Shown: positions 1-64,000 of the stretch, in pieces
How positions within the stretch are numbered: position 1 is the stretch's first letter
Layout of the letters: each line of letters starts with the position of its first letter
Virus record (IMG/VR): IMGVR_UViG_3300045988_076196
Coordinates: 1-64,000 of that record
Reading direction: 5' to 3' (one strand)
From: a virus
Length of the DNA: 64,000 nucleotides
Translations under genes and position numbers: made by a program
Notes under the pieces: generated by a model
What the model saw: only the letters and a program-made list of their open reading frames with translations
The model's database searches: none
Told to the model about the DNA's origin: nothing

Positions 1-11
1 GCCCATAACAT
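1..11 (-). CDS. start of a leftward gene that runs off the window (partial)
   Basis: minus strand AAGGAG-6 nt-ATG (ATG 11..9), downstream of promoter 112..140. Confidence 0.3.
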
Positions 12-111
12 ATATTTCTCCTTATCTTAGAAAATATTAAGGTAGGAGAACGAGATAAGCGTTCTCCTTAAAAAAATAGAAGTTGTACACCTTCCATTTA
101 CCCTTATTTAT

Positions 112-140
112 ATTATATCACACATATAGCTATTTGTCAA
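112..140 (-). promoter_or_regulatory. sigma70-type promoter
   Basis: minus strand TTGACA 140..135, 17-nt spacer, TATAAT 117..112. Confidence 0.7.
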
Positions 141-144
141 TATA

Positions 145-2295
145 TTATTTTATTAAAAAATATCGCAAATAAGTATTCCTTTCCTTTTCTTCTTGTACTC
201 TCAATCCCTCTGAAATAGCCGCCTCATCTCCAATCAATATTAGCCGCTCTTGTGCGCGTGATACTGCTGTATAGCACAAGTTACGGCTTAGCATCCTTAC
301 ATGACTTCTATCAATCACTACAATCACAGCCTTTGCTTGGCTACCTTGGCAACTATGAATAGAAATTGCATATGCTAATAGCGTATTCTTAATATGCGCC
401 TTATCTACTATACAATCACCGCAATCATATCGCACAATCATATATGGATCTTTTTCATCAGGCACAATTTCCATCACCGTGCCAATATCGCCATTTGCTA
501 CAAAAGCTGTATCATCATCAACAAGCGGCATAGCATATTCATTCTTTTTGTTGATTACCTTGTCGCCTACTTTGAAATAAATAGGCGTATCATTGACAGT
601 ATGCCCAACCTTGCTTAATTCATTTGGATTGAATTTGGATTGAATCGCCGCATTGATAGCCAATGAGCCAACATCGCCCTTATTGAATGGAGATAAAATC
701 AGCACATCATCCTTACTATATCCATCTGCTAATAACTGCGCATATTCTTGTTCAATTTGCTTGATTACTAATGTATCAGTTTCAATGAACTTATAATCTG
801 TGAAAGTATCTGTCAGATGGTCATTTACTCCGTTTCGTACATCAGTAGCTATGGTAATAATGCCAGACGTGTTGTATCTGAACACCTTAGTCAAGTTGCA
901 TACAGGCACGATGCCGCTATCAAGCATATCCTCAACAATGTTGCCGCAAGCAATAGATGAAAGCTGAGATGGGTCAGCTATGAAGATGATTTTGGTAGTA
1001 TCTGTTACTTTGTCAAATAGCATTGATAGTAAATGAACGCTAACCATGCCCATCTCATCAATTAGAACATAATCGCCTAGATTACCACCACAAGCCAAAA
1101 ACATATGAATGGTATTGGCTTCACGCCCTGTTGCTTCTCTTAGCCTCTTTGCCGCAATTCCAGTTGGGGATAAGAGGGTATAAGTATAATCATTGGCTTC
1201 TAGCATCTCAATGATTGCCTTGGTTGTTTGACTCTTGCCTGTACCAGCCGAGCCAGTCAACATCATCACATCCTGCTTACAAGCCATCTCAAGAATCTGT
1301 GCCTGTTCATCAGTCAACTCTAATCCGTCTACACTTGTAAACTTCTGCCAATCCATAGGGTAATAATGTGGATTGGTTATTTTTTTCTTGACAACATCAG
1401 CAATATGTTCTTCAGCACTATACGTTGCTTGTAGAGCAGTGTTTTGGCTAGGCGCGTCATAATGTACTTGCGCCGATTTCGTCACAACATCGAGGAGGCG
1501 ATGAACGCATTGAGGAGCTTTACACTTAACCATATCAAATAACTGTTTAGCTTGCATCCTTGTATTACCGTCCAGCTCATTATGTTTTAGAGCATATATA
1601 GTAGCCGCTTCACATCGTTCATAGCTATCCAACCAAATTGCTGTTTTATTGATTATTGCTCTATCTGCTCTATCAAATGACCATTCAAGCAAGTTAATCA
1701 TAATGGCGTATGGATTAGCATTTATATCCTTGCTAAATCCATATACATTTTTATATGTCGCGGCGATTTTGTTTATGTCCTCATCATGCTCAATGCCCCA
1801 AGCATATGTTTCGCCCATAAATTCAACACGCTTGTTGATCGTTTTGATTTTATCGATATATCTGGGCAATAGCACCTTGCCTACGCCACGAATTTTTTTG
1901 TAGTCCAGCTTGGCTTCTTCCCCATTCAGCACCATACTGACAAAGTGAGGATATGCGGCATGGCATGATTCAGCTTGCCCATTGGTCATTAAGCTACGTA
2001 GCGTCTGTAATTCTGCTTTTTCAGTCAAGTTGAATTTGCCATCTTTAGCTACAAATCCAGCAAATCCAATGAATTTATAGCTATATTTATACTTGTCATC
2101 CTCACATGGCTCTATAATACAATCAATGGATTGCCCCATTTTCAAGTCGACAATGCCAGCTCCTTTTAAGCTGATTGTACCATATTGAGGGTGACATTCT
2201 ATTGATTCATCCTTAGTACGACATGATATAATTGAGAAATTGGATTCAGGGTTATTGAATATCATGCGCATTGGGGTTAATTTTACTGTTTGCAT
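145..2295 (-). CDS. RecD/Dda-like SF1B DNA helicase
   Basis: Walker A LTGSAGTGKS, Walker B VLIDEMGMV, C-terminal SIHSCQGSQAKAVIVV motif. ATG 2295 overlaps the upstream stop (TGATG); the ORF track extends to TTG 2298. Confidence 0.9.
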   Translation of the reverse strand: MQTVKLTPMRMIFNNPESNFSIISCRTKDESIECHPQYGTISLKGAGIVDLKMGQSIDCIIEPCEDDKYKYSYKFIGFAGFVAKDGKFNLTEKAELQTLRSLMTNGQAESCHAAYPHFVSMVLNGEEAKLDYKKIRGVGKVLLPRYIDKIKTINKRVEFMGETYAWGIEHDEDINKIAATYKNVYGFSKDINANPYAIMINLLEWSFDRADRAIINKTAIWLDSYERCEAATIYALKHNELDGNTRMQAKQLFDMVKCKAPQCVHRLLDVVTKSAQVHYDAPSQNTALQATYSAEEHIADVVKKKITNPHYYPMDWQKFTSVDGLELTDEQAQILEMACKQDVMMLTGSAGTGKSQTTKAIIEMLEANDYTYTLLSPTGIAAKRLREATGREANTIHMFLACGGNLGDYVLIDEMGMVSVHLLSMLFDKVTDTTKIIFIADPSQLSSIACGNIVEDMLDSGIVPVCNLTKVFRYNTSGIITIATDVRNGVNDHLTDTFTDYKFIETDTLVIKQIEQEYAQLLADGYSKDDVLILSPFNKGDVGSLAINAAIQSKFNPNELSKVGHTVNDTPIYFKVGDKVINKKNEYAMPLVDDDTAFVANGDIGTVMEIVPDEKDPYMIVRYDCGDCIVDKAHIKNTLLAYAISIHSCQGSQAKAVIVVIDRSHVRMLSRNLCYTAVSRAQERLILIGDEAAISEGLRVQEEKERNTYLRYFLIK

Positions 2296-2552
2296 CAATC
2301 CTGTTCCTCAACCAACAATTCATCCCATTGTTCAATAATCATCTTCATCAATTCAGTTGCTCCCCAAGCTGGTTCAAATCCAACACTATATGCGCAACGA
2401 ATATGCGATGTGCCAATAAATGTAACCCACCTATATTTGCTTGCTACTACCTTAAATTCATCGCCAACAATGATTACATTTGCTTTTAGCAAACTATTAC
2501 AGATATGACATACAGCATCAAGCCATGCTTCATAAGTTAATACGTCTTGCAT
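2295..2552 (-). CDS. hypothetical protein (85 aa)
   Basis: AAAGGAGGTG RBS upstream of the ATG; stop overlaps the helicase start. Confidence 0.6.
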   Translation of the reverse strand: MQDVLTYEAWLDAVCHICNSLLKANVIIVGDEFKVVASKYRWVTFIGTSHIRCAYSVGFEPAWGATELMKMIIEQWDELLVEEQD

Positions 2553-2567
2553 TGGGTTACACCTCCT

Positions 2568-2753
2568 TTATCTCAAATCAACAATAGCACAAATCTCAAC
2601 AATCACATCATCATATTTATCAAAACCAGCTTGCTTTTTGACAAAATCTCTTGCTTCGTTTTTCCCTGTGAGTTTTGGTGTAATTATAATCCTACATTCG
2701 TCCCTGCGCGTATCTCTAACTTTTACAATATAATTGCACATATTATAAAACAA
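2568..2753 (-). CDS. hypothetical protein (61 aa)
   Basis: ACAGGAGG RBS; first ORF after promoter 2776..2804. Confidence 0.55.
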   Translation of the reverse strand: MFYNMCNYIVKVRDTRRDECRIIITPKLTGKNEARDFVKKQAGFDKYDDVIVEICAIVDLR

Positions 2754-2775
2754 CCTCCTGTTCTTTGATAAATCA

Positions 2776-2804
2776 AGTATACCATAGAATCAGGAGGTTG
2801 TCAA
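2776..2804 (-). promoter_or_regulatory. sigma70-type promoter
   Basis: minus strand TTGACA 2804..2799, 17 nt, TATACT 2781..2776. Confidence 0.65.
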
Positions 2805-2817
2805 TACCCTATTTTAA

Positions 2818-2997
2818 TTATTTTTCAATCATTTTCTTTAATTCTTCAAATAGCTCATTACCACAAATAGGACAAGTAGAATCAATATCAACCACATATT
2901 TTTCGTCTACCATTAAGCCGCAATTTGGGCATTTGATAGGCGCATATTTTAGTGGATTCTCAATTCGTTTGCGACGATTTCTTTCTGCTCTGCTCAA
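2818..2997 (-). CDS. small zinc-ribbon protein (59 aa, below ORF-track cutoff)
   Basis: TTG start inside the AATTGA overlap with the DHH gene stop; CPNC...CPIC pairs; open to TAA at 2818. Confidence 0.45.
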   Translation of the reverse strand: MSRAERNRRKRIENPLKYAPIKCPNCGLMVDEKYVVDIDSTCPICGNELFEELKKMIEK

Positions 2998-4667
2998 TTA
3001 AAATATTCACTCCAATCAATTTCATTTTCATTTGGCTTATCAATAATCTCATATCGCTCAATAATAGCTTGTGGCTTAATCTGTCCATTATATTCGTTCA
3101 ACCCAAGTGATACTACTACCTCTATAGATTTACCTTGAGCAAATTCAAATTGATTTGCTTCTTCATTATTAACAAAGAATTTTATGAACTCAATGCCATC
3201 CTGAACCAGCTTTACAGTAGTTGAGCGATTACGATAGATATAGATTTGAGGTGATGATAGGGTTAGATGGAATAGTGGCTTTGGTGTTCCTGTCCCCCAT
3301 AGGATATTATTTTCTACACACACATTTGCAAGATTGCGTGTGATATTATTAGGTTCGATCTGAGCCGCAACCTTAATATCTGGTTCTACGTCCAAATCAA
3401 GCCCATCTAAGAATCGTGCAAATCTCTTGAGATTGCTTTTCTTTACTGTGATACCAGCTGCGGCATCATGCCCTTGACATTTAGCCAATCCTGATTCATT
3501 GATAATCTCAAGCAAATCAATAGGACTACGCATTGAGCCAGACCATGTTGTGCTGTTTAGCTCTCTTAGCAGGAATGTTGGCTTATTATATTTACCACAG
3601 AATTTATTTGCTACAAGCCCTAAATAGGACTTATTCTCAGGTTCACCAAATCCGATAATGACTTTATGAGACGTATCAAGCCCATCTGACAGTTTATCTA
3701 CGACTTTCTTAACTTGATAATCCTGCTTAGACTTTACGGCTTTCATAGCTTTCACAGCCGCTTCTGGCTCAATCTTACCAATCAGCGCATCAAAGAATAG
3801 CCGCTTAGTAGATTGGTCGTCACTACGAGCAAGTGCATTAGCAAGAGGCGCAATACCAAATGCAACACCCTCTGGATTAACGCCACGATTGCAACAATGC
3901 TCTAGGCAGTATTTGATGAATGGATTAGTTGGATTGGTCAAGCCGTCATATATATATTTGCGGTTCTCAGGTGAACGCAAGCTGCAAATATCAGAGATTA
4001 GGCTAATGGCTACTAAATCTTTGAAAGATTGAGCAGAGCCAAGCGCACAAGCAAATTTTTCTACAACGCCCGTACCGCTAATATCTGTGTTGATATTTGG
4101 TGTATTATCGGCTCGATATGGGTTGATTACTGTAGCATATCTATTTTGCTTCTCAATAATATGATGGTCTAAGATGATAATATCAATTCCCATACACATC
4201 AGTTCTTCACATTGGTATGTATCATTTGACCCGGCATCTGGCACGATTAGTAAATCTATCTCATCAATAGCGATTTGACTTGCTAGGTCTGATAGCCCAT
4301 GCTCTTTACCAGCGTGAGAGTAGATATGAATATCTTCTAACCCGTTCTCAATACATAGCATATAGACGATAGCCGCAGAACAAGCACCGTCCATATCGGA
4401 ATCAATAACAATACCAACAGAGCCTTTAGTGTGATTGAATAAATTTACAGCCACATCCATATTCTTATACATATTAGGCGATTGATATTCAATGCTATCT
4501 GGATTTAGATATGCGTCAACATCAGCTATGCCACAAGCAGATAAATATTCCCTTAAAAATGTGGTTTCATTAAGGGAATCAAGTAGTGGATGAATCTTAA
4601 TCTGAATCACCATCCTTTTCTGGTAAGTTGATATATGCCCACTGGTCATTATATAGTGCGTCGCCAA
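2994..4667 (-). CDS. DHH/DHHA1 phosphoesterase, RecJ-like ssDNA exonuclease
   Basis: motifs DSDMDG, VPDAGS, ILDHH and QGHDAAAG; start uncertain (TTG 4667, ATG 4649 or ATG 4613). Confidence 0.85.
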   Translation of the reverse strand: MATHYIMTSGHISTYQKRMVIQIKIHPLLDSLNETTFLREYLSACGIADVDAYLNPDSIEYQSPNMYKNMDVAVNLFNHTKGSVGIVIDSDMDGACSAAIVYMLCIENGLEDIHIYSHAGKEHGLSDLASQIAIDEIDLLIVPDAGSNDTYQCEELMCMGIDIIILDHHIIEKQNRYATVINPYRADNTPNINTDISGTGVVEKFACALGSAQSFKDLVAISLISDICSLRSPENRKYIYDGLTNPTNPFIKYCLEHCCNRGVNPEGVAFGIAPLANALARSDDQSTKRLFFDALIGKIEPEAAVKAMKAVKSKQDYQVKKVVDKLSDGLDTSHKVIIGFGEPENKSYLGLVANKFCGKYNKPTFLLRELNSTTWSGSMRSPIDLLEIINESGLAKCQGHDAAAGITVKKSNLKRFARFLDGLDLDVEPDIKVAAQIEPNNITRNLANVCVENNILWGTGTPKPLFHLTLSSPQIYIYRNRSTTVKLVQDGIEFIKFFVNNEEANQFEFAQGKSIEVVVSLGLNEYNGQIKPQAIIERYEIIDKPNENEIDWSEYFN

Positions 4668-4827
4668 CAGACCCGTCAGTACCTAACCAAATAAGCCCAT
4701 CTTCCGCATCTTTATCTTCTTCTAGGCATCCAACATATACGTCTGCATAGTCAGATAAAGAATCGCATACTAACACGTCAACTTCATATGGCGGTAGTTT
4801 ATCCACAATTTTATGCCATTCAATCAT
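4597..4827 (-). CDS. hypothetical protein (76 aa)
   Basis: ORF on the operon strand; ATGA-type overlap with the upstream gene. Confidence 0.5.
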   Translation of the reverse strand: MIEWHKIVDKLPPYEVDVLVCDSLSDYADVYVGCLEEDKDAEDGLIWLGTDGSVGDALYNDQWAYINLPEKDGDSD

Positions 4828-5219
4828 TCTTTCTCTCCTCCAATCTTAAATAGTCTACCTTTCTTAGCTCTAAGATAACCAAAACGGTATGCTAAAGCAA
4901 TAGCTTTGACAACTTCATCTGCATTGAACATTGTATGGTCACGATAATAATAGTCATATTTTAGAACGTCGGCATTGTTCAGCTTCGGCTTGAGCATGGT
5001 ATAGATTTCATCATCTGACAACGCATACTCATCGATTTTAACTAGCTTATCTTCATCATAGTTATATCCAGACAGTTGCATTTCATATACTTTCTTTTTA
5101 TTAAATGCAACAAAGACATGACAACCATACTTGTCTTCAACGATACAATTAACCTCGCCAATTTCTTCATCTGGTTTGGTTGTGCGCGCTACCTTATCTC
5201 CTACTTTGAATTTACTCAT
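4824..5219 (-). CDS. hypothetical protein (131 aa)
   Basis: AAGGAGG RBS; first ORF after promoter 5253..5281. Confidence 0.65.
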   Translation of the reverse strand: MSKFKVGDKVARTTKPDEEIGEVNCIVEDKYGCHVFVAFNKKKVYEMQLSGYNYDEDKLVKIDEYALSDDEIYTMLKPKLNNADVLKYDYYYRDHTMFNADEVVKAIALAYRFGYLRAKKGRLFKIGGEKE

Positions 5220-5252
5220 AATAAAATCAACCTCCTTATTGTTGATATGGCA

Positions 5253-5281
5253 ATTATATCATAAAGAGGTTGATTTGTCAA
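5253..5281 (-). promoter_or_regulatory. sigma70-type promoter
   Basis: minus strand TTGACA 5281..5276, 17 nt, TATAAT 5258..5253. Confidence 0.75.
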
Positions 5282-5290
5282 GTATTAAAT

Positions 5291-5602
5291 TTATAGGATT
5301 TTGCCATCCCAAGGCTTATATTCGTAACCGCAATTGGGGCAATAATTAGCCTCAACTAGCTCATAATGCCAACCACATCTAGCACAAACACCATAGTATG
5401 AGCCATCTGTATTACGTCGGTGTTGCCATTTTAGCTTTGTTTCATATAGTTGTTTATATCTATCGCAATATTCTCTACGCCTAGCATCGCATATGCTTGG
5501 TTCTTTCTCGCCCCAGCATTCTGTTACTTTTACTTCTTTCCATTCGCCACATACGCATTCATAGCGGATGCCATCATGTGCATACTTACATTCGCCTCTC
5601 AT
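5291..5602 (-). CDS. Cys-rich small protein (103 aa, 10 Cys)
   Basis: CxC/CxxC pairs; stop/start overlap with the primase gene. Confidence 0.6.
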   Translation of the reverse strand: MRGECKYAHDGIRYECVCGEWKEVKVTECWGEKEPSICDARRREYCDRYKQLYETKLKWQHRRNTDGSYYGVCARCGWHYELVEANYCPNCGYEYKPWDGKIL

Positions 5603-6675
5603 ACTCTTACCCTACTTTCCCATAATTTCATCGCTTGCTCATATGGTATATCCATCATATTGCATTTATACATATCATAACCTTGGTTGTTATATACTAT
5701 CGAGCAGTTAAAAAAAGGATGCAACTTAGCCGCCAGCTTCTTCATCTTAACAACAAAGAACTTAAATTCATCATCACCTACTTGCTTATAGTCACTATCA
5801 AACGCAAGCACCACATCATTCACGCCCAACTCTAGTAATAGCTGAATATGTTGCTTGCTTATATTAGAGCCAAAGACGGCTAGAGCATTATCTATGCCAT
5901 ATTTGGGTGCTTTTAGCACAGATTTTTCACTTTCAAATAGCACTACTTGGCGCGATTTTTCAATAGCGGCTTTATTCTGGTCATAGCCATACAGACAAGC
6001 CGATGATGGGAATTTTAATACTGTCCCATCTAATGTACATATTGGTCTATATTTTCCTTTAGCCACATCCTGTTCTCTTGTATATCGCCCCCTTACGCCT
6101 ACTAGTTGACCATTAAACATGACAGGTATGGAAATACACGCCTGACGTGCATACCAGCCTATACCAAATTTATCAAGTATATCCGCTGAAATGCCATAAT
6201 CCAGCCATTCTTGCGGATATAAATTGTCAAACAGGGATAACATAGACTTGTCATACGTTAAGAGCTTATCTGGCTCTGGTTCAGCATTAGGCAGAAATCT
6301 CCGCAATTCGGCCCAGTTATCAAGTTGCTCATTTTGCTCTATTTGTCCTACTTGTAGATGCAGGACAGAGCATATATATGATACGGCTTGATTGAAGTCA
6401 ATATGCTTGACGTGCTTAACTAGAGATATGGTATCACCTGAAAATCCGCAACTCCAACAGTGGAATGAACCAGATTCTATATAATACCATAATTTTGGCT
6501 TATGCTTATCCCAATTAGCACCCCAATGACAAATTGAGCCGAATATCAGATTATTGCTATCAGCCTTCATCAATGGCGCACCCATAGCATCCATTAGCTC
6601 TATAATGCGGTCATCGGTTAGCTGAGATTTGAGAGATTGAATGTCAATCATAATAGCGCCCGTTTTTCCAACCAT
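5599..6675 (-). CDS. DNA primase (CHC2 zinc finger + TOPRIM)
   Basis: CHWGANW...HCWSCGFSGD zinc finger; TOPRIM LFESEKS and LAFDSD. Confidence 0.85.
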   Translation of the reverse strand: MVGKTGAIMIDIQSLKSQLTDDRIIELMDAMGAPLMKADSNNLIFGSICHWGANWDKHKPKLWYYIESGSFHCWSCGFSGDTISLVKHVKHIDFNQAVSYICSVLHLQVGQIEQNEQLDNWAELRRFLPNAEPEPDKLLTYDKSMLSLFDNLYPQEWLDYGISADILDKFGIGWYARQACISIPVMFNGQLVGVRGRYTREQDVAKGKYRPICTLDGTVLKFPSSACLYGYDQNKAAIEKSRQVVLFESEKSVLKAPKYGIDNALAVFGSNISKQHIQLLLELGVNDVVLAFDSDYKQVGDDEFKFFVVKMKKLAAKLHPFFNCSIVYNNQGYDMYKCNMMDIPYEQAMKLWESRVRV

Positions 6676-6913
6676 ATGGCACTATCCATATATTATCATT
6701 ATCTTTTAACACGGCGGTTTCTTTGATAATATGCACATCTGCATCTAATTTGTTAATCCATTCTTTGTGTTGTTCATAAGTCGAACAAGAGATAAGAAGT
6801 GTTGGCGGTGCAACTGGGTTAGTCGCTTTAACGGCGTTACACATATCTATAAAATGTTCGAGATAAATTTCTTCTTCTGTTTTGTCCCCGTCTATTGTGT
6901 GGATTTGTCGCAT
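6644..6913 (-). CDS. hypothetical protein (89 aa)
   Basis: ORF on the operon strand, overlapping its neighbours. Confidence 0.5.
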   Translation of the reverse strand: MRQIHTIDGDKTEEEIYLEHFIDMCNAVKATNPVAPPTLLISCSTYEQHKEWINKLDADVHIIKETAVLKDNDNIWIVPYGWKNGRYYD

Positions 6914-7119
6914 TAGTTATTCTCCTTATACCACTTAACAATTTCCTCTGGCACATATCTCTGCACTACTTTGACAAATGGCACATCATCATGATATAGT
7001 CCAATCACAATGTCACAGTCTTGAGAATATGGTACATCGGCTAATAGCTCACCTGCATTTGCGGCAATATCTTGAGCACATAGTTGTAGCATATTTACAC
7101 GATTTGCATTGTTTTGCAT
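6913..7119 (-). CDS. hypothetical protein (68 aa)
   Basis: ORF on the operon strand; overlaps 7049..7258 by 71 nt, so one of the two starts or ends is wrong. Confidence 0.4.
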   Translation of the reverse strand: MQNNANRVNMLQLCAQDIAANAGELLADVPYSQDCDIVIGLYHDDVPFVKVVQRYVPEEIVKWYKENN

Positions 7120-7258
7120 TTCTTATCATTCCTTTCAGCAAGATTTTTTGATACCATAATAGCTTGATGTTAAAACATTGTTCAATGAGAATGTCAGGAT
7201 TACGTAGATAAAATTCGCGCCAACTATCAGTATTCTTTTGTTTTAATAATTCATTCAT
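7049..7258 (-). CDS. hypothetical protein; N-terminal 45 aa resemble a terminase large-subunit N-terminus
   Basis: REFYLRNPDILIEQCFNIKLLWYQKILL, compared with the genuine terL FRRNWHIYVDMVLGIKLRPFQ. Confidence 0.4.
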   Translation of the reverse strand: MNELLKQKNTDSWREFYLRNPDILIEQCFNIKLLWYQKILLKGMIRNAKQCKSCKYATTMCSRYCRKCR

Positions 7259-7265
7259 GTGTCAA

Positions 7266-7478
7266 TCATTCTTCAATAATAGGTAATGACATAGCTATTT
7301 TATATTCACAAGTTGGGCACACCTCTGTCTCGTTATATCCCATTGTGTCTACTTTACCGATGATTTTATCGCCACTTTTTCCACCTCTAACAGATACGCG
7401 AAACATTCTGGGTAATTTAATGATATGTCCTGTTACATCAAGTTCTTCTCCACAAATATCACAAAATCGTTTAATCAT
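7266..7478 (-). CDS. zinc-ribbon protein (70 aa)
   Basis: CDIC...CPTC pairs; ATGA overlap with the helicase gene. Confidence 0.6.
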   Translation of the reverse strand: MIKRFCDICGEELDVTGHIIKLPRMFRVSVRGGKSGDKIIGKVDTMGYNETEVCPTCEYKIAMSLPIIEE

Positions 7479-8947
7479 TTAGCATACACCAGCCTTGTCT
7501 TAGTAAGATTATAGGGCTTATCAAATTTAGTCGTTACAAAGCAATCCTTTGTTCGTCCAGTATTCAAATCAAGATAAAAATATATCTTAATACCCTGTTC
7601 AACCTGTGAAAAGCGCATTTTATAGATGTGCAGTACGCGATTCGGCTTTGTTTTATCAGGATATTTCTCCATCATCATATCAGCTATTTCTTGCTCTTTA
7701 CGGCGCAATGGCATAATTACCCCAGCCACATCAGCCTTATTCTGAATCGCTCTTGAGCCAGCTGCAACGCCGCTATCCATAATCTCCTGCGTCATAGCAT
7801 TAGCATTGACCTGAGTGAATGTCAAGACAGCTATATTATATTCAACAGCTAAATCCTTGAGCTTGCTTGCTATACCAGATAACACCTGATCTGAGCGAGT
7901 AGACACGCCATTCTTTTTAGCCAAATCGCTCGATACAGATGATGATTCAACGATATAATCATAGCAGAGATAGCCTACTTGCTTATTTACTACATAATCC
8001 TTTACATAAGATTCAATCAGGTCAACGGTATAATTAGGCATAGTGACGATATATAGCTTAGATTCATGCAGTATTTTAATAGCCTCATCTACACGTTCTT
8101 CTTCGCCTTCTTCATATCGTCCATTTAAGATACTAAAGCATGGAACGCCGCTAATCGTAGCCACAATCTTGGGCGTGATTTCAGTATCACCCGCCATCTC
8201 AAATTGGAGATATAGACCAGCCTTGTGCTGATAACATGGATTATCTACATATTGCCCCTTATCTGTATCATAGATTCTAGGACAGCATACTTGCACTAGA
8301 TTAGCTAAGCCAATAGTTGACTTGCCTACGCCTGAACCAACTGAATAGATGGATAGCTGCCCCGGAATCCAGCCTCTAGCAGCCGTGTTTAGATATTCGC
8401 TAAAGGTCGTTGCGCCAAATAACGGCTCTGTCTTAAATCCCTCTTTGACTGCTTCAAACCCATCCCCGGCTTTTAGCTCATCTATATCTTTATCTTTATA
8501 GAATTGCTTTTTTATAGCTATCTGCTGTGCGTCAAAATATTGTACTATATCCTCTATGGTTGCTTTATCATCTTGCTCAAATTTGTCTACGTTGTAACCA
8601 GCCGTCTTGTAGCTTCTGAGCAATGTGGCTCGGCGCACATTAGCATAATATACGTCAAAATTGCCTACATTAGCAAGCTGTTTGACCGTATCAATGAAAT
8701 CATCTAGTTGATTTAGCTTGAATATGTCCTCTACTTGCTTATTGTTCTTACATAGCATATATAGGTCTAGGTCAGATATGGATTCAGCCCCACGTTTAGC
8801 TAGAGCGACGCACCCTTGCCACAATCTGAGGTGAAAATCGACCGTGAAATCATCACGGCTTAGGGGGTACTTATCAGAAATAGCAAGAGAAGGCTTAATT
8901 AGCAAACAACCTAATAGCAACCTAACAGAATTTTGGTCATAGAGCAA
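7475..8947 (-). CDS. DnaB-like replicative DNA helicase
   Basis: 490 aa; DnaB-type N-terminal domain, Walker A GSGVGKST, RecA-like C-terminal domain. Confidence 0.85.
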   Translation of the reverse strand: MLYDQNSVRLLLGCLLIKPSLAISDKYPLSRDDFTVDFHLRLWQGCVALAKRGAESISDLDLYMLCKNNKQVEDIFKLNQLDDFIDTVKQLANVGNFDVYYANVRRATLLRSYKTAGYNVDKFEQDDKATIEDIVQYFDAQQIAIKKQFYKDKDIDELKAGDGFEAVKEGFKTEPLFGATTFSEYLNTAARGWIPGQLSIYSVGSGVGKSTIGLANLVQVCCPRIYDTDKGQYVDNPCYQHKAGLYLQFEMAGDTEITPKIVATISGVPCFSILNGRYEEGEEERVDEAIKILHESKLYIVTMPNYTVDLIESYVKDYVVNKQVGYLCYDYIVESSSVSSDLAKKNGVSTRSDQVLSGIASKLKDLAVEYNIAVLTFTQVNANAMTQEIMDSGVAAGSRAIQNKADVAGVIMPLRRKEQEIADMMMEKYPDKTKPNRVLHIYKMRFSQVEQGIKIYFYLDLNTGRTKDCFVTTKFDKPYNLTKTRLVYAK

Positions 8948-8950
8948 TGA

Positions 8951-9316
8951 TTATTCCTCCATTATACCCTTAATTTCTTTTACCTTTTCAACATATTCTT
9001 TGAAGCTAAACCACTTATCTTTCATCAGATGACCAATTTTATCAATCGTGTTATGCTCATCTACATGGACACGCACATATTTATTCTTTAGGTCTTCCCA
9101 CTTATCAACCTCAAGCGTTTTCATCAATTCAATGATAGCACCATATCCATCAGATGAGCCATAATGTCCAACTTCACTACACCAATGGTCGAGGCAGTAG
9201 CCACCCATACCACCACCCCAACCAGCGCCTTCAACATAAATATAAGCTGTTAGACAGCCATGATCTTCACCCAATTTAGTCTCTGCAATTTTAGCATTTA
9301 GTGTTTCGTTTCTCAT
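8951..9316 (-). CDS. hypothetical protein (121 aa)
   Basis: ORF on the operon strand. Confidence 0.6.
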   Translation of the reverse strand: MRNETLNAKIAETKLGEDHGCLTAYIYVEGAGWGGGMGGYCLDHWCSEVGHYGSSDGYGAIIELMKTLEVDKWEDLKNKYVRVHVDEHNTIDKIGHLMKDKWFSFKEYVEKVKEIKGIMEE

Positions 9317-9580
9317 TTATACATCCTCCCAATCTAACCGTTGTCCACATTCTTCACAATGCCGGAAATATTTAATAAGCCATTGATAACAATTAGGACA
9401 ATAATAGCTGCTTCCTACACCACAAATAGGAGGTGCTGGTTCTGGCTTAACAGGAATCTGCTTCTTTAATGCCTTAATAATAGTATCCATATACGGCTCA
9501 ATGTCGCTTGTGTCAAGCTGGCCACAAGTTATAGCGTCAAGCGCTTCATCGTATTCATTGACAAATTGTTTCATCATCAA
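9317..9580 (-). CDS. zinc-ribbon protein (87 aa)
   Basis: CPNC...CEEC. Confidence 0.55.
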   Translation of the reverse strand: MMMKQFVNEYDEALDAITCGQLDTSDIEPYMDTIIKALKKQIPVKPEPAPPICGVGSSYYCPNCYQWLIKYFRHCEECGQRLDWEDV

Positions 9581-9818
9581 TCTCCTTTACAACCATATTG
9601 CTCTCATCAGCTCTAAAGCAATGAAAATCAGGACAATAGCCGTAACCTTTAGCAATGTCTTGATGACGCTCATCCTTATATAATCCACATCCTACTAGGC
9701 CACCACAGACAATATTTCCTTCTTTGTTAAAGAAAAAATCGTGATGAACATACATACAGAAATCACAGCAAGCAAACCTAAAGCATTCTTCAGAGCACCC
9801 AATCATTTTATGTTTCAT
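9555..9818 (-). CDS. Cys-rich protein (87 aa)
   Basis: multiple Cys clusters; operon strand. Confidence 0.55.
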   Translation of the reverse strand: MKHKMIGCSEECFRFACCDFCMYVHHDFFFNKEGNIVCGGLVGCGLYKDERHQDIAKGYGYCPDFHCFRADESNMVVKEIDDETICQ

Positions 9819-10321
9819 CCAAACACATCCTCCTCATCATTTCTTTTCACAACCACATTAACCCCATCTTCAGCTTGCCATTGCTGTATATTCTGTCTTA
9901 CCTGATTTAGCCAAGTATAATATTTTTTACATTCATCATATTTATACTTGACCAGTCCAAGTGGCGATTTAGATATATCCAATCCTTGCTCTTTTTGGAT
10001 ATATCTAATAGTATAAGCAATACCACCATATGTCATATCAGGATTATCTTTCATCAACTGGGCAAGTTGGATACCTACAAGCCGCATATTAGCATCAGGG
10101 ACAATTTGACGTATATAATCCAGCAATTTGCGTCTATCATCTTTTGATTCTGTCTTGGTCTTGACGGCATGAGCATTGATATAATCCTGCTTACATTGCT
10201 CACAGCAGAAATAGAATTTAGGCTTATATTCGATTGCATCTTGCTTTGACGTTGATTTACCACATTGACGGCATTTAATTGTAGGTGGCTTGCTCATTTG
10301 CTTACCACCTGTGCGCAACAA
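9815..10321 (-). CDS. hypothetical protein with N-terminal zinc finger (168 aa)
   Basis: CRQCGK...CCEQC. Confidence 0.6.
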   Translation of the reverse strand: MLRTGGKQMSKPPTIKCRQCGKSTSKQDAIEYKPKFYFCCEQCKQDYINAHAVKTKTESKDDRRKLLDYIRQIVPDANMRLVGIQLAQLMKDNPDMTYGGIAYTIRYIQKEQGLDISKSPLGLVKYKYDECKKYYTWLNQVRQNIQQWQAEDGVNVVVKRNDEEDVFG

Positions 10322-10443
10322 TATCTTGGGTCAAATTTACGAGCTTTGCTAATAGCCTCATCATAATTATCTGCTTTGATATTTATGACATTTTCTTTAA
10401 TCCAACCGTCTTGTAAGTAACAATACCAAACTTCCCAAGTCAT
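10294..10443 (-). CDS. hypothetical protein (49 aa)
   Basis: ACAGGAGG RBS precedes ATG 10443; the longer ORF-track version would start inside promoter 10478..10506. Confidence 0.5.
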   Translation of the reverse strand: MTWEVWYCYLQDGWIKENVINIKADNYDEAISKARKFDPRYCCAQVVSK

Positions 10444-10477
10444 AATAAAACAACCTCCTGTTTCATTTGTTGGCTTA

Positions 10478-10506
10478 ATTATAGCATAGAAATAGTAGGT
10501 TGTCAA
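10478..10506 (-). promoter_or_regulatory. sigma70-type promoter
   Basis: minus strand TTGACA 10506..10501, 17 nt, TATAAT 10483..10478. Confidence 0.7.
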
Positions 10507-11132
10507 GAGGAAATTATCCCATATTCTAACATCCACTTATCAATTTCTTCTTGGCTCATAGTTGCATCTGTCCTTTTGCAATCAACCACCCTAAGACCGC
10601 TGGGATACGTTATAACCCGATTTTGCTCTATGCTATATCCTGCATCATATTCAAGCCGCAATCGGCATATACAGCCATCACAGCCGTCAGGACGATTGAT
10701 ATTAAATACCTTAGGTGAATCACCGAATACATTCAAGAATCGCCCAGAATCGATCCATTGCCCATCCATTTCTATATTCATGCTATCAGCCGCATTATCT
10801 TCAACTATGCGGCAATATTGCACATTATAATACAATGATTTTTTCCATTCGTTGATGTTACCTGATACCAATAGCCTAGTAGGTATATCAGATTTTTTTA
10901 TTGTATAATAATGTTTATTTTTAACGTATATATAGCTGTCTATTCGTGGATGGATATGTTGTGCCATAGTCAGCCATGATTTGATTTGCGGCTCATTCCA
11001 TTTGCGGCTTAATGTTTGGCTCATTGTCAGACATTGATTATTGGTGATAACGCTGAATTTAGCTTTCATATGGGTCTGATATAGGTCAATTCGCAGCTCT
11101 TGTAGTTGAGCCACACATAGGAATCTATTCAA
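10503..11132 (-). CDS. hypothetical protein (209 aa)
   Basis: TTG start 7 nt after a GAGGTG RBS. Confidence 0.6.
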   Translation of the reverse strand: MNRFLCVAQLQELRIDLYQTHMKAKFSVITNNQCLTMSQTLSRKWNEPQIKSWLTMAQHIHPRIDSYIYVKNKHYYTIKKSDIPTRLLVSGNINEWKKSLYYNVQYCRIVEDNAADSMNIEMDGQWIDSGRFLNVFGDSPKVFNINRPDGCDGCICRLRLEYDAGYSIEQNRVITYPSGLRVVDCKRTDATMSQEEIDKWMLEYGIISS

Positions 11133-11151
11133 GCATCATCACCTCACAATT

Positions 11152-11181
11152 ATTATATAATATTAAAGGCGGGATTGTCAA
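11152..11181 (-). promoter_or_regulatory. sigma70-type promoter with its -35 in a hairpin loop
   Basis: TTGACA 11181..11176, 18 nt, TATAAT 11157..11152. Confidence 0.55.
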
Positions 11182-11192
11182 GCCCCGCCTTT
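11165..11192 (-). terminator. hairpin after gene 11200..11826
   Basis: AAAGGCGGG / CCCGCCTTT 9-bp stem with a 10-nt loop that contains the -35 hexamer; only a short T/A-rich tail. Confidence 0.45.
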
Positions 11193-11199
11193 AATATTT

Positions 11200-11826
11200 T
11201 TATAGATTAAATGGATTCTCATCTGAATCATCCCAAGGATTTTCTGATTCATCAGGAGTGGGCGTATCAGTCGGAGTAGTATTGAACACATCCCCAAAAT
11301 CAGGCAGTGGGTCATTAGCAGGAGTAGATGTAGTTGTCTTAGTAGTAGTTAGCTCCTTGAGTGCAGGAATTTCATACTCGCCCTTTTCAATGGTTTCAAC
11401 AGAGCGAACGGCTGCAACATAGTTACGGACACGAACCTGCCCCTTCTGATTTTGATACTGCTCATCTGCAATGATTAGGCCAACGATTTTATTAACAAGT
11501 GTCTTTTCGTCAAAATCCCACTTATAGCCCTTATTAGACTTTTCAACCGCATTAGTAAAGCCCTTAAACATAGATGCCGCGCTATCCTTATAGGAACGAA
11601 TGAATGTACCAGCATTAGACCACTTCTTTTCCTTGCGTGTATCACCATCATACTGCTTCTTAAAATATCCCTTGTCATCGCCCTTGAAAATATCAAAATA
11701 AATCTTTAGATATTCTTTCTCAGGATGATCTTCTACCTTCAAAATCTTACAAATATAGCCATTTGGTGTTAGACGCTTAAAGGACGTGCTTTCAACGATA
11801 GAGTCCCAATTTTCAATTCTTTTCAA
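11200..11826 (-). CDS. DUF669-like ssDNA-binding protein candidate
   Basis: 208 aa with a T/P-rich linker and an acidic SSB-like tail ...DDSDENPFNL; belongs to a recombination module with the Sak4-like ATPase. Confidence 0.55.
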   Translation of the reverse strand: MKRIENWDSIVESTSFKRLTPNGYICKILKVEDHPEKEYLKIYFDIFKGDDKGYFKKQYDGDTRKEKKWSNAGTFIRSYKDSAASMFKGFTNAVEKSNKGYKWDFDEKTLVNKIVGLIIADEQYQNQKGQVRVRNYVAAVRSVETIEKGEYEIPALKELTTTKTTTSTPANDPLPDFGDVFNTTPTDTPTPDESENPWDDSDENPFNL

Positions 11827-11836
11827 TTTGATTACC

Positions 11837-12415
11837 TCACTTTAATGTTTTTGTGTTAAATGCTTTTTCTATAGGCCATTTATATGCCTTTATTCTAGCT
11901 CTTAAAGTTGTATATTTTATACCTAATTCAGTTGCCCAATCAGATAATATTTGAGATTTCCCATTGTATTCATATAATTCTTCTTCATTATATGTAATAG
12001 CTTTTGCAACATCCCAACCATATTTATTTATACGTGCCCAAGATGTTGCCGAAGGAACTCCATAAATTTCTTCCCATTCTTTTAATGTTTTTTCTTCACC
12101 ATTATATTTGTATTTTACGTTATTCCGTCTATTTCTACATTGTTCAGTCAATGTTATCCATCTGCAATTAGACGGGTAGTATCCTCCATTCGTATCAATT
12201 CTATCTAATGTTAAATCATCATTATATCCAGCATTGATTGCCCAATTATAAAAATTTTCAAACGAATCCTTCCATTCTTCACACATTGTTATACCACGTT
12301 TGCCATAATATTTATAATTATCATTGCCAACATAATAACATCTTGCCTTAACATCATTCCAAATGCGATATATTCTTGTATTTGACATGTTATGAGTTTT
12401 GTGCATCTTTATCAA
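11837..12415 (-). CDS. free-standing homing-endonuclease-like protein (HNH_3-like, His replaced by Arg)
   Basis: RIYRIWNDVKARC...LTLDRIDTNGGYYPSNCRWIT; paralog of 12554..13198 and 45300..46001. Confidence 0.7.
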   Translation of the reverse strand: MIKMHKTHNMSNTRIYRIWNDVKARCYYVGNDNYKYYGKRGITMCEEWKDSFENFYNWAINAGYNDDLTLDRIDTNGGYYPSNCRWITLTEQCRNRRNNVKYKYNGEEKTLKEWEEIYGVPSATSWARINKYGWDVAKAITYNEEELYEYNGKSQILSDWATELGIKYTTLRARIKAYKWPIEKAFNTKTLK

Positions 12416-12508
12416 TCTCCCTATATAAGATTTATTTAGAGTAGAGGGTTGATATAGGCAACCCTCTTAAACTAAGCTAGTTTGCAACCCAGCTTTGACC
12501 TCTACTAT

Positions 12509-12537
12509 ATTATATCACATTGCCATATATTTGTCAA
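12509..12537 (-). promoter_or_regulatory. sigma70-type promoter of the HEG cassette
   Basis: TTGACA 12537..12532, 17 nt, TATAAT 12514..12509. Confidence 0.7.
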
Positions 12538-12553
12538 GTATTATTTTTATATC

Positions 12554-13198
12554 TTACTCAGCTTTTTTAGCTGTAGTAGTAGATTTAGTTAGGGATTTTC
12601 CCACATCCCATTTATATTCATCCAATCGCATACGGATTGTACTTGACGCTATTCCTGTGATTCTGCTCCATTCTTCTAATGTATGCGATTCACCATTATA
12701 TTCAATAATTCTGTTCGTACTTCTATTATTAGCTTGTTCTCTGTCTGTTGACCATCTACAATTCTCTGGACAATAATTGCCGTTTGAATCAATTCTATCT
12801 ATGGTTAATTCATCAGAATACCCATTATTCATCGACCAATCATAAAAGCTTTCAAAATCATCCCATTCGTCACATACACAAATTCCCTTTGCTCCATACC
12901 AACAAAAACTGTTTCGATTTGGATTATAACATCTTTCTTTCATACCAATCCAAATCTTGTATAGCCTACTCTTTGACTCACCATGTGTTATAGTATGAGA
13001 GATAGATTTGTTGCATCCACAGCTTTTAGTATGCCCACTTTTCAAATATTCTCCTCGGACAACAACCTCATTTTCGCAGTCACACACGCATCTCCATTGG
13101 ATAATTTTGTTTCCGTTCGGTTTGATATAATCATCTGCTCTTGAAACAACCATCAACTTACTGAATCGTTGTCCTGTTAAATCCTTAAATTCACTCAT
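12554..13198 (-). CDS. free-standing homing-endonuclease-like protein
   Basis: CVCDC...SGHTKSCGCNKS zinc module and LTIDRIDSNGNYCPENCRWST. Confidence 0.7.
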   Translation of the reverse strand: MSEFKDLTGQRFSKLMVVSRADDYIKPNGNKIIQWRCVCDCENEVVVRGEYLKSGHTKSCGCNKSISHTITHGESKSRLYKIWIGMKERCYNPNRNSFCWYGAKGICVCDEWDDFESFYDWSMNNGYSDELTIDRIDSNGNYCPENCRWSTDREQANNRSTNRIIEYNGESHTLEEWSRITGIASSTIRMRLDEYKWDVGKSLTKSTTTAKKAE

Positions 13199-13302
13199 AT
13201 CATATTCTCCTTACTCAAGAATTTTATTAAGAGTGAGCAGAATGGAGTAAGCATCCTGCTCCAAGTAAGAAAAGTTTGCAACCTTCTCTTAGCCTCTATC
13301 TA

Positions 13303-13331
13303 ATTATACCACAAAGATATAATTTTGTCAA
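13303..13331 (-). promoter_or_regulatory. sigma70-type promoter of the HEG cassette
   Basis: TTGACA 13331..13326, 17 nt, TATAAT 13308..13303. Confidence 0.7.
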
Positions 13332-13341
13332 GTATTATTTT

Positions 13342-13974
13342 TTAATAATCTTTCAGCGCATCAATGACCAGCATAATGTCGTTAGGAATTTCATCCTTTT
13401 CAAATGCGCCTCTTGGTGTCTTAGCCGTGCTATTCTTAGCTCTTGTTTCAAACACATATTCGCCACTATCATTGATTCGAGATAGTAGCACAGTGGTCAT
13501 CTTGCTTTCAAGACAAATCTTATTGAGCTTGCGCCCATTGGTGAGCATACAAGTAAATCCATCATCACTGGTCTGAGTATGACCAATGAGAATCACCGTC
13601 AGATCGTCACGCATCTTATTGGAAAAATCTACAATACTATATACGCTCTGTGCTAAATCCATCCACTTGTCATACGCCTTTTCTTTGGCTCGGCGCATTT
13701 CGTCAGCTACCATACAACCATTCAGCGTATCAATCACAAGATACTTAATCTGTTTCTGCTTATCATTGATTTGCTGCATCAGACTATAAATGGAATTAGG
13801 GTCATCGCATACAAAATAATTCTTATTTGTCTTATTGTACTGATTACGCCATCCCTTCCAACTTAGTCCCTTACCATCTGCATCAATGTAAAATGTCAGC
13901 TTTGGGTCAAGATGCTCTAGGCTAGTTGTCTTACCAGAACCGCTTGCCCCAATAATCATAATTGCCTTGCTCAT
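13342..13974 (-). CDS. Sak4-like (AAA_24, RecA-core) recombination ATPase
   Basis: Walker A GASGSGKTT near the N-terminus; 210 aa; sits beside the DUF669-like gene. Confidence 0.7.
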   Translation of the reverse strand: MSKAIMIIGASGSGKTTSLEHLDPKLTFYIDADGKGLSWKGWRNQYNKTNKNYFVCDDPNSIYSLMQQINDKQKQIKYLVIDTLNGCMVADEMRRAKEKAYDKWMDLAQSVYSIVDFSNKMRDDLTVILIGHTQTSDDGFTCMLTNGRKLNKICLESKMTTVLLSRINDSGEYVFETRAKNSTAKTPRGAFEKDEIPNDIMLVIDALKDY

Positions 13975-13982
13975 TTACTTAC

Positions 13983-14180
13983 TCAATCCTCCTTTTTAAT
14001 CTTCTTTTCAAGTGCTATGGAATCAACCCCAACTTTGTGGCAAATGTAATTCACAGCATTAGCATTACCAAACCGCCAATACATATCATCCTTGTCGGTT
14101 GCTTTATTGGTATCTGCGCTATCTCTCAATAGAGTTTCAATAGCGCTAATAAATTTCTTATTTGAAATCAATCCAAACAT
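13983..14180 (-). CDS. hypothetical protein (65 aa)
   Basis: AAGGAGGA RBS. Confidence 0.5.
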   Translation of the reverse strand: MFGLISNKKFISAIETLLRDSADTNKATDKDDMYWRFGNANAVNYICHKVGVDSIALEKKIKKED

Positions 14181-14184
14181 TTAC

Positions 14185-14349
14185 TTAATCCTCCTTATTA
14201 TTTTCTTTATTTAATGCTACTACAGCCATAGCAATAGCTTCAGGTAAATTTGGGTTGATATAAGAAAATTCTTTATATTCAATACAAATTTCTCTATAAT
14301 TACCATATTCCTTGACTATCAATGTGGCAGCTTCTTGATTTGTCATCAT
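14185..14349 (-). CDS. hypothetical protein (54 aa, below ORF-track cutoff)
   Basis: ATG 14349, open to TAA at 14185; fills an otherwise empty gap in the operon. Confidence 0.45.
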   Translation of the reverse strand: MMTNQEAATLIVKEYGNYREICIEYKEFSYINPNLPEAIAMAVVALNKENNKED

Positions 14350-14354
14350 TTACC

Positions 14355-14684
14355 TCATTCAATTTCTTTTAGCCAAAAATCACGTTTACATTTTTCACAA
14401 TCCATATTACAATTTTGTGCAGGTTCTCTATATCCTTCAACAAATCTCGAAGGGCAAATACAAATATAATCATCAATCATTTCCGTTTCGGGAAACAGCT
14501 TAAGCAATTCGCTCTGTCTTGTTTTGGCAGGATGTTCTTTTGTCCATTGTTCTACGATGGAAACTAGCTTAAAAACACCGTTAAGAGATGAACACTCTTC
14601 ATAATGACCAGCTGGACAATCATTACAATTTACATAATAATCACACATTCGATTTCGTTGCTTTACATATTCAACAGCATCCAT
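14355..14684 (-). CDS. Cys-rich protein (109 aa)
   Basis: several CxxC motifs; operon strand. Confidence 0.6.
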   Translation of the reverse strand: MDAVEYVKQRNRMCDYYVNCNDCPAGHYEECSSLNGVFKLVSIVEQWTKEHPAKTRQSELLKLFPETEMIDDYICICPSRFVEGYREPAQNCNMDCEKCKRDFWLKEIE

Positions 14685-14687
14685 TAT

Positions 14688-14888
14688 TTACACCTCCTCT
14701 AATTTTACACAATATTTTGATTCTTGAAAAATGCAATCTTCACAATTAAATGTATTGTAACAACATTCTTTGCAATTCTTTGGCACATTATATCCCATAT
14801 CACCATACCAGTCATATTGCCTATCGAGCGCAATCGGGCAATACCCAGTCACACATTCATTTGCACAGAATCCTTTACATTTCTTCAT
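14688..14888 (-). CDS. Cys-rich protein (66 aa)
   Basis: about 12 Cys in 66 aa. Confidence 0.55.
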   Translation of the reverse strand: MKKCKGFCANECVTGYCPIALDRQYDWYGDMGYNVPKNCKECCYNTFNCEDCIFQESKYCVKLEEV

Positions 14889-14902
14889 GCTTCTTCAAAC
14901 CT

Positions 14903-15160
14903 TTAATCCTCTTTTACGCCCATCGCCCTATCACAGCAAATTTTATAATCATTAACAACAGCATCCCTTGCATCCAACCAGAATCTAGTTAAATAATCAA
15001 CTGGCTCGTCTGGGAAATAAAACAGTAGCAACTTTACTACATTATTGTCAGCATTAAGGACACCTTTGATATTATTATATAAGCTATTATATCGCTCATA
15101 AAAATCTACAGGTTCTTCCACACTTTCATCTCCTGATACGTTTCTGATAATGTTACCCAT
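14903..15160 (-). CDS. hypothetical protein (85 aa)
   Basis: ORF on the operon strand; overlaps the polB 3' end. Confidence 0.45.
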   Translation of the reverse strand: MGNIIRNVSGDESVEEPVDFYERYNSLYNNIKGVLNADNNVVKLLLFYFPDEPVDYLTRFWLDARDAVVNDYKICCDRAMGVKED

Positions 15161-17532
15161 TCACCATTTTCATCCTTTTTCATTTTATTTTTTTCTTGCA
15201 ACACAGCTCTAATAACATCACCCTTTGATAATTGATGATTCGTCCAGAATTTTTTATTGGCTCTATATGTGCGTTCTGCGCCATAGCATAAGTTATAAAG
15301 CGTACAATAAACCGTACCATATCCTGTTGTCTTGACATCTAGCACTAGCCAATCATTAGGGTCTGAATTGGGGTCGTTGCCATCCACATAGCCTAATAAC
15401 TCAATCTGCCATTTCAGTTTATCAGTGATTGTGGTCTTAGGCATTTTCATCGAACGCAGGATTGCTAAGATGATGCCGCGATTATCAAGCTGACTAACTG
15501 TTTTCTCTGTTAGCTTACCGGCATATGGCTCAAGCATATCTACATTATAACCCATTTCAACCCATTTGTCAAGTTTAATTGTCTTGCATTTTGAAAAATT
15601 TTTATATACATCAATACCAATTAGCAATGCTTTGGCAGAACCATAACATTCAAGATAACCTAGCTTAATCAATTTGTCGAGTTGCGAATAGCCACATTTT
15701 AGATTAGGCAAATCGTCAAGCAAATCAAGAAATGATGGATATGGTTTTTCTTTTCCAATCAATTCTATCTCATTCTTGATTTCGTTATCTACACCCTTGA
15801 TTTCGTTCTTGACTTTGGATTGGCCTCTGCCTGTTAAGAAATCATTAAGCCTCTTATTGGCTTCATCGATGTAATATTGCTTATCAAGATAATCTGGTAC
15901 TTTTACACCTATGACGTTCTCATTATAGATAAAGCATCTATCAGCAGTACCAGCCATCTTTTCAGGATTGCCGCCATCTTTGACCTTAAATACACCAGCG
16001 TCCGATTCTCTAGTTGATGCAAATACGCGCAATACGCGTTCTCTTAGAACCTTATCGCCGTGCATAGAATGAATATATGAGCCGCCTATCTTGACTATCT
16101 TTTGAAATTCAATTAAATCATTGCAATTATTGATAGTATCCTCAATGGGCGTTCCTGAAATGAAATAAGAGTTGAGGGCTTTGTTAAGAATGGGCAAGTC
16201 GTAATCAACCTTGCTCAATTTCTTCACATACGCACCTTTGCTTTTCGGGCCGTCCTCTTCAACTAAGATATAATTGTTTACATCCTTTTGCCAGATAGCT
16301 GAAGCATAATCAAATTCAAGAGATAGCCGCACTCGCTTTTCCCAATCGTGCATGATTTGCTCAACAATCAGCTCATTCGCCTCATCTTCAAAATAGACAT
16401 ATACACCATCTGTATTAGACTGAATCAATTTGCAATATGGCTCGATTTTCTCAATCAGGTCAAGTAGCAATAGCTGACCTGTCACACAGACGCACCGACA
16501 CATTCTTGGGTCGTATAGTGGATTGTGTTCATCACCAGATGCTCCATACGTTGAATTTAGAACAATCTTGTACGGCTTCTGCATTGGATTCTTTTCTTTC
16601 TTTAGCTTTAGGCGTGTGTCTCTAATCTGTCTATACAACTCAGGGTCTTTGACATTACGACTAAGCAAGCCATATTCAATCATAATGGATGGATATAGGG
16701 ATGCTACATCTGCACACAGAATCTTGCCTTTGTATTGGAAATTATCAATGCACCCATGTATCCCGCCCCATCCAATAACATGTGGAATACCGGCTATGGT
16801 GGTATATAGCGATTTATCTACTCTATGATTTTTTGGGTCTTGAAACCATTCTAGCACATATCTATACTTATCCAGAATCAATGTATCAGGATAAATAATA
16901 TCAAATTCATCATCGTGCTTTTGCTTGACAGCACCTAAAATCTTAGCGACAAGCTGAGCCTTAGTTCTATTGAAATCCTCAAGAGGCAAATTGAATGCCT
17001 CAATCAATGAAGCTTGACTATCAAATTCCTCATGCTTTGCATCGAACACTTCAATGGTCTGTTCAACATCGTGCGTACAGTAATATATCGTCTGCTCAAG
17101 TTCATCTCTAGTCAATGGATGGTCAATAGTAAAGTCAATATCAGACTCTTTAATCTGCTGACCCATAAATCCTTCAAATTGCTTCAGACTATGAAATTTA
17201 TCACTAATATCAAAATTAAGCAAAGGATATTGTTCTTTTTGTTCTTTAGTTAAAATTTGATGTTCTTTCAATCCTTTGTTGATTAGAGCATCGTTTACTT
17301 CATATGCGTTTTTACCACATAGCAAAGATTTAAGCAATGGCGCATCATAATTTCTTGAATTGTAGCCAACCCATATATAGCCCAGCTTATTACATTTTTC
17401 ATACACTTGTCGTAATCGCTCTACATCATTGTGTATGATACATTTGCGCTTTGAGGTGTAGTCAATTAACACAACTAGCCAATCGTATCTAAACACCTCA
17501 AAATCATAAAACATTAGTTTATAGTTCATCAC
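15106..17532 (-). CDS. family-B DNA polymerase with 3'-5' exonuclease
   Basis: Exo I FYDFE, Exo II NSRNYD, Exo III YCTHD; Pol A DVASLYPS, Pol B KIVLNSTYG, Pol C SNTDGV. Confidence 0.9.
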   Translation of the reverse strand: MMNYKLMFYDFEVFRYDWLVVLIDYTSKRKCIIHNDVERLRQVYEKCNKLGYIWVGYNSRNYDAPLLKSLLCGKNAYEVNDALINKGLKEHQILTKEQKEQYPLLNFDISDKFHSLKQFEGFMGQQIKESDIDFTIDHPLTRDELEQTIYYCTHDVEQTIEVFDAKHEEFDSQASLIEAFNLPLEDFNRTKAQLVAKILGAVKQKHDDEFDIIYPDTLILDKYRYVLEWFQDPKNHRVDKSLYTTIAGIPHVIGWGGIHGCIDNFQYKGKILCADVASLYPSIMIEYGLLSRNVKDPELYRQIRDTRLKLKKEKNPMQKPYKIVLNSTYGASGDEHNPLYDPRMCRCVCVTGQLLLLDLIEKIEPYCKLIQSNTDGVYVYFEDEANELIVEQIMHDWEKRVRLSLEFDYASAIWQKDVNNYILVEEDGPKSKGAYVKKLSKVDYDLPILNKALNSYFISGTPIEDTINNCNDLIEFQKIVKIGGSYIHSMHGDKVLRERVLRVFASTRESDAGVFKVKDGGNPEKMAGTADRCFIYNENVIGVKVPDYLDKQYYIDEANKRLNDFLTGRGQSKVKNEIKGVDNEIKNEIELIGKEKPYPSFLDLLDDLPNLKCGYSQLDKLIKLGYLECYGSAKALLIGIDVYKNFSKCKTIKLDKWVEMGYNVDMLEPYAGKLTEKTVSQLDNRGIILAILRSMKMPKTTITDKLKWQIELLGYVDGNDPNSDPNDWLVLDVKTTGYGTVYCTLYNLCYGAERTYRANKKFWTNHQLSKGDVIRAVLQEKNKMKKDENGEWVTLSETYQEMKVWKNL
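15544..15572 (-). promoter_or_regulatory. consensus promoter-like site inside polB
   Basis: TTGACA 15572..15567, 17 nt, TATAAT 15549..15544, within the coding sequence. Confidence 0.35.
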
Positions 17533-17852
17533 TTCATCAACTCAAATACATCTTCTTTTTCTTCGTACTGAACAATTTGTCCAAGATAATATTCCACTGT
17601 TTCATCAATGGTGCTAAGTAAACAAACAATAATTGTGCCATCTTCATTGGACGCTTCACGGCTTGTCATTGTGATTACATAATGATAGTAATCTTTTTGA
17701 TGAACCTCAAGTCGCATGAATCCCTCAAATAACAAGTCTTTATCATTTGTCCCTCGAATAGCATCCATCGTTTCCATCTTCCGCTTTAGTTCAACCTTAA
17801 ATACCCCAGCATCATTTCTCAGATTGATAATATCCCCAATATTATATTCCAT
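17529..17852 (-). CDS. hypothetical protein (107 aa)
   Basis: ATGA overlap with polB. Confidence 0.6.
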   Translation of the reverse strand: MEYNIGDIINLRNDAGVFKVELKRKMETMDAIRGTNDKDLLFEGFMRLEVHQKDYYHYVITMTSREASNEDGTIIVCLLSTIDETVEYYLGQIVQYEEKEDVFELMK

Positions 17853-17856
17853 CTTT

Positions 17857-18111
17857 TTATTCCTCCTTCATATATCCACCACAATATTCACATCTTGCCT
17901 TATTGGGATTATGCGGTGCGCCACAATGAGGACAAATTATTGGATATTTAGGTCGTATTTTAATCACGCCAAGCATCTTATCATAATTTGCATTACATTC
18001 AGACGCGCCAGTATATTGTTCAACCTTTTGTTGTAATGTTTTTACTTTTTCTATAATGTTATAATTACCAGCCAACGGCGATTCAACAAACGCGCTAGTC
18101 CAATCTCTCAT
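17857..18111 (-). CDS. zinc-ribbon protein (84 aa)
   Basis: CPHCG...CEYCG. Confidence 0.6.
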   Translation of the reverse strand: MRDWTSAFVESPLAGNYNIIEKVKTLQQKVEQYTGASECNANYDKMLGVIKIRPKYPIICPHCGAPHNPNKARCEYCGGYMKEE

Positions 18112-18749
18112 TTATGATTCGCCGGTATAACCACACCGTCCCCATTTTCAGCCTTAAAATAAATAGGGCTAATTCTATTTGCCGCATACGCTTTACAATT
18201 AGGCAAACATTCCATGATATTCAAAAGATGCTGTGGATTAACCCACAGATTCAATTCTTCATTCAGCAGATAATCCTCTACTTTCTTGGGATTATTCTTT
18301 TCTTTGATTTTGTGTGTCTTGATATATACCTTGAGTTCGCCAATATCAGGCAACTTGATTTCTTTAGAGCCGTCCATGGGTCTAACAATATGCTCAAGCT
18401 GCATTTCTTGTCCATGATATTTTTCATCAATCTCAGGCAGGAGCGGCTTTTCATTGAATCTAATAGCTACAAATCCATCGCATACACAATATTTTGTTTC
18501 GCCGCATTTATCCTTGTTCTCAAACATACCAGCTAATACATCACGATCATTTGACTTAGCATTCTTGATAATCCTATTCGCCGCAGTCACAATCGAATTT
18601 GTACCAGATTTCTTTGATTGCTCAATGAGCATATCAGCTTCAAGTTGCTTCAGTGTAATATCCATATCCTTGGCAATTAGATACAACCCGGAAGTATCAC
18701 AAGAATCACGCCATACTTTGATAATATCATACAGTCTTTCAGTGGTCAT
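18108..18749 (-). CDS. hypothetical protein; C-terminus resembles a beta-sliding-clamp domain
   Basis: LWVNPQHLLNIMECL...ISPIYFKAENGDGVVIP resembles the DnaN domain III ending (by-eye similarity only). Confidence 0.55.
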   Translation of the reverse strand: MTTERLYDIIKVWRDSCDTSGLYLIAKDMDITLKQLEADMLIEQSKKSGTNSIVTAANRIIKNAKSNDRDVLAGMFENKDKCGETKYCVCDGFVAIRFNEKPLLPEIDEKYHGQEMQLEHIVRPMDGSKEIKLPDIGELKVYIKTHKIKEKNNPKKVEDYLLNEELNLWVNPQHLLNIMECLPNCKAYAANRISPIYFKAENGDGVVIPANHK

Positions 18750-18937
18750 AATTGTTTACTCCTAACTTTTTTATCAGTTCTAAAATCTACTACTCTATTA
18801 TTAGGGTCAAAATCCTTTGATGGTTTAGGCATGATTTCCTCTATCATATCGTTAAACCATTTATAGCTATGCAATCTGTCCCACAAATTCTTAAATTGTT
18901 CTTCTGTAAGAATTGGTAGTTTGAATTTTTCATCCAT
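18746..18937 (-). CDS. hypothetical protein (63 aa)
   Basis: operon strand, overlapping stop/start. Confidence 0.5.
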   Translation of the reverse strand: MDEKFKLPILTEEQFKNLWDRLHSYKWFNDMIEEIMPKPSKDFDPNNRVVDFRTDKKVRSKQL

Positions 18938-18943
18938 AATTAT

Positions 18944-19228
18944 TTATTCCCTATAATCGTCATAAATTTCAAGCACATAATGCTTCTCGTCTCTCCACTT
19001 GCGTGGTGGTGCAATGATAACTTCATGTCCCGTTTCATCGGTCAATTCTTTTAGCCTAGCCATAGACGAAATATCAATATATGTAATATCCCATTCGCTA
19101 TTATTGCTTTTATTCCTTACTCGTGTCATGTACATCTTATACTTTTCATCCCCAAGACAAGGATACTTGTTAATTGCCCCAACATAAGATGGGTAGCCAA
19201 TCGATGTGATGTTCAAACAGAATTTCAT
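18944..19228 (-). CDS. hypothetical protein (94 aa)
   Basis: ATG 19228 follows an AAAGGGG RBS; ORF-track start 19249 would be only about 5 nt from the predicted TSS. Confidence 0.55.
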   Translation of the reverse strand: MKFCLNITSIGYPSYVGAINKYPCLGDEKYKMYMTRVRNKSNNSEWDITYIDISSMARLKELTDETGHEVIIAPPRKWRDEKHYVLEIYDDYRE

Positions 19229-19260
19229 AATAATAACCGCCCCTTTCATTTGATACTTGA

Positions 19261-19289
19261 ATTATATCATAGATTGGAGCGGTTGTCAA
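19261..19289 (-). promoter_or_regulatory. sigma70-type promoter
   Basis: TTGACA 19289..19284, 17 nt, TATAAT 19266..19261. Confidence 0.7.
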
Positions 19290-19298
19290 TAGGGTTAT

Positions 19299-19652
19299 TT
19301 AATTTTTTCTTAGTATTTTAGCGTCAATCAGCTCTTTCTGATTAAGCCATTCCAAATCATTTTCAATATCTATCATTGCACGATTCGTTTGTTCGTCAAT
19401 CAAAAACCTATCCTTCTCATATTCGATAGTAACTCGAATTGCGCCACATTGACCAACTAATCTTGGGTCTGTCCCATAAATATAACGTAATATATTCATG
19501 TCAAATGTAATCAAAGCGTCATGCAGTTTAACATTTGTCACTACATAAGCAATATCAATTTTGTGAGCAACTTGTAATTTGAAATTCTGCGTTATAAATT
19601 CACCAAACGTCATATCACAACCACACCTTCTGATCCTGTTGAGTACATACAA
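19299..19652 (-). CDS. hypothetical protein (117 aa)
   Basis: operon strand. Confidence 0.55.
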   Translation of the reverse strand: MYVLNRIRRCGCDMTFGEFITQNFKLQVAHKIDIAYVVTNVKLHDALITFDMNILRYIYGTDPRLVGQCGAIRVTIEYEKDRFLIDEQTNRAMIDIENDLEWLNQKELIDAKILRKN

Positions 19653-21015
19653 CCCTACTTGATTTACCTTGTTTGATTAACTCATCTTGTAGGGTATTGG
19701 CAAATTCTACTTTATTTGAAAATTCACTATGTACTAAGCACAGTTTATCATAATCTATATTCTGATAATATTGCATAAGTTGGTTATAATTAGCATGAGA
19801 TGAAAACGTATTCAAACAATATATCTGAGCATTGTTCTGAATCATCTCACCATCAAGCATGATTTCTTTTGCGCCATGCTTGATTTCATATGCAAGCGTA
19901 TTAGGACTAGCATAGCCAGAGAATAGCACGGCATTGTTGTTATTGGGAAGAATGTATTTAAGATGTGCCAAAGCCCGCCCAGCATTGAGCATACCGCTAC
20001 TAGCCACTATAATGGCTCGTTCATTTGATTGCTGAATAGTTTGGCTTTCTTCCCATGATTCAATTAGCCGCAAATTGAGTTTATCTTCATAATCTAGTTG
20101 CTCTGACCATGCTCTATAGATACGACAGGCAAGCGGAGAATCAAGATAAACAGGAATCATCTGTCCGTCAATCTTTCGCTCTGTGGCTCGTGTGCGCCAT
20201 AGCACATCAAGAATGTCCTCTACACGCTGTAAGCTAAAAGCTGGCATTAAGATGCGATTATATTGGTATATAGCAGCATTGATAATCTGCTCATCATACC
20301 ATCGGTCTTTCTTCATACTATAGCATCTAGCCGGGTCACTATAAGTACATTCGCCAACCACAACATTACATCTTGGCAATGACTCGATTGGCGGTACAGA
20401 TACGCTCTTAGCCTCTGTATTAAAATCGCCCGTAAAGCCAATTCGCTTTATACTATACCCCTGTTTGATTTCTAACATTGCTTGAGCCGAATGAATGATA
20501 TGTCCGGCATGATAATACGTCAGCTTTGCACCGCCTACAATGGCCGTAGGAACACCAAACGGAACTTCGACAAGCCATTGCATCACCTTGTCAATATCAG
20601 CCTCAGTAGCTAATGGCGGCGCTTTGATACCATGTTTATTCTGCATCTTTAAGCTATCCTGCGCCATGATTTTAATACAATCATCCATCATTATCTTAAG
20701 GATGGGGATTGAGCCTTGAGGGATATAGATATATGCTTGCATGCCCATAGCAACAGCGGCAAGCAACCCAAGACAATGGTCTGCATGTAGATGAGTAATG
20801 ATAACGCCGTGCACCGTCTTTGGCTTTATTTTCCTCATCTGTTCACGGTTAGCGCGATAATCAGCTACTAGGTTATTAGTCTGAATTAGACCCATATCAA
20901 CAGCTAATTTGATATTGTCGAATCGAACAATCGTGCATGAACCGGTTACAGATGCGGCATTACCACCAATGAAATGCAGATATGGCTTAGATGTGCCAGA
21001 TGATTTAGCTGGCAT
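19615..21015 (-). CDS. metallo-beta-lactamase / beta-CASP family nuclease
   Basis: HLHADH motif (ITHLHADHCLG); about 466 aa, consistent with MBL + beta-CASP; ATG 21015 preceded by GAGGAGG. Confidence 0.8.
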   Translation of the reverse strand: MPAKSSGTSKPYLHFIGGNAASVTGSCTIVRFDNIKLAVDMGLIQTNNLVADYRANREQMRKIKPKTVHGVIITHLHADHCLGLLAAVAMGMQAYIYIPQGSIPILKIMMDDCIKIMAQDSLKMQNKHGIKAPPLATEADIDKVMQWLVEVPFGVPTAIVGGAKLTYYHAGHIIHSAQAMLEIKQGYSIKRIGFTGDFNTEAKSVSVPPIESLPRCNVVVGECTYSDPARCYSMKKDRWYDEQIINAAIYQYNRILMPAFSLQRVEDILDVLWRTRATERKIDGQMIPVYLDSPLACRIYRAWSEQLDYEDKLNLRLIESWEESQTIQQSNERAIIVASSGMLNAGRALAHLKYILPNNNNAVLFSGYASPNTLAYEIKHGAKEIMLDGEMIQNNAQIYCLNTFSSHANYNQLMQYYQNIDYDKLCLVHSEFSNKVEFANTLQDELIKQGKSSRVVCTQQDQKVWL

Positions 21016-21325
21016 TAGCCGCCTCCTCATCCTTTTTACCTGTTGGTAAATATGCCCATGCCACAACGTCATCCCAATCACCATAATTATCAAGATAATA
21101 TAAGTTATATCCAGCATATCCATCTAGCATACAAGTATCTTGCGATACATCGCCGCTTTTACCCAACACTAGAATGTCTCTATTCTCATCCGGTAATTCA
21201 CAGTCAAACATATAAAGAGGGTATTCACATTCAGATAAACCCCATTCAGCAAATCCTTCAAGTTCTTCCTCAGTGGGCGGTCTGGTTACAACCTCATGCC
21301 ATACAATTTTTTCAATCCATTCCAT
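21005..21325 (-). CDS. hypothetical acidic protein (106 aa)
   Basis: operon strand. Confidence 0.6.
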   Translation of the reverse strand: MEWIEKIVWHEVVTRPPTEEELEGFAEWGLSECEYPLYMFDCELPDENRDILVLGKSGDVSQDTCMLDGYAGYNLYYLDNYGDWDDVVAWAYLPTGKKDEEAANAS

Positions 21326-21522
21326 TAAGCCGACTTACCCTCCTTCCTCATCTTTAGCACATTTCTCAGCACACAATCCATACAATTCAGATCAGCGTCA
21401 TTCCACATTTTATCTCTTTGTGCCGTCATGCGTGGGTCAATTCTTACATATCGGTCACAATTTGGCTGATAATCACAACGCATACAAGGAATTTCATAAA
21501 CATGCTTAGGTCTACGGCTCAT
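21325..21522 (-). CDS. Cys-containing small protein (65 aa)
   Basis: operon strand. Confidence 0.5.
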   Translation of the reverse strand: MSRRPKHVYEIPCMRCDYQPNCDRYVRIDPRMTAQRDKMWNDADLNCMDCVLRNVLKMRKEGKSA

Positions 21523-21782
21523 TCGTATTCCTCCTCATATTCAGGCTCTGTCGGTAAGCTAAATCCAATAGCTTGAGTAATAGCAGGACTTGGCGCAATC
21601 TTTTCAGCAGCAGCTTCGTGCTCTGCTTTGTCAAGTTCTAGCTCCATCGACATGCGGTTAATCTTGGCATTGATAACTGACTGTACCAAATCCACAATTG
21701 AGCCGCACAGAGGCAACAGTGAGCTTACAAACAGGACTGCGCCTCCTGCAATCCATAGGGGCGTTAGATGGTCTTTATTCAT
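21519..21782 (-). CDS. membrane protein (87 aa)
   Basis: N-terminal hydrophobic helix LWIAGGAVLFVSSLLPLCGSIV. Confidence 0.6.
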   Translation of the reverse strand: MNKDHLTPLWIAGGAVLFVSSLLPLCGSIVDLVQSVINAKINRMSMELELDKAEHEAAAEKIAPSPAITQAIGFSLPTEPEYEEEYE

Positions 21783-21862
21783 AGACGATTATCCTTTGCT
21801 TCATAAAATAATACAAGAATCCATAGAATAAGAAAGATAAACAGAATCAGACCATCATCCAT
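21779..21862 (-). CDS. 27-aa hydrophobic peptide (candidate)
   Basis: MDDGLILFIFLILWILVLFYEAKDNRL; ATGA-type overlaps on both sides. Confidence 0.35.
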   Translation of the reverse strand: MDDGLILFIFLILWILVLFYEAKDNRL

Positions 21863-22109
21863 TATTAGCCTCATTCTCATTGTCTACCGGCGTAGACATT
21901 TCTTTCATTTTCTCCATCCTGTCGTCAGCCTCACCAACCTTGGCTTTGATTAGGTCTTTAATCACCTTAGCCGAGGTTAGCGGCACAATCTGCTTGCTGA
22001 TTTCATAAATGCAAGCGTCCCATCCCGTCATTAGGCCGCGATTAAAATGCTCTTTCAGCTTTTCTTCAATGCTCTCAGCAATAATTTCTTTCAGCTTATC
22101 GTCAGACAT
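21855..22109 (-). CDS. hypothetical protein (84 aa)
   Basis: operon strand. Confidence 0.6.
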   Translation of the reverse strand: MSDDKLKEIIAESIEEKLKEHFNRGLMTGWDACIYEISKQIVPLTSAKVIKDLIKAKVGEADDRMEKMKEMSTPVDNENEANNG

Positions 22110-22413
22110 AATTCCCTCCTACTCTAATGTCGCACCTTGGACAATACACTTCTGTCACTGGCTCATAACGCGGCGGCTCATCTACTTCACTATGATAAAC
22201 CAGATGTGTATATGACTCTAGCTTAGAGCCACATTCAGGACATCTATTCATCGCCTCTAGTTCTCTAGTTGCCGCATATACTAGGCGCATATCCTTGAGT
22301 GATGCCAGATATAATAGGCAATCTACTGCAATATCTTGATTGCTATCATAGTAACCTAGAACAGCCTTTACAACTTCGTCGTACATATCAATCATTCTAC
22401 TAGCTCCAGCCAT
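22102..22413 (-). CDS. zinc-ribbon protein (103 aa)
   Basis: CPECG...CPRC. Confidence 0.6.
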   Translation of the reverse strand: MAGASRMIDMYDEVVKAVLGYYDSNQDIAVDCLLYLASLKDMRLVYAATRELEAMNRCPECGSKLESYTHLVYHSEVDEPPRYEPVTEVYCPRCDIRVGGNYV

Positions 22414-22955
22414 TCTGTATCAACAATGAATCCATACTGATTATCCATGTCTACAATATAAGCAAGCGTCTGATTCTTATGTTCACCACGAACAAACACA
22501 TCAAAATCATGATCTTCAAGCATCCTGTCTCGTGGGTTAAATTGTTCGTTTGTTTTATAAGCCCACATTACAAAGCAAGACATAATTTCATTATACTCAC
22601 ACCAATCACACACATCATGAGGAAGATACCAATCGACACAATTATGCTTAAATTTGACAACATCCCCAACCTTAATTTCTCTTGGCTTCTTTACATCATT
22701 CATTTTTTCTTTGAGTTCATCAAGCCCGACCTGTAGCCGCCAATCATCATCTAGATGACAACGAGCCTCAACCTTCTTACCGTCCTTACTCGTCATCGTC
22801 ATGCGATTGCCCTCAATATGCAGGTCATAATCGCCCTCTAGCCACTTTGGCGCTAGATTCTTTTCGTAGAATTTGTATTCTAGCTTCATATCTTTCTTTT
22901 TCCTCTCTTTCATAATTTCATCATATAGACTATTAAATACATCTTCCCACATCAT
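22392..22955 (-). CDS. hypothetical protein (187 aa)
   Basis: operon strand. Confidence 0.6.
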   Translation of the reverse strand: MMWEDVFNSLYDEIMKERKKKDMKLEYKFYEKNLAPKWLEGDYDLHIEGNRMTMTSKDGKKVEARCHLDDDWRLQVGLDELKEKMNDVKKPREIKVGDVVKFKHNCVDWYLPHDVCDWCEYNEIMSCFVMWAYKTNEQFNPRDRMLEDHDFDVFVRGEHKNQTLAYIVDMDNQYGFIVDTEWLELVE

Positions 22956-22973
22956 TGTTTATATCCTCCTCAA

Positions 22974-23813
22974 TTAAAAATTCACCACGCTCATAGCGTT
23001 GATTGCACGTTTCTCTGTGCGCTTGATATATCTGTTCGCCGTAATAGCAATTGAGCTATGGCCCATTGCCTTACTAATTACCTCAATCGGCACATCAGCC
23101 TCAGACATCATAGTAGCAAATGTACGGCGCATCGTATGATTGCTAATATGCAATTCTTCCCAATTTTCAATACCAGCTTTTCTGGCACATACTTTGAGCA
23201 TAGCACTAGTATTCTTGCCATCCATTTTATTGCCACGATTGCCAACAAACAGATATTCACAGCCATTTTTGCGCTCATTGGAAATATAATTATCAATCAG
23301 CTTAACCGTCTCATCAGACAAACCAATCAATCTATCCTTATCGCCTTTACCACGGATAACAAGTACATTACTGCTGCGAGATTCATACTGTTCAAGCGTG
23401 ATATTAAGCAATTCATAAATACGCAATCCAGTCTGTGCAAGCATCATAATAATTGCTTTATTGCGCAGATTGGTTGCAGCATTGACCATCGCTCTAACCT
23501 GTTCACCAGTCAGTGCGGATTGCTCACGATTCTTGATAGCAGGAGCTTCAAGAAATTCAGCAGGATTGCGCTGAATGAACTCGTTGCGATACAGGAATTT
23601 GAAATACTCACGAACCGCAGATGTTCTCTGAGCCACAGATGCAGAACTGAGATTGCTCATGCTGGACTGCCACAGCTCGAGGTCGATGGTCTTGATTTCA
23701 GCTTCAGGCTTATTGACATATGCCATACAATTCTCAATCGCCTTAGTATATTCCCTAATTGTGCCCTCGCTACGGTGCTTTGCCTTGAGGCTCATGATAA
23801 ACAGCTCGTTCAT
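22974..23813 (-). CDS. tyrosine recombinase (XerC/D / phage integrase family)
   Basis: GLRIYELLNI (Arg I), HTMRRTF (H-x-x-R) and GHSSIAITANRYI (catalytic Tyr). Confidence 0.85.
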   Translation of the reverse strand: MNELFIMSLKAKHRSEGTIREYTKAIENCMAYVNKPEAEIKTIDLELWQSSMSNLSSASVAQRTSAVREYFKFLYRNEFIQRNPAEFLEAPAIKNREQSALTGEQVRAMVNAATNLRNKAIIMMLAQTGLRIYELLNITLEQYESRSSNVLVIRGKGDKDRLIGLSDETVKLIDNYISNERKNGCEYLFVGNRGNKMDGKNTSAMLKVCARKAGIENWEELHISNHTMRRTFATMMSEADVPIEVISKAMGHSSIAITANRYIKRTEKRAINAMSVVNF

Positions 23814-23842
23814 TTCTTATTCCTCCTTTATTTGATGATTTA

Positions 23843-23871
23843 AGTATAGCACCATAGCGGCGATTTGTCAA
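23843..23871 (-). promoter_or_regulatory. sigma70-type promoter
   Basis: TTGACA 23871..23866, 17 nt, TATACT 23848..23843. Confidence 0.65.
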
Positions 23872-23874
23872 GTG

Positions 23875-24114
23875 TTATTTTTCTATTTTGGGAAATGCCT
23901 CACACACTCTTACACCATCGGCACATAGATACCACTTGCCGCTCTCTGTGTCTTGCTTGAAATCGTAATGAGTAGTAATTCTCATTGCTATATCAATGTC
24001 GTGCTGAGTAATTGTCCTTGGCTTAATTTCATAACTAAAGTAATTATGTAATTCAGCAATTAACTTGTCGCCATTATAAAGTTTGACATTGCCTGTTTCT
24101 GCTACATATTTCAT
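23875..24114 (-). CDS. hypothetical protein (79 aa)
   Basis: GAGGTG RBS. Confidence 0.6.
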   Translation of the reverse strand: MKYVAETGNVKLYNGDKLIAELHNYFSYEIKPRTITQHDIDIAMRITTHYDFKQDTESGKWYLCADGVRVCEAFPKIEK

Positions 24115-24132
24115 CTCATCACCTCTTTCTTT

Positions 24133-24170
24133 TAGAAAAATCCCTACAATCTTTCGACCATAGGGATTTT
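24133..24170 (-). terminator. rho-independent terminator after the HU gene
   Basis: minus strand AAATCCCTA...TAGGGATTT stem followed by TTTCT. Confidence 0.7.
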
Positions 24171-24184
24171 AACAGGAGGATTAT

Positions 24185-24460
24185 TTACTCATTGATTTCT
24201 GCCTTCAGTGTGCTTGTTGGCTTAAACGTCAGAGCATACTTGGCAGGAACTTCAATGGTTTCACCAGTCTGCGGATTACGAGCAGTACGAGCATCGCGTA
24301 GCTTAGTTGTGAACTTGCCAAAACCATGAATCACTACATCTTCATGCTGGACTAGGCTATGTCTAATATAGTCAATAAACGTGTCTACGATTTCAGTTGT
24401 GTCCTTGACTGTATTCTCTGTGCTATCTGCTACAAACTTGATTAGTTCCTTCTTTGTCAT
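24185..24460 (-). CDS. HU/IHF-family (DNABII) DNA-binding protein
   Basis: 91 aa; GFGKF...R.ARNPQTGE.I.VPA...F motif pattern. Confidence 0.9.
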   Translation of the reverse strand: MTKKELIKFVADSTENTVKDTTEIVDTFIDYIRHSLVQHEDVVIHGFGKFTTKLRDARTARNPQTGETIEVPAKYALTFKPTSTLKAEINE

Positions 24461-24607
24461 AAATTCCTTTTAATTTCCTTTCGATTTCTAATAAAATTTT
24501 ATTAAAACAAGTCGCAATGTTCATGCGCATATTGACTTGATATATGGGGTTATTGTTCCACTATCAACTACTTACAGGGTCCTCTTACCTAAGCCCTATA
24601 TTATTTT

Positions 24608-24668
24608 GCGCCAAATTGGTTTCGTCACGACGCTATGAGACTTTAACCATTTTACTCTCTCTTTGTCT
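24608..24668 (-). ncRNA. structured RNA motif, copy A of a tandem pair
   Basis: minus sense CAGACAAAGAG, stem GAGA/TCTC, AUAG, then hairpin GCGUCG/UGGCGC with loop UGACGAAACCAAUU. Confidence 0.55.
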
Positions 24669-24730
24669 GGCACTCGTCTACCAGCTCGACACGTCATTTA
24701 TCCTTGGACTTAATGCCGATTTAGACTACT

Positions 24731-24790
24731 GTGCGGAATTGGTTTCGTCACCGCACTATGAGCCTTTGACCAAGCCTGCTCTTTGTCTGT
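24731..24790 (-). ncRNA. structured RNA motif, copy B of a tandem pair
   Basis: same architecture with compensated stems GAGC/GCUC and GUGCGG/CCGCAC and an identical 14-nt loop. Confidence 0.55.
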
Positions 24791-24859
24791 TTCCCGAATT
24801 ATTGAACAGCAGTCAACGTTGTGTGTTACGCGCGATATTCACCAACGATTTTTAGAATT

Positions 24860-24932
24860 GCCACACTCCTTACAAACCACTGTTAGCGTGAAGTTTACAG
24901 TTGCGCAACCATCTTAAAATCAAGAGTGTGGC
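24860..24932 (-). ncRNA. helix-closed RNA domain in an ORF-free transcript
   Basis: 9-bp long-range helix GCCACACUC/GAGUGUGGC enclosing about 55 nt. Confidence 0.4.
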
Positions 24933-25119
24933 GGCGTTACCTCATAGCATCAGGTGGTCAACCATCAGCTATTCAGCAACTAGCATTTTAACCTATAAAC
25001 TAGACTATCCGCAGTGACCAAATCTTGAGGATTGTCTTACAAAGCTAGGATTTTCAGCTTTTCCTCCAGACGGCTATCAAGTGTGCTTACAACGCTAGTA
25101 GAGGCATGATAGACGTTTT

Positions 25120-25192
25120 TGACCGTGGTAGGATTCGAACCTACATCTCAACCGCTATGAACGGAGAGTATTACCAATTAGGAGACGCGGCC
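25120..25192 (-). tRNA. tRNA-like element, anticodon CAU, degenerate D and anticodon stems
   Basis: acceptor 6/7 pairs, perfect T arm GUAGG-UUCGAAU-CCUAC, U8/A14/G18G19 present, CAU at positions 34-36. D stem (UCCU/AUAC) does not pair, anticodon stem has only 3 bp, and no CCA is encoded. Confidence 0.45.
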
Positions 25193-25243
25193 ATATGGAA
25201 ATGGGCTTTAAGCATCAACCCATTAGAAGCATTGTAAAGTTAT

Positions 25244-25801
25244 TTAATCAATATATTCCCATCTACATCCATGATAACTTTTTTTGCCATTCTTTTGCAT
25301 AGTTACTAACGATATGAGATTTTGGACATGCCTTGCTCTGTTATCGTTATTTGGCGAAAAATATCTAGCAGCATCTGCAAGAGAGTCAAATTCATAGATT
25401 TTTTCGTTTGTTTTCTTGTCATATCCGACAACTCTCTTGGCTTTTGTATTATATTTCCCAGTGTTACAGTATCCTAAAACGTTTCTTGCGTGGTCTGTGT
25501 TTTCTTTAGGAGTGACCCATTCAAGATTTTCTGCTCGATTGTCTGTTTTTACCCCATTGATATGGTTTACTTGATTTTTGTTTGTCGGGTCTGGATTTGA
25601 AACAAAAGTTTTTGCTATTACACTGTGAACCGACATATATTTTGGAATGCCATTCATACATAGTCCGATTATGCAATACCCACGATGATTTATAGAAAAT
25701 TTTAATGGTTTACCAGTTTTACTATAAACAACTCCGTCCGTATCACATTCATAACATTCGTACCCTTTGATTGCTATTGGTTTTCTTTGATAACTCATCA
25801 T
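25244..25801 (-). CDS. HNH homing endonuclease (NUMOD4 + HNH_3 type)
   Basis: YECDTDGVVYS N-terminal module; VNHINGVKTDNRAENLEWVTPKEN. Confidence 0.8.
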   Translation of the reverse strand: MMSYQRKPIAIKGYECYECDTDGVVYSKTGKPLKFSINHRGYCIIGLCMNGIPKYMSVHSVIAKTFVSNPDPTNKNQVNHINGVKTDNRAENLEWVTPKENTDHARNVLGYCNTGKYNTKAKRVVGYDKKTNEKIYEFDSLADAARYFSPNNDNRARHVQNLISLVTMQKNGKKSYHGCRWEYID

Positions 25802-25895
25802 ACACTTCTCCTTAAATGTTATTATAAATATGGCTCAATGAAGGAGCATTGTTATCTCGCTAGTTAATTACTCTAACGCTACCCATATTTATTTA

Positions 25896-25980
25896 TGGTC
25901 TGCGTGGTCGGACTCCAACCGACAAGGCTTACGCCGCCGCATTTTGAGTGCGGTATGTTTAGCAATTTCATCACACGCAG
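25896..25980 (-). tRNA. tRNA-Leu(CAA), class II, with a swapped C19:G56 elbow pair
   Basis: perfect acceptor CUGCGUG/CACGCAG, A73, encoded CCA; anticodon arm CCGCA-CUCAAAA-UGCGG; long variable arm GGC-GUAA-GCC; T loop UUGGAGU. Confidence 0.75.
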
Positions 25981-26047
25981 ATATCTATTTCAAGCCGACT
26001 TCCTGCCTCATAGCTATTTCTAGCATCGGCTCGTGAATGATGTTTAC

Positions 26048-26221
26048 ATAATATCCTTATATCACCTTTGCCGTTATGTTTTTGCATGGATACTAACGTG
26101 ACACGATTGGGCGCGACCCCAATTCTCTAGTCTGTATCTGCCGCTTCTCAAACTCTGCGCAGACCCCAGTGCAGGCGTGATATAGATTTGACGGTTATCT
26201 TCAAATCCGGTCGGATATTAT
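26048..26221 (-). ncRNA. structured RNA domain, copy 1 (174 nt)
   Basis: P1 AUAAUAUCC/GGAUAUUAU, P2 GAUUUGA-AGAUAACCG-UCAAAUC, P3 UAUAUCAC/GUGAUAUA (minus sense). Confidence 0.6.
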
Positions 26222-26365
26222 ATTGTTTGTCAATCCCAATCCCTTTCATTATGCCGAACAGATTGACCGGTGCGCCCTACTTGGCACTACGGTCTTTCGC
26301 ACGACTGCGACCCGCTTTTATGCTTATCTCATTTGTCTCACGCACGTTCCCAATGATCTTAGTAA

Positions 26366-26495
26366 ATAATATCCTTATACCAACTTCAATCTGCTAGTAG
26401 CATCTCATTATCCGTTCTTCTCCAACTCCAGGTGGGCATATGAGTAAGCGTGGTATAGGTCTAACGGTGATCTTTAGACCGCGGTCGGATATTAT
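26366..26495 (-). ncRNA. structured RNA domain, copy 2 (130 nt)
   Basis: same P1; P2 GGUCUAA-AGAUCACCG-UUAGACC; P3 UAUACC/GGUAUA; compensatory changes relative to copy 1. Confidence 0.6.
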
Positions 26496-26604
26496 GATGG
26501 CTGTTCATCTCACTCCATTTACTACTGCTCCTGTAATCCCGGCTTTATTGCTTCGCGATTGCAACGTACCTGAGCTTCGTAGCACCACCATCTTTACATT
26601 CTCA

Positions 26605-26633
26605 ATTATACCATACTTGATTTTATTTGTCAA
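26605..26633 (-). promoter_or_regulatory. sigma70-type promoter driving the ncRNA/tRNA-Leu transcript
   Basis: TTGACA 26633..26628, 17 nt, TATAAT 26610..26605. Confidence 0.7.
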
Positions 26634-26770
26634 GCATTATTTTTACAATCAGCATCCCAACAGCAACGCCAGCCACAAATAAACCTAAACAAGCAAATAA
26701 AATAATCATACACTAATAATCAATAAATTCCTCTTAACTCTTTACCCTACAACTTATACTACTTAATTGA

Positions 26771-27010
26771 CTAATCCTGTTTTTCTTCATTATTAGTCAA
26801 TGATTTCTTTGCTAGACGCGCTGATTTGAGCCGTTCTGCCGCAGCTTGTTTCTGTTCGTCAGTCATTTCTCTTTTTCTGAACGGGTTGTTACCCATGCGG
26901 AACGGATATAGCTCACAGTCATGGATGACGCAATTTTTTACTTCATAAGCTGAGCCACAGCAACAATCCAAACAGTGCTGGCGGATGGCCTTTAGTGGAG
27001 ATTTTTCCAT
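26771..27010 (-). CDS. small zinc-finger protein (79 aa)
   Basis: AAGAGG RBS before ATG 27010; CLDCCCGS...C..HDC motif. Confidence 0.6.
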   Translation of the reverse strand: MEKSPLKAIRQHCLDCCCGSAYEVKNCVIHDCELYPFRMGNNPFRKREMTDEQKQAAAERLKSARLAKKSLTNNEEKQD

Positions 27011-27011
27011 A

Positions 27012-27350
27012 TTACTTAAACCTCTTGGCAATCGCCTTATCAACCATTTCTTCAAAATACTTGACCACTTGAGCATCTGCATTCTTCAGCTCTGAAAAAG
27101 ACGGCGCGAGTGACTTGATTTCTTGCTTCTTGAGAATTGCGTCGCTCACCTTCTGTACTACCTTATCAATAATCTCAGCTTTGTTTTCTTTAACAATCTG
27201 ACGTGCTTCTTCTTCTGTTAAGCTGTATTTGCCTTCTGTTAATAGATTATCTGTAATTGATTTCACTATTCCATCTCTTATATCTTGCTTAAAATCATAA
27301 GAGCCATACTCTTCGTACCAGCTGTCATCAATATCAAAATATAGTCGCAT
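27012..27350 (-). CDS. hypothetical protein (112 aa)
   Basis: GAGGTG RBS; immediately downstream of the tRNA at 27382..27474. Confidence 0.6.
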   Translation of the reverse strand: MRLYFDIDDSWYEEYGSYDFKQDIRDGIVKSITDNLLTEGKYSLTEEEARQIVKENKAEIIDKVVQKVSDAILKKQEIKSLAPSFSELKNADAQVVKYFEEMVDKAIAKRFK

Positions 27351-27381
27351 ATTATCACCTCATTAGATTTGGATTTTATCA

Positions 27382-27474
27382 TGGTACTGGCGCTCGGACT
27401 CGAACCGAGATTTTGCGGCAATCGACCACTAAACTGTGTATAGGACAGCTGGCTTACCATTAACCGACACCAGC
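27382..27474 (-). tRNA. class II tRNA with the non-canonical anticodon loop CCUAUAC
   Basis: acceptor GCUGGUG/CGCCAGU (2 G.U pairs), A73, encoded CCA; D arm GGUU-AAUGGUA-AGCC; T arm CUCGG-UUCGAGU-CCGAG; about 23-nt variable arm; C at position 33. Confidence 0.6.
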
Positions 27475-27573
27475 ATATTTGAGCCTTTTACCGTCATGCT
27501 CAGGACTATATTTTCAGGAGGTTCACAATGAAGAACTGTAATTGAGATTGCCCAATCTCTCAACCACATCTGT

Positions 27574-27602
27574 ATTATACCATAAGGAATACTGTTTGTC
27601 AA
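27574..27602 (-). promoter_or_regulatory. sigma70-type promoter (about 100-nt leader, then tRNA)
   Basis: TTGACA 27602..27597, 17 nt, TATAAT 27579..27574. Confidence 0.7.
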
Positions 27603-27793
27603 GCTAATTTTTCAAATTTTTCTCGCCATTCGTTGCGCCAGATGTTGATTGCATCTAAATCCCCAGATCGCTCATATTCATAGCAACAAGCTCCTAAACT
27701 TTGATGCATATAATACTTTGCGTCAGTTTTGTCGTTACATAGTGATGCCGTCTCATATGTACTTTCTATGAACTTGACCAATTTCTTATCCAT
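27599..27793 (-). CDS. hypothetical protein (64 aa)
   Basis: GAAAGGA RBS before ATG 27793. Confidence 0.5.
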   Translation of the reverse strand: MDKKLVKFIESTYETASLCNDKTDAKYYMHQSLGACCYEYERSGDLDAINIWRNEWREKFEKLA

Positions 27794-27824
27794 AATATCT
27801 ACCATCCTTTCATTTGGTAATTAT

Positions 27825-27853
27825 ATTATACCACATAATTAGTCGTTTGTCAA
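27825..27853 (-). promoter_or_regulatory. sigma70-type promoter
   Basis: TTGACA 27853..27848, 17 nt, TATAAT 27830..27825. Confidence 0.7.
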
Positions 27854-28005
27854 GAACAAATTTTATTCATTTCAATAAATTTTTCACAAGCCCAGCCGTT
27901 GAGAACTGGTACTTCATCACAGCTATATCCCCATAGTCCAGTTTCTCGGTCATAGCAATCTACATGGCAAAGATAATCTCCAATTTTGAAATAAGTATTT
28001 AACAT
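27850..28005 (-). CDS. hypothetical Cys-containing protein (51 aa, below ORF-track cutoff)
   Basis: GGAGATAATGATT-ATG at 28005; the stop overlaps the next -35 hexamer. Confidence 0.5.
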   Translation of the reverse strand: MLNTYFKIGDYLCHVDCYDRETGLWGYSCDEVPVLNGWACEKFIEMNKICS

Positions 28006-28035
28006 AATCATTATCTCCATTCATTTGATAATTGG

Positions 28036-28064
28036 ATTATATCATATAGAATTTGATTTGTCAA
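28036..28064 (-). promoter_or_regulatory. sigma70-type promoter
   Basis: TTGACA 28064..28059, 17 nt, TATAAT 28041..28036. Confidence 0.7.
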
Positions 28065-28084
28065 GCATTATTTAGCAAAATGGT

Positions 28085-28125
28085 AAAAAAAACAAAGCAA
28101 TCCCAATTCAATGATTAGAATTGCA
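28085..28125 (-). terminator. candidate terminator after gene 28145..28720
   Basis: CAATTC/GAATTG hairpin followed by a T8 run on the minus strand. Confidence 0.45.
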
Positions 28126-28144
28126 CCTAGAATATCTCCAACAC

Positions 28145-28720
28145 TCATTTGAACAATTCCTCCATTTTTCTAACATGATATTTCCTATCTTTCAAATCAT
28201 CGACCCTACTTCTAACTAATTCCCAATTTGAATTAGCAAAGCCGCTTTTCATAATACTAGCTATAATCTGATTATCTTTATATTTGCGCCGTTCAAGCCG
28301 TAAATCATGTAGCAGCTTATATATTTTATATCCATCTCGCGCATTATAGGAATTGAACTCAATAGCATGAAGCACGTCTTGGATTTTATTCTCTACCTCT
28401 TGCAACTTATATTCAACCCATGTTGCCCTTGCTACAAGCTGGTCATGCAGGTCGCAGAATGCACTAATTTGCTCCAATGTCGAATCATAATTTACCAAAT
28501 CTGAATTATTAAACCGTTCGATTTCGACGGATTTAGATGGTGCATCAATCTGTTGCACAAAATAGCCAAGATTGCGCATTTGCTTTGGTAGATTAGCAAG
28601 CGCATTATCAGCTTTGGTTTTATCGTTGAATTGAAATGATTCATTTAATTCTGGTGTTGGAATCCATTGTCCTATAGCATTGTGCATCAGATAATATTTA
28701 TTGTTGTAGAGTGCATACAT
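28145..28720 (-). CDS. hypothetical protein (191 aa)
   Basis: ATG 28720 lies just after the upstream stop at 28723; the longer ORF-track form overlaps 28723..28953. Confidence 0.55.
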   Translation of the reverse strand: MYALYNNKYYLMHNAIGQWIPTPELNESFQFNDKTKADNALANLPKQMRNLGYFVQQIDAPSKSVEIERFNNSDLVNYDSTLEQISAFCDLHDQLVARATWVEYKLQEVENKIQDVLHAIEFNSYNARDGYKIYKLLHDLRLERRKYKDNQIIASIMKSGFANSNWELVRSRVDDLKDRKYHVRKMEELFK

Positions 28721-28722
28721 AA

Positions 28723-28953
28723 CTATCGTTTCTTTCTTTTCAATTTGCGGCGTTCGGCTCGATTTGGTGGATATGAAACGCCATTCGGACACAGATAATC
28801 CTTCAACGCTAAAGTGAAATCATAAAAGGATGTATCATATGATAAATTTAATTTGTCACACCATTTGTTCCACCATTCATCGAATCCTATAGTCCATGTA
28901 GCTATTTCGTCATTGCCGAACGATTCCAAATATTCAAAAATTCTATCATTCAT
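28723..28953 (-). CDS. hypothetical protein (76 aa)
   Basis: operon strand. Confidence 0.55.
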   Translation of the reverse strand: MNDRIFEYLESFGNDEIATWTIGFDEWWNKWCDKLNLSYDTSFYDFTLALKDYLCPNGVSYPPNRAERRKLKRKKR

Positions 28954-29122
28954 TTAGCGCCTCATCCAATCCAATAAAATATGGACAATCTTTTGTATCT
29001 TTACAAACGTGCTTATCTTCACCGACTTGGCATACCCAACTATGAAATTCTATATCCCCTTCAAGCCCACAGTTGCGACATTCATGAGAATATTCGGGCA
29101 TTTTATCTACTATAATTTTCAT
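28946..29122 (-). CDS. Cys-rich protein (58 aa, below ORF-track cutoff)
   Basis: ATGA overlap with the stop of 29119..29436; CRNCG...C..G...HVC...C. Confidence 0.5.
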   Translation of the reverse strand: MKIIVDKMPEYSHECRNCGLEGDIEFHSWVCQVGEDKHVCKDTKDCPYFIGLDEALNE

Positions 29123-29436
29123 CTGTATTTCTTTCCTTCTTCAATCAGTTTGGAAATTTCATCCGCACATCTTAACACACGTTGTTTCCACATAAACTCA
29201 TCCATATCCTGCTTTCTAAAAAAGTCGTATTTGCCAATAGAATCGAACAATAACATAATATCCTGTTCGTCAATATCCAAACATATTGATCTATTAAATC
29301 CGTCAAATTCAATTCCGATTCGATATGTCTTATCAATCATCGCATCAGTTGGATACATACAATATGTAATTCTTCCAGTTCGATTGTTTAACTTAACATA
29401 ATCTCCAGCATTAAATTGATATTTATTTGTATTCAT
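29119..29436 (-). CDS. hypothetical protein (105 aa)
   Basis: GGAAAGGA RBS. Confidence 0.6.
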   Translation of the reverse strand: MNTNKYQFNAGDYVKLNNRTGRITYCMYPTDAMIDKTYRIGIEFDGFNRSICLDIDEQDIMLLFDSIGKYDFFRKQDMDEFMWKQRVLRCADEISKLIEEGKKYR

Positions 29437-29478
29437 CTTTAATCCTTTCCAATATACACAACATCATATTCAATATTG

Positions 29479-29751
29479 TCAATCGTGTGATTCAATCCTA
29501 TATATTCCTTTCTCACATTTAGAATACCAGAATGTCAATTCGCCAATTTTTGAGCCTTCTTTAAGAAATCCAAATCCACCAATCACCCAATTAAAATTAA
29601 CTGCGCTAACCACATCCATTACAATTTTGATTTTGTTTGTGAAGCATTCTAGCATATCTGGTTCTGGATTACAATCTTCGAGATAATCAGCAGATGTCCA
29701 TGTATCAATATTACTATGAGTATGCAAAAAGAAATATTGAGGTACATTCAT
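29479..29751 (-). CDS. hypothetical protein (90 aa; start doubtful)
   Basis: no RBS before ATG 29751; the frame stays open about 50 codons upstream. Confidence 0.45.
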   Translation of the reverse strand: MNVPQYFFLHTHSNIDTWTSADYLEDCNPEPDMLECFTNKIKIVMDVVSAVNFNWVIGGFGFLKEGSKIGELTFWYSKCEKGIYRIESHD

Positions 29752-29864
29752 TCTAGGCGTAGAATCAACTAAGAATCTACCAATCTCAATGTCATATTCA
29801 TCATATACATATCCTACGCCAGAAATAGCAATAGGAACACCAGATGAAACAGAATTTTCAATAC

Positions 29865-30269
29865 TTATAGACCGACACCTTCTTTCAGATTCCTCAAAAG
29901 AATGCCCACCATTGTTTCTTTATCCTTATTAGAACAAGTGTTAAACTGAATTACCATACTCCACAATATAGGTTTCTTTGTTCTCCAACTATTCTTTTTA
30001 GAATAAATAATAATAAACCAATGAGGAATACAATTATCCTTTTTAATAGTAAATCCGTGCCAATTTGTTTCTTTAATATTATATGCCATATCAAATAATA
30101 GTTGCCCCAATATCTCACTACAATACACAATCGGTTTTACCGCATCACAGTACGCCTGAATGAACTGCAATTCGTCGTAAATATGTTCTGAATCAACAAA
30201 CGGTTTAGCTCCCCACACCTCATAACGATTAACTATTTCATTTATTCTCATCATCAGCACCCTCATCAA
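29865..30269 (-). CDS. hypothetical protein (134 aa)
   Basis: operon strand. Confidence 0.5.
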   Translation of the reverse strand: MMRVLMMRINEIVNRYEVWGAKPFVDSEHIYDELQFIQAYCDAVKPIVYCSEILGQLLFDMAYNIKETNWHGFTIKKDNCIPHWFIIIYSKKNSWRTKKPILWSMVIQFNTCSNKDKETMVGILLRNLKEGVGL

Positions 30270-30681
30270 TCAAGTAATCACACAAATAACATTCAGATTT
30301 TCTACTTGTGAAATATACAATCTCTGCCATTTTGCTTTCTGTATCTCCGACATCGAATATAGTAAATTTCCCATGCTTATTTGTAAACACATCTGCAATT
30401 TTATAATCTTCACCAGAAAATCTATACCACACAATATAATTCCCATCCAACTCTGCGACAGGCTCTGATGTTTCACAAATACCAGATGGTGAAATTTTTA
30501 CAATTTCTTTATTCTTCGTTACACTAACATTATTTTCAATAACACATCCAAGTGACTGTACGAGATAATCTAAATTGATTAGAGGATGTTTAATCCGTAC
30601 TACTTCTGCTTTGCCATCATAGATGTGTATAACATCTTTTTCGTTGTCATAAACCATATATGGTTCTTTTAGTTTAATCAT
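30238..30681 (-). CDS. hypothetical protein (147 aa)
   Basis: AAGGAGAA RBS; downstream of promoter 30715..30743. Confidence 0.6.
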   Translation of the reverse strand: MIKLKEPYMVYDNEKDVIHIYDGKAEVVRIKHPLINLDYLVQSLGCVIENNVSVTKNKEIVKISPSGICETSEPVAELDGNYIVWYRFSGEDYKIADVFTNKHGKFTIFDVGDTESKMAEIVYFTSRKSECYLCDYLIDEGADDENK

Positions 30682-30704
30682 AATCTATATTCTCCTTTTC
30701 GATT

Positions 30705-31385
30705 TCACGGTTCAATTATACCATACTCATTTACCTTTGTCAAGAGAATATTTGTCCATTCTGCATTTTCATCTTTTGCAAGATAAAAGAAGCGATGACC
30801 TCCAATTTCCATTTCAAATTCCTGAGCTTCATGCCATTCACTTGTACACCATCTTGGCGCATAGAAAAACAGAATTGGCTTTTCAGTCACAAATTGTCCC
30901 ATATCAAAAATATCATGCACAGCGTCCATGATCTCAATATACATTTTTCTATCCTGCTTATCCAAATCCGGATTCCAACCAGCGTACTGGTAGACCTCTT
31001 TTACTTCACGAGCCGTCAAGCCATCCTTTACCATTGCATCAAAATAGCACTGAGCAACAGCCAGTTTACCTTCATATGGCTCATAAGCACATTCACCGCC
31101 TACTACAGATTCAATAAACCAACGATCATCCTCTGTCAGTTTGACAGGTGATTCATAATATTCAATTTCAGATTCTTGCTCTACAATCTGCGGCTCGACG
31201 TAGATATATTGTGGCTCAACAGATTCAAATTTTGATTTCTCAATCGGCTCGGTCTTAATTGTATATTGTACAGATTGCACGTTATTGCTCGATTCGAATG
31301 GACTCAAGATAATCCCCACACATCCAGCCAATCCAAATAAGGCAAGTCCAATTCCTGCAATGGCATATCTAGTTGTGCGCTTCAT
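30705..31385 (-). CDS. SleB/CwlJ-like cell-wall hydrolase with an N-terminal membrane anchor
   Basis: TM AIAGIGLALFGLAGCVGIIL; GGECAYEPYEGKLAVAQC hydrolase_2-type motif. Confidence 0.65.
   Translation of the reverse strand: MKRTTRYAIAGIGLALFGLAGCVGIILSPFESSNNVQSVQYTIKTEPIEKSKFESVEPQYIYVEPQIVEQESEIEYYESPVKLTEDDRWFIESVVGGECAYEPYEGKLAVAQCYFDAMVKDGLTAREVKEVYQYAGWNPDLDKQDRKMYIEIMDAVHDIFDMGQFVTEKPILFFYAPRWCTSEWHEAQEFEMEIGGHRFFYLAKDENAEWTNILLTKVNEYGIIEP
30715..30743 (-). promoter_or_regulatory. sigma70-type promoter (in the 3' end of the upstream gene)
   Basis: TTGACA 30743..30738, 17 nt, TATAAT 30720..30715. Confidence 0.6.
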
Positions 31386-31403
31386 TTTAATTTACCTCCT
31401 TTT

Positions 31404-31973
31404 CTAATTTTGATTTTTATATGTAAATTCACCAAAATATTTTTCTTCAGCTTCTTTTCTAGCTTTTATGGCGTCTTCTTTTGCTTTATATACCCCAAGA
31501 TATATCAACTTCTCATTACAATATATGTCCGCTTTCCAATTTCCACAAGGAGTTTCACGCACTCCAGTATATCCACTTTTATTTCTTTTGTCTAATTTTC
31601 TATTCTTCATATTGTCGGCATGTTTGACAATTCTTAAATTGCATTTTCTATTGTCCCACTTATCTCCATTAATATGATCCACTTCTAATTTTGAATCCTC
31701 AACGCCCATGATTATTCTATAAGCATTATACATTTTCGATTTTCCATTTTCTTTTCTTGTGCATCCAGCATATCCTTCGTGTCTTCTACACCATGTATAT
31801 TCCTTTATCTTGTCATAATCCTCTAAATCAAAAATGAATTTTCCACCATTATTAAAATAGCAAATTCCATATTCTCCAGTTAAATCATAAATGTTTGTTT
31901 TTAATTGTAAAGCTCGATTATGTTCATCTCTATAGCATCCGCAAGATGTTGTTTTTCCAGACCTTTCTCCTTT
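31404..31973 (-). pseudogene. HNH + AP2-type homing endonuclease, 5'-truncated (no start for the conserved N-terminal part)
   Basis: frame open from TGA 31976..31974; reads ...SGKTTSCGCY..., EVDHINGDKWDNRKCNL, SGYTGVRE...GVYKAKEDA; first ATG only at 31733. Confidence 0.55.
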
Positions 31974-31996
31974 TCAATTTTATACTTTATACTTTA

Positions 31997-32025
31997 ATTA
32001 TATCATACATTTATATAATTGTCAA
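31997..32025 (-). promoter_or_regulatory. sigma70-type promoter
   Basis: TTGACA 32025..32020, 17 nt, TATAAT 32002..31997, followed by an AAGGAGAAAGG RBS. Confidence 0.65.
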
Positions 32026-32289
32026 CATCAAATTTGAATTTTGGATAAGAATTTTTGAAATATATTTTAATTCTTAAAAAATGAGTTTTGATTTTTCAAA
32101 TGATATTTACAATCTCACAAATCAATTTTCATTTTCCAACTCATGCATATATAGATATTTATATACATACACATATACAATAATAATAATCATTATCATT
32201 TTCATATCCATTTGTACATACATATATCAGTCAATCAATGCATTAACACATCCATCTGCATATACATTTACATATTCATATGCAGATAT

Positions 32290-32322
32290 ATCTACATCAT
32301 CATGCACATAAATGATGTAGAT
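32290..32322. repeat. 11-bp inverted repeat (hairpin) in the AT-rich ORF-free region
   Basis: ATCTACATCAT (32290..32300) / ATGATGTAGAT (32312..32322). Confidence 0.7.
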
Positions 32323-32346
32323 GCCAGTACACATGATATAGATAGA

Positions 32347-32387
32347 TATATTTATAGATAATACGCGCCTTTATGTCTATAAATATA
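32347..32387. repeat. 12-bp inverted repeat
   Basis: TATATTTATAGA (32347..32358) / TCTATAAATATA (32376..32387). Confidence 0.7.
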
Positions 32388-33121
32388 AACATTGCTTTCA
32401 TGCACATATCACGATTTATATTAGCATCAAAGCCAACATCATTCACATTTTTCATATGAATATTCGCTCACATATCACATTTTTCGTGGGAGATTCGTGT
32501 ACATTCACACATTTTTCCATCGTAAAATAATGTGTGATTGTTAGTTGGCGGCTTGGCTATATGATATAAGGCGCGCAATCTGTGAGCGCAGATTTCACCA
32601 TAGCCATATCACGCCACCTGTGCCGATTTGAGCCAAGTTTATATCCACCTTAAGCAAGATATGCCAACAGCCGATTCAAACCGCCACGAGCCAGCAAAGC
32701 CGCCATATCCGTTTGTGCCGCGCGACCCTATTATATATATGCACATATTTGCCCGGGAAAATGATGATACTGTAATCCGCACACGCACACATGAGAAAAT
32801 CAAGCTCGATTTTTTTCGCGCCAAGTCAGTATATGTACTGTATATTGCTGGGAAAAATATAAAAATTGTAAGGTGCGATTGTGCTTATGCCCGCTCGACA
32901 CATCGATTTTTCACTTCATTTGAGCAAAGCATGGTGGGAAAATGTGGTAGTTAAAGCTGTCTAACCGTATCTGTAAAAAATGGAAATGGCCTGAAAAGTT
33001 AGAATTTGTGCAGATTGCACAATGTAAGCCCGTTTCGGTTGTGCATATTATATAATGTCAGTCTAGCAGCCCTGACGGCTTTATGCGGCGCAAACTATAC
33101 CGGGGATATAGGAACATAGGA

Positions 33122-33157
33122 AAGTAAAAAGCCCGTAGCGGTCAAACTACAGGCTTT
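33122..33157 (-). terminator. rho-independent terminator ending the GC-rich island operon
   Basis: minus strand AAAGCC-GUAG...CUAC-GGCUUU followed by UUUUAC. Confidence 0.65.
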
Positions 33158-33173
33158 AGGGTTGCTATTCGGT

Positions 33174-33485
33174 TCATGGCAGCAAATCATATCTATCATA
33201 TCGAGCCGACACAATCACATCATCATGCACGTCCTGAGTTCCCATATCGCAGAAAATACAAGTGATATCGTCCCCGGTCTCATAGTCTCCCGCGTCTGTA
33301 TCAAACGCATAGACCATACCACCCGAAGTCTGAATGGAAACGCGCTCCGTGTCTTGGTCTACTGTTTCAATCGCAATACAACGGCTTGCGTCTGCATAGA
33401 TTCCATATTTTAGGATATTAACATTCTTTTCTTTAGTGGAAAACAGTGCAGAAATTAACATTGCAATAGTGATAATGGCTTTCAT
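33174..33485 (-). CDS. secreted/membrane small protein (103 aa)
   Basis: signal-like MKAIITIAMLISALFS; GGAAGGAG RBS; GC-rich codons. Confidence 0.6.
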   Translation of the reverse strand: MKAIITIAMLISALFSTKEKNVNILKYGIYADASRCIAIETVDQDTERVSIQTSGGMVYAFDTDAGDYETGDDITCIFCDMGTQDVHDDVIVSARYDRYDLLP

Positions 33486-33592
33486 TTTATGTTACTCCTT
33501 CCATTTCTCAGCTGCTCAGCGCCTTTCTACGGGCTTTTCAGCGCGTCCGGCTATGTTTACTTGTCTTTTTTGTTTGCGGCGTGGCGGGCTTG

Positions 33593-33907
33593 CTATGCCG
33601 TCTCACCCGGCCAGAGTTCGCCTTTTACGTCATGCCATGAAATAAACACGTCGTTTATATCTTCCGTCCTAAAATAACGCGCGGGCGTTGTCTCCGTGCC
33701 GTCCGGCATGATAACAGATTTATTGCTATACTTCCCCCAGCTATCCGCCATTGCTTCGCGTTCCGTTTTATATACACGGTTCACAATAATAGATTTGTGA
33801 TATATATATGTCAAATTGTCCGACATCACGCGCGGCGTTCCGTGTTTTTCTTCGTCATATGCGCAAATATAGCGCCGCCCGTTCTCATACTTTCCATAAA
33901 ATAACAT
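33593..33907 (-). CDS. hypothetical protein (104 aa), GC-rich island
   Basis: AAGGAGG RBS. Confidence 0.6.
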   Translation of the reverse strand: MLFYGKYENGRRYICAYDEEKHGTPRVMSDNLTYIYHKSIIVNRVYKTEREAMADSWGKYSNKSVIMPDGTETTPARYFRTEDINDVFISWHDVKGELWPGETA

Positions 33908-33922
33908 TGTAAAATCCTCCTT

Positions 33923-34153
33923 TTATTTATAATTTTTTACAATAAAATCCATTGCTTCTTCTTCTTCTTCAGCGTCAAATGTCTTTACCTTATTTTTCCA
34001 GTTTTTACAAGTGTATGGATTTCCCGCCCATGCGACATAATAAGTTTGTTTAACACCTCTGCAATGCTTTTCCAAGATCCCGATATAACCGCCTTTTGCA
34101 TGAATATAATACGTATCAAAATAAGAGTTTCCTTGTCTATAAATCTTTTCCAT
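33923..34153 (-). CDS. hypothetical protein (76 aa), GC-rich island
   Basis: AGGGAGG RBS. Confidence 0.6.
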   Translation of the reverse strand: MEKIYRQGNSYFDTYYIHAKGGYIGILEKHCRGVKQTYYVAWAGNPYTCKNWKNKVKTFDAEEEEEAMDFIVKNYK

Positions 34154-34169
34154 GGTAAAATCCTCCCTT

Positions 34170-34379
34170 TCAAATTTTACAATTTTTAACAGATTGAACC
34201 CGGCTTGCCACCTTGTAAAAAAGTGGTAGAATCTCGACGGGTGCAGGCTTGTTTTTTGACGCTGGCAATAATTTACAAATTTTCAGATAGTCGCTATCAC
34301 TGTCAATATGGTAGTTTATGGAATCTGCCACTTTCTGAAGTTGGTAAAGTTTGGAATCCCAATATTTTACAGTGTGCAT
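34170..34379 (-). CDS. hypothetical protein (69 aa), GC-rich island
   Basis: GGGAGGG RBS before ATG 34379. Confidence 0.5.
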   Translation of the reverse strand: MHTVKYWDSKLYQLQKVADSINYHIDSDSDYLKICKLLPASKNKPAPVEILPLFYKVASRVQSVKNCKI

Positions 34380-34409
34380 TCCATGCCCTCCCACGTCAAT
34401 TTACTATCA

Positions 34410-34601
34410 TTATTTTCCACCCATGCGAAAGCCACGGGGAGCGCTCCGTTTGTAAATTTCTGGAGCATGCCAGCCCTGCCAGTTGTCCCAATATTCCATA
34501 TTTTTCCGAGCAAGGCGTTTTGCTCCGGTCAGTGTCGGAGTAAATCCATAACAATATGACGCATACTGGCCGCCAATAATTGCAAAATTATTCTTTTTCA
34601 T
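34410..34601 (-). CDS. hypothetical protein (63 aa), GC-rich island
   Basis: GGGAGG RBS. Confidence 0.55.
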   Translation of the reverse strand: MKKNNFAIIGGQYASYCYGFTPTLTGAKRLARKNMEYWDNWQGWHAPEIYKRSAPRGFRMGGK

Positions 34602-34617
34602 AATTTTTACCTCCCAT

Positions 34618-34737
34618 TCAATTTACAATTTTTTCTATCAGATACGGAATCCAAAACAAGCTAGAAATTGCTACCAGACCGCCTAAAAACTGGAACGCCC
34701 AATATATAGGATTCAAACGGCGATTTTTCTTTTTCAT
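34618..34737 (-). CDS. 39-aa membrane peptide (below ORF-track cutoff)
   Basis: MKKKNRRLNPIYWAFQFLGGLVAISSLFWIPYLIEKIVN; AAAGGGG RBS. Confidence 0.45.
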   Translation of the reverse strand: MKKKNRRLNPIYWAFQFLGGLVAISSLFWIPYLIEKIVN

Positions 34738-34752
34738 AGTTTGCGCCCCTTT

Positions 34753-34932
34753 TCAATATGCAATTTCATTCGCTGAAATGATACGAACATACGCTTTTCC
34801 AGCGCTTGCATCTGCAAATATTTTAGCAAGTTGGCAGGCCGTTTCATAGTCGCAATCTAGCCACTGTTCGCCCATATCCCCGCGCCCCGTTTCTTTTTCG
34901 TTTACCCACGTCAACAAATAAGTAACTTTCAT
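34753..34932 (-). CDS. hypothetical protein (59 aa, below ORF-track cutoff)
   Basis: AAGAGG RBS; ATG 34932, open to TGA at 34753. Confidence 0.5.
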   Translation of the reverse strand: MKVTYLLTWVNEKETGRGDMGEQWLDCDYETACQLAKIFADASAGKAYVRIISANEIAY

Positions 34933-35016
34933 AATTGTAAACCTCTTTTCATGTTTTTTTTGTTCATGGAATAGGGCTTTTTTAGCGGAAACCCTTTGGA
35001 AACCGCGCGGAAATGT

Positions 35017-35355
35017 TCAGCGTTCCATTTCCATATATTCTGCAATAATACTTTCAAGTTCGTCGCAGGCGTCCCAGTCAAGCGGATATTCTTCCCGGTC
35101 TCCGCCCCATGCGCAAACTACCGCGTGAAGTTCCGTATCAACATAGCAAGTCGGGCCGCCAAGCGTGACATATAGCCGAATGGCTTTAATCGTTTTTGTA
35201 CTGGTTAAAACAACCTCAAAATCAAGCGCGTCTGCTACATAGTCGTATAGACTCATTTTTTCTCTATCATCATTTTCTTCTTCCGTCGTGCCGTTGTAAA
35301 TGGCTTCAATCTCTTCTGCTACGCACTGCGCGTATTCTCTGCATTCTTTTTTCAT
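35017..35355 (-). CDS. acidic hypothetical protein (112 aa)
   Basis: TAGGAGGA RBS; own promoter at 35398..35426. Confidence 0.6.
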   Translation of the reverse strand: MKKECREYAQCVAEEIEAIYNGTTEEENDDREKMSLYDYVADALDFEVVLTSTKTIKAIRLYVTLGGPTCYVDTELHAVVCAWGGDREEYPLDWDACDELESIIAEYMEMER

Positions 35356-35397
35356 TTTTTATTCCTCCTAAAAAATGTTTTTTTTGTTTGTGTCTTA

Positions 35398-35426
35398 AGT
35401 ATAACCGATATTTTTTATAATGTCAA
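35398..35426 (-). promoter_or_regulatory. sigma70-type promoter
   Basis: TTGACA 35426..35421, 17 nt, TATACT 35403..35398. Confidence 0.6.
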
Positions 35427-35662
35427 TCGGCATATTACACAAATTTTAATTTGTTGTTTTGTTTATTTTTTTATAGCTCGGCGGGATTGCTCCCGCCTTG
35501 CTAGTTACTGTCTATCAATCCATTCTCTCGCGGCTTTCTCCGTTTCCGCCTTGATCACGATTTTGCCGCTTGCGTCCCGGATATAATAGACGTTTTCGGA
35601 TTCTTGGATCAAAAATCCTTTGTACTGTTCTTCCGTGGTGTTCACCTCCCTTGCATGGTTAT

Positions 35663-35691
35663 ATGATAACGCAGAGTCCCGGAAAAGTCAA
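35663..35691 (-). promoter_or_regulatory. weaker promoter candidate at the island's right edge
   Basis: TTGACT 35691..35686, 17 nt, TATCAT 35668..35663. Confidence 0.35.
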
Positions 35692-36379
35692 CCCGTCTAG
35701 TATAAAAATATTGCACAAATAAACGCGGCTGATTTTATACAAATTGACGAAACGGATATTATATATATTATAGTATATAATAGCTGGACAACGGCAAAAA
35801 GTCTATAATGCCACTGTGAGGCCGTACAAGCCATGTAGCGCCGTTTTTATGTCAAGACGTGCAATCATACGGCAAATAAAAGTATTCCGTTATACTCTTT
35901 TTATACAGTTTCAATATTCACTGTTTTAATAGTAAATAGCTATGATATACGCTTGAAAAGTTAGAATATACGATATTCTATTGATTATTGTATAGTTATT
36001 CTATGTATATACTGTATAAATATTCTTACTGTATATTGTTAGGAATGATTCCTATTATTATATGTTTTTATCGATAGATTGTATCGGTATAATTAGCTAT
36101 ATAGTGTACTGATTAGAATAGTTACAATATTATTATAAGTAGTTACATAGTAGTAACAGTATTTGAATATCGATAGAATTGTATTGAATGAGAGAATATG
36201 GAAGATTGTAAAGATATGGGAAATGGTAGTAAATGCGGTTTATTGGTATGGTAAATAGTGTTTACCAAAATGCGCATAATATGTAACGCGCGTTATATAA
36301 CAGTCGTTATATATCAATTGATTTTATCGTAGTAGTTACTTCGATTTTTTGAAGCATGGCCCGAAAACGGGCTATAAAT

Positions 36380-36401
36380 GTTACAAAATTGTTACAAAAT
36401 T
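36380..36401. repeat. tandem direct repeat, 2 x 11 bp
   Basis: GTTACAAAATT GTTACAAAATT. Confidence 0.8.
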
Positions 36402-36787
36402 CAAATATCGGTGGAAAAGTGCTATTTTCAGGTGTTTTTGCTACTGACAGCATTTTCCATACCGGGGGCTAGGATATGGATGAAAATGGTAGAAATGGAA
36501 GAAACTGGCATTTAGCACAACAAATCACAGACCTTGTAATGCCTTATACATTTCAACAATATATACACCTCATAATATCTCACATATATAATTAGCAGCA
36601 AACCACATAATTATCAATCCATTTTAACTCAAAGCCAGTATATTAACTTTCTCAAAGTTAAATAACAAAATCAAAGTTATAATAATTTACAATTTGTTAA
36701 CAAATAGCAAATCAGAATGTAGTATAATTAGATAATGAGAATATGGCGATGTTGAAAATTGTCATATTTTATATAGGCAAAAGAGAC

Positions 36788-36827
36788 TTGTACTTTCCGT
36801 GAATGTAATATAATACGTTAGTATTAT
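36788..36827 (+). promoter_or_regulatory. candidate promoter plus palindrome for gene 36914
   Basis: TATAAT 36809..36814 with a weak -35 (TTGTAC, 15-nt spacer); palindrome ATAATAC-GTTA-GTATTAT 36810..36827 overlaps the -10. Confidence 0.45.
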
Positions 36828-36839
36828 CTAAGTGTCACG

Positions 36840-36873
36840 CAAAGTACAACTGAACGACCCTCAAAGTACAACT
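36840..36873 (+). repeat. direct repeat CAAAGTACAACT x2 in the 5' UTR (22-nt period)
   Basis: copies at 36840..36851 and 36862..36873; an inverted 9/10 copy overlaps the -35 region (36787..36797). Confidence 0.7.
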
Positions 36874-36913
36874 CTGTAACCATTTTGCAACTATTTAGAA
36901 AAGGAGAAAAAAC

Positions 36914-37954
36914 ATGCCAAATAAACCAAAATATATGCCGTCCAATGAAGATGGCAAACTAATCAAAGCGCTGATTAGTATAGAAGGACGCGAATTGAAA
37001 TATCCAGAAATATGCAAAGCGCTCGATATCCCAACCAAAAGCGGCAACACCAAAATATCTCAGCTAGACAAAATTCGCAACTACTGTCAATTAGATACAG
37101 TAGATAATGTCTACCCAACTCGCTATATCGTTCAAGAGGTCTATCCTGAAGCAGACGCACTTATCAACGAGCTAGACAAAGATTCATATCAAGCCGCATT
37201 TGAGGCCGCCCTTTATCAAATATTCTTAAAGACAAATTGCGCCACCATATATGCGTCAACTAGCAACTTACTCAGAATGTTCCAAGAGGTCAATGATAAT
37301 TTCAGCTATACATATAGTCAAGCTGTAGAAAATTCAGAGCATTATGGATATATGAGCTTAGTCAACGGAATTGTATATAACATCCTAGCTCAATGGACAA
37401 GGCGCAAATTGCTTATCATGAAGAACCGCTACGTCATTGATCTAAATAGGGGTTATCGGCTCTATAAGCAACGGTTTAATCCAGAAGGAAAAGAAACATG
37501 GCTCGAAGCTTATGATGTGCCAGAAGATAGCGCAGATCATCAGACCTGCCTATCTATCTATTCTAAAGCCATCAACGAGATAATGCCGCCAAATTGGGGC
37601 AAGGTTATAGATAATAGAGTCTATAAGCCATATGTATCAACAGAGACATATAAAGCATTTGAAGCGCGACTTGCCCAATTAACCCAAGAGGCATTTGGCG
37701 GCGAATATGTTAAAGTCAAAGAGGTCTATATCATTAAGCCAGCCACAAAAGAATGGATTGCTAATCGGCTCTTAGATGTCTATGAGCATTATCCCAGCTT
37801 TGAGAAAATCAATAAAGAGGCTTGCACCAAGATTATTCAGACCAGCCAGCTTAGTTGTATTACAGGCAAACAGCGGCGCGAATTTGTTGACATCAATATG
37901 AGCAACAAGCAGAGCGACAGGCTCAAGGATTTGGTTACTAGTGAAAAGCAATAA
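36914..37954 (+). CDS. orphan rightward gene, possible HTH regulator (346 aa)
   Basis: AAAGGAGAAAAAAC-ATG; N-terminal HTH-like YPEICKALDIPTKSGNTKISQL; no family recognised. Confidence 0.7.
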   Translation: MPNKPKYMPSNEDGKLIKALISIEGRELKYPEICKALDIPTKSGNTKISQLDKIRNYCQLDTVDNVYPTRYIVQEVYPEADALINELDKDSYQAAFEAALYQIFLKTNCATIYASTSNLLRMFQEVNDNFSYTYSQAVENSEHYGYMSLVNGIVYNILAQWTRRKLLIMKNRYVIDLNRGYRLYKQRFNPEGKETWLEAYDVPEDSADHQTCLSIYSKAINEIMPPNWGKVIDNRVYKPYVSTETYKAFEARLAQLTQEAFGGEYVKVKEVYIIKPATKEWIANRLLDVYEHYPSFEKINKEACTKIIQTSQLSCITGKQRREFVDINMSNKQSDRLKDLVTSEKQ

Positions 37955-38010
37955 AAAATCTGCCCCAATTTATTCCCTAAATATATAGGGTATTGGGGCA
38001 GATTTCTATT
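37953..38010. terminator. bidirectional terminator between convergent genes
   Basis: 14-bp stem AAATCTGCCCCAAT/ATTGGGGCAGATTT with inner CCCTA/TAGGG; A-run upstream and T-rich downstream. Confidence 0.8.
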
Positions 38011-38330
38011 TATTCTATTGCATTCCAAGTTGAATTTTCATTATTATAAATGGCTGGTGGGTCGCCTGTGGTCACATATGTTAATCCATCATACTCATAT
38101 TTTTGACCAGTACAAAATTCGGTGCTTCTCCAGTTTGTTGCATACTGCTTATATTTACAACTCATCTCAATATCTAAGTATTGAGTCCATGCGCCTTTAT
38201 AAAATTCTGCTAATTGTTTTTCTCTATCCTGCGCTTCTTCTTTGTATTTGCAGATATCACAATTCGAGCAACTATCACATACTGATACAACAACTTTATC
38301 ATTTAGTGACATATAATGTACCATCCTCAT
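38010..38330 (-). CDS. Cys-rich protein (106 aa)
   Basis: operon strand. Confidence 0.6.
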   Translation of the reverse strand: MRMVHYMSLNDKVVVSVCDSCSNCDICKYKEEAQDREKQLAEFYKGAWTQYLDIEMSCKYKQYATNWRSTEFCTGQKYEYDGLTYVTTGDPPAIYNNENSTWNAIE

Positions 38331-38562
38331 TTAATCTTGGCGTGATAGCAGCGCCTCTAGGACGAGCATATGCTTCACCACCCACGACAATATAATTAAC
38401 ACCTGTTTCTTCATCTACTACTGTCAGCACATCATATAAGCCATTGGTGTTCTCAGCCCAAATCTTGACTGGACGATTCTGTTCTGCACCAACCATCGTA
38501 ATGCTGCAAGCACCAAGAACGATACATAAAACCATACAAGCGATAATTGCAATTCGTTTCAT
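38299..38562 (-). CDS. lipoprotein (87 aa)
   Basis: signal peptide plus lipobox VLGAC. Confidence 0.65.
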   Translation of the reverse strand: MKRIAIIACMVLCIVLGACSITMVGAEQNRPVKIWAENTNGLYDVLTVVDEETGVNYIVVGGEAYARPRGAAITPRLNEDGTLYVTK

Positions 38563-38829
38563 CTATTCTTTCTCCTTTCGCTTCTCAATCACTTTCTTTA
38601 CTTTATCCTTACATTCATCAGGCACTCTATATTCATCTGCAAAGCCGCCCATTTCCATTAGATTATCTGGCTCGTCTCTGAACATCCTGAGAAAAGCCAT
38701 ATAATCCTTTCCGGTTGTTAGCTTATATGCTTTCATTTGTTGTTCACGACGCTCCAACCAATCCACTATATCACGCAACGCTTTACGATATGCTTTGATG
38801 TATTGCAGTGGGATTTCATCAGTATTCAT
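38563..38829 (-). CDS. hypothetical protein (88 aa)
   Basis: operon strand. Confidence 0.6.
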   Translation of the reverse strand: MNTDEIPLQYIKAYRKALRDIVDWLERREQQMKAYKLTTGKDYMAFLRMFRDEPDNLMEMGGFADEYRVPDECKDKVKKVIEKRKEKE

Positions 38830-39170
38830 ACTGGTTTCATCAACATCAATGTTCCGCGCAAAATTCCATTATCCTCATATTCATATTTGATACAATTTCT
38901 ATCTTTGATACCTTCCATCAAGTCGTTGAAAATATGTGCTTTAGCCAGTTCTATGCTAACTTGTAGGTCGATATGCCCAATAGAATCAACACAATATTGT
39001 GATCTAATCATTTCAACAGGTCTTGTTATTTTAATAAGAGTTCGCTTATATTCATTACATTTGATACATGGCGCGACATAACCGCCCAGTTTTCTAATCA
39101 TCCAACGTTTGAATTTAGTCCACATTTTTCTATACTCTATAGTTACAAAATCCACTTGGTTTAGGGTCAT
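38826..39170 (-). CDS. hypothetical protein (114 aa)
   Basis: operon strand. Confidence 0.6.
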   Translation of the reverse strand: MTLNQVDFVTIEYRKMWTKFKRWMIRKLGGYVAPCIKCNEYKRTLIKITRPVEMIRSQYCVDSIGHIDLQVSIELAKAHIFNDLMEGIKDRNCIKYEYEDNGILRGTLMLMKPV

Positions 39171-39369
39171 CTAGTCCAAATCTATTAGAACAATACGGTA
39201 CGTTTTCATCGTTCATCCCAAAATATTCACAATCCTTACACCTAACAACTGGAACAGCGTCAACGGTCGAGCAATTTCACAGAAAGTTGAGGATGCTGTG
39301 TCGTTCTTTTGCATCAAGAATGTGTTCGGACACCCACTTGGCTTCTTCGTCAGCATCAATCAGCCGCAT
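39130..39369 (-). CDS. small Cys protein interrupted by an in-frame TGA (30 aa + TGA + 48 aa)
   Basis: MRLIDADEEAKWVSEH...NFL-TGA(39279..39277)-NCSTVDAVPVVRCKDCEYF...FCNYRV, all in one frame. Confidence 0.5.
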
Positions 39370-39563
39370 TTATCAACTCCCCTATTCCATGCTTCGACCG
39401 CTTCAAGATATGCGTTCACGTTCCATGCCGTTTTCAGCGAAACGGATGTCCCGCATTTTCTACATTTTACTTTAAGTAGCATAATTTTCTTGCCGAAATT
39501 ACATGAACCTCCTATTTCGTCTACCTCCCCACCGCAAAACGGGCATGGTTTTAATTTAGCCAT
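39360..39563 (-). CDS. Lar-family restriction-alleviation-like protein
   Basis: KPCPFCGGE ... C.KCG ... AVEAWNRG pattern. Confidence 0.6.
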   Translation of the reverse strand: MAKLKPCPFCGGEVDEIGGSCNFGKKIMLLKVKCRKCGTSVSLKTAWNVNAYLEAVEAWNRGVDKCG

Positions 39564-39579
39564 TCGTCAATCAATCCTT

Positions 39580-40257
39580 TCAGCAATCAAACTCAAATAC
39601 GATGCGCACATCATCTTCTGTGCCGCCATCTGGAATAAGCTGTCTCAGCCCTTCCATCGTTTCATCATAGAACCAAGACGCGCATTCTCTATATGTAATT
39701 GGCGCAAAATAGCAAGCGGTATAATATTCCTTTGATTCGTCTCTTGGGTATTCACCATTGATTAAATCAACCATTTCTGGCTCGGTTAATTTGACAATGT
39801 TGCGTCCCCATATATCACCACTATAAGAATTTGGTTGCTTTCCTTTCATAATATAATCACGGTATGTGGCTTCGTCAACATAACCGTATTTTCTGTGCAA
39901 CTGCTCCCAATCATATTCGTGCAACTCTCTCAGTGTAAGCCAAGAGCCATAACCATATTCATCGCTAAACAACACGTCATTTTTAGACATATCATCAGGA
40001 TAACCCTTTAACTTCGAGATCGGCTTGAACCGTTCACCGGTTCTACATCCAGCAAATCCTTCTCCATTTCTAACTCCTGCCAAAATAGCAAACAAGTTAT
40101 AATTTCTACTATCATCAGGTTTACTCATATATTCTTCTGTTGCCCATTTCTTATCTGAAGCTGGGTTATAATATGGATTCTTAAAGACTTTGAAAGTTGA
40201 TAGCTCCCATGCACCATTACGCCGCACCTCGGCAATCATATTAATATCTGTTCCCAT
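39580..40257 (-). CDS. hypothetical protein (225 aa)
   Basis: operon strand. Confidence 0.65.
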   Translation of the reverse strand: MGTDINMIAEVRRNGAWELSTFKVFKNPYYNPASDKKWATEEYMSKPDDSRNYNLFAILAGVRNGEGFAGCRTGERFKPISKLKGYPDDMSKNDVLFSDEYGYGSWLTLRELHEYDWEQLHRKYGYVDEATYRDYIMKGKQPNSYSGDIWGRNIVKLTEPEMVDLINGEYPRDESKEYYTACYFAPITYRECASWFYDETMEGLRQLIPDGGTEDDVRIVFEFDC

Positions 40258-40674
40258 TTAATCAATCCTTTCTTCAGCAATTCCATCAGCCGTACTATAA
40301 CAAATATGCTTAATTCCCAATTCTTTTATATATTTCATACAAGCAGGACATGGACGCGCCATTGCTTTATTACCATTTGCATATTCACGATATACATATA
40401 GCGTCGATTTGCTAAAATCAATATCCAGATATTTTACTTTGTTCAATGCCCTGATTTCAGCATGAAGCGAATTTACCACGCCACTTTGATTTGGATCAAA
40501 TTCACGCTCTGCATTAAGCCGCTTCTGCAACGGGCTTGTTTTGGTACTATTGCATCCAGTAGCAAGCAATATGCCCTTATAATACAGAGCTGCGCCAAGG
40601 TGGTATCTTGGAAATTCAGATTCTTTGCTTGCTCTACAAGCTGATTCAATGCCGCGCTTAGTTCTCTGGTTCAT
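40258..40674 (-). CDS. dCMP/cytidine deaminase-family zinc enzyme
   Basis: HAEIRAL and PCPACMKYI (H-A-E ... P-C-x-x-C). Confidence 0.8.
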   Translation of the reverse strand: MNQRTKRGIESACRASKESEFPRYHLGAALYYKGILLATGCNSTKTSPLQKRLNAEREFDPNQSGVVNSLHAEIRALNKVKYLDIDFSKSTLYVYREYANGNKAMARPCPACMKYIKELGIKHICYSTADGIAEERID

Positions 40675-41135
40675 TCCTTTTCTTCCAATTCTCTAATCAA
40701 TCTATCAATATACCATCTTGCCTTTTTTACATCTTCAATCCCATTCTTTTCTTCATAGCGCCAAAGATATTTAATGACATTGGCTGTGCATACTGCCTCA
40801 ATCCCCGTCTTACTTACGGTTGCGGCTTTGAGTGCGTCAATACATTCAATACCGCCCTGAGTGTAGTGAGACGGATGGTTGACCATATCAGCATTTAGCT
40901 CTTTGCCACAGTATTTAGCTTCAGCGTTTTCATAAGCTGTCAATTTAAGCTCTTTATACCAGTTATAGCATTTGTTAAGCATATTGTCGCTCATTTCATC
41001 AAAGACACAAGCATATGTATCTGTATATTCATCAGTTTCTTTATCGTATTTCTTTGACAATGGACACTCCGTGCAATTAAATGTTTTATCGTCGCAATAA
41101 TTGTAAAGAACAGTTTCTTTTTCTTTTCTTGTCAT
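40671..41135 (-). CDS. DUF3310-domain protein (T7 gp1.7-like family)
   Basis: NHPSHYTQGGIECIDAL...KYLWRY...KARWYIDRL. Confidence 0.65.
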   Translation of the reverse strand: MTRKEKETVLYNYCDDKTFNCTECPLSKKYDKETDEYTDTYACVFDEMSDNMLNKCYNWYKELKLTAYENAEAKYCGKELNADMVNHPSHYTQGGIECIDALKAATVSKTGIEAVCTANVIKYLWRYEEKNGIEDVKKARWYIDRLIRELEEKE

Positions 41136-41151
41136 ATTTATTTATCCTCCA

Positions 41152-41367
41152 TCAATCATTCAGCATTATATTTTCAATATTCTCATACATTGTCCAATCT
41201 TCATCAAGTTTGGCTTTAACTGGTTTGAATGGGCGATATTCAACGCCGTCTTTTTCTTCATACTGCCAGTCACAATTTAGACAAGCCCATACATCAATAG
41301 GTGGAAGTGTGCAAATACAAGTATGGTAAATATCGCCACCACATTTAGGACAAGTATAGATAATCAT
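41152..41367 (-). CDS. zinc-ribbon protein (71 aa)
   Basis: CPKCGG...CLNC. Confidence 0.6.
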   Translation of the reverse strand: MIIYTCPKCGGDIYHTCICTLPPIDVWACLNCDWQYEEKDGVEYRPFKPVKAKLDEDWTMYENIENIMLND

Positions 41368-41369
41368 AT

Positions 41370-42551
41370 TTATTCATCCTCCTCATTTTCATCACAATCT
41401 GCATTTACGAAATGGACATCTACGTTAAAAATTTCTTTCAATACATCAATAGCCTCTTTTGGCTCGATGCGGAAAAATTCTCTATCGGGGTTGACCCGCT
41501 CTTTGTCAAAATATTTGTGGATATTATTTTCTAGCTCAAAGCAATCATCGCTAAATACGAAGCAATGAGCATGATATGGCTCTGGCAAGCTGCTAGAGCT
41601 GAGTTCGCGAACCCTCAATGCAGGATTCAATCTTCTGGTGCAACCTAGCTTTACCAATCCGGGCAAACTTGGTGATGTGATTACATATAGCCAACCAGCT
41701 TTACTATGTGACTCACGATAAGCAATAGAATCAAGTCGCTTATCAATACTAGCTAATTGAGATTTAATCCTATTACGCTCATCATCTGTTAGTGCTTTAT
41801 CAAAGGCAATATTCATTGCTTTCTTTTCTTCCAACAATTTCGCGCGTTCTCTAGCAATATCAGCAAGCAACTGCTCCTGTTCTCTTAATCTGCGCTTTTC
41901 TTCACGGATTCGCGTCTTTTCTTCTTTTTGCTTAACTTTAATAGCCAAGTTAATATCAAGCATATCAAGCCGCGCTTTTACATACTCAGCATTAAGCGCC
42001 AATCCGACTTTATTTGCTTTAGACTGATAAGAATTAAATTTATTCTTAATCAATTCTTTACTTTTAGCAATATTGCCTGTTGTTACAGATTTTTCTTTAC
42101 TGTCAATATATCCGGACATTGCGTAGCACAAGCCTCTACCGTACACGTCCTGCATTTCTTTGCCACGTCTATTTGAACCATTTAGAGTGTATCCTTGCTC
42201 TATACGATATAGTCCAGTACTTACGGCAGATTCGATTTTGTCTTGTAACTGATAACGCCGATGTTCGAGTTCATCCAATGAATCTTGGTAATATGGAATA
42301 TTATAATCCTGCATTTCTTCAATGGTATGAATTTTGCCATTTAGAGCATCAAGGACAGATTGAGCTGCTTTTGCAGATCGCATGGTGTTTTCATATTGAT
42401 ACGCCGCAATTTGCCGATGTTCGTCATAGTTATCAATCTCTGCTTGTATACTAGAAATATCTGCTTTAAGTTGAGCAATCTGTGCTTCAAGCTCTTTCTT
42501 TTTCTTGTTCATTTTGAAAATCTCGAACACGTCTAGCTGTCTCCTTGTCAA
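41370..42551 (-). CDS. coiled-coil (DUF4041-like) + T5orf172/MUG113 (GIY-YIG-like) domain protein
   Basis: long N-terminal coiled coil; C-terminal GWLYVITSPSLPGLVKLGCT...REFF. Confidence 0.7.
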   Translation of the reverse strand: MTRRQLDVFEIFKMNKKKKELEAQIAQLKADISSIQAEIDNYDEHRQIAAYQYENTMRSAKAAQSVLDALNGKIHTIEEMQDYNIPYYQDSLDELEHRRYQLQDKIESAVSTGLYRIEQGYTLNGSNRRGKEMQDVYGRGLCYAMSGYIDSKEKSVTTGNIAKSKELIKNKFNSYQSKANKVGLALNAEYVKARLDMLDINLAIKVKQKEEKTRIREEKRRLREQEQLLADIARERAKLLEEKKAMNIAFDKALTDDERNRIKSQLASIDKRLDSIAYRESHSKAGWLYVITSPSLPGLVKLGCTRRLNPALRVRELSSSSLPEPYHAHCFVFSDDCFELENNIHKYFDKERVNPDREFFRIEPKEAIDVLKEIFNVDVHFVNADCDENEEDE

Positions 42552-42717
42552 AAATCTTGTCTATATTCTTATCAAAATCTAATGGATTGCTGCTCTTTGC
42601 TAAAATCTGCTTGGTGCTGATATTATATAGCTCGAATTGCCCATTGCCGCAATCATTGATAATCCAGCCAGTATCGTCATATTGGACTACGGCGTTAATT
42701 TTCTTTGTTCTTGGCAT
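42487..42717 (-). CDS. hypothetical protein (76 aa)
   Basis: GAGGTG RBS; first gene after promoter 42738..42766. Confidence 0.6.
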   Translation of the reverse strand: MPRTKKINAVVQYDDTGWIINDCGNGQFELYNISTKQILAKSSNPLDFDKNIDKIFDKETARRVRDFQNEQEKERA

Positions 42718-42737
42718 TTATTTCACCTCATGCTATG

Positions 42738-42766
42738 ATTATATCACATCAATTTGCACTTGTCAA
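42738..42766 (-). promoter_or_regulatory. sigma70-type promoter (leftward)
   Basis: TTGACA 42766..42761, 17 nt, TATAAT 42743..42738. Confidence 0.7.
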
Positions 42767-42797
42767 GCATAATTTTTGAAAAATTGATTTTTCACAT

Positions 42798-42847
42798 CAA
42801 TTTAACTATTATCTACGAATGTATATGAGTAGATAATAGTTAAATTG
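42798..42847. repeat. 19-bp perfect inverted repeat with a 12-nt spacer
   Basis: CAATTTAACTATTATCTAC (42798..42816) / GTAGATAATAGTTAAATTG (42829..42847). Confidence 0.9.
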
Positions 42848-42870
42848 TAATTATATATTATATACTAGAT

Positions 42871-42899
42871 ATTATATCATAGAAAGTATGTAATGTCAA
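42871..42899 (-). promoter_or_regulatory. second leftward sigma70-type promoter
   Basis: TTGACA 42899..42894, 17 nt, TATAAT 42876..42871. Confidence 0.65.
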
Positions 42900-42923
42900 T
42901 AGAAAAATTTTTTATTTTACCAC

Positions 42924-42952
42924 TTGACAAAGTGATGAATATATGGTATAAT
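42924..42952 (+). promoter_or_regulatory. rightward sigma70-type promoter
   Basis: TTGACA 42924..42929, 17 nt, TATAAT 42947..42952. Confidence 0.7.
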
Positions 42953-42962
42953 AATATAGTAA

Positions 42963-42990
42963 ATAAGTAAATACGTTAGTATTTACTTAT
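42963..42990. promoter_or_regulatory. 12-bp-arm palindrome (operator or 5' hairpin candidate)
   Basis: ATAAGTAAATAC-GTTA-GTATTTACTTAT; shares the core ATAC-GTTA-GTAT with 36810..36827. Confidence 0.55.
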
Positions 42991-43049
42991 ACATTGTTTC
43001 TTTCTTTTGCTTCTTTTCTTTCTTAGAGAGTTATATATGAAAATAATAC

Positions 43050-43078
43050 TTGACATATCTATCATAATATGATATAAT
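43050..43078 (+). promoter_or_regulatory. rightward sigma70-type promoter upstream of the RNAP operon
   Basis: TTGACA 43050..43055, 17 nt, TATAAT 43073..43078. Confidence 0.7.
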
Positions 43079-43107
43079 AGCATTAAGCTCAAGGAGGTGG
43101 TAAGAAA

Positions 43108-43251
43108 TTGTGGAGCGAAATGAGCTATAACTGGTATGTATCGGAAGATACAGAACCAGAAGTATGGGATGATGAATATGAGCCAACTGAGCGCGATTGG
43201 TCGCTTTGGATATATGGTAGTTCAGAGAATGATTTAGAGGTGATTTTTTGA
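43108..43251 (+). CDS. 47-aa acidic Trp-rich protein, translationally coupled to the RNAP gene
   Basis: AAGGAGG then TTG 43108 (or ATG 43120); stop overlaps the RNAP TTG start (TTTTGA). Confidence 0.45.
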   Translation: MWSEMSYNWYVSEDTEPEVWDDEYEPTERDWSLWIYGSSENDLEVIF

Positions 43252-45131
43252 GCCTACAGACGCAAGTTTATTTGCATTCAGTAGATACGTCATGCTTTTA
43301 TGATGACAACGAAATGACGCTACATAGACGGCTTGTTCGGTTATATTCTTTGCGTAAGCGATGGAAGGATAGTGATAAACCAGATTGGCGTATCAAGTCT
43401 GTAAATCGTTTGCTTAAAAAAGAAAAGGTGCGACTATCTGAATTGCTCGATGATGCAGTGAGACGAAATGAAACTAGAAAATTGCGTCAAGATGCTGTGA
43501 CCGATAAAACGGTTGTTAATCTATTTGAATCTGACTTAACACGCAGCTTAGGACTTGACCCGTTCAAGTTGACAGATGAGCTGTTCATCATTAACGTATT
43601 TTTCTTTCAGGTATTTAATAATCTAGTTCATCAAGGATTTATTTACAATGGTGAAAAATATGTGTTCCTTACAGCATCAGCTGGACAGATAAGAACGAAA
43701 AGAGCCGTATTCGTTAAAGAATCGTCGTTTAAGCGCATTGAGCAAAAATTGATGTGCGGCTTGACCATAGACGAAATCAATGAGCGCGGAGGCATGAATC
43801 AGAATAAATTCCTTGCATATTTGGCGCTTATGAACTCTGCCACAGATGTTTGGGAAGATTTTGATATTGACAAATCAATCGTAGTAGATGATTGGGAAAC
43901 GGCTGTTCCGGGATTGGTTGATCATATTGATGGCGTATCGTATGAGATTCGGCGCGAAATGACAGAGACGATTATTCCTCATATGGACGGATGCGGTATT
44001 ATGCTCAATGAAACAACAAGAATGGTGCGTATGCCATGGGTAAAGGGATTACTTGTTACATTTCCGTTTGATAAGTTTATCAAAGAAAAATGCGGTGGCG
44101 AGGCAACAGTAACGGATATTTATGGCAATGAGCATAAAATTATAGAGGAAGATATACGGTATATATTCACAAAAAGCCAATTCAAGCTATGGAAATTTTA
44201 TGATTCGTGGAATTGTTATAAGGCGCGATTCAAAAATTTTGGATGCAATGCTTGTTATTGCAACATAGAAGAACCGTATATTCCAAAGAGCCGCATCAAT
44301 TATCAGATGCTTCAAACCTTGAGTGATATGACTGATAATGAGATTGATCGCATTATTTCTAAGACTGCGCAAGAGATTGACGATGTTGGTAAAGATTATC
44401 AAGTTACTATGCGGTTACTTGGCGCAACAGAGAACAATCGTTATAAATCAGCTATGCAAGAGGCGTTGCTGATTTATCCTGAATTATTCAAAGATTCATA
44501 TAATCGAGAAATTCTGAAGCAGACTAAAAAGAGCCTAGTTAAACAAGCCAAAGGTGGGCGGCTTAGAGTAAATGGGAAATATTTATTCTTAGCGCCTGAC
44601 TTGTATGCGTTTTGTGAATGGCTGTTCCTAGGTGAGCAGAATCCACAGGGACTGCTTGCAGATGGTGATGTATATACTAATCAATATCGTGATGGTGATG
44701 AATTAGCTTGTTTGCGTTCTCCGCATTTGTATAGGGAATGGGCAATTCGGACAAATAGGCGTAGCTTAGAGCTTGATTATTGGTTTGGTGGAACTAAGTG
44801 TATATATACTAGTTGTCATGATTTAATAACAAGGATAGTTATGGCGGACTGCGACGGTGATAAATTATTGGTTGTAAAAGACCGAACATTGACAAATTGT
44901 GCGAAAAGGAATATGTCTGATATTTGTACTTTGGCATATGATCTCAAAAAGGCGAAGGGAGGTTTGGTAAATTCAGATAGCTTATACGAAGGAATGATTA
45001 GAGCATATACCGGTGGCAACATTGGTATTTGGAGTAATCAAATAACTAAAATTTGGAATAGCGGGAATATTACTAAGGAAGAATTGGACGTTGTAAAATG
45101 GTTGTGTTTTGAGAATAATGCAGTAATTGAT
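43248..45131 (+). CDS. YonO/RdRP-like single-subunit RNA polymerase, exon 1
   Basis: ASAGQIRTKRAVFV and the metal-binding loop MADCDGDKLLVV (DCDGD = nt 44847..44861). Confidence 0.8.
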
Positions 45132-46162
45132 TAAATGATAGTCCACTCATGCGGCAACGCATGATGTGAATGATGGTGAACTCGTAAATGCGAGGTGTGC
45201 GGAGAAATCCGTGCTAACGGTAAAACCCTAAACGTATGAACGCATGGCAATACCGTGGCAAGATTGTGTGATAAATATTAAGATGAAAGGAGGGACAATA
45301 TGAGAAAGATTAGTTTGATTGGCAAGAAATTTGGGAGATTGACGGTTTTATCTGATGCTGGAACAAAAGGTGGTAGAACATATTCTAACTGTCTATGCGA
45401 TTGTGGTAAAATGGTGGTAGTTAGTAACAAACATCTAAAAAGTGGGCATACAAAATCTTGTGGATGTTATAAAAACGAAATTATTGGCGAAATTGGTAAA
45501 ATAACCGGCAAGACAAATATCAAGTATGCGCAAAAGCAAGCACATGAAAATAATAGAAAACATGATATGTCTGGAACAAGATTGTATAGAATTTGGTTAC
45601 AGATGAAACAGAGATGTCACAACGAGAAGAACGACAGGTATCAATATTATGGCGGTAAGGGCGTTTGCGTTTGTGATGAATGGAGAGAAGATTTTCAAGA
45701 ATTTGAACAATGGTCGAATAACAATGGATATAGAGATGACTTGACCATTGATAGAATAAATTCTAATAAAAATTATGAACCGTCTAATTGTCGTTGGATA
45801 TCTCAAAGTGAAAATAGCGCAAGAATACATCGTGATGTGAGATACTGGTGTATTGATGTACAAGGCGGAAGATATGCAGAATTTGACAATATTAGAGAAT
45901 TTTGCAGAAATAATCCTGAGATCGCAAATGAGAATCATGTGAGATACGCTGTTAGCGGAAAATGTGAAAATCAAGGCGATATTATATTTGGCAAGTTTTA
46001 ATATTTTATCACACAATAAGCTGTAACGACTAGCCCATTAGGGCGTAGCTTGTAGGTGAAATTCCTACTCGCAAAGTGCCATCCATCTCTATGAGATGAA
46101 GAGATAGTCTACTCCGACTGTTTGAGCAGTGTTAAAGTATCTCGAAAGAGACGGTATGAAGG
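45132..46162 (+). mobile_element. group I-like intron carrying a homing endonuclease ORF
   Basis: exon 1 ends in U and the intron ends in G. GNRA-capped hairpins at 45148..45163, 45200..45211 and 46140..46151. A 12-bp helix (45264..45275 / 46005..46016) closes the ORF-bearing loop. Confidence 0.7.
45300..46001 (+). CDS. intron-encoded homing-endonuclease-like protein
   Basis: AAAGGAGGG RBS; CLCDCG...SGHTKSCGCYKNE; LTIDRINSNKNYEPSNCRWIS; paralog of 11837 and 12554. Confidence 0.75.
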   Translation: MRKISLIGKKFGRLTVLSDAGTKGGRTYSNCLCDCGKMVVVSNKHLKSGHTKSCGCYKNEIIGEIGKITGKTNIKYAQKQAHENNRKHDMSGTRLYRIWLQMKQRCHNEKNDRYQYYGGKGVCVCDEWREDFQEFEQWSNNNGYRDDLTIDRINSNKNYEPSNCRWISQSENSARIHRDVRYWCIDVQGGRYAEFDNIREFCRNNPEIANENHVRYAVSGKCENQGDIIFGKF

Positions 46163-46852
46163 TATGCTAAGACGCAATGGTTGCCAGAACGACCAAAACA
46201 AATCAATAATACAATTAAACAATATACAAAAGCCCGTGTTCCAAATTTCTTTCAATATGCAAAAGACAAAGACCCAGATACCCAAGTTGAGCCAGCCAAC
46301 AATTCAACCATGAATCGTATCTCAGCTAAAATCCCTACTTCCAGAATCCGCTATAACAATAAGATTGGGAAATTTGACTGGACTATGCTGATAAATAAAT
46401 CGGTCGATTATACTACTAGAGAAAATTCTTCAATCATTGAGCGGTATAATTGGTGGATATGGAATCAGCGCCGATTTGATTATGGCGATGACCCGCATAT
46501 CAATGAGGATGATTTATATAAATATCGCTGCATTGCACAAGATATAGTAGAATATAGCAACGAGCCACTAGATATTGTGGTGAATAGCCTAGTTGCTTAT
46601 CTATACACAGTTAAAAAATCAAGTAATAAGAAAATGCTATGGGCTTGTTTTGGTTGGACGATTGTAGAAAATTTGAGAATCAATACAGCGCAACTTAATC
46701 CAATCTGTTCCATTTGTGGCAAGCGGTTTAAGCCGAGAGATGTATGCCAGCATTATTGCTCAGAGGAATGTTACAAGAAAGCAGATAATCAGCGGCGCAT
46801 TGAGTCGCGTGAAGCCCCACCTGTCCGCACGGGGGACATGTTAAAACAATAG
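46163..46852 (+). CDS. YonO/RdRP-like RNA polymerase, exon 2
   Basis: frame open from 46160; joining to exon 1 gives ...ENNAVID|YAKTQWLPERPK... Confidence 0.7.
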   Translation, partial: YAKTQWLPERPKQINNTIKQYTKARVPNFFQYAKDKDPDTQVEPANNSTMNRISAKIPTSRIRYNNKIGKFDWTMLINKSVDYTTRENSSIIERYNWWIWNQRRFDYGDDPHINEDDLYKYRCIAQDIVEYSNEPLDIVVNSLVAYLYTVKKSSNKKMLWACFGWTIVENLRINTAQLNPICSICGKRFKPRDVCQHYCSEECYKKADNQRRIESREAPPVRTGDMLKQ

Positions 46853-46921
46853 GAAATATATGGATAAAATGAACACACCACAATATATTGTGGTAGACTA
46901 ATAGGGAAAGGAAAGATATAA

Positions 46922-47341
46922 TTGCATAAAAATAAATATCCTCGGCTTGGTAAAGCTGACATGAGTAAAGAGTTGCGGCGGCGCACAGGTGTTGATTCTA
47001 AGATTATTGAGCTAGTGTTAAGAAACTATCATGACATTATTCGTGAGACACTACAACATGGCGTGGAATATTCTTTGCCCGATATTGGTGTTATTACATT
47101 TCGCGACCACCCACCAAAGCCAGCTGGCGAATATTGGAACGGATTCCAAAAGCGGCGTATGTACTATCCTGACAGAATGGGATATTATCGACTAGAGTTT
47201 AAGGCTGAGAAACATATGGCAAGTGCTGTTAAAGGTGGCACATTGTATGGGAAAGGCGCAACTAAAGAGGAATATGATGCTTGGGTATTGGAGAATTATC
47301 CTGATAATCCCAAGTTTATGAAGGAAGAAGAAGATGGCTGA
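46922..47341 (+). CDS. DNABII (HU/IHF)-like protein, divergent
   Basis: GGAAAGGAAAG RBS then TTG; HU-like pattern KELRRRTGVDSKIIELVL...LPDIGVITF. Confidence 0.55.
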   Translation: MHKNKYPRLGKADMSKELRRRTGVDSKIIELVLRNYHDIIRETLQHGVEYSLPDIGVITFRDHPPKPAGEYWNGFQKRRMYYPDRMGYYRLEFKAEKHMASAVKGGTLYGKGATKEEYDAWVLENYPDNPKFMKEEEDG

Positions 47342-47897
47342 ACATAATAAGCTGAATCAGGAATTTTATGTTTATGCTGGTGGATTGCTCAATGTATCGC
47401 CCCAGACCGCCAAGAAATACTGGATGGGGTTTGTTGATACTATTATTCATATTCTTCATTTTGATGGCAAGTGTCAAATGCCAAGCATAGGCACATTTAC
47501 GTTAGAAGAATTGCCTGAGCGCAGAGTGATGGCTAAGAATGAGCAGGGTGAACTTGTTGAGCAAATCAACCCTGCTTGGTTTAAGATATTATACAAATAC
47601 AATGAGGATTTTCTTAACAATGTCAATGGGCGTGGCGTTACAAAGAAATATCGTAGGCGCGTCCGTGAACGTAAATTAACACCAAACGATCTCAAGCTAA
47701 TTACTCAAGCAGAAGCAGAACGAACAGCAAAGCGCACGTTGAAACAGATGCAAGATGACCGCATTGAGCAAGCAAGGCAACAGAGCTATGATGATTTTAT
47801 CAATGTGATCAACAAGAAAAAAGAAGACTATGAACGGAAAAAGAAGGAAAAGGAACAGAAATTGAATGAATCTACAGAAGATACGACAAGCGACTGA
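47334..47897 (+). CDS. DNABII-like protein with a charged C-terminal extension
   Basis: HU-like core ...MPSIGTFTLEELPERR...; K/E/R-rich tail. Confidence 0.5.
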   Translation: MAEHNKLNQEFYVYAGGLLNVSPQTAKKYWMGFVDTIIHILHFDGKCQMPSIGTFTLEELPERRVMAKNEQGELVEQINPAWFKILYKYNEDFLNNVNGRGVTKKYRRRVRERKLTPNDLKLITQAEAERTAKRTLKQMQDDRIEQARQQSYDDFINVINKKKEDYERKKKEKEQKLNESTEDTTSD

Positions 47898-49065
47898 GCT
47901 GCTAGATAGCAAGTTGATTGACTTGCAAGAATGGACGGCTCGTTGTCTTGGTGAAGATTATAGGGGTGTCTGGTCAGAGGAATATTTACGTCGATGTGCT
48001 GTGTTTGTAAGAAATATGCTCAATAGTGCAGACGATTGTGAATCAGACGAAAAAGACACCAATATTCTATCACAACTCAGAGAGGCTAAGCAGGAACTAG
48101 AGAAATCACGTCTTAAACTGCGCACAGAAAATCTTGAATATGCGGCAAATATGCGCGAGGTGGCACGACATGATATGCTTAATGAAGAAATTGTCGCAGC
48201 TATCAATCGGCTTGAACCAATCAAGTTTAGTCGTAAATTCGAGCCAGACCCAATTAAAGAGCAAATTGGTGTGTTGTGTATTGGCGACGAACATTATGGC
48301 ACAATGATTGATATGGATTCATTATTTGGTGAAAAGGTTAATGTGTATAATCCTGACGTATTCAAGGCGCGAATGGAAAAGCTGATGAATAATATCGAGG
48401 ATGACGCATATTCCGTATCAGCATTCAGCCGTTTGGTTGTGTTTGATATGGGGGATTCCATTCAGGGCGCACTTAGATTATCAGACCTTATGAAGCTCAA
48501 AGCTGGTATTGTAGATAGTGCTATGCAGTATGCCGAATATATCAGTCAATGGCTAGTTGAATTGAGTGAACGTCTACAAGTGCCGATTGAATATATCGCA
48601 GTTGGTGGTAATCATAGCGAATTGAGACTACTCAATGGCAAGAAGGGCGATTTCCAAGAAGATAACATTGCTAAGATCATTACACAGATTGTGCAGTTGC
48701 GACTTAAGGACAATCCAAACATTGAGGTTGCACCATATGCTGAATGTGGGTTTAAGTCAATTCAAGGTGTGAATATCCTAGCATATCATGGTGACGATAC
48801 CAAAGATGTAACTAGAGAAATCGCGTTCTTTGAGGATTATCATCAGATTGATATTGACATTCTACTACTTGGACATTTCCATCATCTTGAGCAACAGTCA
48901 GTTGGTATTGGTTTGAATACTGAAAAAGAGGTCATTAAATGTCCGTCCATTGTTGGTATTGATGATTATAGCAAGAAATGCCGCAAGTTGTCAAGAGCTG
49001 GTGCATTGCTCATGCTGTTTGAAGATGGGCAAAAGACGTGGACTAAGAAATATATTTTGAATTGA
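47866..49065 (+). CDS. calcineurin-like metallophosphoesterase
   Basis: GDEHYG, GDSIQG, GGNHSE and GHFHH motifs. Confidence 0.75.
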   Translation: MNLQKIRQATELLDSKLIDLQEWTARCLGEDYRGVWSEEYLRRCAVFVRNMLNSADDCESDEKDTNILSQLREAKQELEKSRLKLRTENLEYAANMREVARHDMLNEEIVAAINRLEPIKFSRKFEPDPIKEQIGVLCIGDEHYGTMIDMDSLFGEKVNVYNPDVFKARMEKLMNNIEDDAYSVSAFSRLVVFDMGDSIQGALRLSDLMKLKAGIVDSAMQYAEYISQWLVELSERLQVPIEYIAVGGNHSELRLLNGKKGDFQEDNIAKIITQIVQLRLKDNPNIEVAPYAECGFKSIQGVNILAYHGDDTKDVTREIAFFEDYHQIDIDILLLGHFHHLEQQSVGIGLNTEKEVIKCPSIVGIDDYSKKCRKLSRAGALLMLFEDGQKTWTKKYILN

Positions 49066-49562
49066 TTCATTCTCTGCTAGGTGATAGCTAGTTTAGCTGT
49101 GTTAATCATGCTTGTGGGGCGATTGACCTATCTAGTAGAGTTGAATATATCTCATGTACCATGCGTACAAGGAGTTTTCAGAGCCGTGTATGGCGGCCCT
49201 TGTAAGACAAAAAAACATAACAGAGGGTGGCGCTAGATGCCCGATGGCGCTTGATAAATGGGGTTTTAATAGTTGTATCTAGGTATATACTGTAACTGCC
49301 TGTCGCTATGCCCATTGGCGGCTATGAATATCCGAAAGGAGGTCACTATTCTCTTGAATTATCCACTGGTTTATCCGAAGCATAATTAAAGAAAGGATGG
49401 TGGTCAGAGCCAATCGGCTCATATCTACAATAAGCCCAACTCAATGGGAACTGTTGTTTAACTGAATATTGAACCTTGACAAATACGAAGCAGCTGAGAG
49501 CAATCTTGGCTGCTTTGTCATATTTATAGGAAAATAAACGGAAAGGAAGGAAGTAGCAAAAT
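49066..49562 (+). other. 497-nt ORF-free, GC-richer structured spacer upstream of the terminase genes (cos/pac or ncRNA candidate)
   Basis: no ORF with an RBS; repeated ATGCCC-NN-TGGCG; hairpin AAGCAGC/GCTGCTT near its 3' end. Confidence 0.4.
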
Positions 49563-50387
49563 ATGTTTTGCCCATATTGCGGCAAGGAAAAGCAAGATAG
49601 CCAATTCTATAAAAGCCCAATTAAAACGGGCGAATATATTAAACCATGCAAGTCATGTGTAACTGAGCTATACAAACAAGCACTTGAAGCCACTAAAGAC
49701 CAAGGCGCGGCATTATGGTCAACTTGTATGCAGACTGGTATTCCTATGCGACGGGCTGAATATACCGCTTGTCTTGATACACTAGAAAAGGCGGCTAAAG
49801 GCAAAAAGCCTAGTCTATTTATGTTGTATCATACATACTTATCAACATCACCGGATAAATTGACTGGTGTATGGGATAGCGATATGGAGCTGTCTAATTT
49901 CAAGGATTTGGGCGATGTGGCTAAGAGCGAAACGGATGAAGTTGCATTAAAGGCAAGATGGAATCGTCAGTGGGGCGTTGATTATGAAGAATGGGAATAT
50001 CAGTGGCTTGATGACATATTTGATAGATATACGGAAGAAATTCTTGATATGGACACAGCTAAAGAGATGACATATAGGAATCTGTGTCAAGCCAATCTGC
50101 GTAAATTCAAAGACCCAACAGATAAAGACGCTGGGGATGAAATTCTTAAATTGATGAAGGTACTAAAACTAGACCAGTTTAAGGAAAATAAGCAGAGCGA
50201 TACAGAAAAATTCATTGAGCGCATGGCTTGGAATATTGAAAATACAAAACCGTGTGAATGTGAGGATTTGAATAAATATAAGGATTTTAGTGGATTTGAG
50301 CTGACTTGGAATCATATTATGAGAAGTTTGAAAAATCTATGCGCCGGATCAAAAGACTATCCAGACATCCCTGTTGATGAGCGATGA
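49563..50387 (+). CDS. putative terminase small subunit (by position)
   Basis: 274 aa with an N-terminal CPYC...C.SC zinc ribbon; immediately upstream of terL. Confidence 0.4.
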   Translation: MFCPYCGKEKQDSQFYKSPIKTGEYIKPCKSCVTELYKQALEATKDQGAALWSTCMQTGIPMRRAEYTACLDTLEKAAKGKKPSLFMLYHTYLSTSPDKLTGVWDSDMELSNFKDLGDVAKSETDEVALKARWNRQWGVDYEEWEYQWLDDIFDRYTEEILDMDTAKEMTYRNLCQANLRKFKDPTDKDAGDEILKLMKVLKLDQFKENKQSDTEKFIERMAWNIENTKPCECEDLNKYKDFSGFELTWNHIMRSLKNLCAGSKDYPDIPVDER

Positions 50388-50403
50388 TTGGTGGTGATAT
50401 GAA

Positions 50404-52248
50404 ATGAAGAGTCAAATGGGAGGACTTCGTAGGAAGTTTATGTCCAACCACTTAATCACGACCGAGGCATGGTCTGGTAAAAGCAAATCGGAAGAGAAAG
50501 AGCAAAACGCAATAGAGTGGCTGACTCTTTTTTAGTTCCGTAGGAATTGGCACATATATGTAGATATGGTGCTTGGTATTAAGCTAAGGCCATTCCAGAT
50601 GGTTATGATATATTTAATGGGTATATCTCCATTCTTTTATGCAATCTGTTCTAGAGGTTTGTCAAAATCATTTATGGCTGGACTTGGAGCAATATGTAAG
50701 ATGAATCTATATCCGTATAGCGAGATTGTTATTACATCGTCTACTGTTCAACAGGCTAATAAATTAGCTGATAAAAAGATACGCGATGAAATAATTAAGA
50801 AGCTCTCAAGTTATTTGTTATACATGTACGAGCATGAGTATATAGTTATAACAAAGCCGGATGATGGTACAAAGATAGAAAATAAGTTAAATGGCTCAAC
50901 TATTGTTGTATTGCCGTGTACTGAGGCAAGCCGTGGTGAACGTGCAACACTGCTTATTTATGAAGAGGTGCGTTTGCTTAAAAAGACAATTCTTGATGCG
51001 GTCTTTGAAAAGATGCCACACCCAAGACAGGCCAAATATATGGATAATCCTGTTTATGGGAATAATAAACGATGGATTGAAGAATGCCAGCGTATCTACA
51101 TTACGTCCGCAAGATATAAATATGAATGGTTTTGGCGTTCTTTTAAGAATGTGTTCACTCAGCATTTTATAGACAAGCGCGTCAATCATAATGTTTTTGC
51201 TGGTGATATATTTATGGCAATAGATAATCGCTTAAAGACGTGGGCTGATTATCGCAAAGACAAGGCGGAGTCTGAGATGGATTGGAAAATGGAAGACCTC
51301 AACCAGATGATAGGCGAGGCTGAGGATGCGTTTTTCACATACGAGCAATTTAAGACAGCGCAAATTTTACAGCATTGTTTTAGACCTCTTACATACCTTG
51401 ATTTCTTCTCTGGTGAACAGGTTGATTTTCCAGAGAAAAAGGAAGATGAAGTGCGACTCGTTGTGGTTGACTACGCATTTTCCAACACTACTGGTTGTAC
51501 AAAGAACGACAATACCATTATTACGCTCATGTCGGCGCATTGGGATAAAAAGAAAAATCGGTTTGAACGTCATATTGATTATATAGAGGGACATGATGCT
51601 TCTGACACAATAGGCGCATCTGATAGAGCGAGATACTTATGGTGGGTATATGATGCGGATTATCTATGTCCCGATGGACGCTCTGGTGGTGAAGTTCTAT
51701 TCAATCATATGACAGAGCCATTGTCTTGGCCGGAATTAGGACTTAGGTGGAATAAGCACGGATTAGGTCTTGCAGATAAATACCAGATGGTTCCACAAGC
51801 AAAATTGGATGATTATAGAAGTCGTGTCGTTGACAAAGATGCAGTTCCAGCTATTATACCCGTGATAGGCACACCAGAGTTGAACTCTACTGGTTGGTTG
51901 TCACTGCGTAAACAGCTTGAAACTAACAATATGAAATTCCTTATTTCTATGCAAGATTATCAGAATGAGCTAACAGATAGTGGTGAATATTATAAATATA
52001 CTGCTGAAGAATTAGTTAATCAGCTTGAGCCATACGGACAGACAGATATGACAATCATAGAGGCAGTTAATCTAAAGACGGTTATTAAGCAAGATAAAAT
52101 CAAACTAGAAGAACCGCGCACAGGAACTAAGGATAGAATTGTAACCATTATGTATGGAAATTATATTATTGACTTGATTGAGAACGCATGGCAACAACAG
52201 TTACAAGAAGATGAGTTTGATGTTGATTCGATTCAATTAGTATATTAG
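50404..52248 (+). CDS. terL: terminase large subunit with an in-frame TAG at 50533..50535
   Basis: LGIKLRPFQ, Walker A-like CSRGLSKS, Walker B LLIYEE. The uninterrupted ORF is 50566..52248; the RBS (GGTGGTG) precedes ATG 50404. Confidence 0.8.
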
Positions 52249-52398
52249 TATTTGCCTATGAAGCGGTAGCTATGTTGGTGTGTTGCCGTGGAGGCACTAT
52301 TAGGGTTGTGTGGAATCCAAGTTCCAACTGAGGCTTAATCAAAAAAAGTTGAAAATAAAAACACTCAAAAAATATAAAACAAGGAAAGGAGGTTGAAG

Positions 52399-53976
52399 AT
52401 GCCAAAAAATAATGAAGATGTGAAGCTGTCTAAAAATGACCTTCAGGATATTATTGATTTTAGTGCAGGTCTGATGGCGGTTGATAATTTTTACTCACCA
52501 TTTCTGAGCAACCAGCTATTGACCAATCTAAACAATAATCCTCGTCTACCTAATGCAGAGGCGGTAAAAAAGGCGCTCAATGATTATAAGAATAGCGGCG
52601 CCGATTTACAGGGTTTTGTAGAATTTGCATCAGCGTTTGATATGATTTTCAAGCGCACTTTATATTCTTATGCAAATGCGCTATCTTTCGACCTTCAGAT
52701 AACGTGCAAAAATGCATATACAAAGGGCGACTATGAATCAGAGGAATATAAGAAAGACCGGCAGACAGTAGATAATTTCTTGACCAATTTTGATTACAAG
52801 AAAGAATTTTATAATGTTCTGCTAAATGTCTTAAAGCGCGACTCATATTTTACTTGGTTTAGAAAGACTAAGAGCGGTAATCGCGGCAAGATGAAGTATG
52901 CTCTACAAATTATGCCACAAGATTATTGTATGCTTACGGGGTACTTTGAAAAAGGGTTGCTGTGGTCTTTTAATGTACTGTATTTTATGCAACCGGGCGT
53001 AGATATTGAGGGATTTGACCCAAGTCTCAAAAAGACATATCTTGATGCGATTGAAAATGCTGAGTTAAATTACAAGCCGTCTGCGCCACTCGATAAACGT
53101 AATGGTAGTTATGCTCTATGGGCAGATGTATCACCACTTAATGGTGCTTATGCTTGGAAATTTTCTACAGATAACTTTGCTAACAATCCATTCTTATCGC
53201 CATATGTAGCAAATGTTTTACGTAGTGATGAGGTTGGAGAATTACAGTATAACAAAGATCTTATCTCTGCGGCTGGTATTCTAGCTGGTGAGATTAGATT
53301 ATTTGATTCAGCCAAGTCAGGCACGAAGGCGAATCAGTTCGCCATTGATCCGAAAACGCTTGGTGCATTTATGCAAAAGGCGGCTAATGGACTAAAGAAT
53401 GCTGCCAAACTAGCAGCTATACCACTTGAGAATATTAAATATTTCCAATTTGAGGATAAGAACCCAAATAGCTATACAAATGAGCTAACTACAACAGCTG
53501 GTATTGGTACTGGCATTAGCCGTGTTATCTATTCATCCGATAAGATGAGTAATGCTGAACTAGAGGCGGCGCTTAATGAGGTCTATCAGACCATGAAGCC
53601 AATGTATGCTCAGTTCAATAATTTCCTTGATTTCTATGTGAATCAAATGACAAGCAAATATAAGTTTAAGTTTGAGTTTGTTGGTTCTAACTATCAATTT
53701 GAGCGCGATGCTAGATTTGATAAGATGATGAAAATGGCTGATAAGGGGCTTGTACTCAATTCATCTGCATGGGCTAGTGCTGTTGGTATGAACCCTGTCA
53801 CATTTGATAGGATGCTTGCTGAGAGTAAATATACTGGATGGATTGATAAGTATTCGACCATGATGCTTAACGCTAATACATCGTCTTACAAAGATAATAA
53901 GGGCGGGCGTGAACGCAAGAACGCTAGAGATTTGACCGATTCAGGCGAAGCAAGCCGAGAAACATTAGAGGAATGA
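52399..53976 (+). CDS. portal protein (by position and size)
   Basis: 525 aa directly after terL; AAGGAAAGGAGG RBS 6 nt before ATG 52399. Confidence 0.6.
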   Translation: MPKNNEDVKLSKNDLQDIIDFSAGLMAVDNFYSPFLSNQLLTNLNNNPRLPNAEAVKKALNDYKNSGADLQGFVEFASAFDMIFKRTLYSYANALSFDLQITCKNAYTKGDYESEEYKKDRQTVDNFLTNFDYKKEFYNVLLNVLKRDSYFTWFRKTKSGNRGKMKYALQIMPQDYCMLTGYFEKGLLWSFNVLYFMQPGVDIEGFDPSLKKTYLDAIENAELNYKPSAPLDKRNGSYALWADVSPLNGAYAWKFSTDNFANNPFLSPYVANVLRSDEVGELQYNKDLISAAGILAGEIRLFDSAKSGTKANQFAIDPKTLGAFMQKAANGLKNAAKLAAIPLENIKYFQFEDKNPNSYTNELTTTAGIGTGISRVIYSSDKMSNAELEAALNEVYQTMKPMYAQFNNFLDFYVNQMTSKYKFKFEFVGSNYQFERDARFDKMMKMADKGLVLNSSAWASAVGMNPVTFDRMLAESKYTGWIDKYSTMMLNANTSSYKDNKGGRERKNARDLTDSGEASRETLEE

Positions 53977-53980
53977 TATT

Positions 53981-54493
53981 ATGATGTTATCAGAAAGAAC
54001 AAGTGAAGCCCTAGATATTCTAGTTGGGCAGTATTTCCAGTTGAATCGCACGTTTGATCGTTGCGTATCGTGGATGGAAGTAAAATTTGCTATGCCAAAT
54101 GCGGCAAATATTATCCATCACAAATTAGCGCATCTCTGGCCGCTTATGGCTGATACTGTAAGTGACTTTAAGCATCAGTGGAACATTACTACATACTATC
54201 CTGAGACGCGCGGCGATAAGCGTGAATATGACAATCTTGAGCAAATGATGGATACTATGCTTAGAGAAACGCTTGATCTATATCAAGTCATCAAGCAGAC
54301 GTATTATATTGCAAAAGAAGAAAAAGATTTTAACGCAAACGCTATGCTACAAGATTTGATGGAAGATATGAATAAAGTTGTAGCACAGATTATTCTATTG
54401 GATGATAAAGCCAAACAGATGCCAACAGCATATGATGAATATGATCGGCACATTAATAGTTGGGGCATTGTTGGCTTGGAGGATTATCAATGA
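53981..54493 (+). CDS. hypothetical protein (170 aa)
   Basis: late operon. Confidence 0.6.
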   Translation: MMLSERTSEALDILVGQYFQLNRTFDRCVSWMEVKFAMPNAANIIHHKLAHLWPLMADTVSDFKHQWNITTYYPETRGDKREYDNLEQMMDTMLRETLDLYQVIKQTYYIAKEEKDFNANAMLQDLMEDMNKVVAQIILLDDKAKQMPTAYDEYDRHINSWGIVGLEDYQ

Positions 54494-54666
54494 TTATCCT
54501 TGGAATCCCCAAGAATCCAGAAGATTATTTTATTGCTGATGATGCGCTTGCTTGGGAATTAGATAAGGCTGGCTTTTCAGCTAAATACCTAGACGAGGAT
54601 GCGCATTATTATAAGCGCAACGCAAAATTACTAAGATGGCTTGATAAGAATGGAATAGAAGGATAA
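54490..54666 (+). CDS. hypothetical protein (58 aa)
   Basis: GGAGGATTATCA-ATG at 54490. Confidence 0.5.
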   Translation: MIILGIPKNPEDYFIADDALAWELDKAGFSAKYLDEDAHYYKRNAKLLRWLDKNGIEG

Positions 54667-54691
54667 TACGCTAGAAAGGAGGAATCTATGA

Positions 54692-55111
54692 TTGGAAACA
54701 GTCAAGAATATTGCCGCAATTTTAGGAGCAATCCTTTCTTTGTCAGCGGTTATTACCTTATGTTGCAAACCTATTAAACTATATATTGCAAATGCTCTAA
54801 AAAAATATCAGAGCGAACAAGATGATAAAGTAAAACAAAATACCCTTAAAGCGACGCTCAAGCGAATTGAGAGTAAGCTAGATGCAACTATAGCATATAC
54901 AACTGAGGCGTGTCGTGGTGAAATCAAAAATATGTTCTATAAATATATAGATAATAAGACATTGCCATATTATGAAAAGATGCACATGATACAGATTGAG
55001 GATATTTATGTAAATAAGTTGCAAAAGAATCATTATACTAAGGGGCTTATTGAAGAAATGAAAACGTGGTCTGTTGACTATAGTGGTGTTGATTCACAAA
55101 ATGTCAATTAA
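54692..55111 (+). CDS. membrane-anchored protein (139 aa)
   Basis: TTG start after AAAGGAGG; TM IAAILGAILSLSAVITLCC. Confidence 0.5.
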   Translation: METVKNIAAILGAILSLSAVITLCCKPIKLYIANALKKYQSEQDDKVKQNTLKATLKRIESKLDATIAYTTEACRGEIKNMFYKYIDNKTLPYYEKMHMIQIEDIYVNKLQKNHYTKGLIEEMKTWSVDYSGVDSQNVN

Positions 55112-55202
55112 CCATAAATTGGCGGCTTGGGCATAGCGCTCTTTGGGTCACCGTAGACGGGATGAATATCTCGTTATATCCTTGCAGAAAGGAGGAAGAT
55201 AA

Positions 55203-56876
55203 TTGGAAAAAATTGTATCATTGGCTGTTGATGATGTCCAAAAAATTGACTTTGATAGCTATTCTGATGATGAATTTGCTATAGCCAAAATGGGCTTTCT
55301 ATCAACTAGACCGAACGCGCACAATTTAATCATTGATGAAGATGTCTTACGTGAATCTGCGTCATCTGCTTTGAATAAATGGGTCGTTGCAGATATGTTT
55401 ATGGGAGAACCCACCACTCATACAAAGAATGAGCATATAGTTGGTAGAATCCCAAGAAGCCAAAGCGTTGAATTTGTCTATGATGATGATGGATACCTTA
55501 GAGCATATGTAGATACTGTTATCTCTAAAATTTACGCCAAGGATTTTTGCAAGGCGTTTGAGCAAGACAAGAATCGCGCTGTTTCTGTAGAAATGAAAAT
55601 TTTTACAGATGGGGAAGATGATAATATTGTTCAACGTTTTAACATTATGGGCGTAACAGTTTTGGGTAAAAGCATAAAACCGAGTTGTCCCGAATCTGAT
55701 ATAGAATTTGTCAGATTTTCAGAGGAGGATGCAGATAAGTTCTTCGAGAAACAGTCTGACTCTTTATCACAACTCAAGAATTTTGTTGAGGAGCGTAAAC
55801 AATCAATGGCTGAAAAATATGTAAACCATCCTATCAATACATCTAAGGATGCTGTATATACAGGTGAATGGGATGGTGATGAAGCAAAGAAAAATTTAGT
55901 CAAAGAGAAAAACTATAAGACTCTAGCGCCCAAGGTATGCCTCAGACTTGAGGAAGGTTGGGAAGATAGAGAGGTAACCAAACTGGGCTACCCCGTCATG
56001 GGACTATATGACGGTGAATGGCGTTATTCAACTAAAGCTCTATCATCTGCACTAGCCTATGCAAAGCAGAATGATGAGACTGAGGTTGTAAATAAAATTG
56101 AGGCTATCTATAAAAAGTTAGACCTTGATGACGATTCTGAAAGAAAGGAGGACAAGAAAATGGCTGAAATTGAATTTAGCGCGGTTGATATTGGCGATAT
56201 GTGGGGTAGACTATATAGCGCCATGCGCGAAGCTCGTAATTGGGAATATGGTATTCAGGGTATTTATGAGGAGGACAATAAGAAGTTTGCAATCCTTATT
56301 GATGATGCTAAGAAGCTATATCGGCTCGATTTTAGTCTGACTGAGGACGGTCTTACTCTTGCAGATGAGGTTGTTGAGGTAAAGCAGGAATTTACTGAGA
56401 CAGACAACATGAAGAAATTTGCCGAACCAGAGAATGTTGCTGAATATCGTCTAGCTGAATGTGACCATGATGATGACGAAGAAGATCATGAGATGTCTGC
56501 TGACGAAATGAAAGCTAAGATGGCTGAACTCGAAAAGGATATTGAATCCCGTGATAATATCATCATGGAAAAAGATGCAGAACTAGAAGAACTGCGCAAA
56601 TTTAAGGCAGAAGTTGAGGAACAGCGCAAAGCTGCAACCGTTGAATCTATTATGGCTGAATGCAAGGAATATATGTCTGATGAGCAGTATAAGGAAATGC
56701 GTGAAGAAGGCATGGCTTGCAAGATGGCTGAGATTGATGGTTGGACAAATAAGGTCAAGGCTGTATCTTTCTCTGCTGTAAAGAAGAATGTAAAGAAAAA
56801 TAATGATGGGCTGTTCCGCTTTGCGGCTCCTATCGACAATAACAAGAAATCAAACTCTGTTTGGGATAGAATTTAA
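55203..56876 (+). CDS. putative prohead protease/scaffold fusion
   Basis: 557 aa between portal and capsid genes; acidic coiled-coil C-terminal half. Confidence 0.4.
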   Translation: MEKIVSLAVDDVQKIDFDSYSDDEFAIAKMGFLSTRPNAHNLIIDEDVLRESASSALNKWVVADMFMGEPTTHTKNEHIVGRIPRSQSVEFVYDDDGYLRAYVDTVISKIYAKDFCKAFEQDKNRAVSVEMKIFTDGEDDNIVQRFNIMGVTVLGKSIKPSCPESDIEFVRFSEEDADKFFEKQSDSLSQLKNFVEERKQSMAEKYVNHPINTSKDAVYTGEWDGDEAKKNLVKEKNYKTLAPKVCLRLEEGWEDREVTKLGYPVMGLYDGEWRYSTKALSSALAYAKQNDETEVVNKIEAIYKKLDLDDDSERKEDKKMAEIEFSAVDIGDMWGRLYSAMREARNWEYGIQGIYEEDNKKFAILIDDAKKLYRLDFSLTEDGLTLADEVVEVKQEFTETDNMKKFAEPENVAEYRLAECDHDDDEEDHEMSADEMKAKMAELEKDIESRDNIIMEKDAELEELRKFKAEVEEQRKAATVESIMAECKEYMSDEQYKEMREEGMACKMAEIDGWTNKVKAVSFSAVKKNVKKNNDGLFRFAAPIDNNKKSNSVWDRI

Positions 56877-56883
56877 CTAAATT

Positions 56884-56916
56884 TATAATTAAAGGAGACT
56901 ATTTAATTATGGCAAA
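56884..56916 (+). repeat. 33-nt translation-initiation cassette, copy 1
   Basis: TATAATTAAAGGAGACTATTTAATTATGGCAAA, identical to 57423..57455. Confidence 0.9.
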
Positions 56917-57394
56917 GAATCATGCTATTTTCAATGGCACACACTGCGCTTTCTGGGATGTGGATGCTTACAATCTAGTTGGTATCGCTGCTACTGATAT
57001 CGACAACGCTACTTTCCTAACCCTAGGCGATATTAAGCTCAAGACAGATGGCGGCTATGAGTTTGCTGTTACTGCTGATGCTACTGATGGCGAGTACATT
57101 GCTGGCACTCCTACAGTTGGTTATGGTGTCGAGGCTCAAATTTTTGAAGACCCTCGCTATTTTACTAATGAAGCTGGTAAACCTATCTCTGTAAAGCATC
57201 TAGTTAAGGGCGATTGCATTGAGGTTGATATTAAGGCGTTTAGTGCAGACCCCACCACTTCTACTTATGCCAAGGTTGCCGCTGGCAAGCTGACTGGCTC
57301 TACTACTGCTTCTGACCCATTCAAGATTCTTGGCACTCACACTATTGATATTGGTGGCGAACTCGTTAAGACTTGGATTCTCATGAAGCAGTAA
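56909..57394 (+). CDS. putative head decoration/auxiliary capsid protein
   Basis: 161 aa immediately upstream of the capsid gene; same initiation cassette. Confidence 0.4.
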   Translation: MAKNHAIFNGTHCAFWDVDAYNLVGIAATDIDNATFLTLGDIKLKTDGGYEFAVTADATDGEYIAGTPTVGYGVEAQIFEDPRYFTNEAGKPISVKHLVKGDCIEVDIKAFSADPTTSTYAKVAAGKLTGSTTASDPFKILGTHTIDIGGELVKTWILMKQ

Positions 57395-57422
57395 TATCCA
57401 AACAATTACTATATAAATAAAA

Positions 57423-57455
57423 TATAATTAAAGGAGACTATTTAATTATGGCAAA
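57423..57455 (+). repeat. 33-nt translation-initiation cassette, copy 2
   Basis: identical to 56884..56916. Confidence 0.9.
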
Positions 57456-58548
57456 TATTATCACCCCAGAACTAGTTCAGTTTGCCAAGGGCAATGCTGA
57501 TTTTTATACCGCTTTCGCTGATTATCACAACCATAAGGCCGCTACTGAGTGGGGCAAGTCTATGGGAGCATATGACCAGTCTGTTTCTCTAACTGAGAAG
57601 GCTGAAAAGGTTCGCAATGCCTACTTTGCAGAGATCGAAAAGGTTTCCAACTGTCCTCTAACTGCTGAGAATCGTGATGCTTGGATGGCTAATCCTGTTG
57701 TCCAGTGGGCTAATTTTGCTGTCATCAACGCGACTGTTAATGTCGTTCTACCCGGTTATGTTACTTCCACCTTTGCGCCTTTCGTTGATTTCCGCACTGT
57801 CGGCTATGCTGATATCGTTAATCTGGCTATTCCTCCCAAGACTCTATATACCGTGTCTAAGGGCGCTAAGGGTGAGCGTACCAGCTTCCGTCAGAAGAAG
57901 TATAGGGGCAATGTCATTCTAACCCCAATCGAGCACATCATCACCACCTACGTTGATATGGCTCGCGTATTTGCTGGTAAGGACGATCTAGCTGAGGCTG
58001 TTCGTGCTATCGTTGTTTCTATTGAGCTCGATATGAACAAGGAAATTGTCTCTGCTCTATCCACTGGTCTTGGCGATGTCAATTATCCCTCTCAGTTTGT
58101 TGAGAATGGTGCATTTGATGCCAAGAAGCTCGTTCAGCTTGCACAGCGCGTTCAGGCTTATAACCAGATGGCTAAGCCCATCATCCTTGGAACTGCAGCT
58201 GCTCTAATGAATGTTCTACCTGATAGCGCCCTTGGCTATCGTATGAACATTGATGGCAAGGAAGGTGTTGTCTCTTATGTCAAGAACTTCTACGGTTTTG
58301 ATCTGTATGAACTACCTCAAGCTCCTACTGGCGGCGCTGACTTTGGTATGGCTCTAAATGATAATGTTCTATATGTTATCAGCCCAGCAGTCAACAAGGC
58401 TATTGCTGGTGTTATGAGCACTTCTATGACCAACTCCAACCAGTTCTATGAGAATGCAGATATTAGCCAGAACTTCACGATGCGGAAAGCATACGACTTC
58501 CAGTTCATCACGGCAGCATACGCCGGTATGTACACCATCACTGACTAA
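57448..58548 (+). CDS. major capsid protein (by position)
   Basis: 366 aa; strong initiation region; triple stop TAA TAG TAA and a strong terminator downstream. Confidence 0.6.
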   Translation: MANIITPELVQFAKGNADFYTAFADYHNHKAATEWGKSMGAYDQSVSLTEKAEKVRNAYFAEIEKVSNCPLTAENRDAWMANPVVQWANFAVINATVNVVLPGYVTSTFAPFVDFRTVGYADIVNLAIPPKTLYTVSKGAKGERTSFRQKKYRGNVILTPIEHIITTYVDMARVFAGKDDLAEAVRAIVVSIELDMNKEIVSALSTGLGDVNYPSQFVENGAFDAKKLVQLAQRVQAYNQMAKPIILGTAAALMNVLPDSALGYRMNIDGKEGVVSYVKNFYGFDLYELPQAPTGGADFGMALNDNVLYVISPAVNKAIAGVMSTSMTNSNQFYENADISQNFTMRKAYDFQFITAAYAGMYTITD

Positions 58549-58562
58549 TAGTAAATATCTAT

Positions 58563-58596
58563 GAGAGGGGTTAGAAATAACCCCTCTCTATTTATA
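58563..58596 (+). terminator. rho-independent terminator after the capsid gene
   Basis: GAGAGGGGTT-agaaat-AACCCCTCTC followed by TATTTAT. Confidence 0.8.
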
Positions 58597-58624
58597 ACGG
58601 AAACAAGAAAGGAAAATAAAAGGA

Positions 58625-59278
58625 ATGGCAAACACTACTAATAAATCTACTATGACTACATCCAAGACAACTACTAAGAAAGAAGCTGCGCCAACTACAC
58701 CAGTTGTAGATACAGAGAAGGAACAGCTAAAAGCACAACTTGCGGAACAGCAGAAGCGTATGGAAGAAATGATGGCGCAGATGCAAGTTCTTATGCAAGC
58801 ACAGAGCAATTCTACAACGTCAATCAAATCTGTTAATTCTAACAAACAGATTGTATTTATCAATATGACTTCTGGTGGCTTGAATCTCAAGGGGACTCGT
58901 ATGTATCACATTGACAATCAGTTTGGTACTAAGAGCGTACAGGAATCTGAGGCTCGTGTCATTGTGGCGAATATGCCCAACACTATTGCTGATGGATATG
59001 TATATATTCCAGATAATGAGTTCCTAGAATCTTGTAACATGGGCGGCGTATACGACGGTATGCTCAATGACGAGCAGATGAAAACGCTACTTAATCAGGA
59101 CGCGAATTATGTCTGTGATGTATTTGAAAATGCAACAGATTCTCAAAAGCGCATCATTATTGATATGGTGTCTGATAGACAACTTAATGGTAAGCCTGTT
59201 GATGCCAATATTCTAGTTCGTCTTGGCAAGCTGACAGGAGTAGATTTCTTAAATATTGAACCCCTCGAAGAGGAGTGA
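58625..59278 (+). CDS. hypothetical structural-module protein (217 aa)
   Basis: T/K-rich N-terminus and coiled coil. Confidence 0.6.
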   Translation: MANTTNKSTMTTSKTTTKKEAAPTTPVVDTEKEQLKAQLAEQQKRMEEMMAQMQVLMQAQSNSTTSIKSVNSNKQIVFINMTSGGLNLKGTRMYHIDNQFGTKSVQESEARVIVANMPNTIADGYVYIPDNEFLESCNMGGVYDGMLNDEQMKTLLNQDANYVCDVFENATDSQKRIIIDMVSDRQLNGKPVDANILVRLGKLTGVDFLNIEPLEEE

Positions 59279-59284
59279 TAAATT

Positions 59285-59725
59285 ATGGCAACATCATTTG
59301 ATGTTATTGGACAAAGAGCATTAAACGTAATTGATGACTATAAACTGCGCAAACTATATGACGCAAACATTGAGCTGTTTCACGACAAGATTGATGGGTG
59401 GATTATTAGTTCAGCCGCAAAGTTTATAGAATGTGAACAACCTCTAACATATGATTCAGAGCTTAGACAATTTGACGCAGATTTAACAGATTTAGAGATT
59501 CAGATTCTTGCCGAATATTGGGTTATATACTGGTGGCGCGGCGAGACGGACGTAGCAACACAGATTGCACAAAAACTTAAAGTTCCATCCTCTTTTCAGA
59601 TGGATGGCGTATCCTCACAGAATTTCAAGGAAAAGCAGAACGTCATTGATAAGCTAGAAGAAGATGTAGATAGGCTCATCCACGACAAATACCAGCTCTT
59701 ATATCTATCCTCCTATAATTATTAA
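59285..59725 (+). CDS. putative head-tail connector protein
   Basis: position only. Confidence 0.4.
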   Translation: MATSFDVIGQRALNVIDDYKLRKLYDANIELFHDKIDGWIISSAAKFIECEQPLTYDSELRQFDADLTDLEIQILAEYWVIYWWRGETDVATQIAQKLKVPSSFQMDGVSSQNFKEKQNVIDKLEEDVDRLIHDKYQLLYLSSYNY

Positions 59726-59739
59726 AGAGGGGTGGATAT

Positions 59740-60006
59740 ATGAGTAGAACAGATAAGCAAGATAAAATTCATGCTTTATATAAAGTCCTATTGCTGTTTG
59801 AAGATTTGACCAGTCTTGAGCCGACCATCGAAGAAGCCGACTATACAGCATATTGTGAGCGGCTATCTGTGCGATTTAGGGCGGTTGATGGTGAAATCGC
59901 TGATACATTGGCAGGATTAAGCAAAATGGGGCTTGAGCTTACTCATCCTATTATTCGTTCATGTGTATTGCGCATGACGAACAGAATTGAAAGGATGGGT
60001 GATTGA
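59740..60006 (+). CDS. hypothetical protein (88 aa)
   Basis: GAGGGGTGG RBS. Confidence 0.55.
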   Translation: MSRTDKQDKIHALYKVLLLFEDLTSLEPTIEEADYTAYCERLSVRFRAVDGEIADTLAGLSKMGLELTHPIIRSCVLRMTNRIERMGD

Positions 60007-60007
60007 T

Positions 60008-60760
60008 ATGGCGTATGAAATGTTCCAATATCAACCAAGTCCCAATGATTATTACCGCGATTTGACGCAGGAATATATTTGTGCGCAATGGGATAACACG
60101 TCTGCTAAAACGCCGGAGAATGGCGGCGAATTGCTAGAACAAAATGGAATAGGGTCTAATGAATATAGTTGTGTTCAAGCGTGGGTTGCGCCTACTGTTG
60201 CAACCACATCGACTGGACAAAAGGATACTATAGATTTTCTACAGCTAATATTCAAGAATATTGACCATTTTGTTGTGCGCGGACTGTATTATAAATTTGA
60301 TAGCAATGTGTGGATTGTTCACGATTCGGGTAAATTTGATGGCTTGCCCCGTGCTGTTGGGGTGCGTCGTTGTAACAATGTTATGCGGATTAAAGATGAG
60401 ATCAATGACACAATCTTTAGCGCACCATGCGTTGTCGACTATGATATGCAATCACCATCAGCACAAGTCAGTACGCCTATTATTACGCCAAACAACCATG
60501 CTGTTGTTATGGTTCAGGGCAATGAGGACGTATATAGGCTATTCAAATATAACACACGTTATATGTTAGGCGGCAGACCATTTAAGCTGTTATCTTATCA
60601 GAATGCTATTAATGCTTATGGCATGAGTAAGCCAACATTGTTCACGCTTGAACTATATCTTGATGAGGCTCACGCTGGCGATGATATTGAGAATCAACTT
60701 GCGGATAATAGCTCCGTTGATTATCCAATGGACGAAAATGCGCCATTTCCAATGGGCTAA
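60008..60760 (+). CDS. hypothetical structural protein (250 aa)
   Basis: ATG 60008 after AAAGGATGGGTG. Confidence 0.55.
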   Translation: MAYEMFQYQPSPNDYYRDLTQEYICAQWDNTSAKTPENGGELLEQNGIGSNEYSCVQAWVAPTVATTSTGQKDTIDFLQLIFKNIDHFVVRGLYYKFDSNVWIVHDSGKFDGLPRAVGVRRCNNVMRIKDEINDTIFSAPCVVDYDMQSPSAQVSTPIITPNNHAVVMVQGNEDVYRLFKYNTRYMLGGRPFKLLSYQNAINAYGMSKPTLFTLELYLDEAHAGDDIENQLADNSSVDYPMDENAPFPMG

Positions 60761-60777
60761 AGGAGGGCGGTTAGATT

Positions 60778-61356
60778 ATGTATAATTCTTTAAGTCGCTT
60801 GCCGACAATACCATACAATATTATGGTATATCTAGCAAAATCGACCGACCCTATTGCCGATGTCTTTTGGAAAATGTTGGCATATAAAGACTACAAGGCG
60901 TTGAGCCATGAACCACTTACATTTCAACAGAAAATGAAATTAGTGTGGTCATATGGCAAGCAGGATACATATAATGTATTTTTAACTAATCTGATTGAAG
61001 ATGTCATGGCTGAATCAAAGCAGATTATTAAGATATATCAATACTATATTCATGCTTCTGAGCTATATACTAGTACAGTAGTATATGCGTTTGATTGTCT
61101 ATATGGCGGTCAGATGAGCCTAGTTGAATATAACGGCATTCCTGTTAATCGCGGTGATTTATTCATTCATTGTATATTATATTTACTTAATGGTGCAGAA
61201 GTAGGCGGTGTTGGTAAACTCATGTTCTTAGATGATATGAGCCGATACAGCGCGGCACGTTCGACCATTGGCAATAATAAGACATTCACAGGTGTTCAGC
61301 TATATATGGCGGTCAACGTTGGAGATTCTGGCAAGGTGATTGATTGTGGCGATTGA
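60778..61356 (+). CDS. hypothetical structural protein (192 aa)
   Basis: AAGGAGGG RBS. Confidence 0.6.
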   Translation: MYNSLSRLPTIPYNIMVYLAKSTDPIADVFWKMLAYKDYKALSHEPLTFQQKMKLVWSYGKQDTYNVFLTNLIEDVMAESKQIIKIYQYYIHASELYTSTVVYAFDCLYGGQMSLVEYNGIPVNRGDLFIHCILYLLNGAEVGGVGKLMFLDDMSRYSAARSTIGNNKTFTGVQLYMAVNVGDSGKVIDCGD

Positions 61357-62170
61357 TATTGAGGTCCTAGAAAAAGGATATTTTTATTTCGATAAGCCAG
61401 TTCCTTACAAATTGTCGGACACGACCCATGTTGATATAACGCCTATATCAGTATATGACAGTGAGGTCTTTTTGTCAAGTTGTGATATTCTCCAAATAGA
61501 TAAAAACGCGCTTAATTCTGTTGAGATAATTCAGATGAGTTATCTTGATTTTTTGCTGAAAGTCATGTTGCCTACAGATAAATCTGGTCTATTGCTAGAT
61601 AAACTGAGCAATATTTTTAGATTGTGTCTGGGTATGAAGACTTGGAAATTAAAAGTAAAAGAGAAACAGAAATTAAGTATAGTTGCCCCAGATGATTCTT
61701 TTGAAATCACAGGTAAGCAATTTGATGATATTAAGCGCATTATATTGTATCAGAATGTGCCGCATTACGATGATACATATATCGACCCAGATTTGAAAAA
61801 GATGATGGGCGAAGTGGATAGGCTTAAAAGTCAAGGTATTAGTACACCTAACCTAGAGCGACGCATGGCCATCATTACGGCTCATTGTGGCATTAATAAA
61901 CAAACATTGATGCAGTATACAATGCGGTCATTACAGTTGCTATTTGAAGAATGCGCAGGTGAGGTTGAGTTTACAACTTTGCGTCCTATTATGTTATATG
62001 CTGGAAAAGCTAAAGAGCTTGAGCATTGGATATACAAGAAAAAGAAAGATAGGCTTGATGGGTATGTTACATCTGTTGAGTCGTACAATAAATCTATGGG
62101 TGGAGATGGCGTAGTTAAACAAGCCAACTCCGATATGATAAAACAAATAAATAATATTGTAAATCAATAA
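61340..62170 (+). CDS. hypothetical structural protein (276 aa)
   Basis: late operon. Confidence 0.6.
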   Translation: MIVAIDIEVLEKGYFYFDKPVPYKLSDTTHVDITPISVYDSEVFLSSCDILQIDKNALNSVEIIQMSYLDFLLKVMLPTDKSGLLLDKLSNIFRLCLGMKTWKLKVKEKQKLSIVAPDDSFEITGKQFDDIKRIILYQNVPHYDDTYIDPDLKKMMGEVDRLKSQGISTPNLERRMAIITAHCGINKQTLMQYTMRSLQLLFEECAGEVEFTTLRPIMLYAGKAKELEHWIYKKKKDRLDGYVTSVESYNKSMGGDGVVKQANSDMIKQINNIVNQ

Positions 62171-62184
62171 GGAGGAAATCTTAT

Positions 62185-62319
62185 ATGAGAAAGTTCCTAG
62201 CTGGCGTTGGCGATGCTATTCTCCTTAAGGGTCAGACTATCATCGGCTTTGCCAAAACTCTAACAGAATCAACCTTTGGCTTTACTATTTCTAGTGAAGA
62301 AATCCGTGGCGGCAAGGGT
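62185..62319 (+). CDS. tail-module structural protein (tube/sheath candidate), exon 1
   Basis: AAGGAGGAAATCTTAT-ATG; MRKFLAGVGDAILLKGQ...EEIRGGKG, then the frame runs into TAA at 62338. Confidence 0.6.
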
Positions 62320-62526
62320 AAAAATTGCCCTCTGCGTTAAGTAATTAGCGTATGACTTCGGGTTAAATGCTTTGAATCCCTAAAGCCCACATACCTAAAC
62401 AGTAGTTGGAAACGACAAGCTGAATGGTTACGAAAGTAGAAAAAAGTTGTGGGATGGCTATACGGTTAAATCCTAAGTAGCTTATACCGATAAAATGGGT
62501 GTTTAGCAGAGAAGTCCCTAAATATA

Positions 62527-62555
62527 TTGACATATTTATAACAATGTGATATAAT
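62527..62555 (+). promoter_or_regulatory. sigma70-type promoter inside the intron
   Basis: TTGACA 62527..62532, 17 nt, TATAAT 62550..62555. Confidence 0.6.
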
Positions 62556-62767
62556 ATACATGGGAAACTTTCAACGAATATCTCCTTGTGGGAGAAGTAG
62601 AACCTCAAGCATATGGAGGAAGAAAAATCCGACCCCTATAAAATAGGGTGAACATATATTCTACTCTCATGTGAAAGCATGAGCAGACTGCTAGTAATAG
62701 TAAGTCGATATTGGCGTTGCGAACCAATATGAATACAAAATATTTTATACTAAAAGGAATGTTATGT

Positions 62768-63841
62768 ATGTTGTTATCAAAAGTTGTTAAGTTGAAATGG
62801 AACACAAAGAATAGAAAACATTACGAAAGTATTGGATATATATTTACTAAATATGGTGATGAATTTGATGTAAAAGTCGAAGATTTGACACCTTCTAGTA
62901 AAGTTGTTGTTGAGGTTGAATGTGACTTTTGTCATAGCGTTGTTGTGAAAAAGAAATATCAAACATATAATATACAGCATCACGAAAAATATGGGGATTG
63001 TTGTGCATCATGCCAATCTAAAAAGAATAAGTTGATATGTATGGATAAATATGGCGTTGACAATGGTTCTAAGACAGAATATGCCATTGAAAAAATAAAA
63101 CAAGTTAGTATGGAGAGATATGGTGTAGATAACCCATCTAAGATAAGCGATGTAAGACGCAAGTTAAGCGAAATAGCTAAGGCTAATTCAGAAGATGTTA
63201 TCACTAAGAGAAATCAGACCATGCTAGAAAAATATGGCACGACATCACCAATGGACTTAGATATTGTCAAAGAGAAACAACGTGATACTCTATTGAAGAA
63301 TTATGGCGTTGAGCATCCAAAGCAAAGTGAAGAAATAAAAATGAGAGAACGTCAACGGAATATTGAGAAATATGGTGTTGATAATCCTATGAAACTTAAA
63401 TCCGTAAGAGATAAGATAAAGGCAACGTGTCTTGAAAAATATGGCGTTGAATGCTCATTAAGCTCACCAGATGTTAGAGCTAAAATTAACAAAACATTAC
63501 TTGAAAATGGTAATGTAAAAACATCTAAACAACAACTTCAACTACAACAACTATTAAAAGAAATATATGGAGATTGTGACTTAAACAAGCCGTGTGGTTC
63601 ATGCTTTCTTGATTGTGTAATTGAATATAATGGTGTCAATATAGATATTGAATATGATGGTGAATATTGGCATCAAGATACACAACAAGATAGGCGTAGA
63701 GACGAATTTGTCAAATCACAAGGATATAAAATTCTGCGCATTCGTGGAAGATATGACATTCCAAATAAAGAACAACTTGTGAAACATATTGAAGAATTGG
63801 TAAATTCACAACATACATTCGATATAATTAAAATGGTATAA
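62768..63841 (+). CDS. intron-encoded endonuclease: repeat array + Vsr/DUF559-like PD-(D/E)XK module
   Basis: six roughly 30-aa repeats (KYGVDNPSK-type); C-terminal IEYDGEYWHQD...DRRRDEF...GYKILRIRG; AAAGGA RBS 9 nt before ATG 62768. Confidence 0.7.
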   Translation: MLLSKVVKLKWNTKNRKHYESIGYIFTKYGDEFDVKVEDLTPSSKVVVEVECDFCHSVVVKKKYQTYNIQHHEKYGDCCASCQSKKNKLICMDKYGVDNGSKTEYAIEKIKQVSMERYGVDNPSKISDVRRKLSEIAKANSEDVITKRNQTMLEKYGTTSPMDLDIVKEKQRDTLLKNYGVEHPKQSEEIKMRERQRNIEKYGVDNPMKLKSVRDKIKATCLEKYGVECSLSSPDVRAKINKTLLENGNVKTSKQQLQLQQLLKEIYGDCDLNKPCGSCFLDCVIEYNGVNIDIEYDGEYWHQDTQQDRRRDEFVKSQGYKILRIRGRYDIPNKEQLVKHIEELVNSQHTFDIIKMV

Positions 63842-63854
63842 AATATAATTAGGT

Positions 63855-64000
63855 AATGCACTAATCGGTAAATATTATCATGATTCTGGTCTAACTGTTC
63901 AGATTACTGACTCTTGCTTCAAGCTAGAGTATATTGCGGCCAATCTTGGTGTTGATCTACAGAAGGGCGGTCTTGGTGTTTATCAGGGCGAACTGGTTGT
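63855..64000 (+). CDS. tail-module structural protein, exon 2 (partial, runs off the window)
   Basis: frame open from 63849; NALIGKYYHDSGLTVQITDSCFKLEYIAANLGVDLQKGGLGVYQGELV. Confidence 0.55.

Follow-up and report, generated by a model that had tools for sequence, protein, structure and literature searches.

The locus

The DNA analysed here, called the window, is a stretch of 64,000 nt of viral DNA (IMG/VR record IMGVR_UViG_3300045988_076196, positions 1 to 64,000). From 42.9 kb onward its plus strand carries two host-type promoters, a long ORF with the motifs of a YonO-type RNA polymerase, a spacer with an ORF of its own, a second coding stretch, and a gene for an HU-type DNA-binding protein (Table 1). 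The ORF at 43248..45134 has a TTG start and encodes 628 aa. It contains ASAGQIRTKRAVFV (aa 143-156, nt 43674-43715) and the catalytic motif ADCDGD (aa 533-538, nt 44844-44861; the D-C-D-G-D portion is located at 44847-44861). Directly after the end of exon 1, ...AVID, it is stopped by a TAA at 45132-45134. The reading frame of exon 1 is picked up again at 46163 with YAKTQWLPERPK, and a Cys-rich CxxC...C module is found at the end of exon 2. Joining 43248-45131 to 46163-46852 eliminates 1,031 nt and results in a protein of 857 aa. Everything on which an earlier note had built its proposal of an intron-split polymerase gene, i.e., the ORF, the motifs, the spacer and the 857-aa product, is present. 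The HU-type gene is syntenic context and lies outside the intron.

Table 1. Features of the polymerase locus with their positions in the window.
Feature	Position	Strand	Remarks
Two perfect sigma-A/sigma-70-type promoters with TG extension	42924-42952, 43050-43078	+	12/12 consensus
Exon 1, YonO-type RNA polymerase gene	43248..45131	+	628 codons
Putative group I intron, subgroup IA-like	45132..46162	+	1,031 nt; in-frame TAA start, G end
P1	45129..45143	+	exon GAU + intron UA (45129-45133) : guide UAGUC (45139-45143)
P2 hairpin CAUGCG-GCAA-CGCAUG	45148..45163	+	6/6 pairs with compensatory changes
P3 5' strand GAUGGUG	45172..45178	+	partner 46077-46083
Two extra hairpins, P3 to J3/4	45181..45214	+	45181-45194 and 45197-45214
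P4	45218-45222 / 45251-45255	+	encloses short P5
P6	45257-45259 (5' strand), 46020-46022 (3' strand)	+	
P6a, 12-bp helix	45264-45275 / 46005-46016	+	exact; loop contains ORF
Shine-Dalgarno AAAGGAGGG	45286-45294	+	precedes intron ORF
Intron ORF, I-HmuI-like (HNH-like)	45300-46001	+	233 aa, in P6a loop
P7 5' strand	46028-46032	+	
P7.1	46033-46044	+	covarying
P7.2	46048-46072	+	covarying
P3 3' strand	46077-46083	+	
P8	46085-46097	+	
J8/7 and P7 3' strand	46098-46109	+	
Peripheral P9 hairpins	46117-46130 and 46140-46151	+	second GAAA-capped
Terminal G	46162	+	3' splice site
Exon 2	46163..46852	+	229 codons + stop; first residues YAKTQWLP
HU-type DNA-binding protein gene	46922..47341	+	position of yonN after yonO in SPbeta

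Both promoters (TTGACA-17-TGnTATAAT) are situated just upstream of the polymerase gene and probably drive transcription of the pre-mRNA by the host RNA polymerase. From there up to 62.5 kb the plus strand has no further 12/12 site and a single 11/12 site, at 51830. The scarcity of sigma70 promoters claimed in the earlier note thus holds for perfect sites. It does not hold for weaker consensus-like matches, which are not depleted (94 versus 72 +/- 7 in shuffles).

The polymerase and its junction

Over 96-99% of its length (residues 3-827 or 3-852) the spliced protein shares 44% identity with SPbeta YonO, and it matches phrog_8308 with E = 3.5e-214. Against the Pfam RdRP family PF05183 it attains 37 bits versus 32 bits for exon 1 alone, at a cut-off of 23.8. 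In the catalytic loop D534, D536, G537 and D538 are invariant. For an AlphaFold model, significant fold matches in the PDB were limited to QDE-1 and plant RDR2; this model was built from a shallow alignment, has a mean pLDDT of 69 and drops below 50 at residues 442-545 around the catalytic loop. PDB sequence searches with the spliced protein and with a 22-member profile gave nothing meaningful. Full-length homology to YonO, the PF05183 score and the two folds bear out the YonO/RdRP-type identity which had been suggested from motifs, and they support the assignment of the predicted protein to the YonO-type single-chain two-barrel enzymes. DNA-dependent RNA synthesis and late-gene transcription have been shown only for SPbeta YonO (PMC5467207).

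The two exons are separated exactly where the protein family would have them joined. In the phrog_8308 profile exon 1 covers positions 2-644 and exon 2 positions 645-845, without a gap. Intron-less homologs are continuous across the junction, reading ...ID/[CYFAQ]AKT..., and those up to 93% identical to the polymerase of the window read ...NNAVID/CAKTQWLP... without interruption; the 93% identical protein P0001 has 856 aa. SPBc2 yonO and about 70 of 80 IMG/VR relatives are likewise uninterrupted. Among YonO relatives the residues I627, D628, A630, K631 and T632, which flank the junction, show little or no variation. The earlier note had likened this block to AVDF(P/A)KTG, presumably a block of cellular RdRPs. 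The final base of exon 1 is a T (45131) and that of the intervening sequence a G (46162), as the note had pointed out, and 45131/46163 is the sole pairing which combines the U·G, the terminal G and a restored invariant Asp628. The proposed junction has withstood the comparison with intron-less homologs which the note had suggested as a check.

A search of IMG/VR for the exact ligated-junction sequence found none. The exon-intron junction was matched by the contig of the intron-bearing relative L006 and by L086. The latter was rejected as an unrelated chance match, since two genes overlap there by a stop and a start codon. When proteins were searched with the junction region for a ligated or uninterrupted form bearing the exon signature of the window, most matches were downstream exons of genes with their split at the DxDGD site; the top match, 89% identical, was uninformative.

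The intervening RNA

The three GNRA hairpins (45148-45163, 45200-45211 and 46140-46151) and the 12-bp helix from which the group I proposal had started are present, and they are part of a complete P1-P9 architecture. In an alignment of seven related introns with 13 helices 95.8% of the cells are paired versus 33-47% with slid partners, and 40 of 67 pairs are changed on both sides, a value reached in none of 500 shuffles; the sequences behind the structure are also those in which the pairs were counted. All seven introns have the U·G wobble of P1 at the 5' splice site (columns 10/21). The P3 pairing GAUGGUG/UGCCAUC covaries in all seven and occurs in four different compensatory versions. Two other candidates for P3, AUGGCA/UGCCAU of the window and UCAGCG/CGCUGA of phi3T, were rejected because their positions are not equivalent.

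Both extra hairpins between P3 and J3/4 are retained in the intron family; the second one, a 7-bp stem with a GAAA cap, contains the GNRA hairpin at 45200-45211. In L029, an ortholog without ORF, P6a is replaced by a helix of 14 bp. P7.1 and P7.2 are located between P7 and the 3' strand of P3, the criterion for subgroup IA. Folding of the ORF-deleted intron gave -106 kcal/mol versus -76 +/- 5 for shuffled sequences (z = -5.8; 0 of 100 as good), and the minimum-energy fold alone recovers P1-P6a, P7.1, P7.2 and P8. The Rfam model RF00028 matches the window with 26.6 bits (E = 2.7e-4), the match being split by the ORF, and the ORF-less ortholog L029 with 36.9 bits (E = 5e-8). Both scores are significant yet remain under the gathering threshold of 50 bits. 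The model has neither P7.1/P7.2 nor the two extra hairpins.

An intein was rejected because the junction has a stop codon and the ORF is out of frame, a group II intron because a reverse-transcriptase ORF is missing and the Rfam group II match is negligible (E = 3). The covarying architecture, the U·G, the terminal G and a significant, if sub-threshold, covariance match support the reading of the 1,031-nt spacer as a group I intron, so that this part of the proposal stands as far as sequence comparisons reach.

The intron ORF

The N-terminus of the intron ORF carries Zn-ribbon-like CxCxC...CGC modules, which I-HmuI, its sole structural relative, does not have. Foldseek identifies I-HmuI (1U3E) with E = 3.9e-4 and a probability of 1.00; a profile of 42 homologs searched against the PDB retrieves only 1U3E (E = 0.0023). 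The ORF matches phrog_374, 'HNH endonuclease', with E = 3e-64. Searches of Pfam and NCBIfam yielded no match at E <= 1; only HNH-labelled PHROG families match. The endonuclease reading of the earlier note is thus sustained by fold and profile, with a peculiarity in the active site. Arg152 of the motif LTIDRI aligns with the catalytic His75 of I-HmuI, and Arg is found in 42/42 aligned homologs. Asp151 is retained, as is the Asn of ...SEN. In gp210 of PhiPA3 the equivalent H-to-R change abolishes nicking (PMC11620839). Because Arg occupies the position of the catalytic His throughout the family, a nuclease activity of the intron ORF is not assured. Because it is invariant across a family of >6,800 relatives, it is a trait of this family and not a sign of decay.

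The insertion site in related phages

A homologous intron is present at the same codon boundary in phi3T, SPR, Goe11, Goe14 and BUCT083, and the site is also occupied in SPbetaL3-L7; the GenBank records annotate two or three ORFs there and no intron. The insertion point in these yonO genes, ...ATC GAT/TTC GCA..., is identical to that of the window, ...ATT GAT/TAT GCT.... Their ribozymes are homologous to that of the window, with a common 5' end UAAAU..AUAGUC, P3-P9, and a 3' end GGUAU.AA.G. However, the window intron possesses an extra P9.1 hairpin and a shorter second extra hairpin, and the polymerases are only 44% identical. The inserts differ as well. Those of phi3T (400 nt) and L029 (326 nt) have no ORF. 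The 1,290-nt introns of Goe11 and BUCT083 carry one in the P5 loop, a GIY-YIG nuclease according to the BUCT083 annotation, whereas the I-HmuI-like ORF of the window is in the P6a loop. Two further intron sites exist in related phages, one of them inside the catalytic DxDGD loop; in L038 the intron directly follows the first Asp codon. Of the 120 protein clusters closest to the polymerase, 54 have a length compatible with an end at an intron site, and all 13 which were read do end there. Overall, the occurrence of the intron is patchy, with different ORFs in different loops.

A search for near-identical DNA of the whole feature in 50,697 phage records gave only matches of about 60 nt, to intron cores; the phage of the window is not among these records. 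The DNA polymerase genes of phiNIT1, SIOphi and related phages are interrupted by a sequence to which the window intron, from J8/7 to the 3' end, is 88-92% identical; it is located just 3' of an SPO1 gp31.2-like ORF. Here, too, a polymerase gene of a Firmicute phage contains a group I intron, yet the host gene is a different one. The link to SPO1 derives from the phiNIT1 annotation 'SPO1 gp31.2-like' only.

In about 350 nt upstream of the intron site the identity to intron-less relatives drops from about 90% to 60-77%, and just downstream it is back at 91-94%. The same upstream stretch is 90-99% identical to that of the intron-bearing L006, the intron itself 94.5%. This exon stretch looks co-converted, in keeping with homing.

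Discussion

Taken together, the locus very likely contains a two-exon YonO-type polymerase gene of an uncultivated tailed phage, split by a mobile group I intron. Host RNA polymerase would initiate at the consensus promoters at 42.9-43.1 kb. Ribosomes on exon 1 halt at the UAA, the first three intron bases, and this halt may free the ribozyme for folding. P1, made up of exon ...GAU and guide UAGUC with the U·G at the cleavage site, is formed around a P3-P9 core with P7.1/P7.2, as the covariation shows. By group I chemistry, free guanosine would attack at 45131/45132 and exon 1 subsequently past G 46162. Exon ligation would re-create the invariant block ...NNAVID-YAKT..., with the junction ...GTAATTGAT/TATGCTAAG..., and by analogy with SPbeta YonO the 857-aa polymerase would transcribe the downstream structural genes. 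The ORF in the P6a loop would be translated from its own strong ribosome-binding site. Its I-HmuI-like product, a putative nuclease, most probably nicks the alleles without intron in relatives that infect the same cell, and repair would copy the intron together with adjoining exon sequence, a homing process consistent with the co-conversion footprint.

Could the gene simply exist in pieces, split by a free-standing endonuclease gene, with two polypeptides, one of 628 aa and one of about 223 aa starting at TTG 46181, assembling without splicing? In line with such an arrangement, GenBank lists separate ORFs for phi3T, Goe11 and BUCT083, there is a PHROG family made up of exon-2-like proteins (phrog_37506), and an in-frame TTG is located six codons inside exon 2. 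We nevertheless judge it most improbable. The ORF-less versions of phi3T and L029 retain intervening RNA at the same site, and this RNA has a covarying group I fold. Exon 1 ends exactly at the junction, the homology of exon 2 begins at 46163, ahead of any start, and TTG 46181 has no ribosome-binding site at a useful distance. Hardly more probable is a decayed element, in which lost splicing would leave a truncated polymerase or none, or a dead endonuclease an immobile intron. The Arg at the catalytic-His position and the sub-threshold Rfam scores might be interpreted this way; but all core helices are intact in the window, both exons are conserved and undamaged, and the Arg is invariant in its large family. 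Further, synonymous changes prevail when the ORF is compared with that of L006 (26 synonymous versus 11 non-synonymous codon differences), and the footprint suggests homing in this lineage.

Beyond the bare requirement for splicing, the phage might gate or time late transcription via splicing efficiency. Two host-type promoters ahead of the polymerase gene, followed by 19 kb of plus strand without a perfect one, would suit such a checkpoint, as would the requirement of YonO for SPbeta late genes (PMC5467207). Yet the intron is missing at the site in SPbeta and in most of the relatives and therefore is dispensable; its patchy presence with varied ORFs and loops is what one expects of a selfish element, and no regulatory element was found. 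A regulatory role is very unlikely and the checkpoint idea is speculation. The intron of the window itself is genuine, but selfish elements of this kind are familiar.

Group IA introns of the T4 td type are self-splicing, reside in essential phage genes and loop out their ORFs from peripheral helices. The same applies to SPbeta bnrdE/bnrdF, essential genes with self-splicing group I introns whose ORFs are looped out (PMC8270828). In both cases the host genes differ from that of the window and the likeness is by description. The virion RNA polymerase gene of PhiPA3 likewise has an intron, and the HNH-family endonuclease of this intron, gp210, targets the allele which lacks it in a competing phage (Birkholz et al., 2024, PMC11620839). 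There the polymerase is a multisubunit-type subunit in a jumbo Pseudomonas phage, whereas the enzyme of the window is of the single-chain type. The PhiPA3 intron adjoins conserved catalytic aspartates, as does that of L038 among the relatives of the window; the window's own intron, unlike it, is situated 94 codons downstream of the catalytic loop. A literature search, largely confined to journals outside subscription, found no description of a yonO intron, and an earlier report may exist. With the site occupied in phi3T and others and the PhiPA3 intron published, the earlier note had set the novelty too high.

Tentatively, and with considerable reservation, one may consider the YonO-type polymerase genes with their at least three insertion sites as a contested target for mobile introns. 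The sites would be one inside the DxDGD codons and two, 4 nt apart, in the invariant ID-AKT block, and three kinds of endonuclease genes would be accommodated in different intron loops. By analogy with PhiPA3 such introns may serve as weapons between co-infecting phages. Jointly with this doubtful reading, the endonuclease family of the window may comprise active nucleases whose mechanism is non-canonical. The Arg-for-His I-HmuI-like family is large and lies outside Pfam and NCBIfam.

For annotation, the late-gene polymerase of this phage would be one protein of 857 aa rather than two 'hypothetical proteins'. The same correction would apply to phi3T, SPR, Goe11, Goe14, BUCT083, SPbetaL3-L7 and many metagenomic relatives. 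The orthologous, ORF-less intron occurs in phi3T, which serves as a model phage in the study of lysis-lysogeny signalling; in Bacillus subtilis, therefore, splicing and its influence on late transcription are testable, as is marker exclusion against SPbeta.

The Polymerase Gene and the Exon Junction

The exon 1 open reading frame (43248..45134) encodes 628 aa, has the C-terminus ...ENNAVID and ends with TAA. The frame resumes at 46163 as YAKTQWLPERPK. Joining 45131 to 46163 removes 1,031 nt and yields 2,574 nt, i.e., 857 codons and a stop. ADCDGD occupies residues 533-538 of the polymerase, ASAGQIRTKRAVFV residues 143-156. Every element listed in an earlier note, made by a model from the sequence alone, which had proposed a split YonO/RdRP-type polymerase gene, was found.

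The spliced protein aligns with YonO of SPbeta (SPBc2) without interruption over residues 3-827 at 44% identity; with other SPbeta-like phages the alignment spans residues 3-852. On phrog_8308 (847 positions) exon 1 covers 2-644 (E = 3.5e-214) and exon 2 covers 645-845, thus the two halves abut exactly. The Pfam RdRP model PF05183 is matched above its cut-off, with 37 bits for the spliced protein and 32 bits for exon 1 alone. The protein was modelled with AlphaFold at a mean pLDDT of 69, with low quality at residues 442-545; all 13 significant PDB matches to the model are QDE-1 or plant RDR2 and span 379-990 aligned columns, 12 of them 814-990. With full-length YonO homology, the Pfam match and the structural matches the assignment to the YonO/RdRP type holds. 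Downstream follows a gene for an HU-type DNA-binding protein, comparable to yonN after yonO in SPbeta. On the upstream side, a 47-aa ORF shares 4 nt (TTGA) with the start of the polymerase gene; it corresponds in position to SPbeta yonP, the gene preceding yonO, and gave no family match. The divergent neighbour encodes a 393-aa protein whose C-terminus carries a T5orf172/MUG113 domain (E = 1.5e-16).

Intron-less homologs are continuous across the proposed junction, which bears it out together with the abutting exons. SPbeta reads ...ENNFTID|FAKTLFMP and a metagenomic relative of 856 aa (93% identical) ...ENNAVID|CAKTQWLPERPK; the intron-less locus L009 has AACAACGCCGTTATAGAT|TGCGCTAAAACGCAA at the insertion point. 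The junction is uninterrupted in 70 of 80 IMG/VR relatives. Alignments of 22 and of 24 full-length relatives show no variation at N624, I627, D628, K631, and T632, and little or none at A630. Thus, few blocks in the C-terminal third of the polymerase are as conserved as the one that holds the insertion. Asp628 is restored, with U ending the upstream exon and G ending the intron, only if 45131 is joined to 46163.

Coordinates of the polymerase gene, its intron and neighbouring features, and of introns at other sites in related contigs
Feature	Sequence	Position	Strand	Remark
Perfect TTGACA-17-TGnTATAAT sites	window	42924-42952, 43050-43078	+	directly upstream of polymerase gene; consensus scan
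Divergent neighbour gene	window	41370-42551	-	
47-aa ORF	window	43108-43251	+	
Exon 1	window	43248-45131		
Group I intron (predicted)	window	45132-46162		
Shine-Dalgarno AAAGGAGGG	window	45286-45294	+	strong; precedes intron ORF
Intron ORF	window	45300-46001	+	233 aa, P6a loop
Exon 2	window	46163-46852		
4-nt-upstream-site intron	L024	4730-5871		
4-nt-upstream-site intron	L033	4739-5900		
4-nt-upstream-site intron	L011	4730-5839		
4-nt-upstream-site intron	L042	5699-6808		
DxDGD-site element	L038	4451-5417		HNH ORF 4603-5250

Structure and Relatives of the Intron

By its sequence the intervening 1,031 nt are a group I intron. Among the features that the earlier note lists for this claim, the 12-bp helix (45264-45275 / 46005-46016) is present without mismatch, and so are all three hairpins with GNRA caps. 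Introns with the identical codon boundary exist in phi3T (400 nt, without ORF; predicted ligated junction ...ACTATCGAT|TTCGCAAAA..., predicted joined product 839 aa), in Goe11 and BUCT083 (1,290 nt, with an ORF labelled GIY-YIG nuclease in BUCT083), and in two IMG/VR contigs, L029 (326 nt, without ORF) and L006 (1,032 nt, sharing the window's ORF and 94.5% identical to the window intron).

Seven introns were aligned after replacing ORF-bearing loops by GAAA, and the secondary structure was assigned manually: P1, P2, P3, two extra hairpins, P4, P6, P7, P7.1, P7.2, P8, and two P9 hairpins, with P7 (in the window including the G-C pair 46028/46109) pseudoknotted with P3. Standard pairs occupy 95.8% of the alignment cells; sliding the 3' partners by 1-3 columns lowers this value to 33-47%. 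The paired fraction is inflated because the structure was derived from the same seven sequences, a bias that bears much less on the slid controls and on the compensatory changes. Both-sided changes occur in 40 of 67 pairs, and none of 500 shuffles reached the observed values. P3, for example, exists as GAUGG/CCAUC, GUCAG/CUGAC, UCUGG/CCAGA, and GCUGG/CCAGC. Independently, the minimum-energy fold of the ORF-deleted window intron contains P1, P2, the long-range P3, both extra hairpins, P4, P5, P6/P6a, P7.1, P7.2, and P8 (z = -5.8).

The Rfam group I model RF00028 matches the window intron with 26.6 bits (E = 2.7e-4), phi3T with 19.7, L011 with 29.2, L024 with 24.5, and the ORF-less L029 over the full model length with 36.9 bits (E = 5e-8); all five remain below the gathering score of 50. 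The model contains neither P7.1/P7.2 nor a counterpart of the two extra hairpins. The group I claim thus stands on a covarying fold, homologs at the same site and RF00028 matches, with a covariance score below the cut-off. The presence of P7.1 and P7.2 places the predicted intron in subgroup IA.

From J8/7 to the 3' end the window intron is 88-92% identical to sequences of many Firmicute phages. In phiNIT1 (L005) the match lies within the split DNA polymerase gene, directly after an ORF for an 'SPO1 gp31.2-like' endonuclease. Because the 3' ends are nearly identical (phiNIT1 ...GAGACGGTATACAGG, window ...GAGACGGTATGAAGG), ribozyme modules appear to be shared among introns of different genes. 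The interruption of the phiNIT1 gene (L005 1461-3231) measures about 1.8 kb and holds ORFs labelled 'RNA maturase' and 'SPO1 gp31.2-like endonuclease'.

The Intron Open Reading Frame

The encoded protein has hits to PHROG families with the label HNH endonuclease (phrog_374, E = 3e-64); single-sequence searches gave no match in Pfam, NCBIfam or PDB. Of the more than 6,800 relatives retrieved at E <= 1e-5 almost none has a Pfam domain, and neither Pfam nor NCBIfam has a model for the family. The predicted structure (pLDDT 87) has I-HmuI (1U3E) as sole significant PDB match (E = 3.9e-4), and a 42-sequence profile likewise retrieved 1U3E alone (E = 0.0023). The family motif LTIDRI..NYEPSNCRWI.QSEN aligns to I-HmuI LVVDHKDGNKDNNLSTNLRWVTQKIN. 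The family retains the Asp and the final Asn, but in the D-H dipeptide Arg152, invariant in the alignment, takes the place of His. In PhiPA3 gp210 the corresponding change, H82R, abolishes nicking (PMC11620839). The N-terminus carries repeated CxCxCG...SCGC modules. The window and L006 ORFs differ by 26 synonymous and 11 non-synonymous codons, which indicates constraint. The proposal that the intron possesses its own homing endonuclease is borne out with respect to fold and gene position; with the catalytic His absent, activity cannot be assumed. The fold comparison supports designation as a putative I-HmuI-like endonuclease.

Mobility and Other Insertion Sites

Against intron-less relatives with 87-88% overall identity, the identity in 90-nt windows drops to 0.60-0.77 over the last 170-350 nt or so before the insertion site and returns to 0.91-0.94 directly downstream. 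Intron-bearing L006 retains 0.90-0.99 in the same upstream windows. In the protein sequence, ...LVNSDSLYEGMIRAYTGGNIGIWSNQITKIWNSGNITKEELDVV... is common to the window and L006, and the intron-less relatives read ...LLNPDSMYNGMVNAYTKGNIGPVSNNITKIWNSGEITQEELDVV... Such a profile is what would be expected of flanking-exon co-conversion during homing.

The polymerase family has further intron sites. The related contigs L024 and L033 have their intron, a member of the same family, 4 nt upstream of the window's site (GTG AT|A GAT); it carries a different ORF of ~264 aa in the P5 loop. At this site L011 and L042 have an A at the expected 3' splice position (...UAUAUAUUA|C GAU), so that their 3' boundaries are tentative. 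In L038, L041, L042, and L053 a group I-like element is inserted directly behind the codon for the first Asp of DxDGD (TTC GAT|...|TGC GAC GGA GAT); its ORF is a canonical HNH protein (...EVNHKD...NLEWLSHKDN). The window is devoid of this element, with the flank ITRIVMADCDGDKLLVV versus ISRYLMFD.DGDKALVV. Among the 120 closest protein clusters 27 measure 626-671 aa and 27 measure 490-567 aa; all 13 short clusters inspected end at one of these intron sites.

Transcription and the Question of a Checkpoint

In the SPbeta model YonO transcribes the late operon (PMC5467207). Our consensus scan detected no further perfect site on the + strand from the two sites upstream of the polymerase gene to 62.5 kb; on the - strand the intergenic region that holds these two has two more perfect sites, and the early region has six. 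As far as such a scan can tell, this layout would fit the SPbeta model. A perfect promoter-like TTGACA-18-TGnTATAAT site at 48994-48965 (-) is antisense within the + strand late gene 47866-49065. A 'drum RNA' (RF02958; 52253-52369, +; 49.7 bits, gathering score 43) lies between the late-region ORFs 50566-52248 and 52393-53976. The early region contains genes for tRNA-Ile(TAT), unusually long with 93 nt (27382-27474, -), and tRNA-Leu(CAA) (25896-25980, -).

The full-length enzyme necessarily needs splicing. The earlier note went further and viewed splicing as a checkpoint of late transcription. Nothing indicates such regulation: the intron is absent from most relatives and is distributed like a selfish element.

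Significance

Group I introns that carry an endonuclease gene and interrupt conserved phage genes are a classical type of element. In PhiPA3 an intron with an HNH endonuclease, located by the catalytic aspartates of a phage RNA polymerase gene, was already characterised (PMC11620839). Public genomes contain the same yonO insertion; in Goe11 the locus is labelled yonO_1 / hypothetical / yonO_2. Our literature search found no published description of it, and an intron in yonO is not mentioned in Forrest et al. (2017), in a review of the SPbeta life cycle (PMC8270828) or in a preprint on the SPbeta family (bioRxiv 10.1101/2021.11.22.469490). The chief gains are an improved annotation, phi3T as a ready experimental system, and an odd, predicted endonuclease family with Arg in place of His.

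What the first reader, a model, noticed from the sequence alone, without database searches (positions are those of the whole stretch)
50404..50568. In-frame amber codon in the 5' region of the terminase large-subunit gene
The only good RBS (GGTGGTG at 50391..50397) serves ATG 50404. That frame reads MKSQ...NAIEWLTLF-TAG-FRRNWHIYVDMVLGIKLRPFQ... and continues, without leaving the frame, into the 560-aa terL ORF.

The first ATG after the TAG (50566) has no SD. It would also cut off RRNWHIYV, which looks like the conserved (Y/F)R.NP..F segment preceding LGI.L.P.Q in many TerL proteins.

There are three possibilities:
- The TAG at 50533..50535 is read through.
- terL is made from an SD-less internal start.
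- This genome copy carries a nonsense mutation or a sequencing error.

TAG is otherwise rare as a terminator here. I saw it only at the ends of the RNAP gene, terL, the small Cys gene (39130) and 28723..28953. After the RNAP gene an in-frame TAA follows 4 codons later.
Basis: partly seen in the sequence, partly recalled or inferred. Interest (0 to 1): 0.65.

Follow-up and report, generated by a model that had tools for sequence, protein, structure and literature searches.

The report
Conserved stop-codon hop site in terminase
The stop codon inside this gut phage's essential DNA-packaging gene is real and conserved, and comparison with relatives suggests ribosomes hop over it (6 bases here) to make the normal protein, which would be the first natural case of a "stop-hop" so far seen only in synthetic constructs.

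Summary
ATG 50404 opens a 43-codon ORF that ends at TAG 50533-50535, in frame with the 560-codon terL ORF.

It is not an error, a fresh nonsense mutation or TAG reassignment. More than 45 independent metagenomic relatives carry a stop at exactly this codon boundary, in six well-supported forms:
- TTY TAG TTC (window)
- TTC TAG TTA
- TAT TAG N TAT (a +1 frame change)
- TTC TAG CAA TTC
- TTC TGA TTY
- TTC TAG TAA TTC (two tandem stops)

All 104 uninterrupted homologous proteins join the two halves with no extra residue (W-x3-[FYWL]-RRNW). The same spacing holds in about 55 uninterrupted loci and in SPbeta YonF.

The 20 codons after the stop show almost only synonymous change. In the largest clade their first 16 codons contain no start codon. 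Translation must therefore cross the gap.

The best model is a short translational bypass, or "stop-hop". Peptidyl-tRNA-Phe leaves UUU (50530), skips UAG, re-pairs at UUC (50536) and resumes at CGU (50539), giving a 612-aa TerL.

Homing endonuclease genes lie directly upstream of terL only in interrupted alleles. This recalls the T4 mobA/gene 60 cassette.

The mechanism is inferred from comparison, not shown. Plain readthrough cannot be excluded for the window alone.

The parts
50390..50396 (+). Shine-Dalgarno sequence GGTGGTG serving ATG 50404
   Evidence: Read. The same ggtggtgat motif precedes the 5' ORF in interrupted types A, B, C and E; type D has gagggtgat or gaaggtgat.
50404..50532 (+). 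5' segment of terL: 43 codons, MKSQMGGLRRKFMSNHLITTEAWSGKSKSEEKEQNAIEWLTLF
   Evidence: Homologous to the N-termini of 104 uninterrupted 598-617-aa TerL proteins and to PMBT24 TerL. Public gene callers report it as a separate 43-aa ORF in relatives.
50530..50532 (+). Proposed take-off codon TTT (Phe), the last sense codon before the stop
   Evidence: The closest relatives have TTC (L004, L005, L056), which is read by the same tRNA. It corresponds to the [FYWL] residue that directly precedes RRNW in every uninterrupted homolog.
50533..50535 (+). In-frame stop codon TAG, in the A site at take-off; the non-coding gap
   Evidence: A stop is kept at this position in every interrupted relative: TAG, TGA or TAG TAA.
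50536..50538 (+). Proposed landing codon TTC (Phe), cognate to the take-off codon
   Evidence: Take-off and landing codons match in five of six robust junction types: TTY..TTC, TAT..TAT, TTC..CAA TTC, TTC TGA TTY and TTC TAG TAA TTC. In type B (TTC..TTA) only two of three bases match.
50539..52248 (+). 3' segment of terL, from resume codon CGT (RRNWHIYVD, then the 560-codon ORF called from ATG 50566) to stop TAG 52246-52248
   Evidence: TerL by tblastn (PMBT24 47%, SPbeta YonF 28%). PHROG hits, all to families of unknown function. Between types, the 20 codons from 50539 show 8-12 synonymous against 0-3 non-synonymous codon differences.
49563..50387 (+). Upstream neighbour, a YonG-like gene of 274 aa (context). 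In the window no homing endonuclease gene lies between it and terL.
   Evidence: Relatives' equivalents carry PF27269 YonG_N. Homing endonuclease genes are inserted at this intergenic spot in types D and F and in some type B loci.

Best explanation
The TAG at 50533-50535 is a conserved recoding site inside the large terminase gene, most likely a short translational bypass ('stop-hop').

Proposed steps:
- Ribosomes start at ATG 50404 and translate 43 codons.
- They pause with peptidyl-tRNA-Phe on UUU (50530-50532) and UAG in the A site.
- The peptidyl-tRNA unpairs, the mRNA slips 6 nt, and the tRNA re-pairs with the cognate UUC (50536-50538).
- Decoding resumes at CGU (50539).

Nine nucleotides thus specify one Phe. 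The product is a 612-aa TerL whose junction (...EWLTLF|RRNWHIYVD...) matches that of uninterrupted homologs. Ribosomes that terminate instead release only a 43-aa peptide.

What is shown by comparison:
- The stop is conserved.
- Both flanks are translated in their frames.
- The extra bases vary in length (6, 7 or 9 nt) and are not needed in the protein.

What is inferred:
- The hop itself.
- Its efficiency.
- Its origin. The inserts probably arose or spread with homing endonuclease genes that sit just upstream of terL in some relatives. They would make the terL target site immune to cleavage without altering the protein, as proposed for the T4 mobA/gene 60 cassette. The window's allele would then be a copy that has lost, or never received, the endonuclease gene.

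The confidence of 0.7 is for the stop-hop mechanism. That some conserved recoding event carries translation across the stop is about 0.95.
For: 1. Conservation. A stop sits at the same codon boundary in the window clade (L004, L005, L056), about 25 loci of the 78% clade, and four further clades. The truncated TerL clusters hold 218 and 1080 member sequences.

2. The junction forms are TTY TAG TTC; TTC TAG TTA; TAT TAG (C/G/T) TAT; TTC TAG CAA TTC; TTC TGA TTY; and TTC TAG TAA TTC. One mechanism that re-pairs the P-site tRNA downstream explains the in-frame cases, the +1 case, the TGA case and the tandem-stop case.
- The tandem-stop form occurs in 5 loci, and the TerL protein it belongs to is carried by 14 contigs.
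- It differs from TAG CAA by one base, so the gap tolerates a second stop.
- The spacer base of the 7-nt form varies freely (C, G or T).

3. Invariant protein junction. All 104 uninterrupted homologous proteins, about 55 uninterrupted loci and SPbeta YonF (28% identity) keep the spacing W-x3-[FYWL]-R.N with no indel. Only a bypass restores this in every type. In an AlphaFold model of an uninterrupted homolog the junction lies inside helix 29-45 (pLDDT about 75 there).

4. Translation across the gap. The 20 codons after the stop show 8-12 synonymous against 0-3 non-synonymous codon differences between types. In type B the first 16 of them contain no start codon. The 5' ORF keeps its RBS and its conserved ends.

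5. Not reassignment or suppression. No other gene in the 64 kb is split by TAG. There is no suppressor tRNA. terL itself terminates at TAG.

6. Precedent.
- Synthetic stop-hops use matched codons flanking a stop, and 'no occurrences are known' in nature (PMC5009743).
- Candidate 10-nt bypasses exist in Streptomyces phage Hau3 terminase (PMC10732093).
- The T4 MobA element combines an HNH endonuclease, a 44-45-aa N-terminal segment and a bypass that protects against nicking (bioRxiv 10.1101/2022.08.31.505936).

7. Association with homing endonuclease genes. Such a gene lies directly upstream of terL in types D (4 of 4 loci), F (4 of 4) and B (6 of 38), against 0 of 55 uninterrupted loci. These are HNH-NUMOD3 genes related to T-even Mob-type genes, or GIY-YIG/I-TevI-like genes.
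Against: - There is no experimental evidence. No junction peptide has been seen.
- Unstimulated stop-hops in E. coli are inefficient (described as 'low-level' in the literature). No conserved stimulatory RNA structure was found: the RNAalifold consensus is -1.38 kcal/mol with no covarying pairs, and single-sequence folds disagree.
- The most abundant clade (type B) lands on UUA, which matches the Phe anticodon at only two of three positions.
- The codon match alone is weak statistically. If both positions were drawn independently from the residue frequencies seen before RRNW (F 66%, Y 15%, W 13%, L 5%), a match is expected about 48% of the time. Five or more matches in six then has P of about 0.09.
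- Matched codons could be a by-product of how the inserts arose (3-nt duplications) rather than a requirement.
- For the window's own in-frame form, readthrough with a tolerated 2-aa insertion gives the same DNA picture.
- The types are not phylogenetically independent. Types A to E share a similar 5' segment.
Confidence: 0.7

Rival explanations
1. Programmed or leaky stop-codon readthrough. A near-cognate or suppressor tRNA inserts an amino acid at UAG, and the 614-aa product, with two extra residues (X-Phe), is functional. Relatives with a frame change would use +1 frameshifting at the same stop.
For: - In the window the stop is in frame, so readthrough is formally sufficient.
- A conserved stop is also typical of programmed readthrough.
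- Type B's codon after the stop (TTA) does not match the take-off codon.
- The 64-kb window covers only part of a genome of about 90 kb, so a suppressor tRNA could lie outside it.
Against: - It needs different mechanisms at one site: UAG readthrough, UGA readthrough (type E), double readthrough of TAG TAA (type F) and +1 frameshifting (type C), where tRNA-Tyr cannot re-pair in the +1 frame (UAU to AUU).
- It would insert 2, 2 or 3 residues of varying identity (X-F, X-L, S/R-Y, X-Q-F). The segment shows no indel in 104 proteins or in SPbeta YonF.
- No suppressor tRNA is in the window or in the flanks of 51 relatives.
Confidence: 0.17
2. Split gene. The 43-aa peptide and a shorter TerL are made separately. 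TerL would initiate internally at ATG 50566, at ATG 50599 (the MVMIY start that public gene callers use), or by reinitiation after termination.
For: Public gene callers annotate it this way, as 549-, 548-, 543- and 560-aa proteins plus 42-43-aa ORFs.
Against: - The codons between the stop and any start codon (RRNWHIYVD...) are conserved at the protein level with many synonymous changes.
- ATG 50566 has no SD and is TTA in type B.
- The first 16 codons after the stop in type B hold no ATG, GTG or TTG.
- In every uninterrupted homolog the two parts form one polypeptide, and the junction lies within a predicted helix.
Confidence: 0.04
3. Defect or artefact: a sequencing or assembly error, a recent nonsense mutation in this genome copy, or a decaying (pseudogenised) terL.
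For: A single internal stop in an essential gene is what an error or a dead copy looks like when one genome is viewed alone.
Against: - The same stop occurs in independent assemblies from many samples and in six forms with synonymous divergence around it.
- The clusters hold hundreds to more than a thousand member sequences.
- Contigs of about 90-100 kb look like complete phage genomes.
Confidence: 0.01
4. Genome-wide reassignment of TAG to a sense codon (code 15-like), as in some crAss-like and Lak gut phages.
For: Some public gene calls on short contigs translate the site as Q, or as QQ (P0002, P0155, P0175, P0138, P0145).
Against: - Those calls are artefacts of the caller's alternative code. 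The DNA has TAG, or TAG TAA.
- Only this one gene in the 64 kb is split by TAG.
- TAG ends terL and other ORFs.
- There is no tRNA-CUA.
- Relatives use TGA or change frame at the site.
Confidence: 0.01

Closest known systems
Synthetic 'stop-hops' in E. coli (Weiss, Dunn, Atkins & Gesteland 1987, as described in PMC5009743 and bioRxiv 10.1101/2024.12.09.627546)
   Same: Matched codons flank a stop codon, and 9 nt specify one amino acid. No elaborate stimulatory signal is needed. The product is two residues shorter than a readthrough product. The window's TTT TAG TTC has exactly this form.
   Different: Those were engineered constructs with low efficiency. The 2016 review states that no natural occurrences are known. 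Here the site is natural, lies in an essential gene and is conserved across diverged phages, with hops of 6, 7 and 9 nt.
Phage T4 gene 60 bypass with the MobA homing endonuclease cassette
   Same: - A stop (UAG) follows the take-off codon directly, and take-off and landing codons match.
- The gap follows a short 5' ORF: codon 46 in gene 60, codon 43 here.
- An HNH homing endonuclease gene lies directly upstream in types D and F.
- The insert sits in a highly conserved region of an essential phage gene and may protect the site from cleavage.
   Different: - The gene 60 gap is 50 nt. It depends on a nascent-peptide signal, a take-off stem-loop and an internal SD, and it is highly efficient.
- Here the skipped stretch (the stop and any bases before the landing codon) is 3-6 nt, so the shift is 6, 7 or 9 nt, and no conserved RNA structure was found.
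- The 5' ORF is the native TerL N-terminus, not an element-derived extension.
- The window's own allele has no endonuclease gene.
- The host gene (terL) and the phage lineage (SPbeta-like gut phages of Firmicutes) are different.
Candidate bypassing in Streptomyces phage Hau3 terminase (Smith et al. 2013; Antonov et al. 2023, PMC10732093)
   Same: Short non-coding blocks interrupt a large terminase gene at junctions that are highly conserved and free of indels in homologs. The argument against frameshifting or readthrough is the same: extra residues are not tolerated.
   Different: In Hau3 the inserts are 10 nt and begin with the rare sense codon UUA, a 'hungry' codon tied to bldA tRNA. They change the frame and occur in only 3 of 100 genes. 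Here the A-site codon is a stop, the hop is 6-9 nt, and the site is widespread in human-gut phages.
prfB-type +1 programmed frameshifting at a stop codon
   Same: A stop codon in the A site gives the P-site tRNA time to re-pair downstream. The single-contig type G relative (TTT_T AGA) would work exactly this way.
   Different: The window shows no net frame change, and no overlapping re-pairing would restore the frame. No SD stimulator is conserved upstream.
TAG-recoded gut phages (alternative genetic code 15)
   Same: An in-frame TAG lies in a late (packaging) gene of a human-gut phage, and automated callers assign Q to it.
   Different: This is one site in one gene. There is no suppressor tRNA, TAG still terminates genes, and relatives have TGA, tandem stops or a frame change at the site.

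Membership tests
Translational bypassing / stop-hop (mechanistic class) | A stop or slow-to-decode codon lies immediately 3' of the last decoded codon (A site at take-off) | tested here: met
   TAG 50533-50535 follows TTT. A stop (TAG, TGA or TAG TAA) sits at this position in every interrupted relative.
Translational bypassing / stop-hop (mechanistic class) | The landing codon is cognate to the take-off codon, directly 5' of the resume codon | tested here: met
   In the window, TTT to TTC (the same tRNA-Phe). Met in types A, C, D, E and F. In type B only two of three bases match (TTC to TTA).
Translational bypassing / stop-hop (mechanistic class) | The gap is not represented in the protein: homologs join the flanks directly, and gap length and frame are free | tested here: met
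   All 104 uninterrupted proteins, about 55 loci and SPbeta YonF share the same spacing. Inserts are 6, 7 or 9 nt. The spacer base varies (C/G/T), and CAA versus TAA occurs within the gap.
Translational bypassing / stop-hop (mechanistic class) | A single polypeptide product lacks gap-encoded residues | not testable with these tools
   This needs mass spectrometry of TerL or of a reporter. Expected tryptic peptide: EQNAIEWLTLFR.
T4 gene 60 / MobA bypass cassette (family membership) | A roughly 50-nt coding gap with a take-off stem-loop, an internal SD and a nascent-peptide signal, inserted in a topoisomerase gene | tested here: not met
   The window's shift is only 6 nt (6-9 nt in relatives). 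No conserved structure was found. The gene is terL. It works similarly but is not a member.
T4 gene 60 / MobA bypass cassette (family membership) | An HNH homing endonuclease gene is adjacent to the interrupted gene | tested here: not met
   The window has none between the YonG-like gene and terL. It is met in relatives of types D and F, which carry HNH-NUMOD3 genes 61% identical to each other and related to Mob-type genes. GIY-YIG-type genes occur in some type B loci.
Stop-codon reassignment (code 15-like phage) | Many in-frame TAG codons across (late) genes | tested here: not met
   Among clear genes in the 64 kb, only terL is split by TAG.
Stop-codon reassignment (code 15-like phage) | A phage-encoded suppressor tRNA (anticodon CUA) | tested here: not met
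   Only tRNA-Leu(CAA) and a tRNA with anticodon UAU are in the window. No tRNA is in the flanks of 51 relatives. The rest of the genome was not seen.
Programmed stop-codon readthrough | The downstream ORF is in the same frame and a single stop is decoded as sense | tested here: inconclusive
   Met in the window (in frame, one TAG). Homologous sites in relatives change frame (type C) or have two stops (type F). The readthrough product would carry 2 residues absent from all homologs.
prfB-like +1 frameshift | A net +1 frame change, with P-site tRNA re-pairing on an overlapping codon | tested here: not met
   The window shows no frame change. A +1 slip on the T run of CTT TTT TAG would lead out of the RRNW frame (read). 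Only the single-contig type G fits this scheme.
Large terminase (TerL) of SPbeta-like phages | Sequence homology to TerL/YonF over the full length, and a neighbourhood of yonG-like gene, terL and portal gene | tested here: met
   By tblastn, 47% to PMBT24 TerL and 28% to SPbeta YonF over 93-96% of the query. The portal gene matches PHROG 2739 downstream. Relatives' neighbours carry YonG_N, YonJ_CC and YonD_N.

The most novel reading that the evidence does not exclude
This would be the first natural, evolutionarily maintained set of stop-hops. At one codon boundary of an essential phage gene, ribosomes would shift by 6, 7 or 9 nt (and possibly +1) over one or two stop codons to rebuild an invariant protein junction. 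The tiny inserts would be immunity scars or cassettes spread by HNH and GIY-YIG homing endonucleases, a miniature and signal-poor counterpart of the T4 mobA/gene 60 element. They are common in human-gut phages.
Probability: 0.55. Interest if true: 0.9.

Novelty: new variant of a known kind. Interest (0 to 1): 0.8.

Why it matters
Natural translational bypassing is known from very few systems: T4 gene 60 and its homologs, Magnusiomyces mitochondria, and a candidate in one Streptomyces phage. Short hops over a stop codon have been known only from synthetic constructs since 1987, and the 2016 review of the field states that no natural occurrence is known.

This site offers several things:
- A naturally replicated series of variants (6, 7 and 9 nt; TAG, TGA and tandem stops; Phe and Tyr codon pairs) that can be tested directly in reporters.
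- A possible second, independent link between homing endonucleases and bypass inserts.
- An abundant target for metaproteomics, because the phages are common in the human gut.
- A practical warning. Public gene calls split this terL into a 43-aa ORF and a truncated TerL, or translate short contigs with an alternative code (Q or QQ at the stops). That can create false 'recoded phage' calls and truncated terminase entries.

Tried and rejected
- Nearest relatives in cultured phages: megablast of the terL region against GenBank phages found nothing. No isolate carries the interrupted form; the nearest isolates (Enterocloster phages) are uninterrupted or contain introns.
- Pfam on the read-through TerL and on the upstream gene gave no hit at E <= 0.01.
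- An apparent sense-codon 'revertant' (P0002, Q at the TAG) proved to be a gene-caller artefact. Its DNA has TAG. The same holds for P0155, P0175, P0138 and P0145.
- Stimulatory RNA structure: single-sequence folds, downstream hairpin energies by type and an RNAalifold consensus of 17 interrupted sequences gave no conserved or covarying structure. The strong fold in the window (z = -3.3) is not shared by the other types.
- A second split gene at 28723-29400 is rejected; that region holds minus-strand genes.
- The TAT TAG TAT at terL's own terminator leads only to a 6-codon extension and is taken as chance.
- Host or prophage search: the genome-contig scan gave only 4 MAG hits and no isolate.
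- The IMG/VR pattern scan for E-W-L-T-L-[FY]-TAG added no new form and one chance hit, L026.
- IMG/VR scans with types F and G found no new close relatives.
- Suppressor tRNA search: none in the window or in the flanks of 51 loci.
- A single origin of all interrupted alleles is rejected. On the TerL-body tree they are polyphyletic. Types F and G have 5' segments that differ from those of types A to E.
- Type G (a 1-nt insert in a T run) rests on one contig and is treated as tentative.
Full report
**1. The observation**

The window reads ...GGTGGTGATATGAA ATG (50404) ... GAG TGG CTG ACT CTT TTT TAG (50533-50535) TTC CGT AGG AAT TGG CAC ATA TAT GTA GAT ATG (50566) .... The 43-codon ORF, the TAG and the 560-codon ORF share one frame.
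- ATG 50566 has no SD.
- The gene is the large terminase. By tblastn it is 47% identical to Enterocloster phage PMBT24 TerL and 28% to SPbeta YonF.
- A portal gene (PHROG 2739) follows, and a YonG-like gene precedes.
- The alignment to PMBT24 TerL starts at residue 26 of the read-through protein and crosses the TAG. The window carries two extra codons there: WLTLF*F-RRNW against WATFY-RRNW.

**2. The stop is conserved, so it is not an error**

Relatives came from IMG/VR, from a metagenome scan and from contig look-ups. They gave about 60 interrupted loci, some fetched more than once from the same contig, and about 55 uninterrupted ones. Reading the DNA at the junction gives these forms, written as last codon | stop and extra bases | codon before RRNW:

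| Type | Junction | Extra nt | Where found |
|---|---|---|---|
| A | TTT or TTC, TAG, TTC | 6 | window, L004, L005, L056 |
| B | TTC, TAG, TTA | 6 | about 25 loci; truncated TerL cluster of 1080 member sequences |
| C | TAT, TAG + C/G/T, TAT | 7 (+1 frame change) | 8 loci |
| D | TTC, TAG CAA, TTC | 9 | 4 loci |
| E | TTC, TGA, TTT or TTC | 6 | 4 loci |
| F | TTC, TAG TAA, TTC | 9 (two tandem stops) | 5 loci; its TerL protein is on 14 contigs from several samples |
| G | TTA TTT_T AGA CGA | 1 | one contig only |

Type G would be a classic +1 slip of tRNA-Phe on UUU_U with UAG in the A site. Because it rests on one contig, I treat it as tentative.

No sense-codon variant of the stop was found. 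The apparent ones (Q, or QQ, in P0002, P0155, P0175, P0138 and P0145) are translations made with an alternative code by the public gene caller. The DNA has the stops.

**3. Both flanks are translated, and the extra bases are not wanted in the protein**

- All 104 uninterrupted proteins show W-x3-[FYWL] directly followed by R[RY]NW. So do all uninterrupted loci and SPbeta YonF (WTSFY-RANP).
- In an AlphaFold model of the uninterrupted homolog P0021 (mean pLDDT 71, about 75 locally), the junction F43|R44 lies inside helix 29-45.
- Between interrupted types, the 20 codons after the landing codon differ by 8-12 synonymous and 0-3 non-synonymous codons. Types A and C, for example, differ by 10 and 0. 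Each of the two Arg positions uses five different Arg codons.
- In type B the window's ATG is TTA. The first 16 codons after the stop contain no ATG, GTG or TTG.
- The 5' ORF keeps its RBS and the conserved MKSQ.GGLRRKF and IEWLTLF ends.

Ribosomes must therefore come from ATG 50404 and continue into the RRNW frame.

**4. Mechanism**

Genome-wide TAG reassignment and a TAG suppressor do not fit.
- TAG splits no other gene in the 64 kb.
- TAG terminates terL and other ORFs.
- The window holds only tRNA-Leu(CAA) and a tRNA with anticodon UAU.
- Relatives use TGA, tandem stops or a frame change at the same site.

Readthrough combined with frameshifting would need three or four different events at one site. 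It would also add 2-3 residues of variable identity inside an otherwise indel-free helix.

One mechanism covers every form. With a stop in the A site, the peptidyl-tRNA unpairs and re-pairs with a cognate codon 6, 7 or 9 nt downstream (or 1 nt in type G), and decoding resumes at the Arg codon. This always rebuilds ...[FY]-RRNW.... Three natural variants support it:
- CAA against TAA within the gap (D against F).
- The free spacer base in type C. Under +1 frameshifting it would be read as AGC, AGG or AGU, giving Ser, Arg or Ser.
- Synonymous TTT/TTC variation at the take-off and landing codons.

For the window this means UUU (50530) to UUC (50536), resuming at CGU 50539, to give a 612-aa TerL.

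Weak points:
- Type B lands on UUA, a two-of-three match.
- The codon match alone is not statistically strong, with P about 0.09 under a residue-frequency null built.
- No conserved RNA structure was found.
- Unstimulated stop-hops are described as low-level.
- Nothing is known about efficiency. TerL is an enzyme needed in small amounts, so a low yield may be enough, but that is inference.

**5. Origin and surroundings**

- On a tree of the TerL body, the interrupted types are polyphyletic. Type C sits next to the uninterrupted L062.
- The genomes are mosaic. The window and L006 are 90-95% identical in the YonG-like gene, 61-75% over most of terL, and about 90% at its 3' end.
- Types A to E share a similar 5' segment. 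Types F and G do not.
- A homing endonuclease gene lies directly upstream of the 5' ORF, overlapping its start by 4 nt, in all D and F loci. These are HNH-NUMOD3 genes, 61% identical to each other and related to T-even Mob-type genes.
- Some type B loci carry a GIY-YIG/I-TevI-like gene there (L013), and so does the type G contig.
- No such gene sits there in any of 55 uninterrupted loci (the counts include repeated contigs and related genomes).
- terL in this group also hosts larger homing elements: a LAGLIDADG ORF in L058 and L116, and intron endonucleases in the Enterocloster phages.

This layout matches the T4 MobA element, which combines an HNH endonuclease, a 44-45-residue 5' ORF and a bypass insert that protects against nicking. 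I infer that the mini-inserts protect a conserved target site without changing the protein. The window's allele (type A) has no endonuclease gene and would be a 'hit-and-run' or co-converted copy. This step is speculative.

**6. Comparison with what is known**

The site works like the synthetic stop-hops of Weiss et al. 1987. The 2016 review says of these that in-frame stop hopping could explain certain cases of apparent natural readthrough, but 'no occurrences are known' (PMC5009743).

It shares the stop-after-take-off and matched-codon logic of T4 gene 60, and in some relatives the endonuclease neighbour. It is not a member of that family, because the gap length, the signals and the gene all differ.

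The closest case in a terminase gene is the pair of 10-nt, UUA-led inserts in Streptomyces phage Hau3 (PMC10732093). Full-text searches found no description of this site.

**7. Verdict**

A conserved recoding event is very likely (about 0.95). A stop-hop is the best mechanism (about 0.7), and readthrough is the main rival for the window alone (about 0.17). I class it as a new variant of a known kind. It is of high interest to people who study recoding and phage mobile elements, and it bears on how terL and 'recoded' phages are annotated.

Noticed in passing
window 52253-52369 (+): The intergenic region between terL and the portal gene matches the Rfam drum RNA family (RF02958) at 49.7 bits (gathering score 43), over the full length of the model. 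The portal gene more likely starts at ATG 52400, behind AGGAGG, than at the TTG 52393 listed by the ORF tool.
   Followed up: no
window 27385-27474 (-) and 25896-25980 (-): The tRNA at 27385-27474 has a long variable arm (class II shape), discriminator A73 followed by an encoded CCA, and the anticodon loop CCUAUAC (anticodon UAU with C33 in place of U33). That is unusual for an Ile tRNA, and it could be charged as Leu or Tyr. The tRNA-Leu(CAA) called by ARAGORN did not reach Rfam's tRNA gathering score. Neither can read UAG.
   Followed up: partly
L041:1940-2842, L068-L070, L132/L152-L154:377-1267 and L152:3250-4179; L013:1910-2842; L133:1-444: Homing endonuclease genes (HNH-NUMOD3, or GIY-YIG/I-TevI-like) lie directly upstream of terL only in genomes with the interrupted allele: D 4/4, F 4/4, B 6/38, uninterrupted 0/55. 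In type F a second one lies between terL and the portal gene.
   Followed up: partly
L058:287-1738; also L057, L116; L002 (Enterocloster phage CB473P3): In some relatives terL is additionally interrupted after ...GAICK by an insert of about 1.75 kb carrying a 483-aa LAGLIDADG endonuclease ORF. The cultured Enterocloster phages CB473P and CB457P have terL in three pieces with an annotated intron-associated endonuclease. terL is a hot spot for homing elements in this phage group.
   Followed up: partly
public protein entries P0002, P0155, P0175 (Q at TAG) and P0138, P0145 (QQ at TAG TAA): On short contigs the public gene caller switched to an alternative genetic code because of this single site. 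On long contigs it split terL into a 42-43-aa ORF and a truncated TerL of 536-560 aa. Both are annotation artefacts that propagate in databases.
   Followed up: yes
window 52243-52251: terL's own terminator reads TAT TAG TAT, again with matched codons around a stop. A hop there would add only 6 codons (YLPMKR) before TAG. This is probably chance.
   Followed up: partly
window 48600-52300 compared with L006: There is strong mosaicism. The YonG-like gene is 90-95% identical, the terL 5' ORF 61-65%, most of terL 63-75%, and the last roughly 300 nt of terL about 90%. This implies frequent recombination within and around terL.
   Followed up: partly
window 49066-49562: A stretch of about 500 nt between the exonuclease-like gene (47866-49065) and the YonG-like gene holds no ORF longer than 79 aa on either strand. 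A similar gap, of about 890 nt, exists in L006. Its content was not examined.
   Followed up: no

What the first reader, a model, noticed from the sequence alone, without database searches (positions are those of the whole stretch)
62185..64000. Second group I-like intron in a tail-module gene, with an internal consensus promoter and a repeat-rich PD-(D/E)XK endonuclease
A well-initiated 45-codon reading frame (...EEIRGGKG) stops being protein-like at 62320. The frame resumes at 63855 (NALIGKYYHDSGLTVQITD...).

A P1 helix can be drawn with the canonical U.G wobble: exon AGGGU 62315..62319 pairs with GCCCU 62327..62331. AAU at 63855 can pair with AUU 62324..62326 to form P10. GGT occurs at both junctions, so the cut position slides by 1 nt and omega-G would be 63853.

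The 1.5-kb insert has UUCG- and GAAA-capped hairpins and a perfect TTGACA-17-TATAAT promoter at 62527..62555. It also has a 357-aa ORF. That ORF has six KYGVDNPSK-type repeats of about 30 aa and a C-terminal IEYDGEYWH...DRRRDEF...GYKILRIRG module of the Vsr/DUF559-like nuclease type.

Having both the RNAP gene and a tail gene intron-interrupted in one phage is unusual.
Basis: partly seen in the sequence, partly recalled or inferred. Interest (0 to 1): 0.7.

Follow-up and report, generated by a model that had tools for sequence, protein, structure and literature searches.

The report
Self-splicing intron in phage tail-tube gene
A 1.5-kb self-splicing group I intron carrying its own homing-endonuclease gene interrupts the tail-tube gene of an abundant gut phage; this is a familiar kind of mobile element, with the less common feature that it seems to cut one base upstream of the usual splice signal.

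Summary
The insert is most likely 62319..63853 (1535 nt).

- **Junction:** Joining the two exons gives a protein that aligns without a gap to intron-less homologues. A 90%-identical intron-less allele reads ...AAGGGT|AATGCA... straight through.
- **RNA fold:** The 5' 440 nt form a group I ribozyme of subgroup IA2. On a structure-blind alignment of 53 distinct relatives, 83% of cells pair (33-42% when partners are slid) and 85 of 95 pairs show changes on both sides. Rfam RF00028 scores only 24-31 bits (cut-off 50), but it also misses published relatives.
- **Endonuclease:** The 357-aa ORF combines a zinc ribbon, six KYGV repeats (DUF7487) and an EDxHD/Vsr-like nuclease. Its best solved-structure match is I-Bth0305I.
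- **ORF placement:** The ORF lies in the 3' tail inside a 13-bp AU stem. A perfect extended -10 promoter sits in the P6 loop.
- **Splice register:** U(-1) and a terminal G cannot both hold. Only GGG|U...G|U keeps the frame, and the same is true in two sister introns at other sites. This matches the G(-1) splice site shown experimentally for "group B" IStron ribozymes, which are close relatives.

This is a new member of a known kind, of moderate interest.

The parts
62185..62318 (+). Exon 1 of the tail-tube gene, M...EEIRGGK plus the first two bases of the G45 codon. RBS AAGGAGG is at 62170-62176.
   Evidence: ORF list and sequence. Homologue alignment. The end at G62318 is inferred from the frame and the need for a terminal G.
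62319..63853 (+). Group I (IA2) intron, 1535 nt, U...G. The register is inferred. The alternative 62320-63854 gives the same mRNA.
   Evidence: Intron-less allele L091. Family homology. Covariation.
62315..62331 (+). P1: AGGG 62315-18 pairs with CCCU 62328-31, and U62319.G62327 closes a 7-nt loop. The loop bases 62324-26 and G62327 pair with exon 2 (P10).
   Evidence: The same geometry is seen in sister introns.
62333..62352 (+). P2, 8 bp with a GUAA loop.
   Evidence: helices 2-3 show compensatory changes.
62358..62361 (+). P3 5' strand UCGG. It pairs with CCGA 62629-62632.
   Evidence: helix 4: 93.9% paired, four pair types per position.
62369..62507 (+). P4 (62369-71/62505-07), P5 (62378-80/62497-99) and an extended P5 domain. 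The domain holds P5a 62386-91/62448-53, GAAA-capped P5b 62400-22 and P5c 62428-39, and P5d 62456-82.
   Evidence: helices 5-13. Most are 88-99% paired; P5c is 75.5% and the two outermost P5d pairs 46.7%.
62510..62569 (+). P6, a two-part stem (62510-11/62568-69 and 62515-18/62562-65). Its loop holds a ~28-nt insertion specific to this lineage.
   Evidence: helices 14-15. The insertion is visible in alignments A2 and A4.
62527..62555 (+). Sigma-70-type promoter TTGACA-17-TATAAT with a TG extended -10, inside the P6 loop and pointing towards the ORF.
   Evidence: 12/12. The hexamers are kept while the spacer varies within the lineage, and they are kept in sister intron L022 (TTGACC-17-TATAAT, unrelated spacer).
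62570..62581 (+). J6/7 plus the P7 5' strand (UUCAAC GAAUAU). P7 pairs with AUAUUC 62656-62661 (pseudoknot) and keeps the G-C pair that binds guanosine.
   Evidence: helix 16: 94% paired. The window carries a compensatory C-G to A-U change relative to most relatives.
62582..62619 (+). P7.1 (62582-85/62591-94) and P7.2 (62603-06/62616-19), lying between P7 and P3'. This is the IA2 hallmark.
   Evidence: helices 17-20: 96-100% paired.
62629..62661 (+). P3' (62629-32), P8 (62634-39/62643-48), J8/7 (GAACAUAU) and P7' (62656-61).
   Evidence: match to the Rfam S element. helix 21.
62666..62730 (+). P9 (62666-83, GAAA loop), P9.1 (62686-706, GUAA loop) and P9.2 (62708-30).
   Evidence: helices 22-25: 75-81% paired.
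62740..62752 (+). 5' arm of a 13-bp AU-rich stem. It pairs with 63834-63846 and so encloses the ORF and brings the 3' end back to the core.
   Evidence: RNAfold of the joined flanks and of the ORF-less natural variant.
62768..63841 (+). Homing-endonuclease gene, 357 aa: 4-Cys zinc ribbon, six KYGV repeats (DUF7487), and a C-terminal EDxHD/Vsr-like nuclease (E295, D297, H302, D308).
   Evidence: Pfam and PHROGs. 3739 homologues and invariant residues. The profile's best PDB hit is 3R3P, I-Bth0305I.
63834..63853 (+). 3' arm of the enclosing stem (63834-46, covering the ORF stop codon), then AAUUAGG ending in the proposed omega-G 63853.
63854..64000 (+). Exon 2 of the tail-tube gene (U + NALIGKYYHDS...), cut by the window end. 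The full spliced protein is 356 aa in sister contig L010.

Best explanation
The insert is a mobile group I intron of subgroup IA2 in the tail-tube gene of an SPbeta-like gut phage.

**Ribozyme.** The first ~440 nt fold into the complete ribozyme: P1-P9.2, an enlarged P5 domain, and P7.1/P7.2.

**ORF placement.** The homing-endonuclease ORF sits in the 3' tail. A 13-bp AU-rich stem closes over it, which places the last seven intron bases and the terminal G next to the core.

**Splicing (inferred).** Splicing joins G62318 to U63854 and restores GGKG-NALIG.
- The 5' cut is one base upstream of the U.G pair, so the 5' exon ends in G and the intron starts with U.
- This is the arrangement demonstrated for group B IStron ribozymes, which belong to the same RNA family.
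- After the first step, the first base of exon 2 (U) takes over the wobble position opposite G62327 and extends into P10.

**Endonuclease expression (inferred).** The endonuclease is an EDxHD/Vsr-like nuclease fused to a zinc ribbon and six KYGV repeats. It is probably transcribed from its own promoter in the P6 loop. That transcript lacks P1-P6 5', so it cannot splice.

**Mobility (inferred).** The enzyme would cut intron-less alleles and drive homing.

**Shown versus inferred.** Shown here: the exon junction, the fold, family membership, the domain make-up of the ORF, and the existence of ORF-less and intron-less alleles. Inferred: the exact cut register, catalytic activity, promoter use, and endonuclease activity and target.
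For: **Junction**
- The spliced 93 aa match nine phage proteins in a single piece, with a gap-free alignment.
- Intron-less allele L091 has ~90% exon DNA identity and reads ...GGTGGTAAGGGT|AATGCACTAATCGG.

**RNA family**
- 144 phage records match the 5' 470 nt. These include c-st CbISt3, a published IA2 IStron, at 76% identity over the aligned pieces (best piece E = 1e-20), and the annotated joined CDS of phage SEP1.
- A leave-lineage-out profile hits 62316-62741 at E = 3.4e-83, and it is the only hit in the window.

**Fold**
- 83.0% of cells pair, against 33-42% for slid partners.
- 85 of 95 pairs show changes on both sides.
- The covariation score is 0.513 against ~0.1, and 0 of 500 shuffles reach it.
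- P3, P4, P5, P5a, outer P6, P7, P7.1 and P7.2 are each at least 92% paired; the inner P6 helix is 88%.
- RF00028 aligns P2-P9 at E = 4.6e-6 on the ORF-less copy.

**Splice register**
- In the window and in two sister introns at other sites, only G(-1)/terminal-G (or U/U) keeps the frame.
- P7 retains its G-C pair.
- Tourasse et al. 2014 showed by RT-PCR that BcISt1 splices after AGGG and that U is the first intron base (PMC4227781).

**P10**
- Each intron's L1 pairs best with its own exon 2, with 4, 7 and 5 consecutive pairs. For the window one cross-combination ties at 4.

**Endonuclease:**

**Promoter:**

**Alleles**
- Of the 12 related loci screened, nine carry the endonuclease motif and three lack it.
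- Two of those three (L012, L014) are 481-nt in-frame deletion forms that leave MLLS-MV*. The third (L073) was not examined further.
- One further locus (L091) is intron-less.
Against: - RF00028 does not reach its curated cut-off (23.9 and 30.9 bits against 50).
- No splicing data exist for this element.
- The cut register cannot be read from the sequence. Exon 2 begins with U in all three sister introns, so GGG|U...G|U and GGGU|...GU| give identical mRNAs.
- My automated screen for a relative that would break the tie was inconclusive.
- The match to the I-Bth0305I structure is marginal (E = 0.007), and single-sequence search found nothing.
- The promoter is a consensus match only.
Confidence: 0.9

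Rival explanations
1. Same intron, but with the canonical 5' cut after U62319 (U.G at the splice site). Exon ligation would then occur one base past the last G, so the intron is 62320..63854 and ends in ...GGU.
For: - The U62319.G62327 wobble is in the column where canonical relatives such as EF1TV and SEP1 have their splice-site U.
- P10 (AAU/AUU) is also in register for exon 2 starting at 63855.
- All three sister introns would end in GU.
Against: - A terminal U cannot occupy the guanosine site (established group I mechanism).
- P7 keeps its normal G-C pair.
- The related BcISt1 ribozyme was shown experimentally to cut after G, with U as the first intron base (PMC4227781).
Confidence: 0.2
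2. A decayed IStron: a transposon-borne group I intron whose IS607 genes were replaced. It would move by transposition rather than by homing.
For: - One of the closest relatives in the phage collection is the IS607-type CbISt3 of phage c-st.
- The target ends in GG, the first base is U, and an AU-rich stem encloses the ORF region, all as described for group B IStrons.
Against: - There is no TnpA or TnpB. The only ORF is an EDxHD-type endonuclease.
- No RAGATH-18/omega-RNA-like element was found at E<=10.
- The 3' end is AGG, not CGG.
- The intron sits at the same site in every intron-bearing contig of this phage lineage that was aligned. That fits homing rather than transposition.
Confidence: 0.04
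3. A non-splicing insertion of a free-standing endonuclease gene that splits or inactivates the tube gene. The RNA similarity would be a relic.
For: RF00028 is below threshold and there is no expression data.
Against: - Exon 2 has no start codon or RBS.
- The 51-aa exon-1 product is listed in 777 blocks of the collection, on 92-97 kb phage contigs. The ribozyme is nearly invariant across the four lineage copies aligned.
- Every core helix is intact in the window, including a compensatory change in P7.
- L1 matches exon 2.
Confidence: 0.02

Closest known systems
Group B (IS607-type) IStron ribozymes: BcISt1, CbISt1-4 including phage c-st CbISt3 (Tourasse et al. 2014, PMC4227781; Zedaveinyte et al., bioRxiv 10.1101/2023.11.20.567912)
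   Same: - Same IA2 RNA family. The c-st element matches at 76% identity over the aligned pieces and sits in the same covarying alignment.
- The ribozyme is at the 5' end and the ORF in the 3' tail, inside an AU-rich stem.
- The target ends in (A/T/C)GGG, the first intron base is U, and the U.G pair is immediately followed by a loop.
   Different: - It carries a homing endonuclease instead of TnpA/TnpB and has no guide-RNA element.
- It ends in AGG rather than CGG.
- It occupies a fixed site in one gene, not many GG sites.
- Exon 2 starts with U in all three examples seen, whereas IStron 3' flanks are reported as variable.
Twort-like/Herelleviridae phage group I introns, including Twort orf142-I2 (the crystallised ribozyme), and the SEP1, EF1TV and Golestan tail-gene introns
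   Same: - IA2 layout with P7.1/P7.2 and the shared R/S elements.
- They interrupt phage structural genes. Twort orf142 is itself annotated as tail tube.
- Many copies carry an ORF after P9.2 with its own promoter.
   Different: - EF1TV allows only a canonical U(-1)/terminal-G junction, and SEP1 can satisfy one.
- The Twort orf142 introns are much smaller and match the family profile only over J8/7-P7'-P9.
- In the window the promoter lies inside the P6 loop rather than just upstream of the ORF.
I-Bth0305I, prototype of the EDxHD homing endonucleases (Taylor et al. 2011, PMC3239194; PDB 3R3P)
   Same: - Encoded in a phage group I intron.
- C-terminal Vsr-like nuclease with conserved E, D, H, D residues.
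- Best solved-structure match of the family profile.
   Different: - The N-terminal DNA-binding part here is a zinc ribbon plus six KYGV/DUF7487 repeats, not two NUMOD2-like motifs.
- The ORF is in the 3' tail rather than in P5.
- Sequence similarity is marginal (E = 0.007).
Phage T4 sunY/nrdD intron (own knowledge, not tested here)
   Same: The ORF lies in the 3' peripheral region downstream of a complete core, so the 3' splice site is far from the ribozyme. Intron ORFs are expressed from their own promoters.
   Different: Different host clade, different endonuclease family, and canonical splice sites.

Membership tests
Group I intron | Reaches the curated score of Rfam RF00028 | tested here: not met
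   23.9 bits with the ORF and 30.9 bits on the ORF-less copy, against a cut-off of 50. The model also misses the published CbISt3 and the annotated SEP1 intron, so it is insensitive to this lineage.
Group I intron | Conserved core P3-P9 with the P3/P7 pseudoknot, supported by covariation | tested here: met
   83% of cells paired against 33-42% when slid. 85 of 95 pairs show double changes. P3 is 93.9% and P7 94.0% paired.
Group I intron | R and S elements (J6/7-P7, J8/7-P7') and a G-C guanosine-binding pair in P7 | tested here: met
   UUCAACGAAUAU and GAACAUAUAUUC.
Group I intron | U.G wobble at the 5' splice site together with a terminal G | tested here: not met
   No in-frame pair of cut sites has both. 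The options are G/G, G/G, U/U, A/A, or A at the 3' end. The same holds in two sister introns. A published exception exists for the related group B IStron ribozymes.
Group I intron | P1 and P10 pairing of both exons to one guide sequence | tested here: met
Group I intron | Guanosine-dependent self-splicing | not testable with these tools
   Needs RNA work.
Subgroup IA2 | P7.1 and P7.2 between P7 and P3', and an extended P9 (P9.1, P9.2) | tested here: met
   helices 17-20 (96-100% paired) and 22-25 (75-81%). These features are as listed in PMC4227781.
Group B IStron | GG-ending target, U as first base, AU-rich stem around the ORF region | tested here: met
   AAGGG|U. 13-bp stem 62740-52/63834-46.
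Group B IStron | IS607 TnpA (serine recombinase) and/or TnpB in the 3' part | tested here: not met
   The only ORF is DUF7487 + DUF559. This is therefore not an IStron.
EDxHD homing endonuclease | Conserved E, D, H, D catalytic residues in a Vsr-like domain | tested here: met
   E295, D297, H302 and D308 are invariant in 24 diverse homologues. PF04480 scores 27.2 bits against a cut-off of 20.6. 3R3P is the best PDB hit, E = 0.007.
EDxHD homing endonuclease | NUMOD-type N-terminal DNA-binding region as in I-Bth0305I | tested here: not met
   Pfam finds DUF7487 repeats instead, plus an invariant 4-Cys motif.
EDxHD homing endonuclease | Cleaves the intron-less allele near the insertion site | not testable with these tools
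   A candidate target is available in L091.

The most novel reading that the evidence does not exclude
This would be a homing-endonuclease-driven lineage of phage introns, not transposon-borne, that systematically splices after G instead of U. Three sister introns sit at three different GGG^U sites, and each regenerates the guide-complementary GGGU on ligation. That would make the one-base shift of the 5' splice site an intrinsic property of this ribozyme lineage rather than an adaptation to IS607's GG target. It would also supply a natural 481-nt ORF-less ribozyme for working out how a group I core can ignore its own U.G wobble.
Probability: 0.5. Interest if true: 0.45.

Novelty: new member of a known kind. 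Interest (0 to 1): 0.3.

Why it matters
- **Annotation.** Gene callers split this tube gene into a 51-aa stub and a headless 218-244-aa ORF. The stub is listed in 777 blocks of the collection. Knowing the intron lets the 356-aa tail-tube protein be restored.
- **Database gap.** Rfam's single group I model misses a whole, well-populated IA2 lineage that includes published elements.
- **Biology.** The element links the endonuclease-mobilised phage introns to the IStron ribozymes. It offers a compact natural system, with full, ORF-less and intron-less alleles co-circulating, for studying the unusual G(-1) splice site and the homing cycle.

Tried and rejected
- **Rfam on the window** found no group I intron at gathering score or at E<=1. 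Only narrow scans gave sub-threshold hits.
- **Megablast of the region** against phages found nothing.
- **Single-sequence PDB search with the ORF** gave only noise.
- **First hand-drawn fold.** I took AGCAGA/UCUACU as P7 and ACUUC/GAAGU as P3. The family alignment showed this was wrong. Those bases belong to P4' and P6.
- **Sequencing error at 63854 (G read as T).** Rejected, because independent assemblies and variants keep AGGT.
- **Alternative in-frame junctions with U(-1) and a terminal G.** They exist only by deleting RGGKG or NALIGKYYHDSGLTVQ, or by adding KNC. All three conflict with the homologues.
- **Other mechanisms.**
  - Group II intron: no GUGYG, no reverse transcriptase.
  - Intein: in-frame stops.
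  - Translational bypass: the gap is 1.5 kb.
  - A +1 frameshift after canonical splicing: GGU UAA gives no workable slip.
- **Locating the published 2559-bp CbISt3 ends in my c-st locus** did not reproduce a GG|U start. I left this unresolved.
- **Automated screen for a relative whose exon 2 does not start with U** was too noisy.
- **The family profile on Twort orf142** matches only the 3' core, so I do not claim close kinship with the crystallised ribozyme.
Full report
**What is there**

A strongly initiated frame (AAGGAGG, ATG 62185) reads ...EEIRGGKG and runs into a stop six codons later. A second frame opens at 63855 with NALIGKYYHDS and has no start codon of its own.

- The two pieces joined give 93 aa. 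These match nine phage proteins in a single piece each, among them the 348-aa 'major tail protein' of Enterocloster phage PMBT24.
- The alignment crosses the junction without a gap, as EEIRGGxGNxLxGKYxHDS.
- Other assemblies of the same phage show that the exon-2 product carries PF27173 (YonU_Tube-type, listed as YomU_Tube) and Big_2. The neighbours are YonD, YonB, YomX and YomW homologues. The gene is therefore the tail tube of an SPbeta-like siphovirus of about 92-97 kb.
- The 51-aa exon-1 read-through product is listed in 777 blocks of the collection, so the phage is abundant.
- A contig with ~90% identical exons has no insert and reads ...CGTGGTGGTAAGGGT|AATGCACTAATCGG, encoding 356 aa.

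The junction is thus established at both the protein and the DNA level, and the insert is optional.

**What the RNA is**

Rfam finds no group I intron in the window at its curated threshold.

- Narrow scans give RF00028 at 23.9 bits, mostly J8/7-P7'-P9.
- On a natural 481-nt ORF-less copy the score is 30.9 bits, aligned from P2 to P9. Both are below the cut-off of 50.
- The 5' 470 nt nevertheless match 144 phage records at 65-76% identity. These include the element upstream of IS607-type OrfA/OrfB in Clostridium phage c-st, published as the IA2 IStron CbISt3, and the joined 'tail lysin' CDS of Staphylococcus phage SEP1.
- None of five such loci reaches the Rfam threshold either. The model is insensitive to this lineage.

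I collected 71 more loci with a core motif and aligned 55 sequences without structural information. I read the helices from compensatory changes and counted them.

- 83.0% of cells pair, against 33-42% when partners are slid.
- 85 of 95 pairs show changes on both sides.
- The covariation score is 0.513 against about 0.1, and no shuffle out of 500 reaches it.
- P3 is 93.9% paired with four pair types per position.
- P7, written as a pseudoknot, is 94.0% paired. The window has GAAUAU/AUAUUC where most relatives have GACUAU/AUAGUC.
- P7.1 and P7.2 lie between P7 and P3', and P9 is followed by P9.1 and P9.2. This is the IA2 layout as described for IStron ribozymes (PMC4227781).
- A profile built without this lineage and its sisters hits 62316-62741 at E = 3.4e-83, and nothing else in the window.

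Helix coordinates are and in the parts list.

**The splice-site problem**

GGTAA occurs at both ends, so the same mRNA results from cutting at G/A, G/G, G/G, U/U, A/A or A/A. None of these has both U before the 5' cut and G as the last intron base.

- The 3' sequence AGGT|AATGC recurs in independent assemblies, with variation just upstream, so it is not an error.
- Two sister introns (75% identical) sit at other sites: FLAG|VG of the tube gene (L028, L022) and SKG|GT of the capsid gene (L022). Both show the same pattern, GGGU at the 5' side and ...GU at the 3' side. Canonical cutting would add one base and break the frame.
- Tourasse et al. 2014 describe this for group B IStrons. The target is AGGG, TGGG or GAGG, the first intron base is U, and the 5' exon ends in G. 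The U.G pair is shifted one base into the intron and followed directly by a loop. They verified this by RT-PCR of ligated exons and intron circles for BcISt1.
- The window's P7 keeps the G-C pair that binds guanosine, so a terminal G is expected.

I therefore place the intron at 62319..63853. This is an inference by homology and mechanism. In the three phage introns exon 2 begins with U, so the sequence alone cannot exclude the U/U reading.

A consequence of the shifted reading is that the first base of exon 2 replaces the intron's U opposite G62327 and continues into P10. The consecutive pairs number 4, 7 and 5 in the three introns. Each L1 fits its own exon 2 best, although for the window one cross-combination ties at 4.

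**The ORF**

The ORF 62768-63841 encodes 357 aa.

- It matches PF24308 DUF7487 (E = 2e-30), PF04480 DUF559 (above its cut-off) and PHROGs annotated as homing endonuclease.
- There are 3739 homologues at E<=1e-5, many from ~90-100 kb contigs.
- In 24 diverse homologues the invariant residues include four Cys (52, 55, 79, 82), the G/Y of the KYGV repeats, and E295, D297, H302, D308 and R311.
- A profile of these finds 3R3P, the catalytic domain of I-Bth0305I, as the best solved structure (E = 0.007), and the DUF559 structure 3HRL next.
- The nuclease is therefore of the EDxHD/Vsr-like kind (PMC3239194). Its DNA-binding part differs from the prototype.

**How the parts fit**

- The ORF lies after P9.2.
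- A 13-bp AU-rich stem (62740-52 with 63834-46, spanning the stop codon) closes over the ORF. It leaves AAUUAGG before exon 2.
- The ORF-less form in L012 and L014 is an in-frame deletion that keeps this stem and a six-codon remnant.
- The perfect TTGACA-17-TATAAT with TG is the only 12/12 site in the region.
- That promoter sits in a ~28-nt insertion in the P6 loop that most relatives lack.
- Within the lineage the spacer varies while both hexamers are kept. The sister intron has TTGACC-17-TATAAT with an unrelated spacer. This argues for selection on the promoter.
- A transcript from this promoter would lack P1-P6 5' and so could serve as a stable message for the endonuclease (inference).
- Full, ORF-less and intron-less alleles co-occur, as expected for a homing cycle.

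**Comparison and novelty**

This is a group IA2 intron with a homing endonuclease in a phage structural gene, which is a well-known kind.

- Twort orf142, with its three introns, is itself a tail-tube gene.
- Zedaveinyte et al. already noted that IStron-type introns are interleaved with endonuclease-bearing relatives.
- Tourasse et al. noted a Turicibacter intron with a GG-ending site.
- New here are the host gene and phage, and the pairing of this ribozyme lineage with an EDxHD-type enzyme.
- Also new are the promoter in L6 and three non-transposon examples that seem to share the G(-1) splice site.
- Two introns in one phage is not unusual. The RNAP-gene region of this window also gives a sub-threshold group I hit.

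**Limits**

No expression or activity data exist. The cut register, promoter use and endonuclease target are inferred.

Noticed in passing
window 45874-46132 (+), with ORFs 43248-45134 and 45300-46001: RF00028 gives a sub-threshold hit (26.6 bits, E = 2e-4 in a 1.25-kb scan) with R/S-like elements GUAACGACUA ... GAAGAGAUAGUCU. It lies just downstream of a YonO-like RNA polymerase ORF (PF05183). It belongs to a different family from the tube-gene intron.
   Followed up: partly
window 52253-52369 (+): A drum RNA (RF02958, 49.7 bits, above threshold) almost exactly fills the gap between two large ORFs with no Pfam match (50566-52248 and 52393-53976).
   Followed up: no
window 27385-27474 (-): A tRNA gene on the minus strand is unusually long at 90 nt, which suggests a long variable arm or an insertion.
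   Followed up: no
L006 4805-4866 (phage c-st) and L008 3019-3108 (Staphylococcus phage StAP1): RAGATH-18 RNA (about 61 bits) lies inside relatives of this intron family. In the c-st IStron it comes after the TnpB-like OrfB. In StAP1 it lies between P9.2 and a 233-aa ORF in an intron with no transposase annotated in the stretch shown.
   Followed up: no
L009 ~2190-4300 (Staphylococcus phage Golestan-105-M): The tail-tube gene appears to hold two group I introns almost back to back. The first is small and ORF-less. The second belongs to the family studied here and carries a 431-aa ORF.
   Followed up: no
L022 763-1142 and 6927-~8285: A sister phage contig carries introns of this family in both the major capsid gene (ORF-less, ~380 nt) and the tail-tube gene (with a 309-aa endonuclease). 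Both have the GGG|U...G|U junction pattern.
   Followed up: yes
L014 3513-4601 and 8866-9732: One variant of the same phage has extra endonuclease-like genes in the structural module: a 362-aa product with a faint DUF7559 hit and a 288-aa NUMOD1 product. This module seems to be a hotspot for selfish genes.
   Followed up: no
window 62185-62340 and loci L010-L019: Gene callers report the tube gene as a 51-aa stub plus a headless 216-244-aa ORF that starts at internal codons, so the true 356-aa protein is absent from protein collections.
   Followed up: partly
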